A stretch of DNA of 64,000 nt from positions 43,526-107,525 of IMG/VR virus record IMGVR_UViG_3300013901_000007; one strand, written 5' to 3'. Source of the DNA: a virus. Lineage: Duplodnaviria; Caudoviricetes. Shown here piece after piece: positions 1-64,000 of the stretch (positions are counted from its first letter, which is position 1; the number at the start of each line of letters is the position of its first letter). The notes beneath the pieces were generated by a model that did no database searches, was not told the DNA's origin, and was given only the letters and a program-made list of their open reading frames with translations. The translations under genes were made by a program, and so were the position numbers.

Positions 1-666
1 ATAATCATTTATTTTATATATTCTATGAAAATATGAATTAAAACTACGACGAGAAGCAAAATATTCTACACCTCTCTTAGCAAATTCAAGTCTCTCATCA
101 CTCCATATATATTTAATTCCCCCACGATTTATAACACAATAATATTTTAAATGTGGTGTCCATTGAGCTAAATTGTTACTAGGAAAAGTATATGGAACAC
201 AGGTTCCATAAAAAACTTTAATATCTTGCGTATTTAATTCAGGACATTCATCGGCTAAAATAAGTCTATTATATTGATTATAAAAGAATATATTATATTT
301 GTTTTTACCTTGATAAATAGTGTGTAATTTAGGACAATTAAAAAATAAGCTAATACCACAGATTACATTTTCTGGTAATATAATCTCTTCTAAATCGAGC
401 ATATTAGAAAATGCAAAATCATCAATTTTAGTTACAGAATCACAAATGATAATTTTTTTAGTGTTTAGTACTCCATCAAAAGCTTTCTTTTGAATAGTTG
501 TAACATTAGATGGAACCTCCACGGTGGTTGGGAGTGTTTTATTTTTAAAACACTCCTCCCCCAACGTGGTGATGGTAGAAGGAATTAAATCCTTACCACT
601 TATACCCACGGGTGTATAATATAATATTACTAATACATTTTCTGGATCTTTTAAGTAATAAGCCAT
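1..666 (-). CDS. BspA-type leucine-rich repeat (LRR_5) protein, truncated by the window edge; absent from the ORF track
   Basis: AGGAGG RBS then ATG at 666. Hand translation gives IPSTITTLGEECF, VPSNVTTIQKKAF, DSVTKIDDFAFSNMLDLEEIILPENVI repeats. Confidence 0.8.
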   Translation of the reverse strand, partial: MAYYLKDPENVLVILYYTPVGISGKDLIPSTITTLGEECFKNKTLPTTVEVPSNVTTIQKKAFDGVLNTKKIIICDSVTKIDDFAFSNMLDLEEIILPENVICGISLFFNCPKLHTIYQGKNKYNIFFYNQYNRLILADECPELNTQDIKVFYGTCVPYTFPSNNLAQWTPHLKYYCVINRGGIKYIWSDERLEFAKRGVEYFASRRSFNSYFHRIYKINDY

Positions 667-700
667 AAGATTCCTCCTATTATTAAGTTATTATAACATA

Positions 701-3700
701 TTAATGACGTTCACGTCTAGTTAAATTCATCATATTACGTAATTCTTGTGTAAATGAATCAATATTAAATGATTCATCTGCACTAACATTCATAGTTAAA
801 TTACTAATGTTTAATGAATTATCTGCAGCGGTATTATTAAGTGCTGTAAGTGGTAAATTATTTAATGCTGATGATTGAGCAAGTAATTTAAGAATAGATG
901 GAGCAAGCTCTCCTAATTGCCATAGATTCTTTGTAACGTCTGCAGGAACAACACCAGTAGCACTAGGTAAAGAAGTAATAGTTCCCCAAGGAGAAATAAT
1001 TGCTTCAGTTCCTAATTCGTTAACTAAAGTTGGACCTCCAGATAAACCCAAAGAACCAATTGCAGCCTTTTCTACATCTGGAGATTTTCTCATTTGATAA
1101 AATCCTGGTTGAATAGACTCAGCTTCAGGGAATCCCTCAACGGCACCATTAATAAATACTAATTTATTATGAGTTCTTTTTTGTTCAACAACCGTTCCAG
1201 TTTTTGCACCTCTTTCTTTTAAATAACCCATCAAACCCATTGTTCCAGCACCATATGTGTTTGCTTGAACATCGCTAATTGTTTGAGCTTTTGCATATTG
1301 AGGTACACCTTTTTTCACACCTTCATATGCATAATATCTCATCATATCATCATTATTACTAGTTTTTTTTGTATCAACTTCTATATCCCCTTCTTTATTT
1401 TCTTCTCTATCTACTTTATTCTCAACATCATAAACTTGACCATTAAACTCTAATTGTGGTTTAAAAGACTCTGATTTTTCATAATCTAATAAATCACTAT
1501 TTTTTGTGCCTTCGGCAGAAGTATTATTTTTCCAAGTGTTAGCAGCTTCACTATTATTTTCACTGAAATTTTTATAAGTAGTATTAAAATTTTCTAAAGA
1601 TTCATTATATTTTTTTTCAGCTTGATAATATTCTTCTGAAGAAGTACCTTTTTCGTCTTTGATTCGTTCCATTTCTTGTTTTTTAGCTACCAAATCTGCG
1701 GCTGCTGTATCTAAATCGCTAGTTTTTTCAGCGGTAATAGCATTAGCATCTTTTTCGGTTGGACCAGCAACTTTAATTGTGACTTCGTCATATAGTTTTT
1801 TAATTGCTTTTTGAATATCTAATTGACTTTCAAAGGTATCTCCTAATTCTTTTTTAAATGATTCAAAAGCTTCAGACATACGATCAAATTCATCATTATC
1901 TTTAATGTTAGATAATTCATCTTTTTCAGCTTGGAGTTGAGTAATTTGAGCTTCTAAATCAGCTACTTTATATTCTATATTAACAGAATCTAAATTTTTT
2001 TGTGCTTCTTCTATGGCACTTTGATCAGATTCATAAGACCAACCTACCCCTTCTCTCCACACACGTTTTTTCTCGTGTTGAGCATTTTCTAATTTAATCT
2101 TAGCTTCGATTAATTTATTTTCATATTCTCGTTGTGAAGTGATTTCTTGCAAAGCAGATTTTTGTTCTTCCAAGTTCTTGATTTGTTTTTCATAAATTTT
2201 TTGTAAATGAGATGAAAACATATCAAATTGAGCTTCCTTAATAGGATCTTTTATAGTAATTTGATAGTATTCTTGAATTATAGATTGAACACGCTCTAAT
2301 TCTTTTTTACTTAAACCATATTTAGCCATTAGTTCATCTTCAGTTAATTGAGTAGCCGAAGACATACGTGAAAAAACGTCTCCTAACGATTTGGCTCCAT
2401 TGAATAAAGCGGTTGCACCTTTAGGTTTATTCAATTCACTAAACAATAAATCTTCTAAATTTGTATCATTAGTTTTAGTGTTGTGTAATTCTTTACGCAA
2501 TACATTAAATAAAGAAGTAGAACTCATTAATTCTTGCATCATTCCACTTTGATAAGCTACAGAATAAGCACTACCTTTCTTTAATAATTGAGTGGTCATT
2601 GCTGCTACATCACCCGTAAAACGAGCCAACTCTGGATATTTAGAAAGTAAAGTTTCAACGGCTTCACTTGACAAACCACCAGAAGAAGTTATGTTTTGTA
2701 AGGTTGAAGTAATATCACCAATTTTAGTACGTAAGTTTTCCAATCCTCCAATTAAATCACCAAGAGTTAATTCCCCTAGAATATCTTTTAATTGCAAAAG
2801 TTGTTCTCTTGTTACGCCCAAAGCAGTGGCAAATTTTTTCTGTATCTCGATATCGTTATTTTCTATAACTTGATTAAGAGTTTTTGTTTTGCCTTGTATG
2901 GCCTCATAAAGTCTAGTATTACCAGTAATAGCTTGATCAATAAGTCTTTTTGCTTCTTCACTATTAGGGGCTACACCCACAAAACCACCTAAAGCTTGAA
3001 TTGAAGTTTCCACCATTTCTTCTATTTGTTCTTTGGATAAATTACTCAAATCATAATCATTTAAATCTAATAAACGTTGTCCTTGATAAGTAGCTTCATT
3101 TATTGCATTTTGTGCTAATTGTTTATTAGATTCTTTATAAATAGCAACTTCATCTTTAGTACGTTGTTTTTCGGTTTCGGTGAGTTCTCTTATAGCATTT
3201 TCAAGTAATTTCCATTGTTCAGAACCTTTTTCAAAGAAGGTTTGATATTCTTTTAAAAAAGACACTCGATCTTGTATAGAAACTCCTTCTCTAAATCCCT
3301 TCAATACGTAATCACTACGATCACCACTAGTATATTCTTGATAATTTATTTTACCCTCATATGCTTCAAGAAGTTTTTTATATCTTTCTACTTCTCCAGG
3401 ATTATTATAATCAACAGAACCTGTGCCATAATTTTCAACACCTTTAAATGTTAGAACAAAAGGCTTTGAAAAAGAATATCCTTTGGTATATTTTTGATTT
3501 ATATCATATATTTCATCTTCTTTAGATTTAACTTGAGATTCATATTTTACCTTATTTTGAGCAGATATATAATCATGCCACATAGTCTCACGCTCTTCTT
3601 TACTAATAGAAGAAAATATGTCAAAAAATTCACTAATATTAGCAATATTAGAATATTTATCATTAGTAGATAATTCCTTCCAAATTGCTGCTTTTGTTTC

Positions 3701-5373
3701 TTTATTTTCTTTTGAATTCAAGGAATCTTCTAATGATTGTATTTTTTCAATCCATTCAGCATCACTCATTGAATCGGTCATGTCATCAATTTTTTCTGAA
3801 ATATTACTAGTAACATTTTCTAAAGAATTAATTGCTTTAATAATATTATTTGCGGCTTCCACTCTATCGGCACGGGCATCGCGTTCGGCGTCTATCCATT
3901 TTGTAATTTGTGTCATGAATAAAGACCCACCGATTTGTAATGCCATACCAATTATTTTTGCAAAAGGTCCGCCCATTTGTAATGCAGCCGAGGTTCCCCC
4001 AATTAAAGCATTACCCCAAGTACTTGCAGTTTGAGCTTCTTTAGAATTTTCTACCATTTCTCCACTAACATTTTTATGTTGAGTATCTGCACTTATTCCA
4101 CCCATAAGGGTACCAAATGCAAATGACGAGCCCACAACACCAATTTTCTTCATTGTATTTCTAATTTTTTGCCATTTGGTTTGTTCTGTAGGTTGGGTGG
4201 AAAGAATATTCTCACCTTCATCAATTTCTCCACCAACTGCTTTAGTATTATTATTTGTAGCATCAGTATTTTGGCGTAATGATAAAATTAATCCTTCGAT
4301 TCCAGATTTAATACTAATAGTTGAAGTTGTGTTTGTATTAATATTTTTATCGCTTAAAACATTTTTTAAAGATTTTGAATTAGTTCTATTATCTTCTTGA
4401 ATATTCAACATTACTCGATCTAAACCAGTTGTAGTTGGAGATTTAGATTCACGAGTTTCAAACATTAAACCTGAAGATTTTTGCATTTTATTATCTATAA
4501 ATTTTTTTATATTTATTGCTGCATTTTTATTTGTTTTAAAAATTTGGCTCATTCCCAATACATTCCAAAATTTATTAAGCCAAACAGGAACTTTAATAGC
4601 ACTTGATACATTTATGATTCTGGTTACCCATCTAACAAGAGAAGGTAAATGTTCAATTAAAAAAGTAATAAAATTTGTAACGCCAGTCATAAAACGACTA
4701 ACATCACTATTTAAAGCAATTTCTTCCCAAGCCGCAGACAATCTCTTTTGTGCTGCTTGTAAAGAATCTTGATAAGATAAATATTTTTCTTCAGCAGTCC
4801 CTTCAGCATTTTGAGAAGTTTCTAATAAAGAGTGATATTTATCCATGTTTTCCATTAAAACAAGAAAAGCTTCACGTTGTCTTGTACCAGCTGCTGCAGT
4901 AGCAATAGCATTTTTGGTAACATTATCATACACACTCCATTGTGCTGAGATATCTTCCAAAACATCATCAAAATCTCTAAATTGAAGGTTAGTATCTCTC
5001 ATTGAAATACCAAGTTTCTTTAAAACCTTTTCAAGATCATTTAAAGATTCACTTCCAACCTCGTCTGTTTCATTATTTAAATCTAGACCAGTGAAAGCGC
5101 CAGCTTTAACATTACCAAAACGAGATAACATTGACTTTAATGCAACACCAACCGTTGAAGCGCCAGCTTGGCTGACGTCCATGATTGTGGTTGCCATAGC
5201 AATTGCTTGATCAAGGTCAACTCCTGATAATTGAGCTGTGGTTGCAAATTGTCTTAAAGATTCGGCAATGTCGCCTGCAGAAGTTGCTGCAACCATGTCA
5301 ACTTTTGTCAGCTTATCAACAACAGACATCGCATCTACTGCTTCAAGCTTAAAACCTTTTAACATACTTGTTA
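701..5373 (-). CDS. Tape measure protein, exon 2 (TP901-type core and coiled-coil C-terminus)
   Basis: VVDKLTKVDM...A-T-S-AGDIAESL tape-measure core. Joins exon 1 in frame as ...KATEY-L-TSMLKGFKL. Confidence 0.88.
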
Positions 5374-5727
5374 CTTTGTGTTTAACGAAGGCGTTAACTT
5401 CGTCGCTATTTCTAGCCTCACAATTTCTTGTGAGAACAGACTATATCTTCTCCCCTGTAATAACAGTAGGGAGCCACTTACTTCCAAGCCTCACTTGAGG
5501 TGTACTCTCTTACGAGATAGTCGTTGGGGCTAAATCTTTTTCTTGAAAGATTTCTGCCTGCTGATTTTCCAATCTTATCTACTTCACTTCTGACTCACCC
5601 TTACGGGTTCAGTTAGTGAGATAAGCTCTAAGGAATTTCCAGCATATCAAGTGGTTAATTTTTCTAAACATTACTGTTTAGCATACCTGTGGAAATTTAC
5701 ATGTGGTTCAGTCAAGAATTTCCGTTA
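5374..5727 (-). ncRNA. ORF-less group I intron (354 nt) in the tape measure gene
   Basis: Exon ends AUACU, pairing with IGS GGUAU (U.G). Core motifs AUGCUGGAAA, AAUCAGCAGG, CGACUA, GAAGAUAUAGUC. Terminal G at 5374. Removal restores the frame. Confidence 0.93.
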
Positions 5728-8700
5728 AGTATTCTGTTGCCTTTCCAGAATCAATCATACCTAATTTACTTAAATACATTGAAGCAGAAATTAAGTCATT
5801 AACTTCAGAAATAGTATAACCTTGTCTTAACCAACTATTGGCTGCACTGGCAACTTCACTAGTTGAAGCTGAAAGTTCATTACCCAATTTTGAATATGAG
5901 GTCATTAAACTCTTGGTTTCTTCTCGTGTATCACCAGTAACAATTCTTAAGTCTGTTAAGACGGCGTCTAATTTTTGTGCACCTTGTACAATATTGTTGA
6001 TTGAACGTCTAGCCTGAGCTGCGAAGGTCCAAATTAAAGCACCACCAGTTAGAGATCTAAGCCAACCTTGGAAACTTTTTTTCATATTATCCCAAACGGT
6101 AGGATTCATTTCTTTATTTAAGCGTGCTTGAGCTGCTGCGTAAGAATCGGCTTGTAAAGATGCTTCTTGATATATTTCTTTAACTTTTTCTGGATTATTA
6201 ATAATATTTTCCCAATTATTATTTTTTCGCTCTTGTTGTAAACGTTGTAATTCAAACAATGATTGTTTATTTTCTGCTTCTAATTGAGCTTTCATTTCTG
6301 GAGAAGCATTATTCTTTTGTAAATTACGTTTTGCTATGTCATTTTTTAAACGTTCTTCAGTTAAAAGTGAACTACGTAATTTTTCTGCTGCTTCCTCTCT
6401 TTTTTTTAGTAATTTTGTCTCTTCTGATTTTTTCTTTTCAACACTATCGACTTTATCTTTTTTATTAGAAGAAGTTGGAGTAGTATTATTAACACTATTA
6501 TAATTTTGTGTTAGTTGCTGAATATTATTAGCAGTAAAATTTTGAGCCTCAAATTTACCTGTTTTTTGTATATCCACAGCACCAGGTACTTTGGCTGTAA
6601 TATTTATTCTATCAACACTGTTAATTTTAATTTCCCCAGTATAGGTGTTTTTGTAATTATTTACATTGGAACCGCCGCTAAAGCCACCAGGTTGTCCTTC
6701 GGATGTTCCTGGAGGAATAATGGTTCCACTACCTGTAATAGGAGAAACTTTTAGACCAACTGTAGTTGGAGGTTGAGTGGTTGGAGGAATTATTGAACTG
6801 TTTTGCCAATAAGAAAATTCTCCTGCCAAATCTACGTTTTTATCCCAATCCACAGGAATAAAACCATTGGTTGATTCAATTCGAGGAAAAATAATTTCTT
6901 TTTTTATAGAAGGAATTGAAGAAATATTTTTATTTAATTTTATGTTTTTCTCATCTGGAATTATTTTAATACCTTTTTCAATAGTATCTTTTTCGTTAAG
7001 TTTAGCTTCATTGAGATAATCTTCATTTTTTTCTGTTATAAAATTACCAATAGAATTAATATCTTTTATATAATTTAATAAATCAGGATTTTTCTTTAAA
7101 AAATTTTTAAAAGAACTGTGTGTTAAAAATTTAGTTAAACTTTTATCTCTTGTTCCGTCCAAATCTTTTTCTTCTTGTTTAAAACGCCAATTATAATATT
7201 CTTCTTGCAACGTTTCTCGTAAATGCTTAAATTTTTTATTATTTTTTAACATTTTCTCTAATTCAGGAATATTTGTTTTAGTAGCGATAGAAAATAATTC
7301 TTCATCAGTGGCATATTGTGGATTAAAAAATTTAACCATATCTTCTATGGTTATAGGTTGTGTAGTATCAAACGACAATCTTTCTTTTTTATTTATATCT
7401 TCTCCTTCAGATTTAGGTTCTAAATTATTTGTAAAAAAATATCCTTTTGTAGATAAAGGTAAACCAGCAAGTATATCTAAACCTTGCTTTTTTCTAGCTT
7501 TTCTATATAACCACCTATGGCCAAAGTTTTTACGTATATATTCATTAATAGTTGAAGAAATAATATCCCCTTTTTTTGTTTCATATTCAAATTTGGTTTC
7601 ACCAGTTATGTTTTTATCCAAAGCAGAAAGAATATAATTAACAATATTAGATTGTTCTCCTGTAACAGGGGCTTGCACGCTTGTTTTTCCATCTTTATCT
7701 ATAGCAAATAAAGCAGACAAGGGATTATTACGTGTTTCTTTTGCAATAAATTTAAATATATCTTTTTCTTTTGAGTTAGAAAACTTTTCAAAAAGCTGTT
7801 CAGCAGCTCTTGCATTTAAATATTGTGCTTTTTGTTTTTTTGTTAATACTAAATCTATAAAAGTATCAGCATCCACATCTTCCATATTAGGATACATTTT
7901 TTTATAATCTGTGAACATATCATTTATTGCACCCAAATAAACTTTAGCATTGGTAAACCAATTTAAAATTCTATCAGATATTTTTTTAAAATCAACATCT
8001 CTAGGATTATCAGGAATTGTATGTAGATGAGCTTTATATTCTTCTGCCGCTTTTATTTTTTGTCTGGCAGCCTCATCTATTAACTCTTGTCGTGTTTGTT
8101 CTTGTATTTGATCTTCTGTAAGTACTGGATAATTATTAACATCAGGACGACCCATATAATTAATATATCCTTCACCATATAAAGCACTAATAATATCTTT
8201 ATAAGCACTCAAAGACGATAATTGTTTCTCTATAGTTTTTGCTGTATTTAATTTTTTTCTAGATAAATATTGATTGTAAAGTTGAGGAGAATTATTTTTC
8301 AACCAAGATTCAAATTTTTCCTTATCTTTTAATTTAAAAGGTGTTTTTATTAAACTTTTTGATTGATCAATATTATATTGAATTTTTTTATCATTTATAA
8401 ATTTTTTATATTTTTTTGCTATGGCAGAAAAATCAAAATTTTCTACATTTTTACTTTCTTCTTCTATAATATTATTCAATCCTAAAACCCACCCTCTTAA
8501 AGCAGATATATTGTTTCGATTTTGAGAAACGGTTAAATTAGGATCTTGTTGAAATGAAAGATTAAAAACTTCATCAAGTTGTTCAAAAAAATTACCACGA
8601 TCATTTTTAGAAGTAACACTACTCATTAAATTAGTCCATTCACGTGGGGTCATGCCACCTAGAGTATAAGGAGACATTATTTTAGTGAGTGCTGGATCGT

Positions 8701-10303
8701 AATAAGCAACCATCTTATTAATTGGTTGACTACTTACTCCATATATATCAGGAGAATATTTTTTTCTTAATAAATCTTGAACACCACCTTTATAAACAAA
8801 CTCTCCTCCTTCTCTTCTTAAATTTAACAGATGTTGAAAATGTTGTTTAACACTATCTGAAGTTTCACCCTCGGCGCTTTCGTCAATTTGAATAGAAGAA
8901 AGCATTTTATCTATATATTTTACTACTTCTTCATCTGTTAGATTATAATTTGTTTGAAGAGAAGAAATTAGTTGATTTAATGTTAATCCATTAATAAGAT
9001 TCCATCCTTTTTGGTTTTTACTATATACAGCTGGTGTAACACCATCTCCAAAAAGAATTTGTTGTTGAGCATTTTTAATTAACGAAGACCTTTCAATATC
9101 TGTTAAATTTTCATTAAAAGTTCCCACATAATCTGTTAATATAGAATATAATGTTTGATCAGAATAATTATCTACATTTAAAACTTCTACGGGATGAGTC
9201 GTATCAACATTGTTATTATAATTAGGAGTATGAACAATTTGAGAAGAAGAACTGGTATTTTTACCCTGAGCTCTTAATCCCAATGTATAAACACTAGTTT
9301 GTAATCTTCCTTTAGGCTCAATAGTTTTTGTTGTTTTACTATCTAATACTCTCACTGTTTTATCTTTAAAGGTTTGTATTTCATCAGCAGTACCATTAAT
9401 TAATAAAGTTTGTCCACCAACTCTTACTAATAAACTAACTGGAGCCTCTCTTTGAATATTAACGGGTTTTTTACCAGATTGGTATGGTTTTGTTAATTCT
9501 CCATTTAATCCTTCTATTAATAATTTTAATTTATTCCCTTCTTCATTTATTATTTCCTCATTTTTTTCATTTATAGCATTTTGATAATTTTCTATTATTT
9601 TTGTAACATCAGCAAGATCAAATTGATTTTCGGCCTGAGATAATTTATTTCCGCTAGCATCAGATGTGGCCTTACTCAACAATGATACATAATTAATTAA
9701 CGAATCTTGAGTTATAGTACCTGTTTTAGAATCAATTATACTTACAGGAGTTTTAGTTCCATTTTTATTTACGTTATTTAATTTTACTTTATTTTTAGCG
9801 GCTTCTATTAATGCATGAAAACCAGTACCAACATCTCCACTTCCTATTTTTTGAGGACCAGTATAAGGAAAGAAACGCTCTGATATTTTTGAAGCAGAAG
9901 TAGTATGATCAACAATTTTTTTTAAAGTTGAAGACTCTTGAGAAGACAATCCTTGAACTATATAATCATGTCTATGTTCTAATCTTCGTGTGGTAGTATT
10001 AAAACTTAATCCAGTGTCTAATTTAGTAGGAATAAAGGCGATATCACCTTCTTTCAAAGCGTATTCTCCAGAAAGTACTTTTTTATAATCTACGGTATTA
10101 AAATTTTTAATACCTTTAATTGGAGAAGTTTTATTAGATATGGGGGTAGTTGCTATTTTATTATTAACTTTTTGAACTTCTTTAATAGTATTTTTTATTT
10201 CCTTGTTTAAAGTATTTAAATCATTGTCAACATTTTCATAGCGTTCGTTAATTTTTTTAAACAAATCTTGAAAAGAATAAGGTATTTTATCATCATCTAT
10301 CAT
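5728..10303 (-). CDS. Tape measure protein, exon 1, with an N-terminal PD-(D/E)XK nuclease-like domain (spliced product about 3082 aa)
   Basis: C-terminal part LDAVLTDLRIVTG...WLRQGY is the start of the TMP core. N-terminal motifs GTGFH / E / GTAD / LDSKT / LQTSVY. Confidence 0.85.
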
Positions 10304-10319
10304 ACTTCACCCTCCTATT

Positions 10320-10658
10320 TTACTTTTTTTCTTTTAAATCTATTGATTTTTCTCTTTGCAATAATTTCCATGTCTTTATTATATTTATACTTAAAAGACA
10401 TAATATACCACTAGTTAATAAAACTGCAGAGATCCATGAAATTAATTTCCACATTATCCATTGTCCAAATTCTCCTGGAAAATGAGTTGCCATAAAAGAA
10501 GCATCGGTTCCCAACATAATAAAAATATAATGAACATCATCCCAATCAGTAGGGTGTGCGCAAACAATACCATAAATCACAACTTCAAAAATTCCAATTA
10601 TAAAGAGTAGGATAAATAAAACCCAAAAAAATTCATATTTTTTTATTTTTCCTTGCAT
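10320..10658 (-). CDS. Small membrane protein with two hydrophobic segments
   Basis: GGAGG RBS; two TM-like stretches. Confidence 0.65.
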   Translation of the reverse strand: MQGKIKKYEFFWVLFILLFIIGIFEVVIYGIVCAHPTDWDDVHYIFIMLGTDASFMATHFPGEFGQWIMWKLISWISAVLLTSGILCLLSINIIKTWKLLQREKSIDLKEKK

Positions 10659-10720
10659 AACAAACCCTCCTGGGATAATAATAAAAGGTCAATTTTATTT
10701 GTATAAATAAAACTGAGTTA

Positions 10721-10755
10721 TAAAAACAGGATTGTGGGGAGACCACAATCCTGTT
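10721..10755 (-). terminator. Intrinsic terminator
   Basis: 13-bp stem AACAGGATTGTGG/CCACAATCCTGTT followed by a T run on the minus strand. Confidence 0.7.
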
Positions 10756-10759
10756 AGAT

Positions 10760-10791
10760 TAATTTAATCTAAATATATTTAGATTAAATTA
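10760..10791. repeat. Perfect 32-bp palindrome
   Basis: TAATTTAATCTAAATA|TATTTAGATTAAATTA. Confidence 0.9.
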
Positions 10792-10919
10792 TGATGTCTT
10801 TTTTCTAATATTTAGCCGAAAATGAGATGTGAACTCATATCTTAATGTTTTACTTAAACTATTTCGACAGATTGATCCATTTGTTTTTAAAGAGGTTTAT
10901 GGATTTCCCTCTTTCCCTT

Positions 10920-11162
10920 TTACATTCTATTAATAAAAATTTTTACACCATTATTATAACAATAAGTTTTGAAATGACCATCATCCCATATTTTAATTAG
11001 TTGTAAATTATACTTTGCAACTAATTTATACATATATTCATTAGCAGCTACTCTTGAAGCAAAAATATGATCAAATTTCTTTTTCATACCTATTGTAGTT
11101 AAAGTGTAAGAATGTGATGTAAATGTAAAAGGAGTAATAATTTCATTTGTAAAATCAAACAT
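10920..11162 (-). CDS. Hypothetical protein (probable start MFDF)
   Basis: AGGGGG RBS before the ATG at 11162, inside the tracked ORF. Confidence 0.6.
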   Translation of the reverse strand: MFDFTNEIITPFTFTSHSYTLTTIGMKKKFDHIFASRVAANEYMYKLVAKYNLQLIKIWDDGHFKTYCYNNGVKIFINRM

Positions 11163-11241
11163 AAAATACCCCCTTAGAAATAAATAGTTTAATGTCATCT
11201 CGGACAGGGTATTCTATGCAATTTACTAAATCTAATAATAA

Positions 11242-11856
11242 TTAATCGTGATAATAAACAAGTTCAAATTTATTACCTTTTGAATTATCATTTGCGTTTT
11301 CTAAAATTTCTTTCACAAATTTCCAACGTAAATAATATTCACGAACTTCTTCAATCTCTTCATCATATTGATTGATAGATTGTTCAATTTCAGAAACTTG
11401 TTCTAAAAAAGAAGTAGCAACCTCAACATTATTAGCTTTTAATGCCATTTCTTCATAGTGTTGAGCATCTTTTTCTTCTTTTTTTCTCATTTTTTCCAAA
11501 ACATCTAATTCATGTTTATAATAAGCAATAATTTCATCTAATAATTTTTCATCAAGTGGATGAAATCTAGAAATAAGTATCATCTTTTTTACAACTTTAT
11601 TTCCTTCCTCATTATTATAAGTTATATCGTGAATACTCCAAGAATCATATTCAGTTAATAAACTTTTATCAAAATTTTCTTCAAAAAAGTCAGAGTCTTG
11701 ATAATCTTTCCAAGGGACATCTGGTCCATCACAATAAATAAAATCTAACACTCCTGTTAATTCTCTAGTTGGTGTTGTTCCTGTCCAAAAAATGGTTGGA
11801 GAGTCATTGACATTACCACCCTGTTTCTTCAACTTTATAGTCATATAACTTGACAT
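11242..11856 (-). CDS. Hypothetical acidic coiled-coil protein
   Basis: AAGGAGG RBS; preceded by its own promoter. Confidence 0.7.
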   Translation of the reverse strand: MSSYMTIKLKKQGGNVNDSPTIFWTGTTPTRELTGVLDFIYCDGPDVPWKDYQDSDFFEENFDKSLLTEYDSWSIHDITYNNEEGNKVVKKMILISRFHPLDEKLLDEIIAYYKHELDVLEKMRKKEEKDAQHYEEMALKANNVEVATSFLEQVSEIEQSINQYDEEIEEVREYYLRWKFVKEILENANDNSKGNKFELVYYHD

Positions 11857-11886
11857 GAATACAGTCCTCCTTTTATTTCCTTTATT

Positions 11887-11915
11887 ATTTTATATTATTG
11901 AAAATAATAACACAA
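11887..11915 (-). promoter_or_regulatory. sigma70/sigmaA-type promoter
   Basis: TTGTGT-17 nt-TAAAAT with an A/T-tract upstream. Confidence 0.55.
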
Positions 11916-11945
11916 GTTTTTTTGAAAAAATTTTATTAAAAATTT

Positions 11946-12146
11946 TTAATTATTTGATTCTTTTATTTTGTAATATAATCCACAATGACACAAACCTTCA
12001 GTTTGTTGATCGCGAAATTCTTTACATATACACTTATTTTCAGGTATGTGTAATATTCTACAAGGACAATATCCCTCATTATTTTTTAATGCTTGTCTAA
12101 TTTCTTTTACAACAACATTATTTTCGTTTAATTTTATTTTTAACAT
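11946..12146 (-). CDS. Ferredoxin-thioredoxin reductase catalytic subunit-like protein
   Basis: GYCPCR...CICKEF...CHCGLY, matching the FTR-beta CPC/CxC/CHC pattern. Confidence 0.8.
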   Translation of the reverse strand: MLKIKLNENNVVVKEIRQALKNNEGYCPCRILHIPENKCICKEFRDQQTEGLCHCGLYYKIKESNN

Positions 12147-12211
12147 ATATATTCCTTTAGTAATCTTTAAAAAGTCAAACTACATACAAATCTTTTAAGA
12201 GGATGAGTGTT

Positions 12212-12244
12212 GTTCAATCAACAGGTAAAACCTGTTGATTGAAC
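12212..12244. terminator. Strong hairpin downstream of phoH (terminator or processing stem)
   Basis: 15-bp perfect stem GTTCAATCAACAGGT/ACCTGTTGATTGAAC. Confidence 0.55.
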
Positions 12245-12286
12245 CGAAAAACCCTATTAGAGTTTTAATATTTAGAATTCAAAATA

Positions 12287-13081
12287 TTAAATTTCTTCAC
12301 TCGTAAAAACACCCTCATTTGTTCCATCTCCCCATGTTGTAGTATAAGAACGAGGTGGAACAGGAGCATCAATTTCCCCTAATAAATTATCGATTTCTGC
12401 ACACCATTGTGAACGCATACTTTTGGTTAATTCTACAATACCAACCCAAGGGGTTTGTACATCTTGAAACTTTTCAATAACACGTTGAAAATCACACTTA
12501 TCTTTACGACGTTGTTCAGGTTCATCAATTTGATTCATAGAACCTAATAAAATAACTTTACAATAATCACTCATACGAGTCATAACAGTTTTTAAAGACG
12601 CCAAGTTTAAATTTTGACACTCATCAACAATTAAAATTGTTCCAGGAGCAAAATTTCTTCCTCTTAAAAATCCCAATGGTATTACTTCAATTTTTCTTGC
12701 TAAATCATTTTTGTTAACTTTATATTCTGAAATTGATTCAATACTTTCTAAAGTATCCATTAAAGGGGCAGTATAAGGACCAAATTTATCATCCATTCCT
12801 CCCTTTAAAAATCCAATAGACTTACCTACTTCAACAGGATTTCTAGTATAAATAATTTTATGATAATTACCAGAGCCTTTATTATTGCAGGATCTTTTAC
12901 CACCATTTTTACTATCATATCCTTCATTTAATAAATGCAATGCTGTAGCGACACTAACAAAAGTTTTTCCTGTGCCTGCCATACCAAGACCTATAATAAT
13001 AGGCTTATCATTTTCCATGATAATTCTTGCTAGTTCTTGTTGTTCCTTGTTGTTTTTTAAGCTGATTCCAAAAATTGCCAA
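12287..13081 (-). CDS. phoH: PhoH-family ATPase
   Basis: GMAGTGKT, IGFLKG, FLRGRNF, IVDECQN, LGSMNQID motifs. Confidence 0.92.
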   Translation of the reverse strand: MAIFGISLKNNKEQQELARIIMENDKPIIIGLGMAGTGKTFVSVATALHLLNEGYDSKNGGKRSCNNKGSGNYHKIIYTRNPVEVGKSIGFLKGGMDDKFGPYTAPLMDTLESIESISEYKVNKNDLARKIEVIPLGFLRGRNFAPGTILIVDECQNLNLASLKTVMTRMSDYCKVILLGSMNQIDEPEQRRKDKCDFQRVIEKFQDVQTPWVGIVELTKSMRSQWCAEIDNLLGEIDAPVPPRSYTTTWGDGTNEGVFTSEEI

Positions 13082-13139
13082 ACGAACGCCCTCCAGTCAC
13101 CAAATACTTTTCAGCAGAGTTGGTGTTAATATATTTTAA

Positions 13140-13215
13140 TGGTGGATTTGACGAGACTTGAACTCGCAACCTCTTCCTTGCAAGGGAAGCACTCTCCCAA
13201 TTGAGTTACAAACCC
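13140..13215 (-). tRNA. tRNA-Ala(UGC) with encoded CCA
   Basis: Cloverleaf GGGTTTG...CTTCC CT TGC AA GGAAG...GCGAG TTCAAGT CTCGT CAAATCC A CCA; G3.U70 alanine determinant. Confidence 0.96.
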
Positions 13216-13254
13216 ATAAGATCTAGCAATTATTATGCTAGATTTGAAAGTTAA

Positions 13255-13416
13255 TTAAGATACAACATCATATGTAATTGATACATTAGTTTGTTCAATA
13301 AAATATAACGCATTAGGGTCATACGAATGACCATTAACGGATTGCCCATTTAAAAGTTGAGCCCATTGAGCTGCTGTAACCTTATATATTTTTGTTAAAG
13401 TTCCTTCTGTCACCAT
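13255..13416 (-). CDS. 53-aa protein resembling the N-terminal domain of the collagen fibre proteins; absent from the ORF track
   Basis: AAGGAGG RBS. MVTEGTLTKIYKVTAAQWAQLLNGQSVNGHSYDPNALYFIE resembles [13 protein letters not shown]...NGTTY of 34775-35722. Confidence 0.7.
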   Translation of the reverse strand: MVTEGTLTKIYKVTAAQWAQLLNGQSVNGHSYDPNALYFIEQTNVSITYDVVS

Positions 13417-13435
13417 GACTAGGCCTCCTTTATTA

Positions 13436-14032
13436 TTATTCTTTCCAGTATAACAATAATTGCATTAATAAATCAAGTTTTTTTTGATATTTAATATTTA
13501 TTAATAATGGAAAATTAGTATAATTATATTTTAAAAATAACGCGTCTACACAATGATATAGTTCCTTGTAAAATTCTTTATGCTTTATATATTTTTCTCT
13601 AATAAGAGAAGATTTATGATAATAATCAGAAATTAAAAATGATTTATTTTTAATAACTAAATTAATAAATTGCTTTAACCATTGAAGATCTTGATAATAA
13701 ATAATATTAGAATTATTAGAAGAATCACAATGTAGAAAATCTATTAAACCAGAACCATAGTAATAAGGACTAGATAAAGGATTAATATAATATTTTTGAT
13801 CGTGAAAAAATACTGAACAAACAATATTGTCAAATTCTATCTTTTGATAAATTTGATAATCAGGCAAAGTTTTACAAACAACCACGATGTCATAATCCGA
13901 CACCTCAGTATTAGTGTGATTTAAATAAGATCCGCCTAAATAAATTAATTTTATTGTAAAACCTAATTTTAACCATTGTGGCAAAAATATATTTTTAATT
14001 TTACTATAGATAATTAAAATATTATTGTTCAC
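13436..14032 (-). CDS. Pol-beta-superfamily nucleotidyltransferase
   Basis: IYLGGSYLNHTNTEVSDYDIVV (hGS-x-DxD). Confidence 0.75.
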   Translation of the reverse strand: MNNNILIIYSKIKNIFLPQWLKLGFTIKLIYLGGSYLNHTNTEVSDYDIVVVCKTLPDYQIYQKIEFDNIVCSVFFHDQKYYINPLSSPYYYGSGLIDFLHCDSSNNSNIIYYQDLQWLKQFINLVIKNKSFLISDYYHKSSLIREKYIKHKEFYKELYHCVDALFLKYNYTNFPLLINIKYQKKLDLLMQLLLYWKE

Positions 14033-14759
14033 AATTTTCTACCACCTTTAATAAATTTTCCTGCAAATACCTACTAATTTTTTCAATTTCTTTTTGTTTT
14101 ACAATTAATTGATGACGTAAGTTTTGAAATAAACTCCAACATTTATGACTAAAATTATCATCTACATTACCATGAGAATTTTTAATTAAATAAATATCTT
14201 CATTATTAATTTCTAAAAATCCTTTTTCTTTAGCAACCCAAAAAACACAATATAACCCTTTATAAGGAATTTTACCCGTACTTACTTGTAACCAAGGTTG
14301 CCACCAATTATCATTTTCTAAAACCGTTCTATATAATCCAACTAGAGAAATTAAATCTTTATATTCAAAATAAAAATCTACTACTTTTTGATATTTTTGA
14401 TTAATATATAATATATTTTCTTGTTTTAATCCATATAATTTAGCCCAAGAAGCAGAAAAACCAACACTAACAGATTTTATCCATCCATCAATACTATGAC
14501 AATACCAATGTAAATGTATTCCTCTAATATTAAAATGTTCAGTTTCGTAACCTACTATTCTAAAGATGTTTTGAGGTAATTTTATACTCAAAATTATATC
14601 ACAATCACTTTCTTCATTCACATAAGGAGTTAAATGGCTACCACCTAAATAAATAAATAAAGGATCATATGTTTTTATCAAATTTTGAGTGCAAGGCAAT
14701 TTCAACCACTCTTTAATAACATTAAAATCAAACTGGATCTTTTGCAATTGATTTTTCAT
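14022..14759 (-). CDS. Pol-beta-superfamily nucleotidyltransferase (paralogue of the neighbour)
   Basis: IYLGGSHLTPYVNEESDCDIIL. Confidence 0.72.
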   Translation of the reverse strand: MKNQLQKIQFDFNVIKEWLKLPCTQNLIKTYDPLFIYLGGSHLTPYVNEESDCDIILSIKLPQNIFRIVGYETEHFNIRGIHLHWYCHSIDGWIKSVSVGFSASWAKLYGLKQENILYINQKYQKVVDFYFEYKDLISLVGLYRTVLENDNWWQPWLQVSTGKIPYKGLYCVFWVAKEKGFLEINNEDIYLIKNSHGNVDDNFSHKCWSLFQNLRHQLIVKQKEIEKISRYLQENLLKVVENCEQ

Positions 14760-15444
14760 AATTCATTCTACCATTCCAATCTTCATAAAAACATTTACCA
14801 TCACTAGCGAAAATAACGGGTTGGCAATAATGAGGTACAATATCATTAGAAATAGTTAAATTTGAAATACCTAAATCTTTTGCACGTCCAATAAATTCAA
14901 TAGGATGTCCAATCCACTTAATATTGTTAAATATTGGAGATTGTTTTAGTTCTATAAACATATCTTGATCTAAAGATTGAGGCATACGATAACGAATAGA
15001 AGGTATATAACATAAAAACTTAGCGTTTTGATAGTTTTGTAATATATTTTCTAACTGTTTAATATGATTAGGTCTTTGCTTAATTAACCAATAATTAATA
15101 GAAATTTTCAAAATAATAGATTTTTGGTATTGTTCACTTAATTGATATAAAGAATCAATACAAGATGATAAAGTAAAACCATTGGTATCAATTATAACAG
15201 CATCAACCTTTAAATTTTTAAGACAGTATTCAACAGCTTGAATAAACTGAGGATAAAGAGTAGTTTCCCCTCCTCCTAGTTGAACTTCGAAATGTTTATC
15301 TTTAAAACTATTATCAATAATTGATGTAAAAATTTCCCACCTCATACTAATATCATTTAAAGGACTACTATACATAAAACAAAAAGGGCATTTTAAATTA
15401 CAACGATTTGTTAAATTAATATATATTTTAAAAGGAAATTTCAT
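14728..15444 (-). CDS. Radical SAM protein (short, no SPASM Cys cluster)
   Basis: CNLKCPFC, GGGE, DTNG motifs. Confidence 0.9.
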   Translation of the reverse strand: MKFPFKIYINLTNRCNLKCPFCFMYSSPLNDISMRWEIFTSIIDNSFKDKHFEVQLGGGETTLYPQFIQAVEYCLKNLKVDAVIIDTNGFTLSSCIDSLYQLSEQYQKSIILKISINYWLIKQRPNHIKQLENILQNYQNAKFLCYIPSIRYRMPQSLDQDMFIELKQSPIFNNIKWIGHPIEFIGRAKDLGISNLTISNDIVPHYCQPVIFASDGKCFYEDWNGRMNYEKSIAKDPV

Positions 15445-15446
15445 AT

Positions 15447-15734
15447 TTAATCTCCTTCTTTCTTTAATAAAATATCCGCAACAGGAATTTGTTCACCATA
15501 ATAATAAATAACCCAATCACATAAATCCCCATAATTAGGCTCTGAGAGAGGGCGACTATCCTCGCCCCAGATTTGTTTATAAAAAGTTTTTTCTTTAATC
15601 TTTTCACCTGTTTTTGTATTTAACAAACAATGATTTGGATCAAACTCATGTGTAGTTCCTAAGGTACCTAGACATTCGTTATGAATGTATAAAAAAGAAT
15701 CTTCACCTACGGCAACTTTAATATATTCTTCCAT
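15447..15734 (-). CDS. Hypothetical protein
   Basis: AGGAG RBS; tightly packed in the operon. Confidence 0.65.
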   Translation of the reverse strand: MEEYIKVAVGEDSFLYIHNECLGTLGTTHEFDPNHCLLNTKTGEKIKEKTFYKQIWGEDSRPLSEPNYGDLCDWVIYYYGEQIPVADILLKKEGD

Positions 15735-15744
15735 AAACTATCTC

Positions 15745-16782
15745 CTATGTAACACTGGAACAAGTACTAGTAGTCCACCAATCCCAAACATCATCACTTG
15801 CTGAAATACCATTTTGAGCAGGAATATAATATCTAAAATAAAGTGTAGTTGAACAAGGTCCTGAAATAAATGCAGGAGTGTTACTACCCTTTTTAATAGA
15901 AATATCATTCTCTGTTCCTATGATATCATAAGAACCGTTTGATGCCACTCTAGCAACTTTACAATTAATTGATGTAGAAAAATTGGTTGTAAGATAGACT
16001 GTTATACCAGTTTGACCAATAGTATGAGAATTTTGAATAGGTTTAGCATATTTAGCAATTGGAGCTGTAAAAGGAACCACAAGCACATCATCAGTAATAT
16101 CTGATATGGAAGTATATGTACTAGAATTATTAGCAGCACATAAACACCCAGATGCGGCTGTTGATACAGTAGTTATAGTAGTATTTGATTTAACAGTAAT
16201 TTGTTGTTGGCTTGGAGAAGCATAAACTGTAGCCGAACTACCATTAGGTTTGGTATAGGTATATTTAATACTGGAAAATCCAGGTGTAAATGCAGGAATT
16301 TTAACCGTAACAGTTGGTGTTGAAATATATGCATTAACTTGACCTAAAGTTGCATTAGGACTCAATGAAGATAAATTATCTCCTCCATTTTTAAAATAAG
16401 CATTTAAAATTTCAGCATGAATTCCACCAATAATAATTTCTTCACTTATATATGAATATTCATAACTACCACCACCAGGTATAAAGAAACTGATACTTCG
16501 ATAAAATGTTTCATCTCCCTCTGGAGTAATAGCAATCATGCCTTCGAATATAACATCTTCAACATTATTATTTTTAATTGTAAATTTATATGTTCCATAT
16601 GAATAATCACTACTACCTGTAATACTAGCAGAAGTACACACTGGGGAACTTAATTGTATAATACTGTTTTGAGGAGAAATAACCCAATAAGTAGGATTTG
16701 TACGATTCCCTCCCCATGCAATTATAAAATTCCTATTATCTACAGAGGGTTTAGCGCCACCCCATATACGAAAATGTCGCAT
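15745..16782 (-). CDS. Ser/Thr-rich beta-strand virion or fibre protein (putative)
   Basis: Composition and position after the tail-fibre genes. Confidence 0.5.
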   Translation of the reverse strand: MRHFRIWGGAKPSVDNRNFIIAWGGNRTNPTYWVISPQNSIIQLSSPVCTSASITGSSDYSYGTYKFTIKNNNVEDVIFEGMIAITPEGDETFYRSISFFIPGGGSYEYSYISEEIIIGGIHAEILNAYFKNGGDNLSSLSPNATLGQVNAYISTPTVTVKIPAFTPGFSSIKYTYTKPNGSSATVYASPSQQQITVKSNTTITTVSTAASGCLCAANNSSTYTSISDITDDVLVVPFTAPIAKYAKPIQNSHTIGQTGITVYLTTNFSTSINCKVARVASNGSYDIIGTENDISIKKGSNTPAFISGPCSTTLYFRYYIPAQNGISASDDVWDWWTTSTCSSVT

Positions 16783-16813
16783 AAAACCCTCCTTTTATCT
16801 TTATAATTAACTT

Positions 16814-17227
16814 TTACAATGCCTCCTCATTATTAATTTTGATTCTGGCTTCTTTTCTTTTATTTAAAATATCTTGATATCTTGTTAATTCAACTTCATA
16901 ATTTGTTGGATCAACTAATTTCAATTCATTAAGTTTTGTGATAACATAATCCGTTTCAGTTAAATACCTTTTTAATTTTTTAATTTCATGAGCTTTCATC
17001 ATGGCTTTATACTCTTCGCTATTCGTAACAACTTCATCTTCCACTTCAACTATTTCATTGTTAATATAAGCTTTTTTGTAGCCATAATTACAACTTGAAA
17101 GTTTTTCTTCCCATTCTTCAAAAGTAAGTTCAAGATAAGGTTTATTTTCTTCTTGTATCTCATCATAAAAAGGTCTTACTTCTATAGTACCATCTTCTTG
17201 ATTATAATAAAATTTTCTTTTTTCCAT
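16814..17227 (-). CDS. Tail fibre assembly/chaperone-like protein
   Basis: EIKKLKRYLTETDYVITK...RKEARIKIN motif; follows a fibre gene. Confidence 0.6.
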   Translation of the reverse strand: MEKRKFYYNQEDGTIEVRPFYDEIQEENKPYLELTFEEWEEKLSSCNYGYKKAYINNEIVEVEDEVVTNSEEYKAMMKAHEIKKLKRYLTETDYVITKLNELKLVDPTNYEVELTRYQDILNKRKEARIKINNEEAL

Positions 17228-17236
17228 AATAATCTC

Positions 17237-19003
17237 CTATACCGTATATACTGCAATATAAGTTATGTATAATATTTTATATGAAGTATTACCACATGCT
17301 ACACTAAAATTAAAACCCGAAGAACTTACTTTTGTTAATTCTATAAAAACTTGTCTTGTATCTGTGGTATCATTAATAGTTGCAGATATCACGACATTTG
17401 GAACACCACTAAATGAAGTAGCAAACGAAACCGCTTTATTAACTACTTCATTTTGATTAATTTGTGCAGTACCATGGCGCACTTGCATTTTATAAGATGA
17501 AGTTCCATATCTTTCAAAATCACAAAAATTAGCAGATGAACCTGTTAATTTTGCAACTTGGGCGGGTGGTTCAATATCTAAATTACCACTTCCAAGAATA
17601 TTCATACTATTGATAGTTTTAATGTTAGTGCCACTAACTAACTTGTCTTGACTAATAAGAGTTGCAGTTGTTCCATTAAACTTATAAATTAAGCCGTTGG
17701 ATAGAATATAACAATCCCTATCACCTTGAGCAAAAGCAACCATACTTCCACTTAATAAATTAGTTGTGGTATCAATAAAACCTTCGCTATTAAAAGCTAA
17801 TAAGCATTGATTATTATCAGTAAAATAAGTAGATAATATATCTAATAAAGAGTTTCCAGTTGCAGTTAATGTTCCTAAATTAAGCGTTTTCTCATATCCT
17901 TTAAGTCTATTAGTAATATCAGCTATAGTTTCATAATTAGCTAACTCTGTGTCTCGTGTAAACTTTATCCAGTTTGTCCAAGCTCCCGATGTAAAAGTTC
18001 TTGTGTATACTTGTCCTGCGCTATTATTTCCACCTGTTAAGTATTGCGTAAAATATCCACTAGCAACTCGCTTAATAGTAAGTCCAAATGCGTCAATTCC
18101 AGATGGTTTATTGGTGACTTTGTTTCCACCACCCGCATAATAACTACCTTCAGTTTTAAGTGTATCTAAATCTTCGTTAGTTAAAGCTTTAGCAACAATA
18201 GGAGTAGCATTAATTGTATTGCCGTTTATTGTGATATTAGTTCCAGCAGTTAATTTATCTTGCTTTGAGTCTAACAAAGTTGAACGAGGCATAGTTATTG
18301 CTTTTATTGTTAATGTAGTATCACTACAATCTAATACCCAAAAAACCATTGTTCCAGTCGTATTATCACTACTATTATAACATACACCTTTATAGGTGAT
18401 AGGATCTGTAGTATATACTGTAGGTGATAATAAAGGTATTTTTGTAACAATATTATTATTAACTTTCATTATTGCTACAGCAACAACAGGTTCTTGATTC
18501 TCACATGCTTGAAGAAATTTATTATATAAACTTTCAGATGAAAAAGCATAAGTAGATTCACCATAATCAGATTCAGAGACAGTAAACCAAGGTACTTCTA
18601 TCTCCACGGGAATATATTTAACAGTGTCAGTAGAACTAATAGTAATATTACCATTGGCATCTGAAGTGACAGACGTAGCACCAGAACCAACAATTTTAAA
18701 TTCTGCTCTTTTTGTATTATCATCATATATCTTTAAATAAGTATTTCCATTTGTTGTTGGTGCATTTGATTTTGTGTTTGCAGCACCTACATATGCTCCA
18801 GTGGTATAATGCGTGTCATTATTATCATCAGTTAAAAATTGTAATGCTCCAATTTTAGTTATTCCATCGCCAACTTTAATTCGTCTTAAATCCGAATAAA
18901 TAATTAATTCACCTTTCTTGGGTATAAAATTAACCGCTTTATCCCAATTGGCTTTCGTGTCTGTTTTTTGTAAAACACGCGTTGTTATTGTTTTTTCTGA
19001 CAT
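17237..19003 (-). CDS. Tail fibre / receptor-binding protein
   Basis: Mtd/hyaluronidase-type N-terminus (FIPKKGE...KVGDG), KQDKLTAGTNITI, a knob domain, and an H-type-lectin-like C-terminus (VSFATSFSGVPNV). Confidence 0.8.
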   Translation of the reverse strand: MSEKTITTRVLQKTDTKANWDKAVNFIPKKGELIIYSDLRRIKVGDGITKIGALQFLTDDNNDTHYTTGAYVGAANTKSNAPTTNGNTYLKIYDDNTKRAEFKIVGSGATSVTSDANGNITISSTDTVKYIPVEIEVPWFTVSESDYGESTYAFSSESLYNKFLQACENQEPVVAVAIMKVNNNIVTKIPLLSPTVYTTDPITYKGVCYNSSDNTTGTMVFWVLDCSDTTLTIKAITMPRSTLLDSKQDKLTAGTNITINGNTINATPIVAKALTNEDLDTLKTEGSYYAGGGNKVTNKPSGIDAFGLTIKRVASGYFTQYLTGGNNSAGQVYTRTFTSGAWTNWIKFTRDTELANYETIADITNRLKGYEKTLNLGTLTATGNSLLDILSTYFTDNNQCLLAFNSEGFIDTTTNLLSGSMVAFAQGDRDCYILSNGLIYKFNGTTATLISQDKLVSGTNIKTINSMNILGSGNLDIEPPAQVAKLTGSSANFCDFERYGTSSYKMQVRHGTAQINQNEVVNKAVSFATSFSGVPNVVISATINDTTDTRQVFIELTKVSSSGFNFSVACGNTSYKILYITYIAVYTV

Positions 19004-19160
19004 ATTAACTCCTTTTTTCTATCATTTCAAGAAATATACAGTTTTTAAAAATCATCTTTCCAGATTTTTACCTTTATTTTTTATATGGTTTAATAATTCG
19101 CCGAATCGAAAAAAGCATTTTAAATAATGCTTATTTCGATCCTCTTTTTTAATAATTTAT

Positions 19161-20819
19161 TTAAATATTAATAGTGGAACTACCACAATCTAATATTAGG
19201 GTATCATCTTCAGTTAATACTTTATTTGATAAACTAATAGTTCTTGTTCCACTACTTGTAATAGCTGCATCATTATCAACTGTTACATAATCTGAACCTT
19301 TAATAGCAACAGATGTAACTGTACCCGTTTTATCAACACCACTATGTGTTTTAATTTGAGCTTCTGCTAATTCTTTAATTTCTTCATCAGTTCTTTGAAC
19401 ATTTGTATCAGTCCAAGGGACATTAACTGCTAACTTACCGTTTTTATCAAGTTCAACTGCGTATAATTTACCACCGATAGCGGAAGCGTTTTTAGTATAA
19501 CTATTTAAATTCGCTTTAAGTGAACCAGTTGATGTAACGCTACCAGTTAAGCCATCAGCACCAGTAACAGAAGTGACAGTACCAGTTTTGTTTAAACCAG
19601 GGAAAGCTGTTTCATTAACTCCAACATCTGCAGCACCTAAATTAATATCTGCTGATAATATTTTATTATTTATTTTTCTTGATATTGGAACATATCCACT
19701 TAAATCAATATCTGTGTTACCAATACGTTCCCATTTATATGTCTTAGTAGTTGTGCCTTCTTCAAGTGTTATAAATTCATCATAACTATCTGGTTGTCCA
19801 TCATTAGGATTATGACTATGGGCTTTTAAGTAAATTTTACCCATTGTCGAAACAGAAGCGGTAGGTAACTCGGAAACAACTTCATATTTAAATTGTTTTA
19901 TACCACCAATAGCTCCATCTACATAGCTTTTAACAGCACCTGATGTAATATAGTTTCCTGAGGAAGCTGTAACTGATGTATCTAATGCTTTATTTTCAAC
20001 ATTTCCCAATCCAACGTCAGCTTTTCCAAGACTTCCTTTATAAGCTAAAGCACCTAATCCTTTAACAGCAACATCACTTCCATCAACAGCAATTGTACCA
20101 TTTGTAGTACCCGTCGCAACTGATTGAACTGCTGAATCAGCTTTGGTGCCTTGAGCAGCTGTTGCGTAAGCATCTGAATTAGTATAAGCAGCACTACCTA
20201 ACCCATGAATTTTAACCGATGCTACAGAACCTCCTTTTGGAGTTACAGAAAAAGTACCATTTGTTGTTCCTTCAGTAAATGTATAAGTTGTATCATTATC
20301 TGGAAGTGTAAAAGTTTGATCGGTTACATCAACCCATTCATCTGCTCCTTTTTCTTTACTTTGAAGTTTTAATGAATGATCAGTAAGAACTAATTGATAT
20401 AATGTGTTTGTATCAGTAGTATCTTTTATATTAATTGTTGATTCCCCTGATTGGTTAACTGTAAAAGAACCTATTTCTTTTCCATTTTGAGTAATAGTAA
20501 TTTTACCATTACCTACAGTTGGAATAGTTGGTGTTCCACTAATTTCATCATATGTATAAGATGGTTTATTTGCAGCTTTAGCCCACGAATAAACATCAGC
20601 AGCTAATCCCGAACCCCATTTAAGATCACCAAAAGTAGAAGTTCCATCACCGACTTTAAATAAAATGGATGGAGCGTTGTGGATAGGATCTGTGTTATCA
20701 GCTACCTCAACAAAACAAACTTCGCCTTTTAATGGTATAAAAGTAGCAGCTATTTTATTCCAATTGGCCAAAGTATCATATTTTAATTTTAAACGTGTAT
20801 TAATTGTTTTTTGTGTCAT
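19161..20819 (-). CDS. Tail or head fibre protein
   Basis: Mtd-type N-terminus (PLKGE...FKVGDG), KADVGLGNVEN, VVSELPT...WERIG fibre motifs. Confidence 0.78.
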   Translation of the reverse strand: MTQKTINTRLKLKYDTLANWNKIAATFIPLKGEVCFVEVADNTDPIHNAPSILFKVGDGTSTFGDLKWGSGLAADVYSWAKAANKPSYTYDEISGTPTIPTVGNGKITITQNGKEIGSFTVNQSGESTINIKDTTDTNTLYQLVLTDHSLKLQSKEKGADEWVDVTDQTFTLPDNDTTYTFTEGTTNGTFSVTPKGGSVASVKIHGLGSAAYTNSDAYATAAQGTKADSAVQSVATGTTNGTIAVDGSDVAVKGLGALAYKGSLGKADVGLGNVENKALDTSVTASSGNYITSGAVKSYVDGAIGGIKQFKYEVVSELPTASVSTMGKIYLKAHSHNPNDGQPDSYDEFITLEEGTTTKTYKWERIGNTDIDLSGYVPISRKINNKILSADINLGAADVGVNETAFPGLNKTGTVTSVTGADGLTGSVTSTGSLKANLNSYTKNASAIGGKLYAVELDKNGKLAVNVPWTDTNVQRTDEEIKELAEAQIKTHSGVDKTGTVTSVAIKGSDYVTVDNDAAITSSGTRTISLSNKVLTEDDTLILDCGSSTINI

Positions 20820-20855
20820 TGTTATATACCTCTAATTAATTTATAGAGAAGCCGC

Positions 20856-22604
20856 TTAATTAGCAGCTCCTCCGTTGAGAATTAATTCATTAGCACCCTG
20901 AGTTAATAAATCGGTTGAAACAGCTTTAATACTTAACTTAGCATTTGTAACATCTAATTGATTTTCATCAATAGAAGAAATATATTCAACTTTATTAACT
21001 TTTGCTAATAATGTTTCATCTAAATCGTCTTCAGTAACTTTATCTTTAGAAGCTAATGCGCCTTTCGGAACTGAGATATCAACAATACCATCATTTAATG
21101 GAAGTGTTTCAGCAGCACTATTTATCTTAACACCCTTAACAACACCCGTTGATAATGTATTATTAATTGTGTTAATTGAAGTTTTATTTGCGTCAGCTGT
21201 ATTTTGTGCCTTTAAGACTTTTCCAAATAATGTTTCAGCTGTTGCTTCATCTTCAGCAGTACCAACAGCAGCTTTTAAATTATCAACATCTGCTTTAGAA
21301 CCTTTATTAGATAAAGCTGTTTCTAATCCTGTAACTTTAGATTGAGCAATTTCTTTAACACTTAAAGTGCCATCTTCAGAACTTTGAATTGTATCATCAT
21401 CAACTTTAACTTTAGCATTTTCTAAAGTTGTAATACGACCTGATAAAGCAGTATCAGCACTTTCTCTATCGGAAATTTCTTTTTTAATTCTAGCGTATAA
21501 ACTACCATCAACAGCTGCTTTATCAGTATCTGCACCAACTTTTGTTTCTAAGGCAGTAACTTTTCCATTAGTTGTATCAAGAGCAGTTTGATCAGCTTTA
21601 AGAGCGATTTTTTCTTCTAAAGCTGTTTTATCGCTTGCTTTTAAATAATCATCTGTAACGACTTTTAAAGCAGCTTTTGTTGCATATGTTTCAGCAGCTT
21701 CGGTTTTAGTTAAGTGAGAACCTTCATCACCTAATTCAATCCAGCTTCCAGTTTCTCCAGTAACAGAATAGACAAACTCTTTCTTACCAAACAAACAAAC
21801 ATCGCCAGAATTGAAAGAAGTAACACCTTCAATAGTAGCTCCTGTTTCAGAAGTAGGATCAGTAGTTGAGGTTCCAACAAAGTGCATAGCACCAGTTAAA
21901 CCAGTGAATTTATTTTGTAAATTACTAATATTTTCTTCATTAGCACTAACTCTACCCTCTAAATTGGTTAAATCACTACTAGCAGCTTTTTCGTCTAAAG
22001 CATCTTGTAAACCTGTAATATCAGCAATACCAGCAGTTTCACCTTTTGTAACCAAACCTTTACTATCGAATGTAATTTTTATTCCAGATCCAGCTGTAAT
22101 AGCAGCATTTGCAACAACTGCAGCATTTGCAACATCTTTAACCTTTTTAATAGCTTCATCATTTTCTGTTTTGAACGTATTAAATTCTGCAACAGTCTTA
22201 TAAGTGTCAGTAATTACATTTCCAGCACCATCTTGAGTTGCTTTTAAAGCTTCTGTTGCAACGCCTTCGGTAAAATAACCTTCTAATGTGGATACTCTAT
22301 TTGCTAAAGCAGTTAAAGCCTCACTAACATCACCTGAACCAGTTGTTGCTGCTAATTTAGAATAACCCTTACCTTGACCACCAACAGCGCTGACTAAGTA
22401 AGCTGCGGTTTCAGTTTCACCTAAAACAACAACAATTTGTCCAGGATAAGCCAAAGCATTAGATTTGATGTAAGTTTCCATTGATGCGACGGAATCAAAT
22501 ATTTCATTAGCATCAAGTGGGAGTGGATTAGTACGAGCAATAGCAACACCAACATCCCATTTAGCGCCACTATTTAATTTATTGAAAAATTCATCACGTG
22601 TCAT
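20856..22604 (-). CDS. Fibre protein (coiled coil)
   Basis: RTNPLPLD...AYPGQ, GAMHFVG, heptad repeats. Confidence 0.7.
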   Translation of the reverse strand: MTRDEFFNKLNSGAKWDVGVAIARTNPLPLDANEIFDSVASMETYIKSNALAYPGQIVVVLGETETAAYLVSAVGGQGKGYSKLAATTGSGDVSEALTALANRVSTLEGYFTEGVATEALKATQDGAGNVITDTYKTVAEFNTFKTENDEAIKKVKDVANAAVVANAAITAGSGIKITFDSKGLVTKGETAGIADITGLQDALDEKAASSDLTNLEGRVSANEENISNLQNKFTGLTGAMHFVGTSTTDPTSETGATIEGVTSFNSGDVCLFGKKEFVYSVTGETGSWIELGDEGSHLTKTEAAETYATKAALKVVTDDYLKASDKTALEEKIALKADQTALDTTNGKVTALETKVGADTDKAAVDGSLYARIKKEISDRESADTALSGRITTLENAKVKVDDDTIQSSEDGTLSVKEIAQSKVTGLETALSNKGSKADVDNLKAAVGTAEDEATAETLFGKVLKAQNTADANKTSINTINNTLSTGVVKGVKINSAAETLPLNDGIVDISVPKGALASKDKVTEDDLDETLLAKVNKVEYISSIDENQLDVTNAKLSIKAVSTDLLTQGANELILNGGAAN

Positions 22605-22615
22605 ACTCTATCTCC

Positions 22616-23629
22616 TTATTTTATATTCCATTTTGATTCGCCGCTTTCTTCAACAGCGTTAGAAACATAGAATAAATCATATTCTGCTGCTTCGTATTTA
22701 TTAGCACCTTCAACCATAACAGAAGCTTTTTGAACAGTAAGAGGAGCACCATTAACAGCGTTTGAAATTGTTAAAGAAGCTTTTTTACCTTTTGGAGCAG
22801 CAAAAAACATTTGTTTCATTTTATTTGTTGTTAAGGTTGTTGGAAAAGAAGTTTTAACTCCAAATGCTCTTAACTTGTCAGAAGTAATTGCAGAAGCATC
22901 TGCGATAGCATCAGTTCCATTATAATAACCATAAAACCAACCTCTAAAGCCAGTTAAAGCACCTTTTGTTAAATTGAATGTTTTACCAACAATTTTACCA
23001 GCTTCATAATTGCTTCCTAAATTGGTTTTTGGAATAGCGCCATCAGAACTTTTACATGAACCAGTAATAGATAAATTTGTAGTATCAGTAACTTGAATAT
23101 TTGCAAATTTGCCACTTACACCAGTTAAATCTTCACCGTTAAATGATGCTTGATATTCACTAAATGTAACAGCGGTATCAGGTCCATATGAATATTTACC
23201 TTTATTTATTGCAAAAGAGTATTCAATTTGAATATTTGTACCAACTTCTTTAGACCCAATGTTGCTTGAATTTAAAGCTGCAGTTGGTTGTGTGATTGTT
23301 GGATTCTTTTCTTGAGCTAAGCAGTTTTGTAAGAATTCTTCTAATGTTTTTCCTTCAGCTGGAATAACAACACTTCCTGAAGCGTCAGGGGTATATTTTC
23401 CAAATGAATAAGTTGCAGTAATATCTTTAGTTAAGGTTACTGCTGTTGCATCGATCTCTGGTGAATATGGAAGAGTATTCCAATTTGTAGCGCCATCGCC
23501 GATTTTAAATTTGTTCGTATCCGTTTCTAGACCAAGTTCACCCTTTAATAAAACTGGATTAGCTGTTTTCCAATTTTCAGCGGTGTCATTTCTAATTACG
23601 ATACGTGTTTTTAATGTTTGATTTGGCAT
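22616..23629 (-). CDS. Fibre/virion protein with Mtd-type N-terminal domain
   Basis: RNDTAENWKTANPVLLKGELGLETDTNKFKIGDG. Confidence 0.78.
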   Translation of the reverse strand: MPNQTLKTRIVIRNDTAENWKTANPVLLKGELGLETDTNKFKIGDGATNWNTLPYSPEIDATAVTLTKDITATYSFGKYTPDASGSVVIPAEGKTLEEFLQNCLAQEKNPTITQPTAALNSSNIGSKEVGTNIQIEYSFAINKGKYSYGPDTAVTFSEYQASFNGEDLTGVSGKFANIQVTDTTNLSITGSCKSSDGAIPKTNLGSNYEAGKIVGKTFNLTKGALTGFRGWFYGYYNGTDAIADASAITSDKLRAFGVKTSFPTTLTTNKMKQMFFAAPKGKKASLTISNAVNGAPLTVQKASVMVEGANKYEAAEYDLFYVSNAVEESGESKWNIK

Positions 23630-23882
23630 ACTAATTTATTTCTCCTTTATATTGAATTGAAATTTCAATCTACTTTATTATTTTTTGTGAATTTCACCTT
23701 TATATAAGACAATAGATTTATTTATTGGTACTAAAAGTCAAATTATCCAATTTAGTAATAACTTTTCTAGTTCCTAAAATTTATAAATTGAATCCTTTGA
23801 TAGATGAATAAATAATAATAATTGATTGTAATTTTTCTGTTTCAGCTTTTGATAAATTATTGTTTTAATATAATTTTCGCAG

Positions 23883-23939
23883 CTATTTCGTTGGATAAAG
23901 TCTATATTTGAATGTTTTAATAAAAATTTTCTTTATCAT
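23883..23939 (-). pseudogene. tnpB (IS605 OrfB) N-terminal remnant
   Basis: GGAGG RBS then MIKKIFIKTFKYRLYPTK*, the TnpB N-terminal signature. Confidence 0.55.
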
Positions 23940-23957
23940 AAACGCCTCCAAAAAAAA

Positions 23958-24590
23958 TTAATTTCCTTTTGCGTCGCCACCATGAATAATTTCAAGGTTT
24001 GTATCAAGAATTGAAACTAAATCTTCCTCAACATTAGGAATTTCTTCTAAAGTTGCAATTTTAACACTAGCTACCCCAGTTATAGGATCTACTTTAACAT
24101 TTAATTTAGTTTTATCTTCTGAAATGTCATCAACAGAAGATTTTATCATACCCAATTGCTCCTCAGCAGCAATTGTTGTACTCACCGTTTTAAGTTTTTC
24201 GTCAATCTCAGTTTTAGTGTAATATTTGGTTAAATCCAAATGTTCATTTCCAACAAGGTGCCATTTGTTATCATCCCAAATATATTGAGAATAAACCGTG
24301 TCATTTTCTTTGTATAAATATAAAACATTAGATTCACCATTTTCAGGTAATTGATCAACGACCTTAATAAATTGACTAGCAATATTAGTTAATTTTTCAT
24401 CAATTTGTTTTGAAGTATAATAATTGGTTAAATTATCAACAGTGTTTGTGATAAAACCAACATCATTAAAAAAATCACTTAATTTTGTAGGAGGTGTATA
24501 ACCACGAACACTTAAACGTAAAACCTTTTCAACCCCAACATCAACTTGCGAGTCTTCCATATTAATATGTAATTTTTCATTTAATGGCAT
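23958..24590 (-). CDS. Virion fibre-associated protein
   Basis: PTKLSDFFND, VVDQLPENGESNVLY, YYTKTEID fibre motifs. Confidence 0.65.
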   Translation of the reverse strand: MPLNEKLHINMEDSQVDVGVEKVLRLSVRGYTPPTKLSDFFNDVGFITNTVDNLTNYYTSKQIDEKLTNIASQFIKVVDQLPENGESNVLYLYKENDTVYSQYIWDDNKWHLVGNEHLDLTKYYTKTEIDEKLKTVSTTIAAEEQLGMIKSSVDDISEDKTKLNVKVDPITGVASVKIATLEEIPNVEEDLVSILDTNLEIIHGGDAKGN

Positions 24591-25030
24591 GGTTCCACCT
24601 CCACTTTATTATGAGCACAAAGGGTGGTAATATCAATTTCTTGTTTACTACCATTTGCTAATTTTCGAATAATTTTCATACAATATGTATAGCGTCCCTT
24701 TGGAAATTTATACGAAACATCTTGGTCAAATACTAAATTAACAGTATTATAACCTTCTTGTGATGGTTTATTAGGAATATTTGTTGAAACAAATACATGA
24801 ACTAATTTTTTATGACAGTTATAAAATGTCACCACCACTTGATCGGTAGGATCAAGTGCAATCGGTGCATCTTTAATTGGATTACCTTCTTCATCATATC
24901 CATTGCCAACCAAACTCAATACCATTTGAATTGTAAAAGTATCACCATCAAACCATTTTAATATTCCATTGTCCATACGAGGACTTAATGGAGCTGGTTT
25001 TAATACACTATTTTGTTCTGTAACTGCCAT
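24581..25030 (-). CDS. Baseplate upper (BppU-like) N-terminal domain protein, putative
   Basis: GDTFTI...GRYTY beta-sandwich pattern; position. Confidence 0.45.
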   Translation of the reverse strand: MAVTEQNSVLKPAPLSPRMDNGILKWFDGDTFTIQMVLSLVGNGYDEEGNPIKDAPIALDPTDQVVVTFYNCHKKLVHVFVSTNIPNKPSQEGYNTVNLVFDQDVSYKFPKGRYTYCMKIIRKLANGSKQEIDITTLCAHNKVEVEPCH

Positions 25031-25047
25031 ATACTAGCCCCCCTATG

Positions 25048-25068
25048 TAAAAGCCCCATGAGGGGCTT
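25048..25068 (-). terminator. Intrinsic terminator after nrdG
   Basis: AAGCCCC-TCAT-GGGGCTT-TT. Confidence 0.6.
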
Positions 25069-25073
25069 AGTGT

Positions 25074-25598
25074 TTATAAAATATATTTTTTTAAATTAGA
25101 AATTGGTTTATCTCTAAATCTGTATGTAATATCAATTAATTTATTTGCTTCTCGTTTGTAAATTTTTTGATTAGAATTAGGAAAATTAATAGGACCACAT
25201 GTTTGTTTAAGCCATGTGTCTTCTTCACCTTTAGGTAAAATAAATCGTCCATATTTGTAATAATCTACAACTCCCGCTAAATCTAAATTAATAAAATCTC
25301 TACCGCTGTAAAATCCTACTTTTAATTTATATTTAGTATGAATTAAATCTACTAAAGACTTTAATGTTTCATAGTCGGAATCTCCCCCCATAAAGCCAAT
25401 TAATGTAAGACCGTAGTTTTTATAAGGAAGGAGGACGGAATCAAGAAAAGATTCGGTAACTTCTTTTCCCCTGTTTTCTTTTAGATAACTCTCAGAACAT
25501 CCTTCGCAAAGACAAGGACAATTACTAATATTAAAACACAATGCAATTTCATCTGGAAATTCCACAAATGTGATTGCATAATCATATGTTTTAATCAT
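25074..25598 (-). CDS. nrdG: Anaerobic ribonucleotide reductase activase
   Basis: EFPDEI...CPCLCEGC, FMGGD, SNQKIY; adjacent to nrdD. Confidence 0.9.
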   Translation of the reverse strand: MIKTYDYAITFVEFPDEIALCFNISNCPCLCEGCSESYLKENRGKEVTESFLDSVLLPYKNYGLTLIGFMGGDSDYETLKSLVDLIHTKYKLKVGFYSGRDFINLDLAGVVDYYKYGRFILPKGEEDTWLKQTCGPINFPNSNQKIYKREANKLIDITYRFRDKPISNLKKYIL

Positions 25599-26058
25599 GT
25601 CTTTCGTGAGTATAAGCTCTATGAGCTGCTTCTTCTTGTCTAGGTTGAGAGAAATTACTCACTAATTTTAAATATCCAATAACACGAGTAGCATAATCTA
25701 CGTTTTTACTATGACACTCAGGACATTCGTCTAAATATCTCTTATCTATGTGTCCACAATCGTTACACACTGTATTAGGAATGTTATAAGTAAAATAAGA
25801 ACATCCTAGTCTTGCAGCTGTATCTAATAATTTTCGATATTGTTCTTTTGATAAATAGGAGTCGAGATTTCCATGAAGAGCGCTACCTCCATCGAGACAA
25901 CCAATAAAATCTTGTCCTTGTAATTGCATTTTAGTAATAATGTCATAACGTCCATCTTCTACTGGATAAAAATATGAATTATATAGATTTCTTTTAGGAT
26001 TAACTACATATCCTGCTTCTTTATCCCATTTATATAATTTTGCACCTGCGTTTTCTGC
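25591..26058 (-). CDS. nrdD: NrdD C-terminal polypeptide, exon 2 (glycyl-radical domain)
   Basis: AENAG, CNDC/CPEC zinc site, TRVIGYL. Confidence 0.9.
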   Translation of the reverse strand, partial: AENAGAKLYKWDKEAGYVVNPKRNLYNSYFYPVEDGRYDIITKMQLQGQDFIGCLDGGSALHGNLDSYLSKEQYRKLLDTAARLGCSYFTYNIPNTVCNDCGHIDKRYLDECPECHSKNVDYATRVIGYLKLVSNFSQPRQEEAAHRAYTHERHD

Positions 26059-26293
26059 CATTTTGTTACTACTCTATATAACAGAGCGGAATTACTACTT
26101 CCTTGGAGTGTCTTTACACTCGAGTAATTCTCATTGGTTTCACTTGGTTATAGCCAATGTTCAGACTGTTGCATCCATTTCTGGTTCTCTCATTCAGTCG
26201 TTGTAGGTGTCTTATGACTTCCTAGGCATTGCCCACTTCTGGGTTTTTGCCGTATATTAGAGAGAATTTAACGTCCCCATAGAATTAAAGGCT
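26059..26293 (-). ncRNA. ORF-less group I intron (235 nt) in nrdD-C
   Basis: Exon GUCCCU pairs with IGS GGGGAC. P4 CGGCA/UGCC, P3 UUCUCUC/GAGAGAA, P7 GACUG/CAGUC, terminal G. Splicing gives FNTEFVP|AENAG. Confidence 0.9.
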
Positions 26294-26371
26294 AGGGACA
26301 AATTCTGTATTAAATTTAGTCAAATGAGATTGCTTCACTTGCACTTTTGCATTTTTTAATTGTAATATCAT
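26294..26371 (-). CDS. nrdD: NrdD C-terminal polypeptide, exon 1 (26 codons, independent start); absent from the ORF track
   Basis: AGGAG RBS; ATG overlaps the upstream TGA (ATGA). MILQLKNAKVQVKQSHLTKFNTEFVP. Confidence 0.8.
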
Positions 26372-27390
26372 TCCTTATATCTCCTTTGTATATCGTTTTT
26401 AAAATCTTCATATTGTTGTAAATTATATATCATAACATAATTTAAATTTTGCTTTTTAGCAGTGTTTCGCTTTTGAACATCCAACTGCGTCCACACCTTA
26501 ATAGCATTACGATAAAAAGTAAAAGTTTGAGCTTTTTGTTGCCACACCTTTAGTTTTTCCACATCCTGTGGATTGGTCGCATCAAATGGATGTTTACCAT
26601 GTGTAAAAAATAAATTTAATTCAACATATTGATCCAAAGGACGAATGTAAAAATCACAATGTAAGGGTAAGCTGCTGTCTTGTGTTGACAACAAACATTA
26701 TCGTCACCAAACATTTTTTTAAAAAAATTGTTCCAAATCTTGTTCAGGTTTAGAAATATTAGTGGTACCATTTTTTAATTTTGTTTGAAATGCTTTTTCT
26801 GAATTTGTTTTAAAATCATATTTGGCTTTTACTTCTGGACGCATCATTTGATAAGGAACGCCATATCTCTCTATATTGGTTTGTCTCACTTTTTCTTTAA
26901 TTTCTTTAGTTTGAGCACCAGATTTTGCACCATAGCGTTGCAAATTAGTTTGTTCTCTCTTCTTTATTACCCACTCCAATTTGTTGGGATTGGACACCCT
27001 AAATTTAGCTAAATACGCCTCTCTAACTTTTTGTACATCTTTAAAAATATTGTCTACCCCATATTTTTCTAGGTTAGTTTGTTTATATTTTTCAGGATTG
27101 TTATAATTAGGATCTCCATATTTTAATAAATTAGTTTTTCTATTATGTTCATAACTTAATAACTTGGGTTTTTTAACACCATAATAGTGAAAAATTCTAG
27201 TTAAGGTAGCCTCGTTTATGCCAAAATGAGCCGAGGTTTCCACCTTACTATGATTTTCAATAATATAATATTGAATAATTTCATCAATATTATATGAAAC
27301 ATCATGTAGAGAAAAATCTCGTCCATTATAAACGGTGGTTGTTCCATATTGGTTCGACACAATACTATACCTCATATTACTATTTATCAA
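26368..27390 (-). pseudogene. Vsr/EDxHD-like homing endonuclease, frameshift-disrupted, lying between the two nrdD halves
   Basis: TNL.KYG repeats, SKPE, CDFYI...VELN...THG. In-frame stops at 26698-26721 between two compensating indels. Confidence 0.75.
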
Positions 27391-28951
27391 TTTGGAAAGG
27401 TTTTAATAGTTGCTCGTCAATAACTAAATTTTCCACTTCGTTTATAATGTCCTCTATTTTTTTATTGCAAGAATCTCCATTAAGATTACACACTTTTAAT
27501 ACCGTTCCTTGTGGAATTTCATATGACGTATCTCCAAAACTTAATTGATATAATTTATGTGCTTTAGTTCTGTCTTTTGTGTTGATTTGCTTAATAGTTT
27601 CAAGAATGTCTTGTGCATATAATTTATATTCTTCATTATTAGGATTAATTTTGATATTTTTATATTTACTGTCTTTATTCATTAAAAATTCAGCACCTTC
27701 TATAAAACCGTTTACACCAACTGTAAGATACTGTTTATCCAAATCAATAAAACCAGCTTTATAAACTGTTAATAAATTACTATCATATAAATCCCATAAC
27801 CAGTTATTCCAAGCGATAAGATACTTGTGAATTCTTTCAACAATAGTAGTAATGTATTCTTTTAAAGAACAAACATCTCTTTGTTTATACCAATCTTGGA
27901 CTATTCTGTTTAAATTTAAAGTGATAACTTTTTTACTTCCAGTTTGAACACCGCCAGCTCCCAAAGTGTAGCTAAATACATTTTCTTCAATGGCATTTTT
28001 TAAACGACAACAACTCGAAAGGGCGTCGGCACTATCTGAATTATAACAGAAGAATGAATGACCTTCTGCCCACATTTCTGCTACAAAAGAGGCACTTTCT
28101 TCATCAATATATTGTTTAGTATTTTTATCATATAATAAATTAAAAGTTTCAACTGGGAAAGTAAGAATGACTTTTGTTCTTTCTTGATTTAACCATTTCA
28201 TAAACATTTTTTGAAGTTCTTTTGTGGTTTCCCACTTAGGTTCATCCATATCTGGAAACACAAAATCTTTAAAGAGAGAATCAAAAAAACCTTTGTCATA
28301 GTATGCACAGTTTAGGAAGGGTGATTGATAATTTCTACTTCCTGCTGGCTGATTAATTGAATAAACAAATTGTTGAAACCAGTCTGTAATCCTATCTCTT
28401 AAGGTTTCTTGTCTTTTGCCATAAATAACTACTTTTTCATCAAGATGTTGAATATAATCATCGCCAAAATCTACTCTTAAAAAATGGTCAAAATAAGTAA
28501 AAAACTCAGGTAAAGCAATAGCTCCTAAATATTGACCAGCTAATAAAAAGACTAAATTAATAGCTCCCCCAATAAAAGAATCTGTATGTTTTGGAGGTAA
28601 GGAGCTGCCACCCAAGTCTTTTAAACCATTTAATAAAAATGGGTACATAGAGACGGCTACGCAATAAGGAGCCAACCCTGTTTCATCATGTGAATAAATA
28701 ATATGATTATCTAAATCTTGAATATATTGTTTAGCTAATTCATCACCAAAATCTTTAGCTAAATACTTATTCATGATAGCGCGATTAATTTTAATCATGT
28801 CATCTTTTATAATTTCGCTTTGTAAAGTAGCAATGTTTTTTGCAGTAACATTTGCATTAGCATCGTAAGCTGAACCAGAAGCGGCATTTTTAGCTTTTTT
28901 ATAATTTTCGATAAAATTTAATTTTTTATCAATCCATGAAATATTTGCCAT
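27380..28951 (-). CDS. nrdD: NrdD N-terminal polypeptide (no ATP cone) with a ~58-aa non-NrdD tail
   Basis: YSHDE...PYC, QSPF, SSCCRL, TLNLNR, VGVNG. Homology appears to end near KDRTKAH. Confidence 0.9.
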   Translation of the reverse strand: MANISWIDKKLNFIENYKKAKNAASGSAYDANANVTAKNIATLQSEIIKDDMIKINRAIMNKYLAKDFGDELAKQYIQDLDNHIIYSHDETGLAPYCVAVSMYPFLLNGLKDLGGSSLPPKHTDSFIGGAINLVFLLAGQYLGAIALPEFFTYFDHFLRVDFGDDYIQHLDEKVVIYGKRQETLRDRITDWFQQFVYSINQPAGSRNYQSPFLNCAYYDKGFFDSLFKDFVFPDMDEPKWETTKELQKMFMKWLNQERTKVILTFPVETFNLLYDKNTKQYIDEESASFVAEMWAEGHSFFCYNSDSADALSSCCRLKNAIEENVFSYTLGAGGVQTGSKKVITLNLNRIVQDWYKQRDVCSLKEYITTIVERIHKYLIAWNNWLWDLYDSNLLTVYKAGFIDLDKQYLTVGVNGFIEGAEFLMNKDSKYKNIKINPNNEEYKLYAQDILETIKQINTKDRTKAHKLYQLSFGDTSYEIPQGTVLKVCNLNGDSCNKKIEDIINEVENLVIDEQLLKPFQIDK

Positions 28952-28959
28952 AATTACTC

Positions 28960-29163
28960 CTATTGTTTATTAACCCACTGTAAAGCTTCTTTAAAATGTA
29001 AAATATTGCCATTTACTTCTAAAGCGGGCACAGATTGAATGCCTTTTTCTAACATTTCGTCGACATCATTCTTAAAAACATAGTCTATATTTTTTTCTTT
29101 AAGCTTTGTTTCCAAAACCCTACATCTTGGACAGCCTGTACTATATAAAATAATTGTATCCAT
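28960..29163 (-). CDS. NrdH-like glutaredoxin
   Basis: LYSTGCPRC, SVP; start MDTII follows AGGAGG. Confidence 0.85.
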   Translation of the reverse strand: MDTIILYSTGCPRCRVLETKLKEKNIDYVFKNDVDEMLEKGIQSVPALEVNGNILHFKEALQWVNKQ

Positions 29164-29228
29164 AAAAATGCTGGAACCTCCTTTTCTGTAAATATTATAA
29201 CAACTTTTTAATTTGTTGCAACTAATAT

Positions 29229-29909
29229 TCACTTATCTTCTTTCTGATTTTTTTCTAATCTTTTTGATGATTTCAATTCTCGAACATTTTTATCTAATTC
29301 TGAATATAAAGTTTTATCTATTACTTCATCTGCGGTTGTTTCTTTAAATGCTTGCCATTCTGGAGAAGCAGCATTAGCGACACTCTTTAAATCAGCCAAC
29401 ATTTCTGGCGTTAACGAAGAAACAGTTTCGTTTAAAGAAGAAGCAAATTGTGCTAAACTTTCAGGAGTAAATAATTCAGCTGTTTTTTCAATTCTATATA
29501 CATTAGCGAAATTGTAAACTCTATCAACTAATCTTTGTAAACGCTTAAAATCTTTTTCACAGAACTTTAATAAATATTCATCAAATCCATATTCACATAA
29601 TGTATTATAAATTAAATCTAATGATTGAAAATTATTCATATCATTTTCAAGATTGATAGCATAAGTCAATAAACCATAAAGTAATTCGTTAATTTCTAAA
29701 TTAATTCCAGATTGAATAGCATCTTTATTATCATCCCAAATATTTATACAAATTTGTGTAACAGCAATCATTTTTCTAGTTAAATTTAAATAAGAAACAA
29801 TTTGTAATTTTCCAATTAAATCTTGAACTTTTGCATCATTTTTTTCTGTAGGATCATGTTTGAAAGCTAAAATAGCCTTTAACAAATCAGATAATTTTAT
29901 ATTTTCCAT
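29229..29909 (-). CDS. Hypothetical protein
   Basis: Long ORF with RBS, in operon. Confidence 0.65.
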   Translation of the reverse strand: MENIKLSDLLKAILAFKHDPTEKNDAKVQDLIGKLQIVSYLNLTRKMIAVTQICINIWDDNKDAIQSGINLEINELLYGLLTYAINLENDMNNFQSLDLIYNTLCEYGFDEYLLKFCEKDFKRLQRLVDRVYNFANVYRIEKTAELFTPESLAQFASSLNETVSSLTPEMLADLKSVANAASPEWQAFKETTADEVIDKTLYSELDKNVRELKSSKRLEKNQKEDK

Positions 29910-30922
29910 GAAATTTCTCCTTGTGCTTCTTTGTCGCGATTTTTGAAAAAATCATTTAAAATTTCATCATCACTGACGTCATTATAGATTTTAATCATAT
30001 CGCTAGATTCCCAGCTAAAAATAAGAGTGACAACATCATCGGGTAATTTCATACTCTTTAATAAAGTACAAAAATAATGTCTTCCTGAATGACTATAAAA
30101 ATCAATCTTAAATCTTCTTGATACTTTGTTAGCAAAATTATTTGCAGAAGCAACTGTAGCTGGAAGCCAATTATTTCCTTCTTTTCGAACAAATAATTCT
30201 GGAATAGTAATACCTAATTTTTCACGTTCTGCTATCCAAGCATCTAAATAAGGTTTAAATGCCTCTTTAATAACATATTTTTTAATAACTTTTCCACGTT
30301 TTCCACGACCTTTAGAGCGAATTGGTGGAGTGCAATACATATATCCATCAAATACTTCTGTTTGTTTTGTAAAGAAATCAACTTTCATTTGTAAAAGTTC
30401 TGCTTTGCGTGCACCAGAAGAACAAACTAAAGCCACCCAACAGGCTAATTGATATTCACCTTCATCAGTTAATCTTTTTAACATTTCTTTAATTTGATCG
30501 TTGGTTAATACTGTTTTTTCTCTAACAGTAGTAATATGAACAGGTTCTAAACCTCTAAGTTGATTGTGAAATTCAGGATATTCATCTTCATACAATAATT
30601 CAATTTCAGTTGATAAACTGCTTAGACAAGATTTTAAAGCAGCAATTCTATTAGGACTCATACCTAATTCTCTTAAATACCCAAAATAAAAAACAAAATC
30701 TCTTTTTTTAAGCTTGACAAAAAGTTTATCACCATTTTCTCGATAATTCCAACAGAAAAAAACCTTTAGCCATGCTTCATACTGCTGTTGGGTTTTGGGA
30801 GATTTATCATTACTTTTGCAATATTGTAAATATTGCTTCACCAGCTGTTTATTTTGAGGCGAGACCTTTTCGTAATCGCTGGTGAGATTATCATTATATA
30901 CAGTAGACCTTGCCATAATCAA
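29897..30922 (-). CDS. Tyrosine recombinase
   Basis: SGARKAEL, KG, HSGRH, W...MIKIY catalytic residues. Confidence 0.9.
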   Translation of the reverse strand: MIMARSTVYNDNLTSDYEKVSPQNKQLVKQYLQYCKSNDKSPKTQQQYEAWLKVFFCWNYRENGDKLFVKLKKRDFVFYFGYLRELGMSPNRIAALKSCLSSLSTEIELLYEDEYPEFHNQLRGLEPVHITTVREKTVLTNDQIKEMLKRLTDEGEYQLACWVALVCSSGARKAELLQMKVDFFTKQTEVFDGYMYCTPPIRSKGRGKRGKVIKKYVIKEAFKPYLDAWIAEREKLGITIPELFVRKEGNNWLPATVASANNFANKVSRRFKIDFYSHSGRHYFCTLLKSMKLPDDVVTLIFSWESSDMIKIYNDVSDDEILNDFFKNRDKEAQGEISWKI

Positions 30923-30930
30923 CTTCTCCT

Positions 30931-31782
30931 CTATAACTCAGTCACAACATCAGACAGTGTTAAACTTGTAAAAGCAGAAGTGGCATCAACAGTATTAAAC
31001 AAAACGTTCATATCTTCACTGGTGTCATAATAATATAAAATAGTGTTCTTGGAACCATCATATTGTATTTTGTTTATGATTGCTTTTATTTTGGCTGCTG
31101 TATCTATATAAACGCCCGTAACATAAACAACTCCATTATTACCGAAAACTTCAGGAAATTGGCTTGGATTTTTAACCACGGTTTTATTACTAGAATAAAT
31201 TATAGCATTTATAGAAGCAGACTTAGTCTGATCCTCACTAATCCAATATATATTCAAACTATGGCTGTAATATTCCTTTTGAACGGCACTAATGGTGTTG
31301 TCACTTGAAATGGTAATATTACTTCCTGCTTTTAATTTATTTTGTTTACTATTTAAATCGTTTGTGGTGACCAATCTAACCCAATCGGTCCATGTCGTCC
31401 CATTATATGTTCTTTCATAGACTGAGCCAGTATTCTGATTACTACTCACTAAAAATTGAGTGTACCAGCCTATAGCCGTTCTCACCACGGTCAGCCCAAA
31501 AGCTGCTACTCCTGAAGGTTTATTAAGACTCTTATTGCCACCATCGGCATAATATTTCCCTTCTTTAATTAAAGTATTCAAATCAATCCCCGCGTCAAGA
31601 GCAGTGGCTGTAGCGGAAACAGATCCTGTTGACTCACCAGAATTTCCACCAGCGATATTGCCGACGAATATGGATTTCGTGATGGCTTTAATCTCTCCCG
31701 CTTTTAAATCACCATAATCAGAGCTGCCAGCATCCGCGGTGGCCAAAAGCGTTTTTGTTTTTTTATTAATTTTCTTTGCCAT
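30931..31782 (-). CDS. Fibre/knob-domain virion protein
   Basis: DLNTLIKEGKYY...YERTYNGTTWTDW knob; KQNKLKAGSNITI. Confidence 0.7.
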   Translation of the reverse strand: MAKKINKKTKTLLATADAGSSDYGDLKAGEIKAITKSIFVGNIAGGNSGESTGSVSATATALDAGIDLNTLIKEGKYYADGGNKSLNKPSGVAAFGLTVVRTAIGWYTQFLVSSNQNTGSVYERTYNGTTWTDWVRLVTTNDLNSKQNKLKAGSNITISSDNTISAVQKEYYSHSLNIYWISEDQTKSASINAIIYSSNKTVVKNPSQFPEVFGNNGVVYVTGVYIDTAAKIKAIINKIQYDGSKNTILYYYDTSEDMNVLFNTVDATSAFTSLTLSDVVTEL

Positions 31783-32476
31783 ATTCTTCCTCCTTTAATT
31801 TTAGCGCCACTTTCATTTTCTCCAGCCTCTTGATTTCTTGGTCTAAAGCCGAAATGGCATGTGCGGCTTTTAATTCTTTTTTATGACGTTTAATTTCTCG
31901 TATTTTTTCAGCAATATCTTTATCCCATTTGAATTCACAGAGCGTTTTTGCTAAAAAGACGGCGTCCGTCTCATCTAAAGTTGTTATTTTTAATTCAGTA
32001 GGAAATATACCATATAAATAATCTCTTACCATTTCTTTCGTTACTTTATTTCCAATATCCAGCCCATTAATATGCCTAAAATATGCATGAGTAGTTGTCG
32101 GAGCAACCCCTTTATAATCATAACAAGGTATGCCTCTTTCATAACAACAAACATCTAAAATAACATGACTCTTTGCTAAAGCAACAAAAGTCTGCACAGT
32201 TGATGATCCACCATGGATCTGAGTTGGCATCATCTCTTTTGAAACAAAATACTTACCATACCCTATTTCCTTTTCGAATTTATCAAAAAAAGTGTTTATC
32301 TTTGCTTTAAGTTCTGCAAACGGAAGTTCCCCATCTCCTTTAATTTTAATTACATAAGTATTCAAAGGTTTCCCTTTTTTAATATCCCAAACACATACAC
32401 CAGTAATCTTACTAGCTAAGTCAAACATTATAAGATACTCATACGAATTCAAATCTTGATTAAATTTTACTTCCAT
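31766..32476 (-). CDS. RuvC-like Holliday junction resolvase
   Basis: FDLASKITGV, KE, DETDAV acidic motifs. Confidence 0.75.
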   Translation of the reverse strand: MEVKFNQDLNSYEYLIMFDLASKITGVCVWDIKKGKPLNTYVIKIKGDGELPFAELKAKINTFFDKFEKEIGYGKYFVSKEMMPTQIHGGSSTVQTFVALAKSHVILDVCCYERGIPCYDYKGVAPTTTHAYFRHINGLDIGNKVTKEMVRDYLYGIFPTELKITTLDETDAVFLAKTLCEFKWDKDIAEKIREIKRHKKELKAAHAISALDQEIKRLEKMKVALKLKEEEYGKEN

Positions 32477-32531
32477 ACAAACCCCCTTTTCAGAAAATAC
32501 TATTCCAAAATATACTCTGAAAAGAGTATTT

Positions 32532-32560
32532 AATAAGGCAGGAAAACTACCTGCCTTATT
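32532..32560 (-). terminator. Hairpin after the glycosyltransferase gene
   Basis: AATAAGGCAGG/CCTGCCTTATT. Confidence 0.55.
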
Positions 32561-33701
32561 CTTCTTCGCTCAATTCATTAAGCTCCTTTTTTAATCTTTC
32601 AAGATTATCTTTGAGCCTTAAATCACCTTTATCTTCATTATGTGCCAATTTAGCATACATTAATGCCGTATGTTTTGCCCCTATATAATAATATGCAATA
32701 CATAATAAATCTGCTGGTTCGCTTGTCCAGCACTTATCCCATTCTAACCATGAATATAATCTTCTTGATTTCATTAAAGCCTCATTGATAGTATTTATTG
32801 CGTCTGCATATTTTTTTTGACTAATATATATTTTAGCTAATTCAAGATAATTATCTCGAAACTCTGGACTTTGTGCAATTCCTTGTTTAAAATCTACAAT
32901 AGCCTTTTCAGGCATTCCCAAATCAACATGACATTTTCCTTTAAACATATAAAGGTCGGTCTTACACAAATACATATCATCAGAACGAATATTTGGCATA
33001 ACGGTTTTATCTATAAATTCTAAACATTTTTCTTTCTTGCCCGAATAATAATATTCATGAGCAAGATAAACTAACCCATAATAATCTTCTGAATTTTCTT
33101 TAGCTCTTAATTCTAGTAAAGGCAAATAAGAAGATCTGCTATCTTTATGTAATGGATAATGATGTAACCAAATTTGGTTGTTTACAGGATATCCCTCTGA
33201 TTTACTTCCGTCTATATCATTACAATGATATAGTGTTTCATGTACGGGAAATTTCCATGACCAATCACCAGAATTATCATGGCATTTATCATACCAAAAT
33301 ACTCTTGCTGGTGTTCCATCTGCATTATGGGACCAAGCATATTTATAAAATAATCTATGCTTAGAACTATTGTTCCAAGCTAAACGAAATGCATTACCCC
33401 AACCTTCAGTTAAATGTTCATCTAAATCTGTACAAATACAAAAATCAGCGTCTTTAGGAATTAATTTCATACTCTCATTACGAGCGATATCAAATCTCCA
33501 TGGAGTGATAATTGCTTGGTTTAATATAATTTTAGAAGGCATTAATTTTTGCCATTCCAATAATTTTTCATAAGTTTTATCAGTGCTTCCTGTATCAAGA
33601 ACACAAATATAATCTGCTTCACTCATAGATTTAATCCAAGCGTCTACATTTAATTCTTCATTTTTACAAATAGTATAAACAGCTATTTTATATTCTTTCA
33701 T
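32556..33701 (-). CDS. GT2 glycosyltransferase with TPR repeats
   Basis: ICKNEE, DTGSTD, FDIARN, DLDE, PVHE and a C-terminal TPR region. Confidence 0.9.
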   Translation of the reverse strand: MKEYKIAVYTICKNEELNVDAWIKSMSEADYICVLDTGSTDKTYEKLLEWQKLMPSKIILNQAIITPWRFDIARNESMKLIPKDADFCICTDLDEHLTEGWGNAFRLAWNNSSKHRLFYKYAWSHNADGTPARVFWYDKCHDNSGDWSWKFPVHETLYHCNDIDGSKSEGYPVNNQIWLHHYPLHKDSRSSYLPLLELRAKENSEDYYGLVYLAHEYYYSGKKEKCLEFIDKTVMPNIRSDDMYLCKTDLYMFKGKCHVDLGMPEKAIVDFKQGIAQSPEFRDNYLELAKIYISQKKYADAINTINEALMKSRRLYSWLEWDKCWTSEPADLLCIAYYYIGAKHTALMYAKLAHNEDKGDLRLKDNLERLKKELNELSEEE

Positions 33702-33730
33702 ATTTTTACCTTTTAAATCCTTTTTCTTTC

Positions 33731-34756
33731 TTATGACCTCAAATCATAAATAGTAAATGCTGATTGTCCTGTTGGACCAATATCACCAGTTTTCCCCGTA
33801 GGTCCAATAGCCCCAGGGCTACCAGTTGGTCCTTGTGGACCTTCTATACCCTGCGGTCCTTGTGGCCCCACATCTCCTTTAGGACCAGTGGCACCAGTAG
33901 CTCCTTTAACTCCCTTTTCTACCCAACTAGTCCAACTCGAAGATGCCCAAGTTCTAATAAATAATTTATTAGTATTACTATTAGCAGAATATAATTCTTG
34001 AGCATAATAACCAGAAGCTGTTCTTAATACCCACATTCCAAAAGCGTCTACTCCAGATGGTTTATTGGTGACTTTGTTTCCACCACCCGCATAATACCAA
34101 CCGCATAAACTTTCAGTTTTATAATCATTTAAATTTTGTGTAGTTAATTGAGTACCATTTGCAGCACCTTTACCTGCTGCACCAATAAGTCCTTTTTCTC
34201 CTTGAGGGCCTGTAGGGCCAAGAGAACCTTGAGCACCAGTATTACCCCTGGGAATAGTAAAATTAAATATAGCGGCATGTGTAGTGCCGCTATTTGTAAT
34301 AACAACATTAGAGCCTACTTCACCTGTTGAAACAGCACCAACTTGAATAGTAGCAGCTGTTCCTATAGGACCTGTAGGACCTAATTTACCTTGTGTTCCT
34401 TGAGGACCTGTTTCACCCTGAAGACCTCGTTCGCCTTGAGCACCAGTGTCTCCTTTAGGACCAGTACTTCCTGTATCACCTTTTGGTCCTGTAGGACCTA
34501 ATAAACCCCTAGGACCTAATGGCCCAGTTGGACCCTCAACACCTTGAGAACCAGCACTTCCTTGATTACCACGGGGACCCATTGGTCCTTGTGGCCCCGT
34601 TGGACCTATAATATTCGTATAATAGCAAACAAAATAAACTTCATTTACACTAAAACCAGGACCATATTGAACCCCATTTACTGTAATTGTATCTTTGCCT
34701 GCGGCTAATATTTCGTATTGGTCTTGTGTAAGAAAGACCGTTGGTTTTGTAGCCAT
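33731..34756 (-). CDS. Collagen-like fibre protein with internal knob domain
   Basis: G-P-T/G-P-Q repeats flanking YYAGGGNKVTNKPSG. Confidence 0.88.
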   Translation of the reverse strand: MATKPTVFLTQDQYEILAAGKDTITVNGVQYGPGFSVNEVYFVCYYTNIIGPTGPQGPMGPRGNQGSAGSQGVEGPTGPLGPRGLLGPTGPKGDTGSTGPKGDTGAQGERGLQGETGPQGTQGKLGPTGPIGTAATIQVGAVSTGEVGSNVVITNSGTTHAAIFNFTIPRGNTGAQGSLGPTGPQGEKGLIGAAGKGAANGTQLTTQNLNDYKTESLCGWYYAGGGNKVTNKPSGVDAFGMWVLRTASGYYAQELYSANSNTNKLFIRTWASSSWTSWVEKGVKGATGATGPKGDVGPQGPQGIEGPQGPTGSPGAIGPTGKTGDIGPTGQSAFTIYDLRS

Positions 34757-34774
34757 TAAAAGTCCTCCTTGTTA

Positions 34775-35722
34775 TTAATTAACAGCTTCCCAATAAAGGT
34801 CAGCTACATTTTTTGCTAATTCTTGGACATATTGTAATCTTTGTTTTGTAGCATCATATTCTAAACGAATAGCCACCGTAGTTCCAGAATCTGGGTCTAC
34901 TTCATTACCTGCAGGTTCAACCGCATTAATAGCTTGAGAAGGGCCTGTAGGACCTTTAGCACCAGTAGCACCTATAGATCCTGTTGGACCCATAGGGCCT
35001 GTAGGACCTTGTATACCTTGTGGACCTTGACCACCTTTTAATGATGCATAATCTACCCATTTTAAATTTTCATCTAATTTATAAACCTTTCCAGTTGAAT
35101 TGTTTAAATAAAAATCACCCACAACTGCACCAGCAACAGAAGCTGTACCAGAAGCAGTAACTTCAGTTCCCGAGAACCAAGTGCTTCCTGTAGGACCAAT
35201 TAAGCCTTGAATGCCCTGAGGGCCTGTAGGACCGACTGGGCCATCTTTTCCTATAGGACCATCAACTCCTGTAGGACCTGTTTTACCAGTTGGACCCGTT
35301 GGACCAACCTTACCTTGTGGCCCCTCTGGACCTGTTGGACCAACGTCTCCTTGAGGACCTTGTGGTCCTTCTGGACCTGTTGGACCGATTAAACCTTCAA
35401 CACCTGTTGGACCTATAGGGCCCATATCTCCCTTTGGACCAGTAGGACCAACAAAACCAGTTGGACCTCTTTGACCCACTGGTCCCGTAGGACCTCTTCT
35501 TCCTGTATCACCCCTATCACCCTTAGGACCTGTTTCTCCAACTGGACCTTGAGGGCCTGTAGGGCCAATAATACTTGTATAATAACAAATATAATAGTAA
35601 TCTCCTAAAAATCCTGGACCATATGTAGTACCATTAATAACAACAGTACCGCCAGAACGTAAAATTTCATAATCTTTCTGAGTAAGATAAATTGTTTTTG
35701 TGCTTTCATTAACTTCTGCCAT
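34775..35722 (-). CDS. Collagen-like fibre protein
   Basis: GPT repeats; GSTWFSG...GDFYLN knob. Confidence 0.88.
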
Positions 35723-35739
35723 AATTTATCCTCCTCTTA

Positions 35740-36699
35740 TTATACTTGTTCCCAATATAAATTTAAAATTTTATTAAATTCTTGAGTATGATAAATCACT
35801 GTTTTAGTAGATGCATCATAATCTAATTTATAAATAACCCTTCCTAGTGTTGAATTGGTTGGGCCATGAAAATATTCTTCCACACGAGAAACATTTTGAA
35901 CTGGACCTGGGTCTCCTCCTGGACCAGTTGGACCCATAGGACCTTGATCGCCTTGAGGGCCCGCAGGGCCTGTAACACCACGAGCGCCTTGAGCACCTTT
36001 TAATTGTGCAATTTTACCCCATACATCTTGTCCATCTTTTTGAGACCAACGATAAACTTCTCCTGTAGAGTTATTCAAATAGAAATCTCCTAATTTTGCT
36101 CCTATAGCAACTGTACTAATAACATGAGCCCCATCGGTGTCTATCGCAGTACCAGAGAACCACACACTGCCTGTAGGACCTCTAACACCTGTTTCACCTT
36201 GTTTCCCTGCAGGACCAGTAGGACCAACTTTACCAGTTGGACCAATAGCACCTTGAGGGCCTGTAGGACCAACGGATCCTTGTGGACCTGTATTTCCTGT
36301 CTCACCAGTAGGACCGACTGAACCTGTGTTTCCAGTAAGACCTTTGGATCCAGTAGGACCAACTGGGCCTATACCACCAGTTTTGCCTTGAGGGCCTTGA
36401 GGGCCAACACTACCTTGCTCTCCTTTAGGGCCTTGAGCACCGAGATCTCCTCTTGGGCCTAAAGCACCTTGTGGTCCTGTAGGACCTGTATTTCCTAAAT
36501 CTCCTTTAGGACCTTTATAACCAGTATTGCCTTGAATACCAGTTGGGCCTATAATATTTGTATAATAACAGACATAATAAACTTGTTCATTATTAAAACC
36601 TGTATAAGTAACTCCATCAACAACAATACTACCACCAGCACGGAGGGTTTCATATTCTTCTTGTGTAATAAATAAAGTTTTGTTATCTTTAATTGCCAT
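35740..36699 (-). CDS. Collagen-like fibre protein
   Basis: GPT repeats; start MAIKD after GGGGG RBS. Confidence 0.85.
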
Positions 36700-36725
36700 A
36701 ATATACCCCCGTTTCATTATTACGT

Positions 36726-37661
36726 TTATTTAACTTCTTCATAAGAAATATCTAAATTTCCAACTTTTAAAATATCTCTAATATCCGTACGAACAAAGTC
36801 TAATTGCTTTCTATCTGTTTGATATCCTAGACTTGTTACGACGTTAAGGTCGCTATCTGGATTACCTGCAGGTTCTACTCCATTAATATTAGCAACATCA
36901 CCTGGTTTTCCTTGAGGGCCCTCAACACCTTGAGGACCAGTATCTCCCTTATCTCCCTTTGGGCCTTGAGGGCCAATCGCTCCTTGTAAACCTTTCAAGT
37001 TTACAATTTTGTTCCATACCGTATTTGTACTTCCTTGTGAAAAACGATATACATCACAAGTATTAATATTTAAATAATAATCGCCTTTAACGGCTCCAGT
37101 AACACTTTGTACTTGAGTTGATATTCCATCTGTATCTACTACATCACCTGAAAACCAAGTGCTGCCAGTAGGGCCAACAGGACCAACTTCTCCTGTTGCA
37201 CCAATAGGTCCTTGTGGCCCTTGAGGACCAGTGGGTCCAATTGGACCCAAATCCCCCTTATCACCTTTTTCTCCCTGAGGACCCTGTGGTCCCATAGGAC
37301 CTTCGGGGCCTTCTATACCGCCAGAACCACCGCCAACGCCATTTTTTTCAATATATGCTAATTTATTTTTAAAGTCAAGATTTTCACCAACTTTAGATAA
37401 AATAAAAGAGTTGGAAAATTGATTCCCAACTTTAAAAACATAAACATAATCACCAGTTTTAAGAGAAAAACCAAATTTATTTGGAATATTATGTATGATA
37501 ACAGAATCATCTGGTACTACATATACATTATAACTTTCATTGTCTCCTGGTGATGCAATTTGACAAAGAGCAACTTGATCTTTCGTTTCTAATTGTTGTT
37601 TAATAACATCATTAATCAAACCAAGCATTGACTTGGCAGAATTTGTGTTTGTTTTAATCAT
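36726..37661 (-). CDS. Collagen-like protein with a putative OB-fold-like N-terminus
   Basis: LKTGDYVYV pattern followed by GPQ/GPT repeats. Confidence 0.8.
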
Positions 37662-37719
37662 ATATCCCCCTTGTCAATTACTTGATATCGCCACGCGACA
37701 TAGAAATAAAAAGGTTCTT

Positions 37720-37995
37720 TTATTTTTCAAGTGTTTCGTTGATTTTTGCTTCTTCTTCGGCAGAAACTAAAAATTTACGAATAGGTTCTTGTTCAACCTT
37801 TTCTTCTTTCTCAATTTCTTGAATTTCTTCAACTTCAACTATTTTTTTTGTTTTTTTAGGAGCAGGTATTTTAACTTCTGCTTTTCCTTTTTCTTTTTCT
37901 TTTTCTTTGTTTTCTAATTCTTCTTTCTTTTTTGCTTCAGCTTCGCGTTTTGCACGAACCTCTATATTATGTCTCAACAAATCTTGCAACCTCAT
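37720..37995 (-). CDS. Small Lys/Glu-rich protein
   Basis: ORF in operon. Confidence 0.6.
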   Translation of the reverse strand: MRLQDLLRHNIEVRAKREAEAKKKEELENKEKEKEKGKAEVKIPAPKKTKKIVEVEEIQEIEKEEKVEQEPIRKFLVSAEEEAKINETLEK

Positions 37996-38011
37996 AAATA
38001 TCTTCCACAGA

Positions 38012-38401
38012 TTATTTTTTCTTATTTTTAGCCTTAATCATACTATTAACCCATTCAATTGTGGCATCAATATAATCTGCTAAATTCTTTAATAATTGTT
38101 CATTAATAATAATACCAGCTTCTTCACAACCAGCTTTAACAGCGGCAATAACAATTTCTTTCTTTTCAGCGCCAGTTTTACCAGTTTCTTCAGCTTTTTT
38201 CATAGCTACGTCTGCAATTTCTTTTATTTTGTCCCAATCTTTATTTTTAATAAGTTCTTTTCCTTTTTTTACAAGATTGATTGTCATAGGAATTAAAGCA
38301 ACAATTGCACCAACAAAACCTATAATAAAACTAATAAGACTTACCCAGCCTTCAAGTGTGTTAGGCCAAAACGACCCAGCTAATACATTAACATCTAACA
38401 T
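38012..38401 (-). CDS. Holin, LL-H-like
   Basis: Start MLDVN after AGGAGGT; one TM segment then AEE...GAEKK. Confidence 0.7.
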   Translation of the reverse strand: MLDVNVLAGSFWPNTLEGWVSLISFIIGFVGAIVALIPMTINLVKKGKELIKNKDWDKIKEIADVAMKKAEETGKTGAEKKEIVIAAVKAGCEEAGIIINEQLLKNLADYIDATIEWVNSMIKAKNKKK

Positions 38402-38453
38402 AATAATACCTCCTAAATAGAAGCCCTCGGGCCCATAGACTACCGAGGGACGT

Positions 38454-40136
38454 TCATCTAATTGAATAATTAAATGTAATTTCATATTTTTTAGAACCAG
38501 CACCCCAGACCACTCCAGAAGCTAATTCTTTCAATTCTTTATATCTCGAAGGATTACGAGGAACTCCTTTTCCTTCAATAATCCAAGTTTTATTAGGACC
38601 CGTCATGCCAATATATGTCATCCCCAAAGCCTCATATGAAGCTCCATTAAATTTATTAAAATCACAATAACTAAACACTTTTTCAGGTTGATAATCCTTT
38701 ACAAAATGTTTAAATAATTTTGAAACACCCCCAACAACAATATTGTTGGAACCTGGACACCCTCTAATAATTTCCCATTCATTATCAGATTTTAAATTGC
38801 GGTTATATTTAGTTTTACTAAAAGACATTAATTGAACCAATTCATCTTTATAATAAAGGCCGTAAGTCACTTGAGCATTACGATGACCTTGTAAATGAAT
38901 TTTATCATTCAAAACTTTTGCTTCTTTGTTAGTAATTTTTTTAATGGTGCATTGACGAGCATAAATTTTGCGTTCAACATTACCCGTAGCAATACGCAAC
39001 AAGGCAATAATTTTTTCTTTTTTTATTGGGTCATTCCATTCATATTCATAAATGTGAATAATACGAATACCTTTAGACTCTGCTAACAAACTTTTGTTCA
39101 AGTGATAATTTTTAGGTAAACGAGCTTCGCTATGCCAAAAATCTCCGTTGAATTCTATTCCTAATTTTAATTCAGGACAATAAACATCAATTTCTTTTCC
39201 ATCTAATGTAGTGCGATTATGCAATTCCACCGTTATATTCCAATTTTTTAATAAATTAAAAATTTCTAACTCACCTTGTGATGAATTAGGATTAAATAAA
39301 TCTTCTAAATTAAATGAATGCACAATTTTTCCTATAATGGTCGGACCAATTTGTAATTTAGTTGCTACTTGAGCAAAACTAGGTTTATCATCAAAATTAT
39401 TTTTTATATATTCTATAAATTTATCTTTATTTGAAATAATTTCATATACTTTTAATCCATAGTGAGCTTGAGCCGCCACAGGAACACCATATTTTTTTAA
39501 ATTATTCTCTTTTACTTTTAGTTTAATTTTCTCACTACTCATAACACTTTCTACCCCATAACGAAGTAAATTTGTTTGTTTCATTTTTTCCATAATAATA
39601 GGTAATTGAGTGACATAACCAACACCGTATTTTAACATATTAGTATGAGTTCTATCTTGACAAACTTGTTCTTTAGATTTACTCATATTATATTGTTTAA
39701 TTTGTTTATTAATAGTCGGGGCGCTTAATTTAAAATGCTTAGCACATTCACTCATACTATGTTGCTCTACTACATAATATTGATATAATTCATCATAGGG
39801 AATTAATGGCGCTGTAATTTGATCAAAAATTTTTTTACGCACTGCAGGATCTGACATACTGGAGTTTCCTCCATATTTTTCTAAACATGTTTGTTTGCGT
39901 TTTTCTTTTATAGAATCAACATGTGATAAAACAGAAGTGCCATATTTATCTACACAGGTTTTATCTCTACAAGCACGTTGTAGTTCAATAGATTTGGTAA
40001 TATCTGATTCCTTTAACCAGCGGACCAATACTTCTTTACAAACATTATAGTGTTGACACAAAGCCATTTGAGATAAATTTTGCTTAATATATAAATCATA
40101 TAATTCATCTTTTGAAGGCGATATTTTTTTCTTCAT
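38454..40136 (-). CDS. Free-standing Hef/Vsr-like homing endonuclease
   Basis: KYG repeats, EIDVY...GIEFNGDFWHS, C-terminal ARQC...HLQG...GGVSKLFKHF domain. Confidence 0.82.
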   Translation of the reverse strand: MKKKISPSKDELYDLYIKQNLSQMALCQHYNVCKEVLVRWLKESDITKSIELQRACRDKTCVDKYGTSVLSHVDSIKEKRKQTCLEKYGGNSSMSDPAVRKKIFDQITAPLIPYDELYQYYVVEQHSMSECAKHFKLSAPTINKQIKQYNMSKSKEQVCQDRTHTNMLKYGVGYVTQLPIIMEKMKQTNLLRYGVESVMSSEKIKLKVKENNLKKYGVPVAAQAHYGLKVYEIISNKDKFIEYIKNNFDDKPSFAQVATKLQIGPTIIGKIVHSFNLEDLFNPNSSQGELEIFNLLKNWNITVELHNRTTLDGKEIDVYCPELKLGIEFNGDFWHSEARLPKNYHLNKSLLAESKGIRIIHIYEYEWNDPIKKEKIIALLRIATGNVERKIYARQCTIKKITNKEAKVLNDKIHLQGHRNAQVTYGLYYKDELVQLMSFSKTKYNRNLKSDNEWEIIRGCPGSNNIVVGGVSKLFKHFVKDYQPEKVFSYCDFNKFNGASYEALGMTYIGMTGPNKTWIIEGKGVPRNPSRYKELKELASGVVWGAGSKKYEITFNYSIR

Positions 40137-40156
40137 CTTATTTCCTCCTTTAGTGA

Positions 40157-40185
40157 ATTATATAATATTTTATTATTTTATGCAA
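40157..40185 (-). promoter_or_regulatory. sigmaA promoter of the free-standing endonuclease
   Basis: TTGCAT-17 nt-TATAAT followed by AAGGAGG. Confidence 0.7.
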
Positions 40186-40232
40186 ATATCAATCATTTAA
40201 AAATAGAGATAAAATGATTCAGACTTGCATAA

Positions 40233-40259
40233 ATACAGGAGGGAAACACCCTCCTGTAT
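40233..40259 (-). terminator. Terminator hairpin after the tail operon
   Basis: ATACAGGAGGG/CCCTCCTGTAT. Confidence 0.65.
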
Positions 40260-40266
40260 AATATGT

Positions 40267-40425
40267 TTATTGTTTTGGTTTAAAATTTGGACAATTTTCC
40301 AAATCTGTAACTTGATATTCTTTTACTGCTGTACACCAACGTTGGAAAGGACACACTTCCATTGTTAATTTACAATAAAAACGTTGTTTTTTTCCTCCCA
40401 TATGATGTAAACAAGAATAATCCAT
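40267..40425 (-). CDS. 52-aa Cys-rich protein; absent from the ORF track
   Basis: MDYSCLHH...FYCKLTMEVCPFQRWC...NCPNF directly after the major tail gene. Confidence 0.6.
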   Translation of the reverse strand: MDYSCLHHMGGKKQRFYCKLTMEVCPFQRWCTAVKEYQVTDLENCPNFKPKQ

Positions 40426-40435
40426 ATTAAATTAA

Positions 40436-41446
40436 TTATTCAGCTACTGTAATTGTATCAGTAATTGCTGTATTTAATTTATAAGTAACGGTAACTTCAC
40501 CAGCAGCATCAAATTTGCCATCGACTAATACAGGAACAAAAGTTAAATCTGCTTCATTATTTAATAAAGAAAGACGGCCGTCATTTAATAAACCATAAAC
40601 TTTAGGTGCTAAGCCTTTCTTAAGTGTATCTTCATCAACAATAAGTTCTTTAATTCCTAAAGAACCATCATCTAAAGAGAGAACAATGTTATATAAGCTT
40701 GCTTCCATTAAATCACAAGTTTCAGATGCATAAGCAACACCAGCAAGGCTCATAGTTTGGTTGCTGGACATATTAAATGCCATTTCACTTCCACCATTTA
40801 ATCTAAATCTTGGAATTTCATATGTAATAGTTCCTGCACGTTTTCCATTAGATGCACAAGCATCGCCACTAAAAACAGGAGCAGTAATTACTAACATATA
40901 TTCTTTAGGAAGAATGCTTGTAGTAACTCTAGCAATAAGAGCATTTGGATCAGCTACACAATATCTAACACAATATTTTACATCTTTTTTAAAGTTTGCA
41001 CTTGTAAGAATTTTTCCAGCAAATTCATAAACTTTCCAATCATCTTTACCTTCTTCTGTAGCCCAAGCGGCTTTGATTTCTCCGCCACATGCACCAAATT
41101 CAAGTGATAAAGGTTGTTCAGATAATTCAATTGAACCATCTGCACTACATTTGATGGTTTCACTCTTATAACCATGAGCACCACTAGCTTCAAAATTAGC
41201 ACCTAATTGACCTTCAAGATATTCTTTCTTGAAAACAACGTCAGTTAAAGTAATTTCAACATTTGGATCGTGATAAAAACTAAATTGAATAGCACCACCT
41301 GTGCCACCTCTGATATCATCTTTGGTAATTGAAGTATTAATACCAGAGTCAGTTAAGGTTTTACTAACAAAAGCGAGTTCATATTTATCACCAACTTTTT
41401 CAAAGGCTTCAACTGTACCGACTGAACCTAAAAAATATTTAGCCAT
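40436..41446 (-). CDS. Major tail protein
   Basis: KTLTDSGIN...DIRGG...YHD pattern of SPbeta-like tail tube proteins; position. Confidence 0.75.
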   Translation of the reverse strand: MAKYFLGSVGTVEAFEKVGDKYELAFVSKTLTDSGINTSITKDDIRGGTGGAIQFSFYHDPNVEITLTDVVFKKEYLEGQLGANFEASGAHGYKSETIKCSADGSIELSEQPLSLEFGACGGEIKAAWATEEGKDDWKVYEFAGKILTSANFKKDVKYCVRYCVADPNALIARVTTSILPKEYMLVITAPVFSGDACASNGKRAGTITYEIPRFRLNGGSEMAFNMSSNQTMSLAGVAYASETCDLMEASLYNIVLSLDDGSLGIKELIVDEDTLKKGLAPKVYGLLNDGRLSLLNNEADLTFVPVLVDGKFDAAGEVTVTYKLNTAITDTITVAE

Positions 41447-41477
41447 AAGTAAATCTCCTTAATATTTAATTGTTTTT

Positions 41478-42512
41478 TTATTTATGCATCATGCTTTGTT
41501 CTTGAGTAGCTTGATCCAAAGACTTATATGAATCTCCATACATATCCTTTGGAACTTTATATAACCAATGTTCCACTTTGTAATCTTTAGGAAAACTGAC
41601 TAATCCACTCATTTGAGCATTACGCGTAAATTTATAATTCATAATATCGTCTATCATGCTTAAAGCAATGGTAAACTTTCTTATTGTCATATCAAAAATT
41701 TCACCAAATTTAAAATTAGAATTCATTGATAAACCAACAATCTTACGCTCCAGAGTTGCTGTAGCACCTTGATTTGATTTAGCCTCAATTTCTAATCTTT
41801 CTTCATAGTCTTTCTTAAGGTCAGGATCGACCCAAGAATCATCTTGGTAATCAATGAAATTTTGATACATAACTATTAGACGTAACTTGTTAAAATCTTG
41901 CGATGTTATTTGTTGTTCGTCTATAAATAAATCGTAATGATTTTTTTTATTCTTTACGATTTTTATCATTTCCACAAAATCTTTATCTTCTGAATTATGA
42001 CACTGACTGCAAGTTAAATGTGGAGCTTCACTTGCAGTTGTTTTATCTGTCATATTTTTCGAAAATTCTTGTATTTGTCTTATAAAATTTTGAAATTCTT
42101 CACTGTCGTATTCTATTACATGTCCACATTTTTTACATTTAATTCCATTTTTTAAGTGGAAAATAATGCTCAACAAAGAATGTAATTTATATGACCATAA
42201 AGGACCTTCTTCTTTATCAGTTAATTTTGACAATAAAAAATCCAAATTAGTCATACGAATACCTTCAACAGTTTCGTTTTTATTTAAAGTTAAACAGGAA
42301 GATGATAACATAAATTGATCATAATCTCTAACTGTAGCTGGGTAAAGTTTTAATTTACCAAAAGGCACAGGTTTATCTTCTCGAAAATATAAACGTTCAT
42401 ACTGTTGAATTTCTTCGGCAGTTGATTTGTCTACCCCTTTAAAACGGTCTACCTTTGGAGTCGACTCTTTTTTTTCTTGTTCTTTTTCTTGTTGTGTCTT
42501 ATTTTCTTCCAT
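41478..42512 (-). CDS. Tail assembly / structural module protein
   Basis: MTIRKF...SGLV...HW conserved tail; position. Confidence 0.5.
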   Translation of the reverse strand: MEENKTQQEKEQEKKESTPKVDRFKGVDKSTAEEIQQYERLYFREDKPVPFGKLKLYPATVRDYDQFMLSSSCLTLNKNETVEGIRMTNLDFLLSKLTDKEEGPLWSYKLHSLLSIIFHLKNGIKCKKCGHVIEYDSEEFQNFIRQIQEFSKNMTDKTTASEAPHLTCSQCHNSEDKDFVEMIKIVKNKKNHYDLFIDEQQITSQDFNKLRLIVMYQNFIDYQDDSWVDPDLKKDYEERLEIEAKSNQGATATLERKIVGLSMNSNFKFGEIFDMTIRKFTIALSMIDDIMNYKFTRNAQMSGLVSFPKDYKVEHWLYKVPKDMYGDSYKSLDQATQEQSMMHK

Positions 42513-42514
42513 AC

Positions 42515-43246
42515 CTATAATTGAGCGCCAGGTACTTCCATATCGCTTCCACTAGAATCTGCTGCCATATTTGTTGCAAACACAATAGAATGTCCATAAA
42601 AAGACCTTCTATTATATAAAGGCATAGTGGCTTTACATTTTATTGGCATACGCATATTAAATTGAAGATACCCTACTCCGTCAATATAGAGCCCATTAAA
42701 CTCTGCTAAGAGACACTTTAACAAAACCGTCGCGCGATTTTTGAAGGCAACAACAATGTTTCCCTCTTTAGTGGCATCATTAGGATTTGCTAACGATACA
42801 ATCTCTGTTTTTCCATCACTCTTAGATATACTAGTATAATTTTGGTCTGGATCTCCGTCGCCAGAGACAGCCGCCACTTTACTATGAGTAACAGTTTCGA
42901 TGGTTACACATACTGTTGATCTTAAATGGTCAATTGGCAGAACTTGCTCAACATAAATGTAAATTGAGCTACATTGTTCTTGCCACGCGTCATCAACAAA
43001 AGGCGAGAAAAATACGCGTTTGCTAGTTGGTTCCCCATTATCATTACAAACAAGGTTCCATCTTTCAGCAGTCGTTAAATTAGGCTTGCTTAACGCGTCT
43101 AAGCTGGAATATTTTAATAACTTCCAAATGATATTCGCATATTTAGTTTGCGAATTAACAAGATGATCGACTAATTTTGCCTCTATACCATCTAAATCTT
43201 GAAAACGGTTATATGCAGCAACGTCGCGTTCTAAATAAGTTGCCAT
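42515..43246 (-). CDS. Neck / tail-completion protein, putative
   Basis: IWKLLKY...DAL motif; position. Confidence 0.5.
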   Translation of the reverse strand: MATYLERDVAAYNRFQDLDGIEAKLVDHLVNSQTKYANIIWKLLKYSSLDALSKPNLTTAERWNLVCNDNGEPTSKRVFFSPFVDDAWQEQCSSIYIYVEQVLPIDHLRSTVCVTIETVTHSKVAAVSGDGDPDQNYTSISKSDGKTEIVSLANPNDATKEGNIVVAFKNRATVLLKCLLAEFNGLYIDGVGYLQFNMRMPIKCKATMPLYNRRSFYGHSIVFATNMAADSSGSDMEVPGAQL

Positions 43247-43262
43247 ATCCTTTTACCTCCAA

Positions 43263-44468
43263 CTATTCTATAGTCCTCATGACTAATTCAAAATTAGCCA
43301 TTATGTCCTCTCCAGTTGGGGAAGTATCGGCCAAGACCAAGAATTTCACTTTTAAGTTGCCACCCAAATAAATTCGAGTGCGTTTTAAATAAAAAATATC
43401 TCCTTCTTTTCTTAATTTAACATATGGATTATCCAAAATATTAAATGGTTTAGGAGCATTCCAATTTTCTAATTGACATTGAATTTCAAACACTATATCT
43501 TCCTGAATCTCACCATAAGAATCTTTTAATACAGGTTTAAAACCTATTTCTTGACTTAATAAGTCAGTTGGTAATTCTTTTGGTTCTTCAAAATCAATAT
43601 AATATTCTTGATTTTCAACATTATTTGCTTCGATATGAACCACTGGTTCATTTTCATAAGCTATTCTATTAATAAAATCATCATAGGCTGATTTTTCTGT
43701 TATTTCCAAATAGAGTTGTATTAAACCAACATCAAAAGGATTATTTGTAGAATTAGAATAAAATTTATTAATAGCTTTAATTCTATAAACTGCATCATAA
43801 CCAATAATAAAACGTTGATTAACTTGATACTCTGCTGTATATTTATTATGTTGACAAGTAATTAACAAACCAGCCTGTGGTGAAACCGCAATCTGATTGT
43901 AGTTAAATGTTGTCGCTGTTAAATCACGTCCCTGAATTACAGGTTCATAATGATAATGTCCAACACCTTGTTCGTCTAAATATACGCTTCCTAATGTTCC
44001 ATTACATCTTTCAATAACAATACTACTTGTAGAAGACACATTATCTTTATTTGTAGTTAACCAAGTATTTTTCATACATGATCCAGAACAATTAGAATAA
44101 TCTGGAGCAAATCGCCATTTTTGTCCAATTGCAAAACGCGATTCTCTAATATCTTTAAAGACTAAACGTCTACAATCTTCAGCAATTGCTTTCCCTTTAT
44201 CTGTTTTTACTGTTTGAACTACAACTTCTAAAGGATGATAATTTAATATAGGATATTTAGGACCGTTCCAATATTCTGGAGTATTCCATCCTATTTCAAA
44301 TTCCACTAAGATTCTGTTTGGACGATATTTCCATTCATAATCTACTTTTTGTTGTAATCCTTTTATATAAAAATTATCCTTATCGTAATTACGTGGTGTT
44401 TGTGATAGCAATTCAAGAGCACTATCAACAGGAGTATTACTTATGTCGAACACTTTATTTGCCATCAT
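43263..44468 (-). CDS. Head-closure protein, putative
   Basis: RCN...NQRFII motifs; position. Confidence 0.5.
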   Translation of the reverse strand: MMANKVFDISNTPVDSALELLSQTPRNYDKDNFYIKGLQQKVDYEWKYRPNRILVEFEIGWNTPEYWNGPKYPILNYHPLEVVVQTVKTDKGKAIAEDCRRLVFKDIRESRFAIGQKWRFAPDYSNCSGSCMKNTWLTTNKDNVSSTSSIVIERCNGTLGSVYLDEQGVGHYHYEPVIQGRDLTATTFNYNQIAVSPQAGLLITCQHNKYTAEYQVNQRFIIGYDAVYRIKAINKFYSNSTNNPFDVGLIQLYLEITEKSAYDDFINRIAYENEPVVHIEANNVENQEYYIDFEEPKELPTDLLSQEIGFKPVLKDSYGEIQEDIVFEIQCQLENWNAPKPFNILDNPYVKLRKEGDIFYLKRTRIYLGGNLKVKFLVLADTSPTGEDIMANFELVMRTIE

Positions 44469-44480
44469 ACTTCCCCCTTA

Positions 44481-44894
44481 TTACTTGGATTTTAATTCTT
44501 CTGTGGTTTTCTTAATTAAATGATCAAGAATTCCCCTTGACTCCATAATTTGTCTCTTAATTTGAGCATGGGTCATTGTTTTATATTTTTCATCTTGATA
44601 CAAGCCATGAATCTTAACTACTACTTTTGTTAATTGATTATGACATAATGAATTAGATGAAGCAAGTTCATGCATAAAACTAAAAAACCATAAAGAGATA
44701 TCATTTTTACCCTCTTTTTCGCTTTCAATCATATACAAGAGTTTCACAACTTGTGATTTAATATCTTTAAAACATTCAAGTTCGCCTTCTTTAGATAAAA
44801 AATTATCTTCGTCGGGAGAATAAAGGAAATCTTGATTTTGTTCAGTACCATCAGTTCCTTCAAACTGTGCTGTCTTTTTATTATCTTTTTCCAA
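44481..44894 (-). CDS. Hypothetical structural-module protein
   Basis: RBS; in operon. Confidence 0.6.
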   Translation of the reverse strand: MEKDNKKTAQFEGTDGTEQNQDFLYSPDEDNFLSKEGELECFKDIKSQVVKLLYMIESEKEGKNDISLWFFSFMHELASSNSLCHNQLTKVVVKIHGLYQDEKYKTMTHAQIKRQIMESRGILDHLIKKTTEELKSK

Positions 44895-45582
44895 AACGAG
44901 ACCCTCCCCTTGGGGTTGAACCTAATGTCCAATTTAATTCTGAAATTAACGTATCTAAATCTCTATGAATTTGATTGTGCCACTCAGTCTTTGCTCTCGC
45001 CGAATTCGCTGGACTGTAGAAGGTAAAATCTGCATCTGATAAATTATTTCTAAATTCAATTGCTCTATTCATTTCGTTATCACCCCATGCAGCTAAAACT
45101 GCATAAGCTAAAATATTTTTAACTTTTTCAAGGATAGCACGATTAGATAAGGCTAAATTTGAACCAAATAAATTATTGAAATCATCTTCAAAAGCACCAG
45201 CATAGTACCAAACAACAGTAAGTTTTTCAGTAGAAAGAATTGGTCGTTCAAGAACTACACAATTTGTCTCTCTATCATAAGAACCTCTCAAAAACTCGCC
45301 TTCACATTGAAATGTAAAAGCAGAGTTTTCTACTGGATTTGATACTAAAGCATAAGTATCTGTATTGTCACCATCTATAATTTCCATTTTCCCAACAGGG
45401 TCAGAATAGACAGCTAATCTATCAGTTATTTCAGTTGGATTCACAAACTTATTTAAGCCATTTATTAAAAATGGTCTCATATCTTGTTGGAATCCCGCAG
45501 GATTTTTCATGTAATTATATCGAATATCTGGGTCATCAAATAAATTGACTGCTCGTTCGAAAATTTCGCTAAATAAAATCAT
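44881..45582 (-). CDS. Head-tail adaptor, putative (start MILFSEIF)
   Basis: FSEIF...DFTFYSPAN motif; AAGGAGGG RBS. Confidence 0.6.
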   Translation of the reverse strand: MILFSEIFERAVNLFDDPDIRYNYMKNPAGFQQDMRPFLINGLNKFVNPTEITDRLAVYSDPVGKMEIIDGDNTDTYALVSNPVENSAFTFQCEGEFLRGSYDRETNCVVLERPILSTEKLTVVWYYAGAFEDDFNNLFGSNLALSNRAILEKVKNILAYAVLAAWGDNEMNRAIEFRNNLSDADFTFYSPANSARAKTEWHNQIHRDLDTLISELNWTLGSTPRGGSRFGKR

Positions 45583-45620
45583 TTGATGCCCTCCTTCGTA
45601 AAAAATCACATCAATATCTT

Positions 45621-45765
45621 TTGACGTTCCCAGAATATTTAAATTCGGGGATTCTTGCTTCTACGACCTCGTTACCTACTATCTCCGCAAGCATATATCT
45701 TCGGGTTCGCCCAACCCTATAGTTGGCTAACATCCCGTGAACCTAAAGGTTTAGAGTTTTACCAA
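45621..45765 (-). mobile_element. 145-nt non-autonomous IS200/IS605 mini-element (PATE-like) with TnpB omega-RNA
   Basis: Target TTAG, then left-end hairpin preceded by AAAC. Scaffold GGGTTGGGCGAACCCGAA...GCTTGCGGAG...GAAGCAA. Right end GAAT + hairpin + TCAA. Confidence 0.78.
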
Positions 45766-45770
45766 CTAAA

Positions 45771-46433
45771 TTATAAAATTTCAATAGGTCTGTATTTGTA
45801 ATCATTTCTAAGTTCATCAATCTCTCTAGTGAATCCTTCACCAGTAAGACGATTTAAAGTATCAATTCTCTCACGGTTTCTATAACCAGGGGCATTTTCT
45901 ATAAACTTACGTTTAAAATACCCAACGATACCTTGTTTTTGAGCATGATCAACCGAATTCCATAATTTTTCAATTTCTTCACTTGACATGCTTCCTAATT
46001 TTTCAAGTTGTTGAGCAGATAATGAGAGTTCACCAAAAGTGCGAACACCTTTTTCTGCTGCAACTTTGTAATCTTTATCAGCAACTGCTAAAATACCTTG
46101 GTCAAACCAATGTCTATATTTACCGATGACAGCATCAAGTTGTGAACGGCTTAAAACAAATGATTCACCATATTTAGTACAATGTAATGATAATCCTGCA
46201 CCTTCAACAAAAATATAACCTGGACTAACTGATGCATATACTAATGTAACATCTGTGTTAGTAGTGTTGTTATAAACTGGTTGTGGATTATAACCAGATT
46301 GATTAGTAAGAGTTGTGATTGCACTTTCGGCTTTTGCTAAAAGGGCTTCGAGTGAAGCAATTTTTGCTTCTAACTCAGCTGTTTTACTTACAGTACCTTT
46401 TGATTGTACTGAGTTATTTTTTACTTCTGACAT
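45771..46433 (-). CDS. Capsid-adjacent hypothetical protein (start MSEVK)
   Basis: AAGGAG RBS; follows the major capsid gene. Confidence 0.65.
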   Translation of the reverse strand: MSEVKNNSVQSKGTVSKTAELEAKIASLEALLAKAESAITTLTNQSGYNPQPVYNNTTNTDVTLVYASVSPGYIFVEGAGLSLHCTKYGESFVLSRSQLDAVIGKYRHWFDQGILAVADKDYKVAAEKGVRTFGELSLSAQQLEKLGSMSSEEIEKLWNSVDHAQKQGIVGYFKRKFIENAPGYRNRERIDTLNRLTGEGFTREIDELRNDYKYRPIEIL

Positions 46434-46463
46434 AACTAAATAAAATCTCCTTTTACTTCTGTG

Positions 46464-46488
46464 TTCGGTGGGGACTCGCCCCACCGAA
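46464..46488 (-). terminator. GC-rich hairpin after the major capsid gene
   Basis: TTCGGTGGGG/CCCCACCGAA; no clear U tract. Confidence 0.5.
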
Positions 46489-46512
46489 GTAATTATTGTT
46501 CTAGTTTAAAAA

Positions 46513-47286
46513 CTAAAGGTTAATAACACCGTATTTACTACCACAGACAGCTGAGACACCAAATCTGTATTCAACAGAAATTCCATATCTCTTGTCTGAT
46601 GTATGTTCTGGATCGAAATTGACTGCAACTTCGTTTCCTTCGAATACGATTTTAACTGGTCTGTCACCTGCGACTGGAACTAAATAAATTTTCTTATTGT
46701 CAAGAGCTAATTTAACATCACCGTTGACTGTTCCTGGAATTACAGGATTATTTAAAGCCATTAAAGGTACGCCTAAATATTGGTCTAAATAACCAACTTT
46801 ATTCATTTCTTCGCCAATTTCAACTTGATAGTTTCCTTGTAAAGAAAGGTTGCTTAAAGCAACTGCTGTGCCAATAGCAATAACTCCCATACCACCATTT
46901 GCTGCAGAGACTTTTTCTCTTAAGTCACCAAATAATTCTGGAGTGACACCGTTTGCCGAATAAGCGTTGCCAAATTCTGTGACAGCTTTTGCCATTCCTT
47001 TAATTGCACTTGTGAAAATGAATGCTCTATATGATAAAGCAATCTTTAATCCAAAGTTACCAATATCAAAAATTTTAGAAATAAAAGGATACCAGTCAAC
47101 ATGTGCGTCAATGGTATATGCATGAGCATTAACAGTAATTTCGTTGTCAAACATTGGTTGATCAACACCTTTTCTAACGCCTTCTGCCTTTTGGTTAACT
47201 CTGAAAAGTTCGTTTGATTCAATAATGAATCTAGCTGTATCACCGTAGCCCACTTGTTTGACTTCAGCGATAAATCTTGTAAAAGT
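46513..47286 (-). CDS. Major capsid protein, exon 2
   Basis: Spliced junction PEVVND|TFTRFIAEVKQVGYGDT; SPbeta-like MCP features. Confidence 0.82.
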   Translation of the reverse strand, partial: TFTRFIAEVKQVGYGDTARFIIESNELFRVNQKAEGVRKGVDQPMFDNEITVNAHAYTIDAHVDWYPFISKIFDIGNFGLKIALSYRAFIFTSAIKGMAKAVTEFGNAYSANGVTPELFGDLREKVSAANGGMGVIAIGTAVALSNLSLQGNYQVEIGEEMNKVGYLDQYLGVPLMALNNPVIPGTVNGDVKLALDNKKIYLVPVAGDRPVKIVFEGNEVAVNFDPEHTSDKRYGISVEYRFGVSAVCGSKYGVINL

Positions 47287-49625
47287 CTGAATTAAATATT
47301 AATTAAATTGATCCTTATATATATTAGGTCTTATATAGTTATAAGACCTTATTGAACTGTATATAACCATGTCTTTGTACCGCAATCACAAAGACGATGA
47401 TATCCTAAAGAATGCATTCTTTCAACCTCACCCGACTCTTGTTCTTGATAACGAGTTCTAATGTCTGTGGTTTGAAAATTAATCCAAACATAATTAGGTT
47501 GATTAATTGAAACGCATTGAAAACCCAAAATTCGATATAAATCTCCTTTTGTTTTTGTTATATCATTATATGAAGAAATAGTATTACCAGGTTGTAAAGT
47601 TTCTACAAAATGTTTAAATAATTTTGAAGCACCACCTTGTACCACACACCCATGTTGATTACAAAATCTAGACAATTCCCACGTATATTTCTTATTCTTT
47701 GGATGTATGAAAGTCATACAACTAACAATTTGACCTTGATATTCTAATCCATATTGAATTGTAGAATGGTCATTGCCTTGAATATGATTTTCATTAAGAA
47801 ATTTCTTTTTTTGCGCCTTGGTAAGTGTCACAATTTTACATTTTCTAGCTGGAATCTTAATATTATTTTTTATCAATAAAGTTTTTATTCTATTCTTAAT
47901 GCTTGTTTGAACAATATTATTATTCCATTCATATTCAAATATATGAAATAAGAATACACCTTTAGATTCTGCTAATAACGATTTGTTTTGATGTGTCAAA
48001 CTACGACCATTGTGATCTTGATATTCTTTTTTTATATCACTATGCCAATAGTCCCCATTAAACTCGATACCTAGTTTATAGTCTGGTAAATAAATGTCAA
48101 TTTCCTTACCATTTAATATGGTTCTATCGTTAGTTTGAATATTTTCAACACCACATTCTTTAAGAAAATTAATAATATCATTTTCATAATGAGAACGCAA
48201 TGAATGGAAATTTATAAAGTCGTCTAAATTCCAACTATGTATTTTATCATACACCACAGTTCTATCTCTAAGATTAAAGAATTCTTGTAGATCATAGACT
48301 GTAGGTTTAGAATATAATGAAGATAAATACTTGGTAAATAATTCTTTATTATTCCAAATATTTAAATGTTTTATATCTTGTTGCATATGATTGGGAGCAC
48401 CATATTTATTTAAATTAGTTTGTAGAGTCTTTTGTTTATATTCTTCTGTTTGGGAATAATTTTCCACATCATATTTATTCAGCATGGTTTGTTTTACTTT
48501 ATCCTTTATATCTTGGTGCTGCATTGAATTAGAAACACCATATTTATCTAAACAAGTTTGCACACTTTTTGCTTTAACCTCTTCTAACTCTAATGTGGAT
48601 TTAACTCCATATTTTTTAAATGTATTATCTCTGATAATTTCATAACGTTGTTGAGAATTTTTAGCAATGTGATAATGTTTATTTATTTTATTTAATAAAG
48701 GATATGTAATATTTAATAATTTACACATTTCTTCAACAGATAAATTTTTATTAAGATATTGTTCTTTCAACCAAGCAACAGTATAATTTTCTCCATATAC
48801 TGAAAAAGTAGTCTCATCTACAATGTGAATAGGACTTAAACTTGCAGTTTTGGTAGATGCACCATATTTTATTATATTGGTATTTTTAACACGTTCTCTT
48901 AATTCTTCTGAATTTTGAGCCCTAGAATAGACTTTACTTTTATCTTCCTTAGATCTCTTAATGCCATAAGACTTTAAATAACGATTAAATGTGGTTTTTG
49001 AAATATTAAAATGTTCTTCACACTCTTTAACAGTATGAAGTTCATTAATGTAATATTCAATAATATCTTCTTTTGCGATGTTTATTCTTTTACTCATCTT
49101 TTTCCTCCTATAATGCCTTCATACTTTGTGTTAAATTTATTATAAAAAAGAAATATGAAAAAGTAAAGTATTTTTAATATATATAAAGATCAATTTTTTG
49201 TTTAATTAATATTTAATATAATTCATATGAGTTCGTTATTCTCATACAGTTTTTTAATAAACTTCTTATACTTTCATATAAGCATAGACTATATTATATC
49301 CTTTCGTATTATTACGTTAAGGCCCGTCTCTTTCGAGGCACTTACCTCTACTCCCCTCATGAGGGATAGTCGTTGAACCTTCTCTTTCGAGCTTGGCTGC
49401 TGATTCTCTATTTTGCAAGATAGTGTTTAGGATTTAACCATGCACCATTCATATAATTTTTTCTACTTTCGTAACATTCACACCTAATTCTTTACTAGAA
49501 TTTATGTTGTAGTTTATATGACTTTAAGAATTTCCAGCAATTAAAACGGTATTGGGTGATGTAACTACTTCACCACTATATACACATTTCTGTATATACC
49601 GACTCTTCGGTTTTTACACCAGTTA
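47287..49625 (-). mobile_element. Group I intron (2339 nt) in the major capsid gene, carrying a homing endonuclease
   Basis: Exon CGAU pairs with IGS GUCG. UUGCUGGAAA, AAUCAGCAG, CGACUA, AUAGUC core; ends UCAG. Removal restores the frame. Confidence 0.9.
47349..49097 (-). CDS. Intron-encoded Hef/Vsr-like homing endonuclease
   Basis: KYG repeats, EIDIY...GIEFNGDYWHS; paralogous to 38454-40136. Confidence 0.85.
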   Translation of the reverse strand: MSKRINIAKEDIIEYYINELHTVKECEEHFNISKTTFNRYLKSYGIKRSKEDKSKVYSRAQNSEELRERVKNTNIIKYGASTKTASLSPIHIVDETTFSVYGENYTVAWLKEQYLNKNLSVEEMCKLLNITYPLLNKINKHYHIAKNSQQRYEIIRDNTFKKYGVKSTLELEEVKAKSVQTCLDKYGVSNSMQHQDIKDKVKQTMLNKYDVENYSQTEEYKQKTLQTNLNKYGAPNHMQQDIKHLNIWNNKELFTKYLSSLYSKPTVYDLQEFFNLRDRTVVYDKIHSWNLDDFINFHSLRSHYENDIINFLKECGVENIQTNDRTILNGKEIDIYLPDYKLGIEFNGDYWHSDIKKEYQDHNGRSLTHQNKSLLAESKGVFLFHIFEYEWNNNIVQTSIKNRIKTLLIKNNIKIPARKCKIVTLTKAQKKKFLNENHIQGNDHSTIQYGLEYQGQIVSCMTFIHPKNKKYTWELSRFCNQHGCVVQGGASKLFKHFVETLQPGNTISSYNDITKTKGDLYRILGFQCVSINQPNYVWINFQTTDIRTRYQEQESGEVERMHSLGYHRLCDCGTKTWLYTVQ

Positions 49626-49937
49626 ATCGTTAACAACTTCAGGAACGATTGCTGTGACGATTTGAGCAATGATTGCGTTGAAGTTTTCTCTTACAACAGT
49701 ATTATTTTTAACCATTGGTCTGCTGTATATTGATAAGCCTGCTGTTTCAAATTCTGATTCATAATTTGTTCCAGTTAAAGCGTATTTTCCAATGTTTTCA
49801 CATAAAAGTGCATTCTTTTCTGCATAATCTGCACTCTTTTTGTTTTCATAAGTTTCTCTAGCTAAAGCGAGAGCTGCGTCAACAATATCATTTTTAGTGA
49901 CATCTGCTGAACGATCATAATTAAAATATTTCATCAT
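49626..49937 (-). CDS. Major capsid protein, exon 1 (spliced about 361 aa)
   Basis: GGAGG RBS; follows the decoration gene; joins exon 2 in frame. Confidence 0.82.
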
Positions 49938-49951
49938 ACTTCACTCTCCTC

Positions 49952-50488
49952 CTATGCTAATTTAATAACTTCGCAAAGATACATTTCTTTATCTGCAGAC
50001 ATACCTGCTGTAAAGCCTCGTTTTGCGATAATTTTAACAGTGTAACCTTCAGCTGTTGCATCATCTGCTGGTGTGTGTTTACCACTTGAAGCAGTAGCAA
50101 TAGCATATTTACCAACAGTTGGTTGTGCAGCAAAGTTATCTTCACCTAACCAGAATTTATCATGTAAAGCAAGTCTACGAATTCTCATAGGTTCACCAAC
50201 TGGTACTGCTAAATCGTGTAATTTGACACCTAATTTATAATTATTGCCACTAATTAATCCTTCACTGATTCCTGCATAATCAACGATACAGATTTCATCT
50301 GTAGTTGGAGCTGCAGGATAATCAGCTTTATACATATCGTATTCTTCGTTTCCGTAAATTTCGTCTTTAACAACGTCACCAAGAACTACGAGATCGCCAT
50401 CATTAATAACTTTTTCTGCCTTAGCATTAGTTAACATACTATCTAAGACATTCGAAGCCATTTTACCTGATTTAAATAAAAAAGCCAT
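49952..50488 (-). CDS. Capsid decoration/stabilising protein
   Basis: INDGDLVVLG...RIRRL motifs; lies between scaffold and MCP. Confidence 0.6.
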   Translation of the reverse strand: MAFLFKSGKMASNVLDSMLTNAKAEKVINDGDLVVLGDVVKDEIYGNEEYDMYKADYPAAPTTDEICIVDYAGISEGLISGNNYKLGVKLHDLAVPVGEPMRIRRLALHDKFWLGEDNFAAQPTVGKYAIATASSGKHTPADDATAEGYTVKIIAKRGFTAGMSADKEMYLCEVIKLA

Positions 50489-50539
50489 ACTCTTGTCTCC
50501 TTAATTTAATATTAAATTCTATGTATTACAACCCTATCA

Positions 50540-52105
50540 CTATTTTGAATGAACATTATCATTCAACCTGTCCCAAAATGATTTTTTCTTTGATGACGTT
50601 TCGGCTTCATCATCATATGAACTAAACACTTTAGGTTCTATAACAGGCATCTTAGTGCTGGTGTTGTCAATAATTTTGTCTTTTGAAGTTAAACTATAAA
50701 CTGCAAAAGCGACATCTTTCTTTAAAGTATCGACGTCTTGATACTTTCCTTCTTTACAAGAAGCATAATAAGATAATTTTTCTTCGTCAGTTAACACTGA
50801 TTTATAAATTACACTATAAGCCTCATGTAAGAATTCTTCGTGTTGATATTTACTTAATAATTTTTCTTGTTCTTCACAGGTTTTTTGATATTCAGCAATC
50901 TTGGCTTCATATTCAGAACATTTACAATTAAGTTGTTCTTCTAATTTAGCACATTTTGTTTTGTAAATATCACACTCATTCTTTAATAATTCTATATCAC
51001 GTTCACAACCATGTTCTTCACAATGTTCGGGTTGAGATTCTTCAATCTTTTCCTCTTCATGTTTATCTTCATCTTTTTCTTCCTCAGAATCTTTGTCTTC
51101 TTCGTCATGATTATCCTCGTCTTCTTTATCATCGTCGTGGTCATTATCTTCGTCATCAGACTTGTCTTCCTCTGAATCTTCTTTGTGTTCTTCTGGTTCT
51201 GAATCATGTTCTTCTTTATGTTCTTCTTCAAAAGATTCTTTTGAAGTTTCTTCGTCTTTCTTTTCTTCTAAAATTGGTTTCTCTTCGCAAACACACTCTT
51301 CTTTCATTTCAAGTTTATCTGCTGCGTTTTCATCTACAATTTCAGGATCGACTTTTATTTCTTCAGAAAGTTCCGTTTCCTTTTTCTCCACTGAGTCTTC
51401 CTCCTTAATTTCAGAATTATCTAATTTAGCATATGCTAAATGTAATTCCGTTGTTTGTTTGGCATAAGCATCAGTTCCTAAAACTTCCATAACTGAAAGT
51501 TCAGCGCCTTCTATGCCAGGTAAGACTTTTTTTCCGTTTTGACTACCTAAAATTGTAATTCCAACTAAATTAAATTTATTAATTTTCATTACCCCATTAG
51601 GTAACATATCATAGTCTAAAACATCAACTTCAACGGACACAGCTTTAGTTGGCCCGCCGAATTTTTGACTGCGTTTTGCGTCTTTTAAAAGTCTTTTTAC
51701 TTGTTTATATGAATATTGAGTCCATAAAGCACAAGTTAAATTAATCCAACTAATACCAGCCTCATCTTGAACTATTTCAACGGTGTCTTCTGAACGAATT
51801 AATCCTAAAATTCTTTCGCCTTTAGAACCCAAAGTATCCCAATATTGTAATCCTAATTCCTTGTCACTATTCCACGTACCATTGTGACTCACAAAATCAC
51901 CGTTTTCAAAATAACCTAAAATAGGTTTATTATAAAAACTTGGAATTGCTTCCTCAAGTGATTCAGGAGTAAACCAAGTGTTATTAGCGTTAGGATTGGC
52001 GCTACTAACTGCACGCATGGATAATTCTAAAAATTCTTTCTTTAAGATTGACTTAATTGACATTTTATTAGCGTCAACACTAAAAAACATTTTTTTACTG
52101 TCCAT
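50540..52105 (-). CDS. Prohead protease/scaffold
   Basis: N.N.T.F...NKPILGY...H, SVEV, ITILG; acidic and coiled-coil C-terminus. Confidence 0.75.
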   Translation of the reverse strand: MDSKKMFFSVDANKMSIKSILKKEFLELSMRAVSSANPNANNTWFTPESLEEAIPSFYNKPILGYFENGDFVSHNGTWNSDKELGLQYWDTLGSKGERILGLIRSEDTVEIVQDEAGISWINLTCALWTQYSYKQVKRLLKDAKRSQKFGGPTKAVSVEVDVLDYDMLPNGVMKINKFNLVGITILGSQNGKKVLPGIEGAELSVMEVLGTDAYAKQTTELHLAYAKLDNSEIKEEDSVEKKETELSEEIKVDPEIVDENAADKLEMKEECVCEEKPILEEKKDEETSKESFEEEHKEEHDSEPEEHKEDSEEDKSDDEDNDHDDDKEDEDNHDEEDKDSEEEKDEDKHEEEKIEESQPEHCEEHGCERDIELLKNECDIYKTKCAKLEEQLNCKCSEYEAKIAEYQKTCEEQEKLLSKYQHEEFLHEAYSVIYKSVLTDEEKLSYYASCKEGKYQDVDTLKKDVAFAVYSLTSKDKIIDNTSTKMPVIEPKVFSSYDDEAETSSKKKSFWDRLNDNVHSK

Positions 52106-52107
52106 CT

Positions 52108-52926
52108 TTACTTGCCCTCCTCTTTTGATTTACGAAATTCTTCATCAGCCGAACTCACTTGTAAGATTCCATCGATTTTATCAGCACTTCTAGATACTTC
52201 TATACGAACTTTTTTCCAATCTTCGTCGGTCCATCCAGATGGTGGGGTGATGTATTCGTTTATTAAAAATCCTAATAATATATTACTTTCATCACTTTTA
52301 TAAACACCTTGAGCAACAAAACAACTAACATCGCGTTCACTAAAGAATTGATATAATGCAACATCGTCGTATAATATATTAATATTTTTCACGACAACAC
52401 CACTTCTATTCTCTTTTAATAATTGAGAAAGACCTTTATAAACAGTTGCAGGATAATTTTGCATTTTATCATGTAAAGATGCTAAATTACGATCCCACGC
52501 TTCATCAATTAAACTAAACTTGTAAAAGTTTACATTATTTAAAGAATGTGTGCCGTTATGATACATACAAAAAAACGTCCTCGAAGACATAGTTTTTGTG
52601 TGAATTTCTTGAATTTCTTTTGATAAAAAGCTTTGAAATTGGTCATTTTTACGATCTTCTTCAATTGTATAAACATGTGCACCAGATTTTTTTACTTCTT
52701 TTCTGATACTGTCTAACATTTGTTGAAATTGTTCTTGTGTCCTTTTTTGTAAAGCTTCCTCCCTTTTGCTTACGTCCTCGTTACGTTGTTCAATTTCCGC
52801 ACTGTGTAATCTAAATGTCTTAACAATAAGCCATAAAGCTACTCCAATTGCAACCAAGACGACGCCGCTGATACCCAGCTCTGCCCATTGTCCGATAGTC
52901 ATATCGGCTAGTACCTTTAACGTCAT
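52108..52926 (-). CDS. Membrane-anchored protein with a GAF-like domain
   Basis: N-terminal TM; YHNG...F.KFS...LLGFL pattern. Confidence 0.5.
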   Translation of the reverse strand: MTLKVLADMTIGQWAELGISGVVLVAIGVALWLIVKTFRLHSAEIEQRNEDVSKREEALQKRTQEQFQQMLDSIRKEVKKSGAHVYTIEEDRKNDQFQSFLSKEIQEIHTKTMSSRTFFCMYHNGTHSLNNVNFYKFSLIDEAWDRNLASLHDKMQNYPATVYKGLSQLLKENRSGVVVKNINILYDDVALYQFFSERDVSCFVAQGVYKSDESNILLGFLINEYITPPSGWTDEDWKKVRIEVSRSADKIDGILQVSSADEEFRKSKEEGK

Positions 52927-52947
52927 TGTTGGATCACTCCAAAAATT

Positions 52948-53445
52948 TTAGTCTAAGTAGTGGGTGTAGTCTTTAATGTGAATATTAAAAGAATTTATAT
53001 CTATTTTTTCACAGATTTCAAACCATTCTATAGATTGCTTAAATAATGGTAAAATATCTTCTTCTAGAAATTCTTCTAACCAAATACAGACCTCGGTATC
53101 ATCTTTATAATCCGCAACCTCAATAGTCGACTTAACACCATCTCTTAATTTAGAAAAATACTCCACTAATTGTTTAAAAATAGAAAGTGCATCATTATAT
53201 TCTTCTACACAATCAGAAAGGCCTAATCTAATAGGTTTAGCCCCTAATTTAAACATCAACTCTGTTACATCATCAGCTAAATCTGGCAATTTATGTGCAA
53301 CAGGTTTATGGATAGCATCTGCCAAATTATCATAATACATATTTTTTAAATTATAATACATATTATCGATAATAGCATTTCCTAAAAATAAGTTTTGGAG
53401 TAAGTGATTTAAGGCTAATTCTGTTTCTTGTGTTATTAGCTTCAT
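52948..53445 (-). CDS. Ferritin-like four-helix protein, putative
   Basis: LNHLL...H...ADDVTELM.KLG.P...D...WLEEFL pattern. Confidence 0.5.
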   Translation of the reverse strand: MKLITQETELALNHLLQNLFLGNAIIDNMYYNLKNMYYDNLADAIHKPVAHKLPDLADDVTELMFKLGAKPIRLGLSDCVEEYNDALSIFKQLVEYFSKLRDGVKSTIEVADYKDDTEVCIWLEEFLEEDILPLFKQSIEWFEICEKIDINSFNIHIKDYTHYLD

Positions 53446-53459
53446 ATCTTCTTCCCCTT

Positions 53460-54086
53460 TTATAATTTATTGCTTAGCCAGTATATACTAGGGTCTAAGC
53501 CTGGAGCATCATAACTCCTAGTAAATTCTTCCCCAACTACAGAGTGGAGATTATCGACAGCTTGTACCTCGGAATTTATAAATTCTTTAGTAAATAAATT
53601 ATTTTCCACAAGAGACATGTTGTCGTATTCCTGATCATTAGTAAAAAGACCCAATGGAGTATAACCCTCATAGATGTTTTCACTGCTTGTAATAAACCTT
53701 GGTAATATATCTTCATCTCTACAATATTGAAGAATTGAAGAAATGTGAATATTAGTGGTTCTGTCAAAATATGCACCAGGTTGACCAGGATATCTGCCTA
53801 ACACATACAAATCTTTGACTTTATTTATACGTAATGCGTCTTGAATCATTTTATCACTCGTCAAATCATTAAAACGAGTATATTTTTGATGATCATTATT
53901 AAAAAACACTACGGCACGCACACCATCGGTGTCTAAAACGGACATCGCAATATTTTTCTTAGCTCCCCATGTTGATAATAAATTAGCACGGTCTTCATTA
54001 CGAATATATAATACTGAATCAGCAAGAGAACTTACTGTTTGACCAGAAATGGTGCTAGATGAAAAATTCTGAGAATAAAAGGACAT
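53460..54086 (-). CDS. Hypothetical protein
   Basis: RBS; in operon. Confidence 0.6.
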   Translation of the reverse strand: MSFYSQNFSSSTISGQTVSSLADSVLYIRNEDRANLLSTWGAKKNIAMSVLDTDGVRAVVFFNNDHQKYTRFNDLTSDKMIQDALRINKVKDLYVLGRYPGQPGAYFDRTTNIHISSILQYCRDEDILPRFITSSENIYEGYTPLGLFTNDQEYDNMSLVENNLFTKEFINSEVQAVDNLHSVVGEEFTRSYDAPGLDPSIYWLSNKL

Positions 54087-54088
54087 TT

Positions 54089-56086
54089 TTATTCTCCTTT
54101 ATTGTCTGTATTAATAATGTGATCAGCACATTCATCACAGACTAGTTTATCTTCTTCTTTTAAACCCCCACAAATAGGACACTTTTCGTATAAAGAAAGA
54201 GTTTCTCTATTTTCAGCGGTATTATCTCCAGCCTCTCTTGAAGCGGCCGTAGCATCATTTTCAATATCATTTTCATCTAAAGCAGGTCTACCTGCTCCTT
54301 CATGCTGTTCTGCTTGTTGATCTTCTTCTGTTTTTGCTGAAGCAATAGAAGTCCAAGTTGAAAAGTCTTTATAAAAATCAAAACTCTTCAAATATTCCAT
54401 AGTGGCTTTAGTATCACGTAAACTTAATCCTTCTGCAGAAGCAAGTTTAGGTAATAAGAAACTAGCGCCACCAGCTACTAATTCTTTTAAATATTTTTTC
54501 TCGTTTTCAAATGAGAAAATATCACCCCAGATATGAACCGTCCAATTATATTCAAAACCTAATTTATTTTGAATAATAAAATTAATAGCACGTTCAAATT
54601 GTAGGGTTACATAATTTTGTTGAGAAGCAGCTAATAATTGAGCTGTTTTAATTTGAGAAACATTTGGTTTGTCTGCTGTAATAGTTAAACCACCCTCACC
54701 AGAGTTGGTGACAAAGTTTTGTGTGGCTTTAGTTAAAATATCACTTGAATTAACATCTGTATTTAATTGTTGTAATTTAATATTTTTCGCAGGCCACATC
54801 CAAGCCTCAACATTGGTTGAAGTTGCTGAATTGAATAAATCTTGATATCCTTGAATAACTTCAGGAGAAAACACAGATTCGTTTTTACCAGCTCTTGGTG
54901 AACTGATTGACTCAATTTCACCAGTTAAAACTGCAGTTAGTGGGGTACTAGCAATTAACCCTGCCAATTTCCCATAATCTGACAATTCTTGTAATTTTTG
55001 TAATAAACCAATTGTATCTGGTACCACCCAAGGAGTAGAATTATCACTTGCAAAAGTGAAACAGATATCATCTGGTATTCTTAACCAAAACATATAAGAA
55101 ATTAATTCAGAAGCTCTTCTACCTTTTTTCCCAGTAGAAATAAATTCTGTTTCAAGTATTGAACTATATATTTGATTATTATAAGAAAAACTATAATTAG
55201 CAGCCTTTTCTATATTTAGAGTATATTTTTTAATTTCTTCATCCAAATATACAACTCCATTATTTATTAAATCATTCCAAGCTTTAATAAAAAAATCACC
55301 ATAATCAGAAGGAGAATTTGCAATATTCATAAAATACATCATATTAAATGAAATTGTATATCCGCGTTGACCAACACCTGTTATTTTAATCCAATCGGTT
55401 GGTAATTTTTGTAAAGTAGCAAAAACAGTACGTTTATTACGTCCATATTCACCGTTGAATTTATTACGTAATAAATAAGATTGTTTTCCTTCTCTTTTTA
55501 CTTGTAACGCAATTGTTTTAAATGTGTTAGGTATGTTAAATACATCTAACCAATTTTGTAATAAAGCATCTTCATTTTGAAATGATTCTTTTTTGTATTC
55601 TTCAGCACTCACAAAAGGAGGGGTAATAAAATATTTATATAATGGAATATCAGATGCTCTTCTTAATATAGTATAATAAATTTGTTGTAAACCGCTTTGT
55701 GACCAAGATAAGCCACGTAAATTTTCTTCATTAGCCCCTGGATTAGCTAAAAAATCATTAATACTAACTTTATCAAAACTTCGAGGATTAGAATATAATT
55801 CCTTTAAACGTTGGTTTTGTAAAAATGGATTTAATTTATTATATTGAGTAACTATATGACTTAAAAATTTATTATCTTTTGATTGTCTATTTAATAAACT
55901 GTCAGCTTGCATAATTCCTTCATATACTCTTTTATATCTATTAGATAAATCTTCTAAATCAATATATTCTGTTTGTTTTTTAGACATTTCGAGTTTTTCT
56001 GAAGATATTTCATTAACTTCTTTAAAACTTTGTTCTGGACGCTTTTTAGGTCTACCAGGTTTTTTCTTAGTTGTTTCTTCCGCCAT
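54089..56086 (-). CDS. Portal protein
   Basis: Size and position after terL; QKLPTDWIKITG, FNMMYF, GAGRP tail typical of SPbeta-like portals. Confidence 0.78.
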   Translation of the reverse strand: MAEETTKKKPGRPKKRPEQSFKEVNEISSEKLEMSKKQTEYIDLEDLSNRYKRVYEGIMQADSLLNRQSKDNKFLSHIVTQYNKLNPFLQNQRLKELYSNPRSFDKVSINDFLANPGANEENLRGLSWSQSGLQQIYYTILRRASDIPLYKYFITPPFVSAEEYKKESFQNEDALLQNWLDVFNIPNTFKTIALQVKREGKQSYLLRNKFNGEYGRNKRTVFATLQKLPTDWIKITGVGQRGYTISFNMMYFMNIANSPSDYGDFFIKAWNDLINNGVVYLDEEIKKYTLNIEKAANYSFSYNNQIYSSILETEFISTGKKGRRASELISYMFWLRIPDDICFTFASDNSTPWVVPDTIGLLQKLQELSDYGKLAGLIASTPLTAVLTGEIESISSPRAGKNESVFSPEVIQGYQDLFNSATSTNVEAWMWPAKNIKLQQLNTDVNSSDILTKATQNFVTNSGEGGLTITADKPNVSQIKTAQLLAASQQNYVTLQFERAINFIIQNKLGFEYNWTVHIWGDIFSFENEKKYLKELVAGGASFLLPKLASAEGLSLRDTKATMEYLKSFDFYKDFSTWTSIASAKTEEDQQAEQHEGAGRPALDENDIENDATAASREAGDNTAENRETLSLYEKCPICGGLKEEDKLVCDECADHIINTDNKGE

Positions 56087-56477
56087 TTGTAGCGCCCTCC
56101 TTTGCATTTTTTATAATGGTGTTAGTGAATTGCTCTATTTGATCAAGAACATTAGAAATGTGATGAAACTTCTCTTGTGAACTTTCAGTGAATTGTTTTA
56201 CGTTAATACGCATTAATTGATCAACAACCCAACCATTAACATAATAATCCTCGCGTGGAGGATTATCCTGAGTATATACATTTACAAAATAATTATCATA
56301 TCCAGCTGAACGTAAAAGTGATTTTACTTTCTTTTCTGTACACGAATTACTATCGCAACCAAAGTATAAAGCATTTTGGGCATATAAAACATTACCTAAT
56401 TCACTTAAAGATTGATAAAGTTTACCAAAAGACCCTTCATTGCTTTGAAAGTTGCTTATAATTTTACAAACTATCAT
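56067..56477 (-). CDS. Hypothetical protein
   Basis: ORF between terL and portal. Confidence 0.55.
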   Translation of the reverse strand: MIVCKIISNFQSNEGSFGKLYQSLSELGNVLYAQNALYFGCDSNSCTEKKVKSLLRSAGYDNYFVNVYTQDNPPREDYYVNGWVVDQLMRINVKQFTESSQEKFHHISNVLDQIEQFTNTIIKNAKEGATNGGRNN

Positions 56478-56564
56478 AATTTTTACCTTTTACTTCAGGA
56501 ATAATAGTGTTTTACACACTTATTTTTCTTCCTTTCTCTTATTAGTTGTGAGTATATTCCTGCG

Positions 56565-57896
56565 CTACTTTTTATTTTTAAATGGATTATCTTCTTGGAA
56601 TGGAGACTTAACACGAATTTTTGTTTCTTTTTGAGCACGATCCCCAAGTAATTTCATCCAATAAGCACTGCCAGGATTTGCTGATGTCAAACGATTAATA
56701 GAATTAGTACCAAATGAAGAATAATCAATTGCATTATCTTCACCCAAAGTATCTGTTTCTTGTTGTTGAGAAATCCACCAGCAAGCCATGATAGCCACAT
56801 AATTACGGTCATCATGCATTTTACGTGCGACCGAAGGCTCTAAACCATAAGTAACCTTACCTGTAGATGTTTTAAAACGCAGCATAGCAACCATTTCATC
56901 CTTCATTAAATCAGTTTGAATAAGTGAAGCCAACTCTTCTTTGGTAAGTTTATATTCTGTTCCATCATCTAATACAAGGGTGTCACTTTTTGGCGCCTTA
57001 CAAGGGAATTTGATATCTCCTAAAGAAACTAATCTGCTTGTGGCCTCAAAGAATAAATTTCTATATCTCACAGGTTCCAATAATTTTAAACTACCAGGTT
57101 TTGCTGTAGGGAAGGCTTCTACCCACCTTAACATGTCTGGTGAATCTTCATCATAAAGACCTGGATGCTTTGAACCATTTTTATCAGTCCATTCTTGACA
57201 GAGTAATTGAGCAATAGCTGAAGCATTGCCACCAGAACCAGCATCAATCAAAACTGTAACATTTTCATAAGGAACTGCTTTGTTATATCCATTAAAACGA
57301 TAAATAATTTCACGCAGACATTGAACTTGTTCGTCAATTCTCATAGGACGCTTAGAACCGTCGTTATAAGTAATAACAAGATTTTTCATATAAACAAAAC
57401 GTCCATAAACTCTGCCTTTTGCATTTTTGGTAATCTCTGTAACTAATACAGGGGTATTATCTACTTTTGCAGCAGGGTCATATGTAATAACATAATGTTC
57501 GTTCTTTTTACCAGTAGCACCTAGTAAAGGAACGAAATTTTCTTCATTGGCAATAATATCAGCTCTATTAACAACACAATCATCTAAATCAAATCTATCA
57601 AAGATATTGTAATATTCTCTATTACAGGCTATTTCATTTTCACGTCTTTTACGTTCAATTTCTTCTTGTGATAATAAAGGCTTCATTCTTTTGCCATTCA
57701 TTGTAGGATTTAAAGGAATTTCACAATTTAAATCAGCAACAAAATATCTATCGTTGCCAATTAACATTTGTTTTGTTCCTTCTTTGTATTTTTCATAAAA
57801 TAATGAGTTAGTATCTGAAGCTGATCCAACATATAGTCTCATATTAGGGACTTCTTGAGGATATACTTCTGGGTCATACTGCGCGCCCGTCTTAAA
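56565..57896 (-). CDS. terL: Terminase large subunit, exon 2 (nuclease domain)
   Basis: GSAS, REY, YDPA, IDAGSGG, HDDR. Junction QSAD|FKTGAQY. Confidence 0.9.
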   Translation of the reverse strand, partial: FKTGAQYDPEVYPQEVPNMRLYVGSASDTNSLFYEKYKEGTKQMLIGNDRYFVADLNCEIPLNPTMNGKRMKPLLSQEEIERKRRENEIACNREYYNIFDRFDLDDCVVNRADIIANEENFVPLLGATGKKNEHYVITYDPAAKVDNTPVLVTEITKNAKGRVYGRFVYMKNLVITYNDGSKRPMRIDEQVQCLREIIYRFNGYNKAVPYENVTVLIDAGSGGNASAIAQLLCQEWTDKNGSKHPGLYDEDSPDMLRWVEAFPTAKPGSLKLLEPVRYRNLFFEATSRLVSLGDIKFPCKAPKSDTLVLDDGTEYKLTKEELASLIQTDLMKDEMVAMLRFKTSTGKVTYGLEPSVARKMHDDRNYVAIMACWWISQQQETDTLGEDNAIDYSSFGTNSINRLTSANPGSAYWMKLLGDRAQKETKIRVKSPFQEDNPFKNKK

Positions 57897-58060
57897 CTGT
57901 TGTGTTAAACGAATTTGTTAATTTCGCCTAGTAAGGATAAACTTTCAAGTCTTGTTTATCTAACCTCTGCTCGCTGCTTTTACACAAATAAGAATATATT
58001 TGTTACAATGGGCTGACTCACCCCGAGCTTTTACTTCCCCACCAACCGTGGAAGAACATT
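57897..58060 (-). ncRNA. Putative TnpB omega-RNA scaffold overlapping the intron 3' end
   Basis: Stem CUUCCAC-GGUUG-GUGGGGAAG whose loop is complementary to terminal CAAC(AG); position directly after tnpB. Confidence 0.6.
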
Positions 58061-58071
58061 TTATAAATTAA

Positions 58072-59256
58072 TTAAATATAATTAAAAACATTAATAGCAG
58101 CATTTTTATCGCGATCAAATACAAAATCACAGTGATTACATCTAAAAGTTCGGTCTTTTAATTCTATACGAGTAGAAACTTTACATCCACAATGAGAACA
58201 AGTCTGAGTTGTGGGGGTACCAGGTTTAACAAATATAAGGTTAATTCCCAACTCCTCTGCCTTGCGTTGCAAAATGCTTTTAAATAAACAAGGAGAAACT
58301 TCTTGTATTCTACGAATAGCTGCATGTCTACCTATTTTTCCCTTTTCTCGATTTTTATCAAGAAAATGTTCATAAATAAAGTCATCTACAATTATTGTGT
58401 TATAGTTTCGACATAAAGATACAACAGTTTTATAATATTGATCTTTTTTAATATTTAAACCTTTAATATACCATTTTTGCATTTGAGTCACTATTTTCCA
58501 ATAATTTTTAGAATTGCAAACTTTACGCCACATTTTTTTATTTAATTTCGCAATCTGAGAATTAATAATGCTAAAATTATTAGCATTAAAAACAGTAAAA
58601 TCATGACCATCGAAAGAAGTAAATAAATGTTTTACTCCTAAATCTAAACCAATTTTGCCATTTCCTTTTTGCCTATTTTCGCTATTTATATTTTCATAAC
58701 TAAAACAAACAAAAAATTTCCCAGCTTCCTTGATAATGGTAATTTCTTTAATGTTTTTCTGCTTTAAAAAAATAATATTTTCACGTGTACGTACTTTGAT
58801 ACGCCCATGTGATTTGGTCCAAGTAAAATCAAAAGTCTTATTTCCCAAAATAGAAAACATACGTTCATGTTTTTTAGATATCCTAAAACTCTGAGAATCG
58901 TTCTTTTTCTTTTGAAATTTAGGTTGATATTTATCTTTACTAAATGCTGCGGAATCATGTTTATGTTGTTTTATTTCACGATAATAACGTGTTAAAGAGG
59001 TATTAAAGTCTTTTAATGCATTGGTTTTAATACATGTATTAACCAAAAGTATCCAACCATAATCTTCAACATTTTCTCGTATTAACTGATTTAACATCAT
59101 GTCAAACTTAAAGTTACTTAAATGTACTTGTTCTGTAAAATATTGATTTACAACCCAATTCCAAACCCAACGACGCGTACCAAAACCCATATTGAATTGA
59201 TGTTCAATTTCTGGAGTTATATAAATACGCGTTTTGAAAGTTTTGATCTTAGCCAT
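58072..59256 (-). CDS. tnpB: TnpB RNA-guided endonuclease
   Basis: KTFKTRIY...RWVWNW, GLDLGVK, IVDDF, TTQTCSHC...CNHC, DRDKNAAIN. Confidence 0.92.
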   Translation of the reverse strand: MAKIKTFKTRIYITPEIEHQFNMGFGTRRWVWNWVVNQYFTEQVHLSNFKFDMMLNQLIRENVEDYGWILLVNTCIKTNALKDFNTSLTRYYREIKQHKHDSAAFSKDKYQPKFQKKKNDSQSFRISKKHERMFSILGNKTFDFTWTKSHGRIKVRTRENIIFLKQKNIKEITIIKEAGKFFVCFSYENINSENRQKGNGKIGLDLGVKHLFTSFDGHDFTVFNANNFSIINSQIAKLNKKMWRKVCNSKNYWKIVTQMQKWYIKGLNIKKDQYYKTVVSLCRNYNTIIVDDFIYEHFLDKNREKGKIGRHAAIRRIQEVSPCLFKSILQRKAEELGINLIFVKPGTPTTQTCSHCGCKVSTRIELKDRTFRCNHCDFVFDRDKNAAINVFNYI

Positions 59257-59262
59257 AATAAT

Positions 59263-59291
59263 ATTATATCATTATAAACGCAAGCCGTCAA
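59263..59291 (-). promoter_or_regulatory. Intron-internal sigmaA promoter for a leaderless tnpB mRNA
   Basis: TTGACG-17 nt-TATAAT; ATG begins 7 nt after the -10 box; no Shine-Dalgarno. Confidence 0.7.
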
Positions 59292-59611
59292 TAACTTAAT
59301 TAATTTTTTAAGGATTTCTTACTATCTTATAGTTTCCTATAAGCACGGACTATATCTTCACCCTATATTATTAAGGGGCCACTTACTTCGAACGTACTTA
59401 CGTCCTACTCTCAATTGAGATAGTCTCTGGGGCTGGAAGTCTGAGACTTCCCTGCCTGCTGATTGTCCAATTCTATTCTCTTTACTTTTAATACCTCGCG
59501 ATATTAATTAGCGGAACAGACTCTAAGGAGTTTCCAGCATATCAAGTGGTGTATTTATATTAAGGTTTCCCTTAACCCTGACTTTTATTGTATTAAGTTT
59601 TAACAACTCAA

Positions 59612-60223
59612 ATCAGCACTTTGTGTGACGAAAGGTTCGGTAGCATCATAATAATCTCTAGGAATGGTACCAGCTTCGTCATAAATATTAACATTACTTC
59701 TTTTACCTCTAACGGTGACTGCCGTACCCACAACAGCTTGAATGAATGAGCTGTTCATTAAACGACAGAAATGACCCTTGTTTGGGTCGTGGGTAAATCC
59801 ATCTGAGTCAGCGTTAGATTTAGCGATTTCATCCCAAAACACAGTGTTATCACTAACTAAAGTTTTAACCGTATGTTTAGCGATAGATTCCATAGTTTCA
59901 AAAGTTTCATTTGCTTGTCTTGAGCCTGAAGACATGATATGAATTTTTGATTTAGGATATAATAATGCTCTCGCTTGAGCAAATATACTAACTAAAAAAG
60001 ATTTACCAGCGTTTCTGGAACAAACCCAAACTACATATTCTTTATTCCAAGACATCGCTAATAACCATTTTTGATAATCTAATAACGGGATTTGGAAGAT
60101 TTTTTCAACAAATTGTACAGGATTTCTTCTTCCCCATTGAATTAGTTGCACATATCGTCTAATTGCTTCCTCGTCTCTTAAAGTTATCCCATTATCAGTG
60201 ATATCTTCATATACACTAATCAT
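59612..60223 (-). CDS. terL: Terminase large subunit, exon 1 (ATPase; spliced about 647 aa)
   Basis: LLDYQ, SRNAGKS Walker A, RGKR, IYDEA Walker B. Confidence 0.92.
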
Positions 60224-60225
60224 AA

Positions 60226-61389
60226 TTATTTACCATCCCATACATTATATTCTCGAGAAACAAACTCTTGAATATCTGCTTCAGAAATACCTTTTTTCTT
60301 GTATTCTCTTTCAAGTTCTTCAAGTAATTGTTCTTTAGTAATTTTGGATTTAGCAATTCTTAAAGCTTCTGTTGCATCTCTTGCAACACGTTGTGATTTT
60401 TTAACCAACTCAGCCTGTTGAGCCAGTATGTCGGCATAATCGGTTCCTGACAACTTAACTTGAGCTAATTGAGACCTAAAACTAATATCTGCAATTTCTT
60501 GAATACTTTTACTAGTGGCTTGATCATAAAAATTAGTTACACCATCATCATAATGTTGTGAATCTATTTGATTCATAACATCACTTAACATACCACGACC
60601 ACCCTTTCCAAGTGACTTACCAGAAGAGAATCCATTCTCTTTGGTAGTAGCATTAATAATTGCTTGAACTTTTGCAATCATCTGAAGTAATTTATCAACT
60701 TGTTCTTGATTGTCATTCTCAGTATCTTGTAACAAATCAGTAACTCTTTTTTGATATTTAGAAATTGTCATGTAGTTTTTAACAATTTCAATAGCAGATT
60801 TTTGTTTTGTAATATCTCTTCTCAAATTATCAGAAAGTAAACCAGTTAAATCTCTATAAAGTTGGGGTCTATCTTCGATGGATTCGTCTTTAAAGGGATC
60901 ATAACCAACAATATTCATAACTTGTTGTCTATTCTTCAAATCATCTTCACTTAAAGTTAAAAGATTTAAATCTTCACTATAAATTTTTTCAAAATTTGCT
61001 CTTTTAAGTTGAGAAAAGAAAGTTTTACCTTCTATAGAAGGTATATTCTTTAAAGCATTTAAATAGGCTTCTGGAAGATCTGTTTCAATATTAATTTTGT
61101 TTACATAAATTAATTGAGACAAAATTTTTTGATGGTAATAATAGTTACGTTTAAAACAAAACATGAACAACGCATCTTCTACAGAATCTGGGCAAGCGGC
61201 ATAACATTGATTAAATAACTCTTTATCTGTCGCTTTAATAACAATAGAAGAATTGCTTTCATCTTTTATTGTATTATTTACTTTTTTTAAAACCTCTTTA
61301 TTTACCTCATTAGAAGCAGAGGTATGAATATCTGTTATAGTTTTTTTTGTATTTATACTACCACTTGTTTTTTTATTTGTAGTTGCCAT
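60226..61389 (-). CDS. Terminase small subunit-like protein, putative
   Basis: Directly upstream of terL; GYDPF motif. Confidence 0.5.
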   Translation of the reverse strand: MATTNKKTSGSINTKKTITDIHTSASNEVNKEVLKKVNNTIKDESNSSIVIKATDKELFNQCYAACPDSVEDALFMFCFKRNYYYHQKILSQLIYVNKINIETDLPEAYLNALKNIPSIEGKTFFSQLKRANFEKIYSEDLNLLTLSEDDLKNRQQVMNIVGYDPFKDESIEDRPQLYRDLTGLLSDNLRRDITKQKSAIEIVKNYMTISKYQKRVTDLLQDTENDNQEQVDKLLQMIAKVQAIINATTKENGFSSGKSLGKGGRGMLSDVMNQIDSQHYDDGVTNFYDQATSKSIQEIADISFRSQLAQVKLSGTDYADILAQQAELVKKSQRVARDATEALRIAKSKITKEQLLEELEREYKKKGISEADIQEFVSREYNVWDGK

Positions 61390-61440
61390 TTTTTATTCTC
61401 CTTTTGCTCCTAAGTAAAAAAGGGCTTAGATCTATACCCT

Positions 61441-62706
61441 TTAATTAATATCAAGTCCGATACTACAGTTTATGATATTGTCATTATCAAATATAATTAA
61501 ACTTTGCGCTGGCTTTGAGAATAACCTTTTACTTAATGCATAAGGATCCATTCCCACAAGTGATCCATTTACAAACAATTTAAATGTGTGTAAAGTTTTA
61601 ACTTTTTCATTATGATAATGGCCTATAAATCCATAATCAATTTTTTCTCCAATATAACAAACCATATCTTGGAAAAAATTATTTATACTTCCCAAATGAC
61701 CATGTTCATAAACCCCAATTTTGCCATTTTTAAGTCTTATAATTCCCATAGAAGGATCTAGTTGTTCTCTAATTATTTTAACATTAGAATCTTTAATGCG
61801 GGTTTCTACATATAAATCAACTAGTCTCACAAAACTTTCAGCTTCTAAATGTTCTTTTAAGTTTGGTGTTGTTCTAGAATGATTATCTGTACAACTATAA
61901 TAACTAATTTCTGGAGCCGCAGCTTGAAGTTTAATTAATAATTCACTAATTAATTCCGATGCTCTTACAACTTGTTCAATTACATCAATCTCTTGTTCTA
62001 ATCTTCCCGAAACATGAATATGTCCAGTAATAAGATCGTTAAGATTTAATACATTTAATTTAGAAATTTTAAATTGTTTACAATATTTAATAACATTTTC
62101 ACATAATTTAGATATTCTTTTACGAGCAACTTCTAAATTGTAAGTGTTAAAAGCATTTTTAATTTCAACACCTATATGCCAATCAGATAACATTAATACC
62201 GCTTCGGTTTCATTATCTATCTCCCCAGTATATTTTATTTCGGGTAATGGTTCAAGGGTTTTGATTGCTTCTCGAATCATATCTTTAAAATTATCAATTC
62301 TAGCTGTATTACGCAATGTTTTGCGATAAGCTGTCCAAGTATCTCTAGTTTGAACTTGCTGAATATATAAATCTTGCTTTAATTCTTCGGTTTTTTCTTT
62401 AAAATCATTAAAATCTAATTCATGAATTGTTTGACCAGATAACAATCTAACATTCTTAGGAAGTTCCCCTTTTACTAATTGTCGCCCCTTTAACCATAAA
62501 CGGAAGGCTTCTCCTGATTTAATATTACCATCTTTATCTTTTGGTTCTAACAATAATACTAAATCATTCCATCTTTTTTCAGATGTTGGTAATAATTTAT
62601 ATTTAGTTCCAATAATGTATAATTCGTCTTCCGTATATTCTCCTGGTTCTTTATCAAACTCATTGAGAAATGTTTCGAATTCCTTTTTTGTGATATTTTT
62701 AGCCAT
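61441..62706 (-). CDS. Calcineurin-like metallophosphoesterase
   Basis: SDWHIG, NDLITG, NHSR, HGH, GHYH, NGSLVG. Confidence 0.85.
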   Translation of the reverse strand: MAKNITKKEFETFLNEFDKEPGEYTEDELYIIGTKYKLLPTSEKRWNDLVLLLEPKDKDGNIKSGEAFRLWLKGRQLVKGELPKNVRLLSGQTIHELDFNDFKEKTEELKQDLYIQQVQTRDTWTAYRKTLRNTARIDNFKDMIREAIKTLEPLPEIKYTGEIDNETEAVLMLSDWHIGVEIKNAFNTYNLEVARKRISKLCENVIKYCKQFKISKLNVLNLNDLITGHIHVSGRLEQEIDVIEQVVRASELISELLIKLQAAAPEISYYSCTDNHSRTTPNLKEHLEAESFVRLVDLYVETRIKDSNVKIIREQLDPSMGIIRLKNGKIGVYEHGHLGSINNFFQDMVCYIGEKIDYGFIGHYHNEKVKTLHTFKLFVNGSLVGMDPYALSKRLFSKPAQSLIIFDNDNIINCSIGLDIN

Positions 62707-62754
62707 CAATGTCCTCCTTTTGCATCAAAATTATTATTTTTTTCACTGTTTGTC

Positions 62755-63705
62755 TTATTTAATGTGAGTATATTCCTGCGCTACTTTTTCCCATGGTTCT
62801 AATTTTAACGCAGGTAGATTTAGTTTGTTAATAGATTGATTTAGATACAAGTTTGCAAGTTCTGTTGCAATAGATTCACCTAATTCATAATGAGTTTTAC
62901 GATTTCTACTACGTTGAGCATATTGACGTTTGCGTATTCTTTCATATTCTTGACGTTGTTTATTATAACATTCATCACATATGTCTTTTTTAGTTTTTGT
63001 GGTATATGGAAATTCTTTCCCACAAATCTGACATTTTAATTTAGGAATTTCAATAAGATCTAAATAATTTATTAAATCAGACGGATCATGAAATGTAATA
63101 ATTGGCGTTCCTGTTTCTTTTACAAAACTTAAATGTGAGACGTGGAATTGTTTTACTATCTTAGATTGAATTGGACAACTAGCTTTTCGATTAAGATCAA
63201 TTAAAGCTTCGGTGTAATCTCCATATCTTTTTCCTGGATTACTGGTTTCAAATGCATAACCTCTCACTTTATTATCAAAATAACAAACACCTTTAGTGAA
63301 TGAATAATATTTATATACCGCTAATAACATAAACAAATATTTACGAAATTCATATGAGGTTAAAATATTATTAATAGCATCAATTTCTTCTTGAAAAATC
63401 ACCAAGTTGACACTATCCATTCTTTTAAAAGAATTAGTGCCTCCTGCAATAACTCCTTTGTTATATAAAGTATCAAAATACATTTCCAACTCTTCAGGAT
63501 GTAAACTATCAACGGCAGAATATTGTGAAGCAGGAATAGATAACCATTTCGCACGGATCCTTTCTTTATCCCACCCAAGTCTGACTAAATAAGCAATCAA
63601 CCAGATTTGTTGACGGTACTCTTCTCTTCTTTCCCAACGATCATTATGAGAATATTCGTTTGATTGTAAAATTTTAATACAGTTATTTCGCCAATTAAAA
63701 ATCAT
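62755..63705 (-). CDS. Hypothetical protein with C-terminal zinc ribbon (start MIFNW)
   Basis: CQICG...CDEC; GGAGGT RBS. Confidence 0.65.
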   Translation of the reverse strand: MIFNWRNNCIKILQSNEYSHNDRWERREEYRQQIWLIAYLVRLGWDKERIRAKWLSIPASQYSAVDSLHPEELEMYFDTLYNKGVIAGGTNSFKRMDSVNLVIFQEEIDAINNILTSYEFRKYLFMLLAVYKYYSFTKGVCYFDNKVRGYAFETSNPGKRYGDYTEALIDLNRKASCPIQSKIVKQFHVSHLSFVKETGTPIITFHDPSDLINYLDLIEIPKLKCQICGKEFPYTTKTKKDICDECYNKQRQEYERIRKRQYAQRSRNRKTHYELGESIATELANLYLNQSINKLNLPALKLEPWEKVAQEYTHIK

Positions 63706-63727
63706 GTTGAAATACCTCCACATCTTT

Positions 63728-63756
63728 ATTTTACTCTTTTTTTGTTCAAGATGCAA
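63728..63756 (-). promoter_or_regulatory. sigmaA promoter
   Basis: TTGCAT-17 nt-TAAAAT with A/T tracts upstream. Confidence 0.6.
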
Positions 63757-64000
63757 GGAAAAATTTTTGTAAAAATTGTTTTCGGGTAAAATAATATTAA
63801 ATATACTTAAATGTAATAGACTTAGGATTACTATTAAGGAAGAATTTATGAAATGAATAAGTATATATATGAATGTAATGAATATATATACTTATGAATG
63901 TAATAAATTATTACTTAATATAAGTAATACTAAGGATATTATATTTAAGTATTAAATAATATATATTTAGATACTACGTAGTAGGAGATAAATATATATT

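Follow-up and report, generated by a model that had tools for sequence, protein, structure and literature searches.

A tnpB-bearing group I intron without a transposase in terL of an uncultured gut phage, a candidate for RNA-guided homing

Our analysis identified a group I intron, predicted to be self-splicing, that carries tnpB, lacks a transposase and interrupts terL of an uncultured gut phage. The whole element (1,715 nt; 57897..59611, with its terminal G at 57897) and all features given below for this locus and its comparator lie on the minus strand of the window, that is, the whole 64-kb stretch of DNA analysed here. We favour, with moderate confidence, the reading that this is a transposase-less IStron-type element in which a promoter, tnpB and the greater part of a guide scaffold lie in the P9-distal loop, and which operates by a scheme of RNA-guided homing.

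The split terL gene and its group I ribozyme

Exon 1 of terL (59612..60223; 204 codons), recognised from the open reading frame (ORF) list and a weak Pfam match to TerL_ATPase, ends in ..QSAD, with GAT at 59614-59612. Exon 2 (56565..57896; 443 codons) begins with FKTGAQ and shares 96% identity with the last 443 aa of P0085, an uninterrupted 647-aa homologue with a PHROG match to the terminase large subunit. In silico removal of the intron yielded a TerL of 647 aa, co-linear with, and equal in length to, uninterrupted alleles of 96% identity. The ends of the element were set by this restoration of the frame and by the points where the alignments with relatives that occupy other genes stop, and the initial annotation, which had placed a group I intron between QSAD and FKTG, was borne out at these positions, with a fused ORF of 647 aa. 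None of the sequencing runs listed as containing the stretch was an RNA run. Four sequencing runs, all represented by DNA contigs, contained either the window's own form (two runs) or an intron-bearing relative of ~94% identity (two runs); the joined-exon form was found in none of these four DNA-contig runs, which has no bearing on splicing.

The catalytic core from P1 to P9 (59326..59604) matched the group I model RF00028 over its full length (model positions 1-253; 64.8 bits against a gathering score of 50; E 1e-15). This match, obtained by the kind of model search that had been suggested at the outset, was visible only when a short stretch was searched; an Rfam search of the 64 kb with default filters gave just a tRNA, and one of five loci together gave no match, both owing to filtering. 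The 5' flank CTGAT (59612..59616), formed by the last five bases of exon 1, is predicted to pair in P1 as CUGAU with the internal guide sequence GUCAG (59578..59582), with U-G at the splice site. The predicted P1 is supported because, in related elements, the internal guide co-varies with ten different flanks at positions -5 and -4 (CTGAT/GTCAG, ACGAT/GTCGT, ATGAT/GTCAT, TTGAT/GTCAA and four more types), the pairing being maintained via two-sided changes at ten sites.

The stem after P9 (P9.1) consists of a 5' strand (59318..59324) and a 3' strand (57929..57935) that form an exact 7-bp complement (59324-59318 with 57929-57935), and it loops out the promoter, the intact tnpB and structured RNA, in agreement with the initial description of this stem. 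Taken by itself, a 7-bp complement does not exceed chance expectation (51 of 300 shuffles), and single AT-rich sequences were not significant; a complementary pair of 4-12 bp, of other sequence, is nevertheless present at the equivalent two positions in every relative. We accept the stem because of this shared position and because of a capped hairpin in an ORF-less paralogous group I intron, which served as comparator and is located in the tape-measure gene (5374..5727; RF00028, 62.9 bits). The core of this paralogue is 68% identical to that of the terL intron over 240 nt, and its 3' part comprises P9, the capped hairpin, a last hairpin and a similar tail. It is preceded by ..ACT and has a matching internal guide, which indicates that the GA of the flank is not required by the ribozyme.

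The tnpB cassette and its omega-RNA-like scaffold

The tnpB gene (58072..59256; 394 aa) matched HTH_OrfB_IS605, OrfB_IS605 and Cas12f1-like_TNB in Pfam, all above the cut-off, as well as PHROG 506 (E 2e-62). It was the sole ORF with a family match in the intron (ORF list and Pfam), where no other nuclease ORF was found; Pfam detected no HNH, GIY-YIG, LAGLIDADG, PD-(D/E)xK or EDxHD domain inside the intron, and besides tnpB and its overlapping frames the element contained no ORF of at least 40 aa. The protein aligned end to end with the structures of ISDra2 TnpB with its omega-RNA (8exa, 8h1j), although the similarity is distant only (phmmer E-value 5e-14). D205 and D383 align to the RuvC-I and RuvC-III aspartates of ISDra2 TnpB (D191 and D361), the zinc finger is shared, and the position of Glu278 is occupied by D291. 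D205, D291 and D383, together with four zinc-finger Cys residues, were invariant in 36 homologues with identities down to 34%. The dN/dS of tnpB was 0.09 in comparison with L003, the other intron-bearing terL allele, and purifying selection on TnpB is thus strong. An internal sigma-70-type promoter (59263..59291; TTGACG, 17 nt, TG-TATAAT; 11 of 12 consensus bases) is situated directly upstream, with 6 nt between the end of the -10 box and the tnpB ATG. Identical promoter boxes and the same 6-nt spacing were kept in 8 elements, implying that the tnpB mRNA would be leaderless.

The Asp at RuvC-II (D291 for Glu278), invariant in the homologues, counts against the homing reading. This residue could be accommodated by an alternative in which TnpB no longer cuts DNA and is retained for its action on RNA or in regulation, such as the tuning of terL splicing or cleavage-free RNA-guided binding, and the same alternative fits the lack of a matching empty target among the alleles described below and published work in which IStron splicing is repressed by TnpB and by the structure of the omega-RNA. 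We nonetheless consider a non-cutting TnpB unlikely, since the protein is of full length and has lost neither any of the three TnpB domains in Pfam nor the zinc-finger domain at its C terminus, and since the homologues show no change in the zinc finger or at any of the three acidic RuvC residues. Known nuclease-dead TnpB derivatives have lost RuvC residues.

Downstream of tnpB, the RNAalifold consensus predicted an omega-RNA-like scaffold (57897..58062) with four helices, namely a first hairpin (about 58056-58035; loop 58047-58043), a closing helix (58028-58025 / 57972-57969), a further hairpin (57960-57936) and a last hairpin (57926-57910), the latter followed by a tail (57909-57897). Changes on both sides were observed in 23 of the 28 pairs, and 96.9% of the scaffold cells were paired, compared with 40-50% when the partners were slid. 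The covariance model of the scaffold matched four distant relatives with the same ..AACAG end, and in all 11 related elements the scaffold ends in ..AACAG exactly at the element boundary (3' splice site). This architecture is consistent with the published plan of stem-loops and a first-loop pseudoknot. The candidate partners of such a pseudoknot, a GGUU loop and, within the tail, two AAC triplets, are invariant, but only three pairs are invariant, and of the two possible registers one lets the variable pair form in 7 of 11 sequences and the other in 9 of 11; this counts against the homing reading. The hairpin with a GGUUG loop that the initial annotation had described exists, as attested by compensatory changes in relatives, whereas its proposed pairing to 57902-57899 is possible as one of two equal registers. 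At E up to 10, no Rfam family besides RF00028 matched the 3' RNA, and a 19-nt scaffold motif had no match in IMG/VR and two matches, probably by chance, in bacterial MAGs. An IS605-like mini-element (45621-45765) was considered as a second guide for TnpB and rejected, as the scaffold covariance model did not match it. The first 18 nt of exon 2 (57879..57896) are the predicted omega-RNA guide and also the predicted target in intron-less alleles, and CTGAT is the predicted TAM; the positions initially assigned to the guide and the TAM-like flank were corroborated by ten related elements, as were the anatomy and both ends of the intron.

Spread of the intron and rival explanations

The 11 related elements were found on phage-like contigs in ten different phage genes, and their excision restores the frame in every case. 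The flanks (CTGAT in four, TTGAT in two, and ATGAT, ACGAT, CAGAT, GGGAT and CAGGT) end in GAT in 10 of 11 elements and are akin to TTGAT, being looser at -5 and -4, and the 3' terminus is ACAG in all 11, with three of four bases in common with TCAG. Homing alone leaves the arrival at ten different genes unexplained, an observation that counts against the homing reading. A TnpB profile scan of IMG/VR returned ten loci, the closest two of which (L012 and L019) encode a TnpB of 37% identity, and a single-protein TnpB scan of the same database gave no matches. Among 50,697 phage records, the best TnpB match was 31% identical, a DNA search gave only matches to about 50 nt of the group I core in Staphylococcus and Vibrio phages, and tblastn with TerL exon 2 found no match. 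The 107.5-kb record that contains the window has one copy of the element.

Nucleotide identity between the window and L003 was 91% in the ribozyme, 86% in tnpB and 91% in the scaffold, compared with 75% and 64% in the terL exons, and dS was 0.71 in tnpB and saturated in the exons. The terL of the window is 93% identical to one intron-less allele and 64-75% identical to the other intron-bearing allele, and one cluster at an identity of at least 90% contains terL both split and whole. Since the intron is closer than the exons, and is present in some and absent from others of a set of alleles with at least 90% identity, we conclude that it moved horizontally to the terL site; the survey of terL alleles proposed in the initial annotation thus found close alleles of both kinds. 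The view that the element no longer moves, being the relic of an ancient IStron passed down vertically within the phage group and precisely lost in some lineages, is disfavoured and very improbable, because a tnpB dS of 0.71 against saturated flanking-exon dS in the same pair, the greater likeness of terL to an intron-less allele (93% against 64-75%) and the strong purifying selection on TnpB and the 3' RNA outweigh the one fixed place per phage lineage of each relative and the fact that a perfect empty site was not seen. The gene that houses the intron is much older than the intron itself in two phages, so that active transfer is needed, which also argues against a non-cutting TnpB.

From -9 to +14, no base differs between the two alleles that carry the intron, which places this stretch in the top 1% of 24-nt windows in terL for conservation. 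The five distinct empty terL alleles that could be read all depart from the predicted TAM and target: each has A at -4, two have C at -1, and mismatches over +1..+16 number two to six, which counts against the homing reading. No perfectly matching (susceptible) site was present among these five, and a search with a degenerate fused-exon pattern found no empty site in IMG/VR or JGI metagenomes. Differences at the junction in the pooled empty alleles ranked in the top 4-9% of windows, an excess that is modest and only suggestive. The RNA-guided homing put forward initially accordingly divides into a spread of the intron to the terL site, which stands, and a cleavage by TnpB, which is a prediction set against five mismatching empty alleles.

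RNA-guided homing is, we infer, the most likely means by which the intron moves between phage genomes. In the proposed scheme, the last hairpin and 13-nt tail of the intron would double as the 3' end of the scaffold. One transcript, the terL pre-mRNA with the entire ribozyme, would be spliced to give TerL, and another, initiated at the internal promoter, would run as a leaderless tnpB mRNA through the scaffold into exon 2, its 3' end constituting a guide with the same sequence as the first bases of exon 2. Loaded with this RNA, TnpB could then cut terL where ..CTGAT adjoins exon 2 sequence, as in intron-less co-infecting relatives. Repair of the break from the intron-bearing genome would copy the intron in (homing), and failed repair would leave the rival phage without its packaging gene. 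A plausible but tentative extension is that these elements form a phage IStron-like lineage that has dispensed with transposition and consists purely of RNA-guided homing introns, combining an Asp-Asp-Asp TnpB with an exon 2 guide and essential-gene targets; a ribozyme-free leaderless transcript may remove the competition between guide and splicing, and synonymous changes in the TAM and seed may make empty alleles resistant.

A competing account, which we judge as improbable as a non-cutting TnpB, is an IS200/IS605-type transposon mobilised by a Y1 TnpA supplied in trans by the host or another element, with TnpB only restoring excised copies and with ordinary phage recombination spreading the intron among terL alleles. 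Ten insertion sites require some route to new sites, and the flank ..GAT, which reads TTGAT in two members of this family, is also what group A IStrons and IS605 elements target; the last hairpin could moreover be a right-end DNA hairpin, as covariation is blind to RNA versus single-stranded DNA. However, homologues in the form of an ordinary IS with TnpA inside the intron loop, which the initial annotation had named as evidence against its own view, were not encountered (0 of 11), as none of the 11 elements has tnpA or a tnpA fragment and the gap between the core and tnpB is only about 70 nt. The Y1 part of the initial claim that TnpA is missing held, since PF01797 had no match in the 107.5-kb record or in three related virus records; for other types of TnpA, the claim is reduced to the lack of a further ORF of at least 40 aa in the element. 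The terminus ACAG, in place of the TCAG of group A, also speaks against a trans-mobilised transposon, and proteins represented on multiple contigs were always at one place, so no recent transposition is seen.

Relation to known systems and significance

The element is a phage-borne variant of known IStron elements. Group A IStrons (CdISt1/CdiIStrons of Clostridioides difficile; PMC4227781; 10.1101/2023.11.20.567912) likewise have a 5' group I ribozyme, a downstream tnpB, an omega-RNA in the tnpB 3' UTR, and splice sites that are the element ends; they interrupt protein genes unrelated to one another, often lack TnpA and are inserted 3' of a TTGAT-like pentanucleotide with a final T. In contrast, a tnpA fragment is found in none of the 11 members here, so the tie to IS605 consists only of TnpB and the flank. 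The members described here further differ in their ACAG terminus, a flank that varies at -5/-4 with a co-varying internal guide, a location in essential virion and replication genes of phage genomes, a conserved leaderless promoter directly upstream of tnpB, and the RuvC-II Asp. Among group B (IS607-type) IStrons, CbISt3 and CbISt4 of the C. botulinum phages c-st and D-1873 and the 'ORF B only' CsISt1 (PMC4227781) are precedents for phage-borne and ORF-B-only elements. Experiments with CboIStron revealed that TnpB uses a guide which continues beyond the 3' splice site, and that the RNA can either be spliced or fold into the omega-RNA but not both (10.1101/2023.11.20.567912; PMC13521648). Group B elements follow G-rich motifs, with an exon end in G and a serine TnpA, whereas here GAT precedes the splice site and the last exon base is U.

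Classical phage group I introns with a homing endonuclease (T4 td/I-TevI) resemble the terL intron in having a nuclease gene in a peripheral post-P9 loop, an essential host gene, presence/absence polymorphism in close relatives and an identical flanking exon among intron-bearing alleles. The proposed benefit, phage-versus-phage competition, has a parallel in the PhiPA3 intron endonuclease gp210, which interferes with a co-infecting phage (PMC11620839). The nuclease here is instead TnpB, for which target choice by RNA pairing and a short TAM is expected. With ISDra2, the terL element would share a TTGAT-type TAM, a scaffold reaching the right end and a flank-derived guide, all three as predicted here, and it differs by the intron and the absence of TnpA.

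The IStron/TnpB model has already been published (10.1101/2023.11.20.567912), IStrons of the 'ORF B only' kind and IStrons carried by phages have been described (PMC4227781), and a 2026 review considers that TnpA-less IStrons could spread via intron homing (PMC13565253); the novelty implied by the initial annotation is lower in this light. The concept is in the literature, and the value of the locus is that of a test case, with no new principle. As such it is useful in offering close terL alleles with and without the intron, empty alleles whose deviations from the predicted TAM and seed are defined, and, in the same genome, an ORF-less sister intron that represents the ribozyme without the cassette. 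If TnpB drives homing, the target choice of an intron would be set by RNA pairing and not by a protein DNA-binding surface. The colonisation of ten essential phage genes by one family would then be explained, with the guide re-programmed automatically at each move, and these introns would constitute a natural system for RNA-guided gene drive and phage-versus-phage interference.

Split terL gene and its ribozyme

The IMG/VR virus record containing the window spans 107.5 kb, with an estimated completeness of 78%. On the minus strand, an exonuclease-like gene, a 387-aa gene, terL, a 136-aa gene, and the portal gene follow one another. The proposal in the initial annotation that an intron splits terL was confirmed: exon 1 (60223-59612, minus strand) ends in ..QSAD and reads on for three codons before a stop, exon 2 (57896-56565, minus strand) starts with FKTGAQ, and the joined exons form 647 codons. 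Uninterrupted 647-aa homologues in the protein database (P0085) show 96% identity over exon 2 and match terminase-large-subunit PHROGs. The Rfam group I model matched end to end at 59604-59326 (minus strand; 64.8 bits against a gathering score of 50), the exon end CUGAU, with its terminal U, pairs with the internal guide GUCAG at 59582-59578, and the last base of the intron is G (57897). Searching all 64 kb, or several loci at once, loses the Rfam match to the speed filters. In each of the four metagenome runs, several unrelated contigs matched over only ~35 nt (59326-59360), a part of the core that runs up to and through P9; the same samples therefore contain many other such group I introns.

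A protein search revealed a TnpB family with 34-87% identity to the window TnpB, and 11 elements were compared, namely that of the window and those of ten relatives whose surrounding DNA was read. One relative, L003, carries this element at the identical position in terL; the remaining nine occupy nine other genes, all on phage-like contigs, and the genes near these nine include those for RNA polymerase, a DnaB-like helicase, tail tape-measure protein, and DNA polymerase. Alignments of the relatives to the window begin just after ..GAT and end at ..AACAG, with no match beyond, and in silico excision at these limits restored an open frame in all 11 elements. The 5′ flank was ..GAT in 10 of 11 elements (CTGAT, 4; TTGAT, 2; ATGAT, ACGAT, CAGAT, and GGGAT, 1 each) and CAGGT in the other. 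Flank and internal guide co-vary, position -4 showing all four bases, each with a Watson-Crick partner in the guide; this co-variation is direct comparative evidence for the predicted P1 and thereby supports the splice site. In 8 of 11 elements, or 7 of 10 sites, the insertion lies between codons (phase 0), the preceding GAT being read in frame as Asp. Five relatives (L004, L024, L025, L033, and L012) have an extra block of ~85-95 nt just 3′ of the 5′ splice site, which is absent from the window's element. In L004, this block lies at 3534-3650, between the splice site and the internal guide, and the guide is found at +108 to +115 in these five relatives versus +10 to +45 otherwise. Within the block are a hairpin with a co-varying stem and a sequence that nearly repeats the start of the intron; it may represent either an extension of P1/P2 or a hairpin resembling a left end.

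The tnpB cassette and its structured RNA

The promoter ahead of tnpB (TTGACG, 17 nt, TG-TATAAT) matches the consensus at 11 of 12 positions, and eight elements have identical boxes, with the -10 box again 6 nt from the ATG; such spacing would give a leaderless tnpB transcript. The 394-aa TnpB contains three TnpB Pfam domains, all above cut-off, and aligns end to end with structures of ISDra2 TnpB. D205 and D383 align with the first and third RuvC residues of ISDra2 TnpB, and the RuvC-II position is occupied by Asp291 (codon 58386-58388, minus strand) versus Glu278 in ISDra2. The three acidic RuvC residues and four zinc-finger cysteines are invariant among 36 homologues, down to 34% identity, and the dN/dS of tnpB between the window and L003 is 0.09.

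The 7-bp stem initially proposed to enclose the cassette (59324-59318 with 57935-57929) is an exact complement, although as a single sequence it is nothing unusual given the AT-rich composition. In every relative, the bases directly after P9 can pair with those directly before the last hairpin, and the stem sequences vary (12 bp in L030; a different 7 bp with an extension in L033). A sister intron, an ORF-less group I intron in the tape-measure gene (5374-5727, minus strand; RF00028, 62.9 bits), shares 68% identity with the terL core over 240 nt; after P9 it has a 4-bp hairpin with a GAAA cap, a last hairpin whose loop resembles that of the terL intron, and a similar tail. The stem after P9 is thus credible, given the pairing in all relatives despite differing sequences and the hairpin of the sister intron, and the terL element looks like a sister-type intron whose small hairpin carries a ~1.38-kb cassette in its loop. 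Ribozyme and putative guide scaffold have the last hairpin and tail in common. Upstream of the sister intron the exon ends in ..ACT, to which its internal guide is matched, indicating from this single intron that the ribozyme does not need GA at -3/-2; GA at these positions is conserved in the tnpB-bearing elements. The sister intron may have arisen by deletion of tnpB, or it may represent the ancestral form.

RNAalifold analysis of seven sequences revealed a structured RNA of four helices at 58062-57897 (minus strand). The derived covariance model matched RNA in four more distant relatives outside the training set, every match ending exactly at ..AACAG. Across the 11 sequences, in a model-fitted alignment that somewhat flatters the figures, pairing was possible in 96.9% of cells versus 40-50% with slid partners, and 23 of 28 pairs showed changes on both sides. 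The layout, with a first stem-loop, further stem-loops, and a tail beside the predicted guide, is the same as the published omega-RNA plan of IStron and IS605 elements (10.1101/2023.11.20.567912). A pseudoknot between the first-hairpin loop and the tail, also proposed initially, is plausible from comparison: the GGUU loop and two AAC triplets in the tail are invariant, but the partner is unsettled, the single variable pair forming in 7 of 11 sequences in the initially proposed register versus 9 of 11 in the other. Separately, an IS605-like mini-element at 45621-45765 (minus strand) ends in TCAA; the covariance model of the window TnpB's scaffold did not detect it, and this TnpB probably does not serve it.

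Horizontal movement and empty terL alleles

Nucleotide identity between the window and L003 was 75% and 64% for terL exons 1 and 2, versus 91% for the ribozyme, 86% for tnpB, and 91% for the scaffold; dS was 0.71 for tnpB and saturated for exon 1. Window terL shares 93.4% identity with the intron-less allele L036, and one cluster (at least 90% identity) contains both split and whole forms. Split terL appears there as ORFs of 207 aa and 400-425 aa, the most frequent of which occur on 21 and 19 contigs, and whole terL as proteins of 647-648 aa. Sequence comparison thus indicates that the terL intron has moved. An intron younger than its host gene at one site in diverged phages is the expected product of homing, and the intron encodes no nuclease candidate other than TnpB. 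From -9 to +14 the intron-bearing alleles (window and L003) do not differ, which places this stretch in the most conserved 1% of the gene's 24-nt windows; the identity fits either a co-conversion tract or constraint from P1, TAM, and guide. Homing explains spread at one site and leaves arrival at ten sites unaccounted for; the latter may have involved a trans-acting TnpA, reverse splicing, or off-target break repair.

The initial annotation had interpreted TnpB as an RNA-guided homing endonuclease, with CTGAT at the exon 1 end as the TAM and the start of exon 2 (57896-57879) as the target. This interpretation is reasonable and partly supported, horizontal spread to the terL site being in its favour. 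None of the five distinct empty alleles read (L036, L039, L045/46, L047, and L034) carries the predicted TAM and target. At position -4, A replaces T in all five, and each shows another two to six differences between +1 and +16. GAC replaces GAT in L045/46 and L047, so that both the U of P1 and the last predicted TAM base are lost, and L045 has a synonymous change in each of six consecutive codons spanning the junction. A search for a perfect empty site yielded no match in IMG/VR or JGI metagenomes. The differences could reflect nuclease-selected resistance, a reading that is only a lead because, relative to the rest of the gene, the junction falls only in the top 4-9% of windows (alleles pooled).

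In L034, a complete 131-kb relative, terL (2886-3219, 4616-4799) is intact at the intron site; its ORF lacks ~110 N-terminal codons, a stop precedes the end of the match, and the gene may be interrupted at other places. Many proteins of 421 aa (P0177-P0196) align to just 49% of exon 2, with 58-75% identity, which points to a further split position in the terL genes of related phages.

Relation to known IStrons

In architecture and proposed mechanism, the element corresponds to an IStron. The insertion site of group A IStrons follows a TTGAT-like pentanucleotide. Among IStrons in general, many have lost ORF A (CsISt1 being 'ORF B only'), and CbISt3 and CbISt4 reside in C. botulinum phages (PMC4227781). 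In an IS607-type IStron, TnpB was shown to use a guide extending past the 3′ splice site, and splicing competes with guide folding (10.1101/2023.11.20.567912; PMC13521648). A 2026 review suggested that intron homing could spread TnpA-less IStrons, provided that TnpB remains active (PMC13565253), and an intron-encoded protein endonuclease of PhiPA3 has been shown to interfere with a co-infecting phage (PMC11620839). The initially noted absence of TnpA extends to every family member examined (n = 11), from which tnpA and its remnants are missing. This family differs from known IStrons in this respect, as well as in its ACAG 3′ terminus, a flank loose at -5/-4 with a co-varying guide, a putatively leaderless promoter before tnpB, and an Asp as the RuvC-II residue. 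The terL element is a phage-adapted IStron variant rather than a new category, and its chief value is that RNA-guided intron homing can be tested on a well-documented case.
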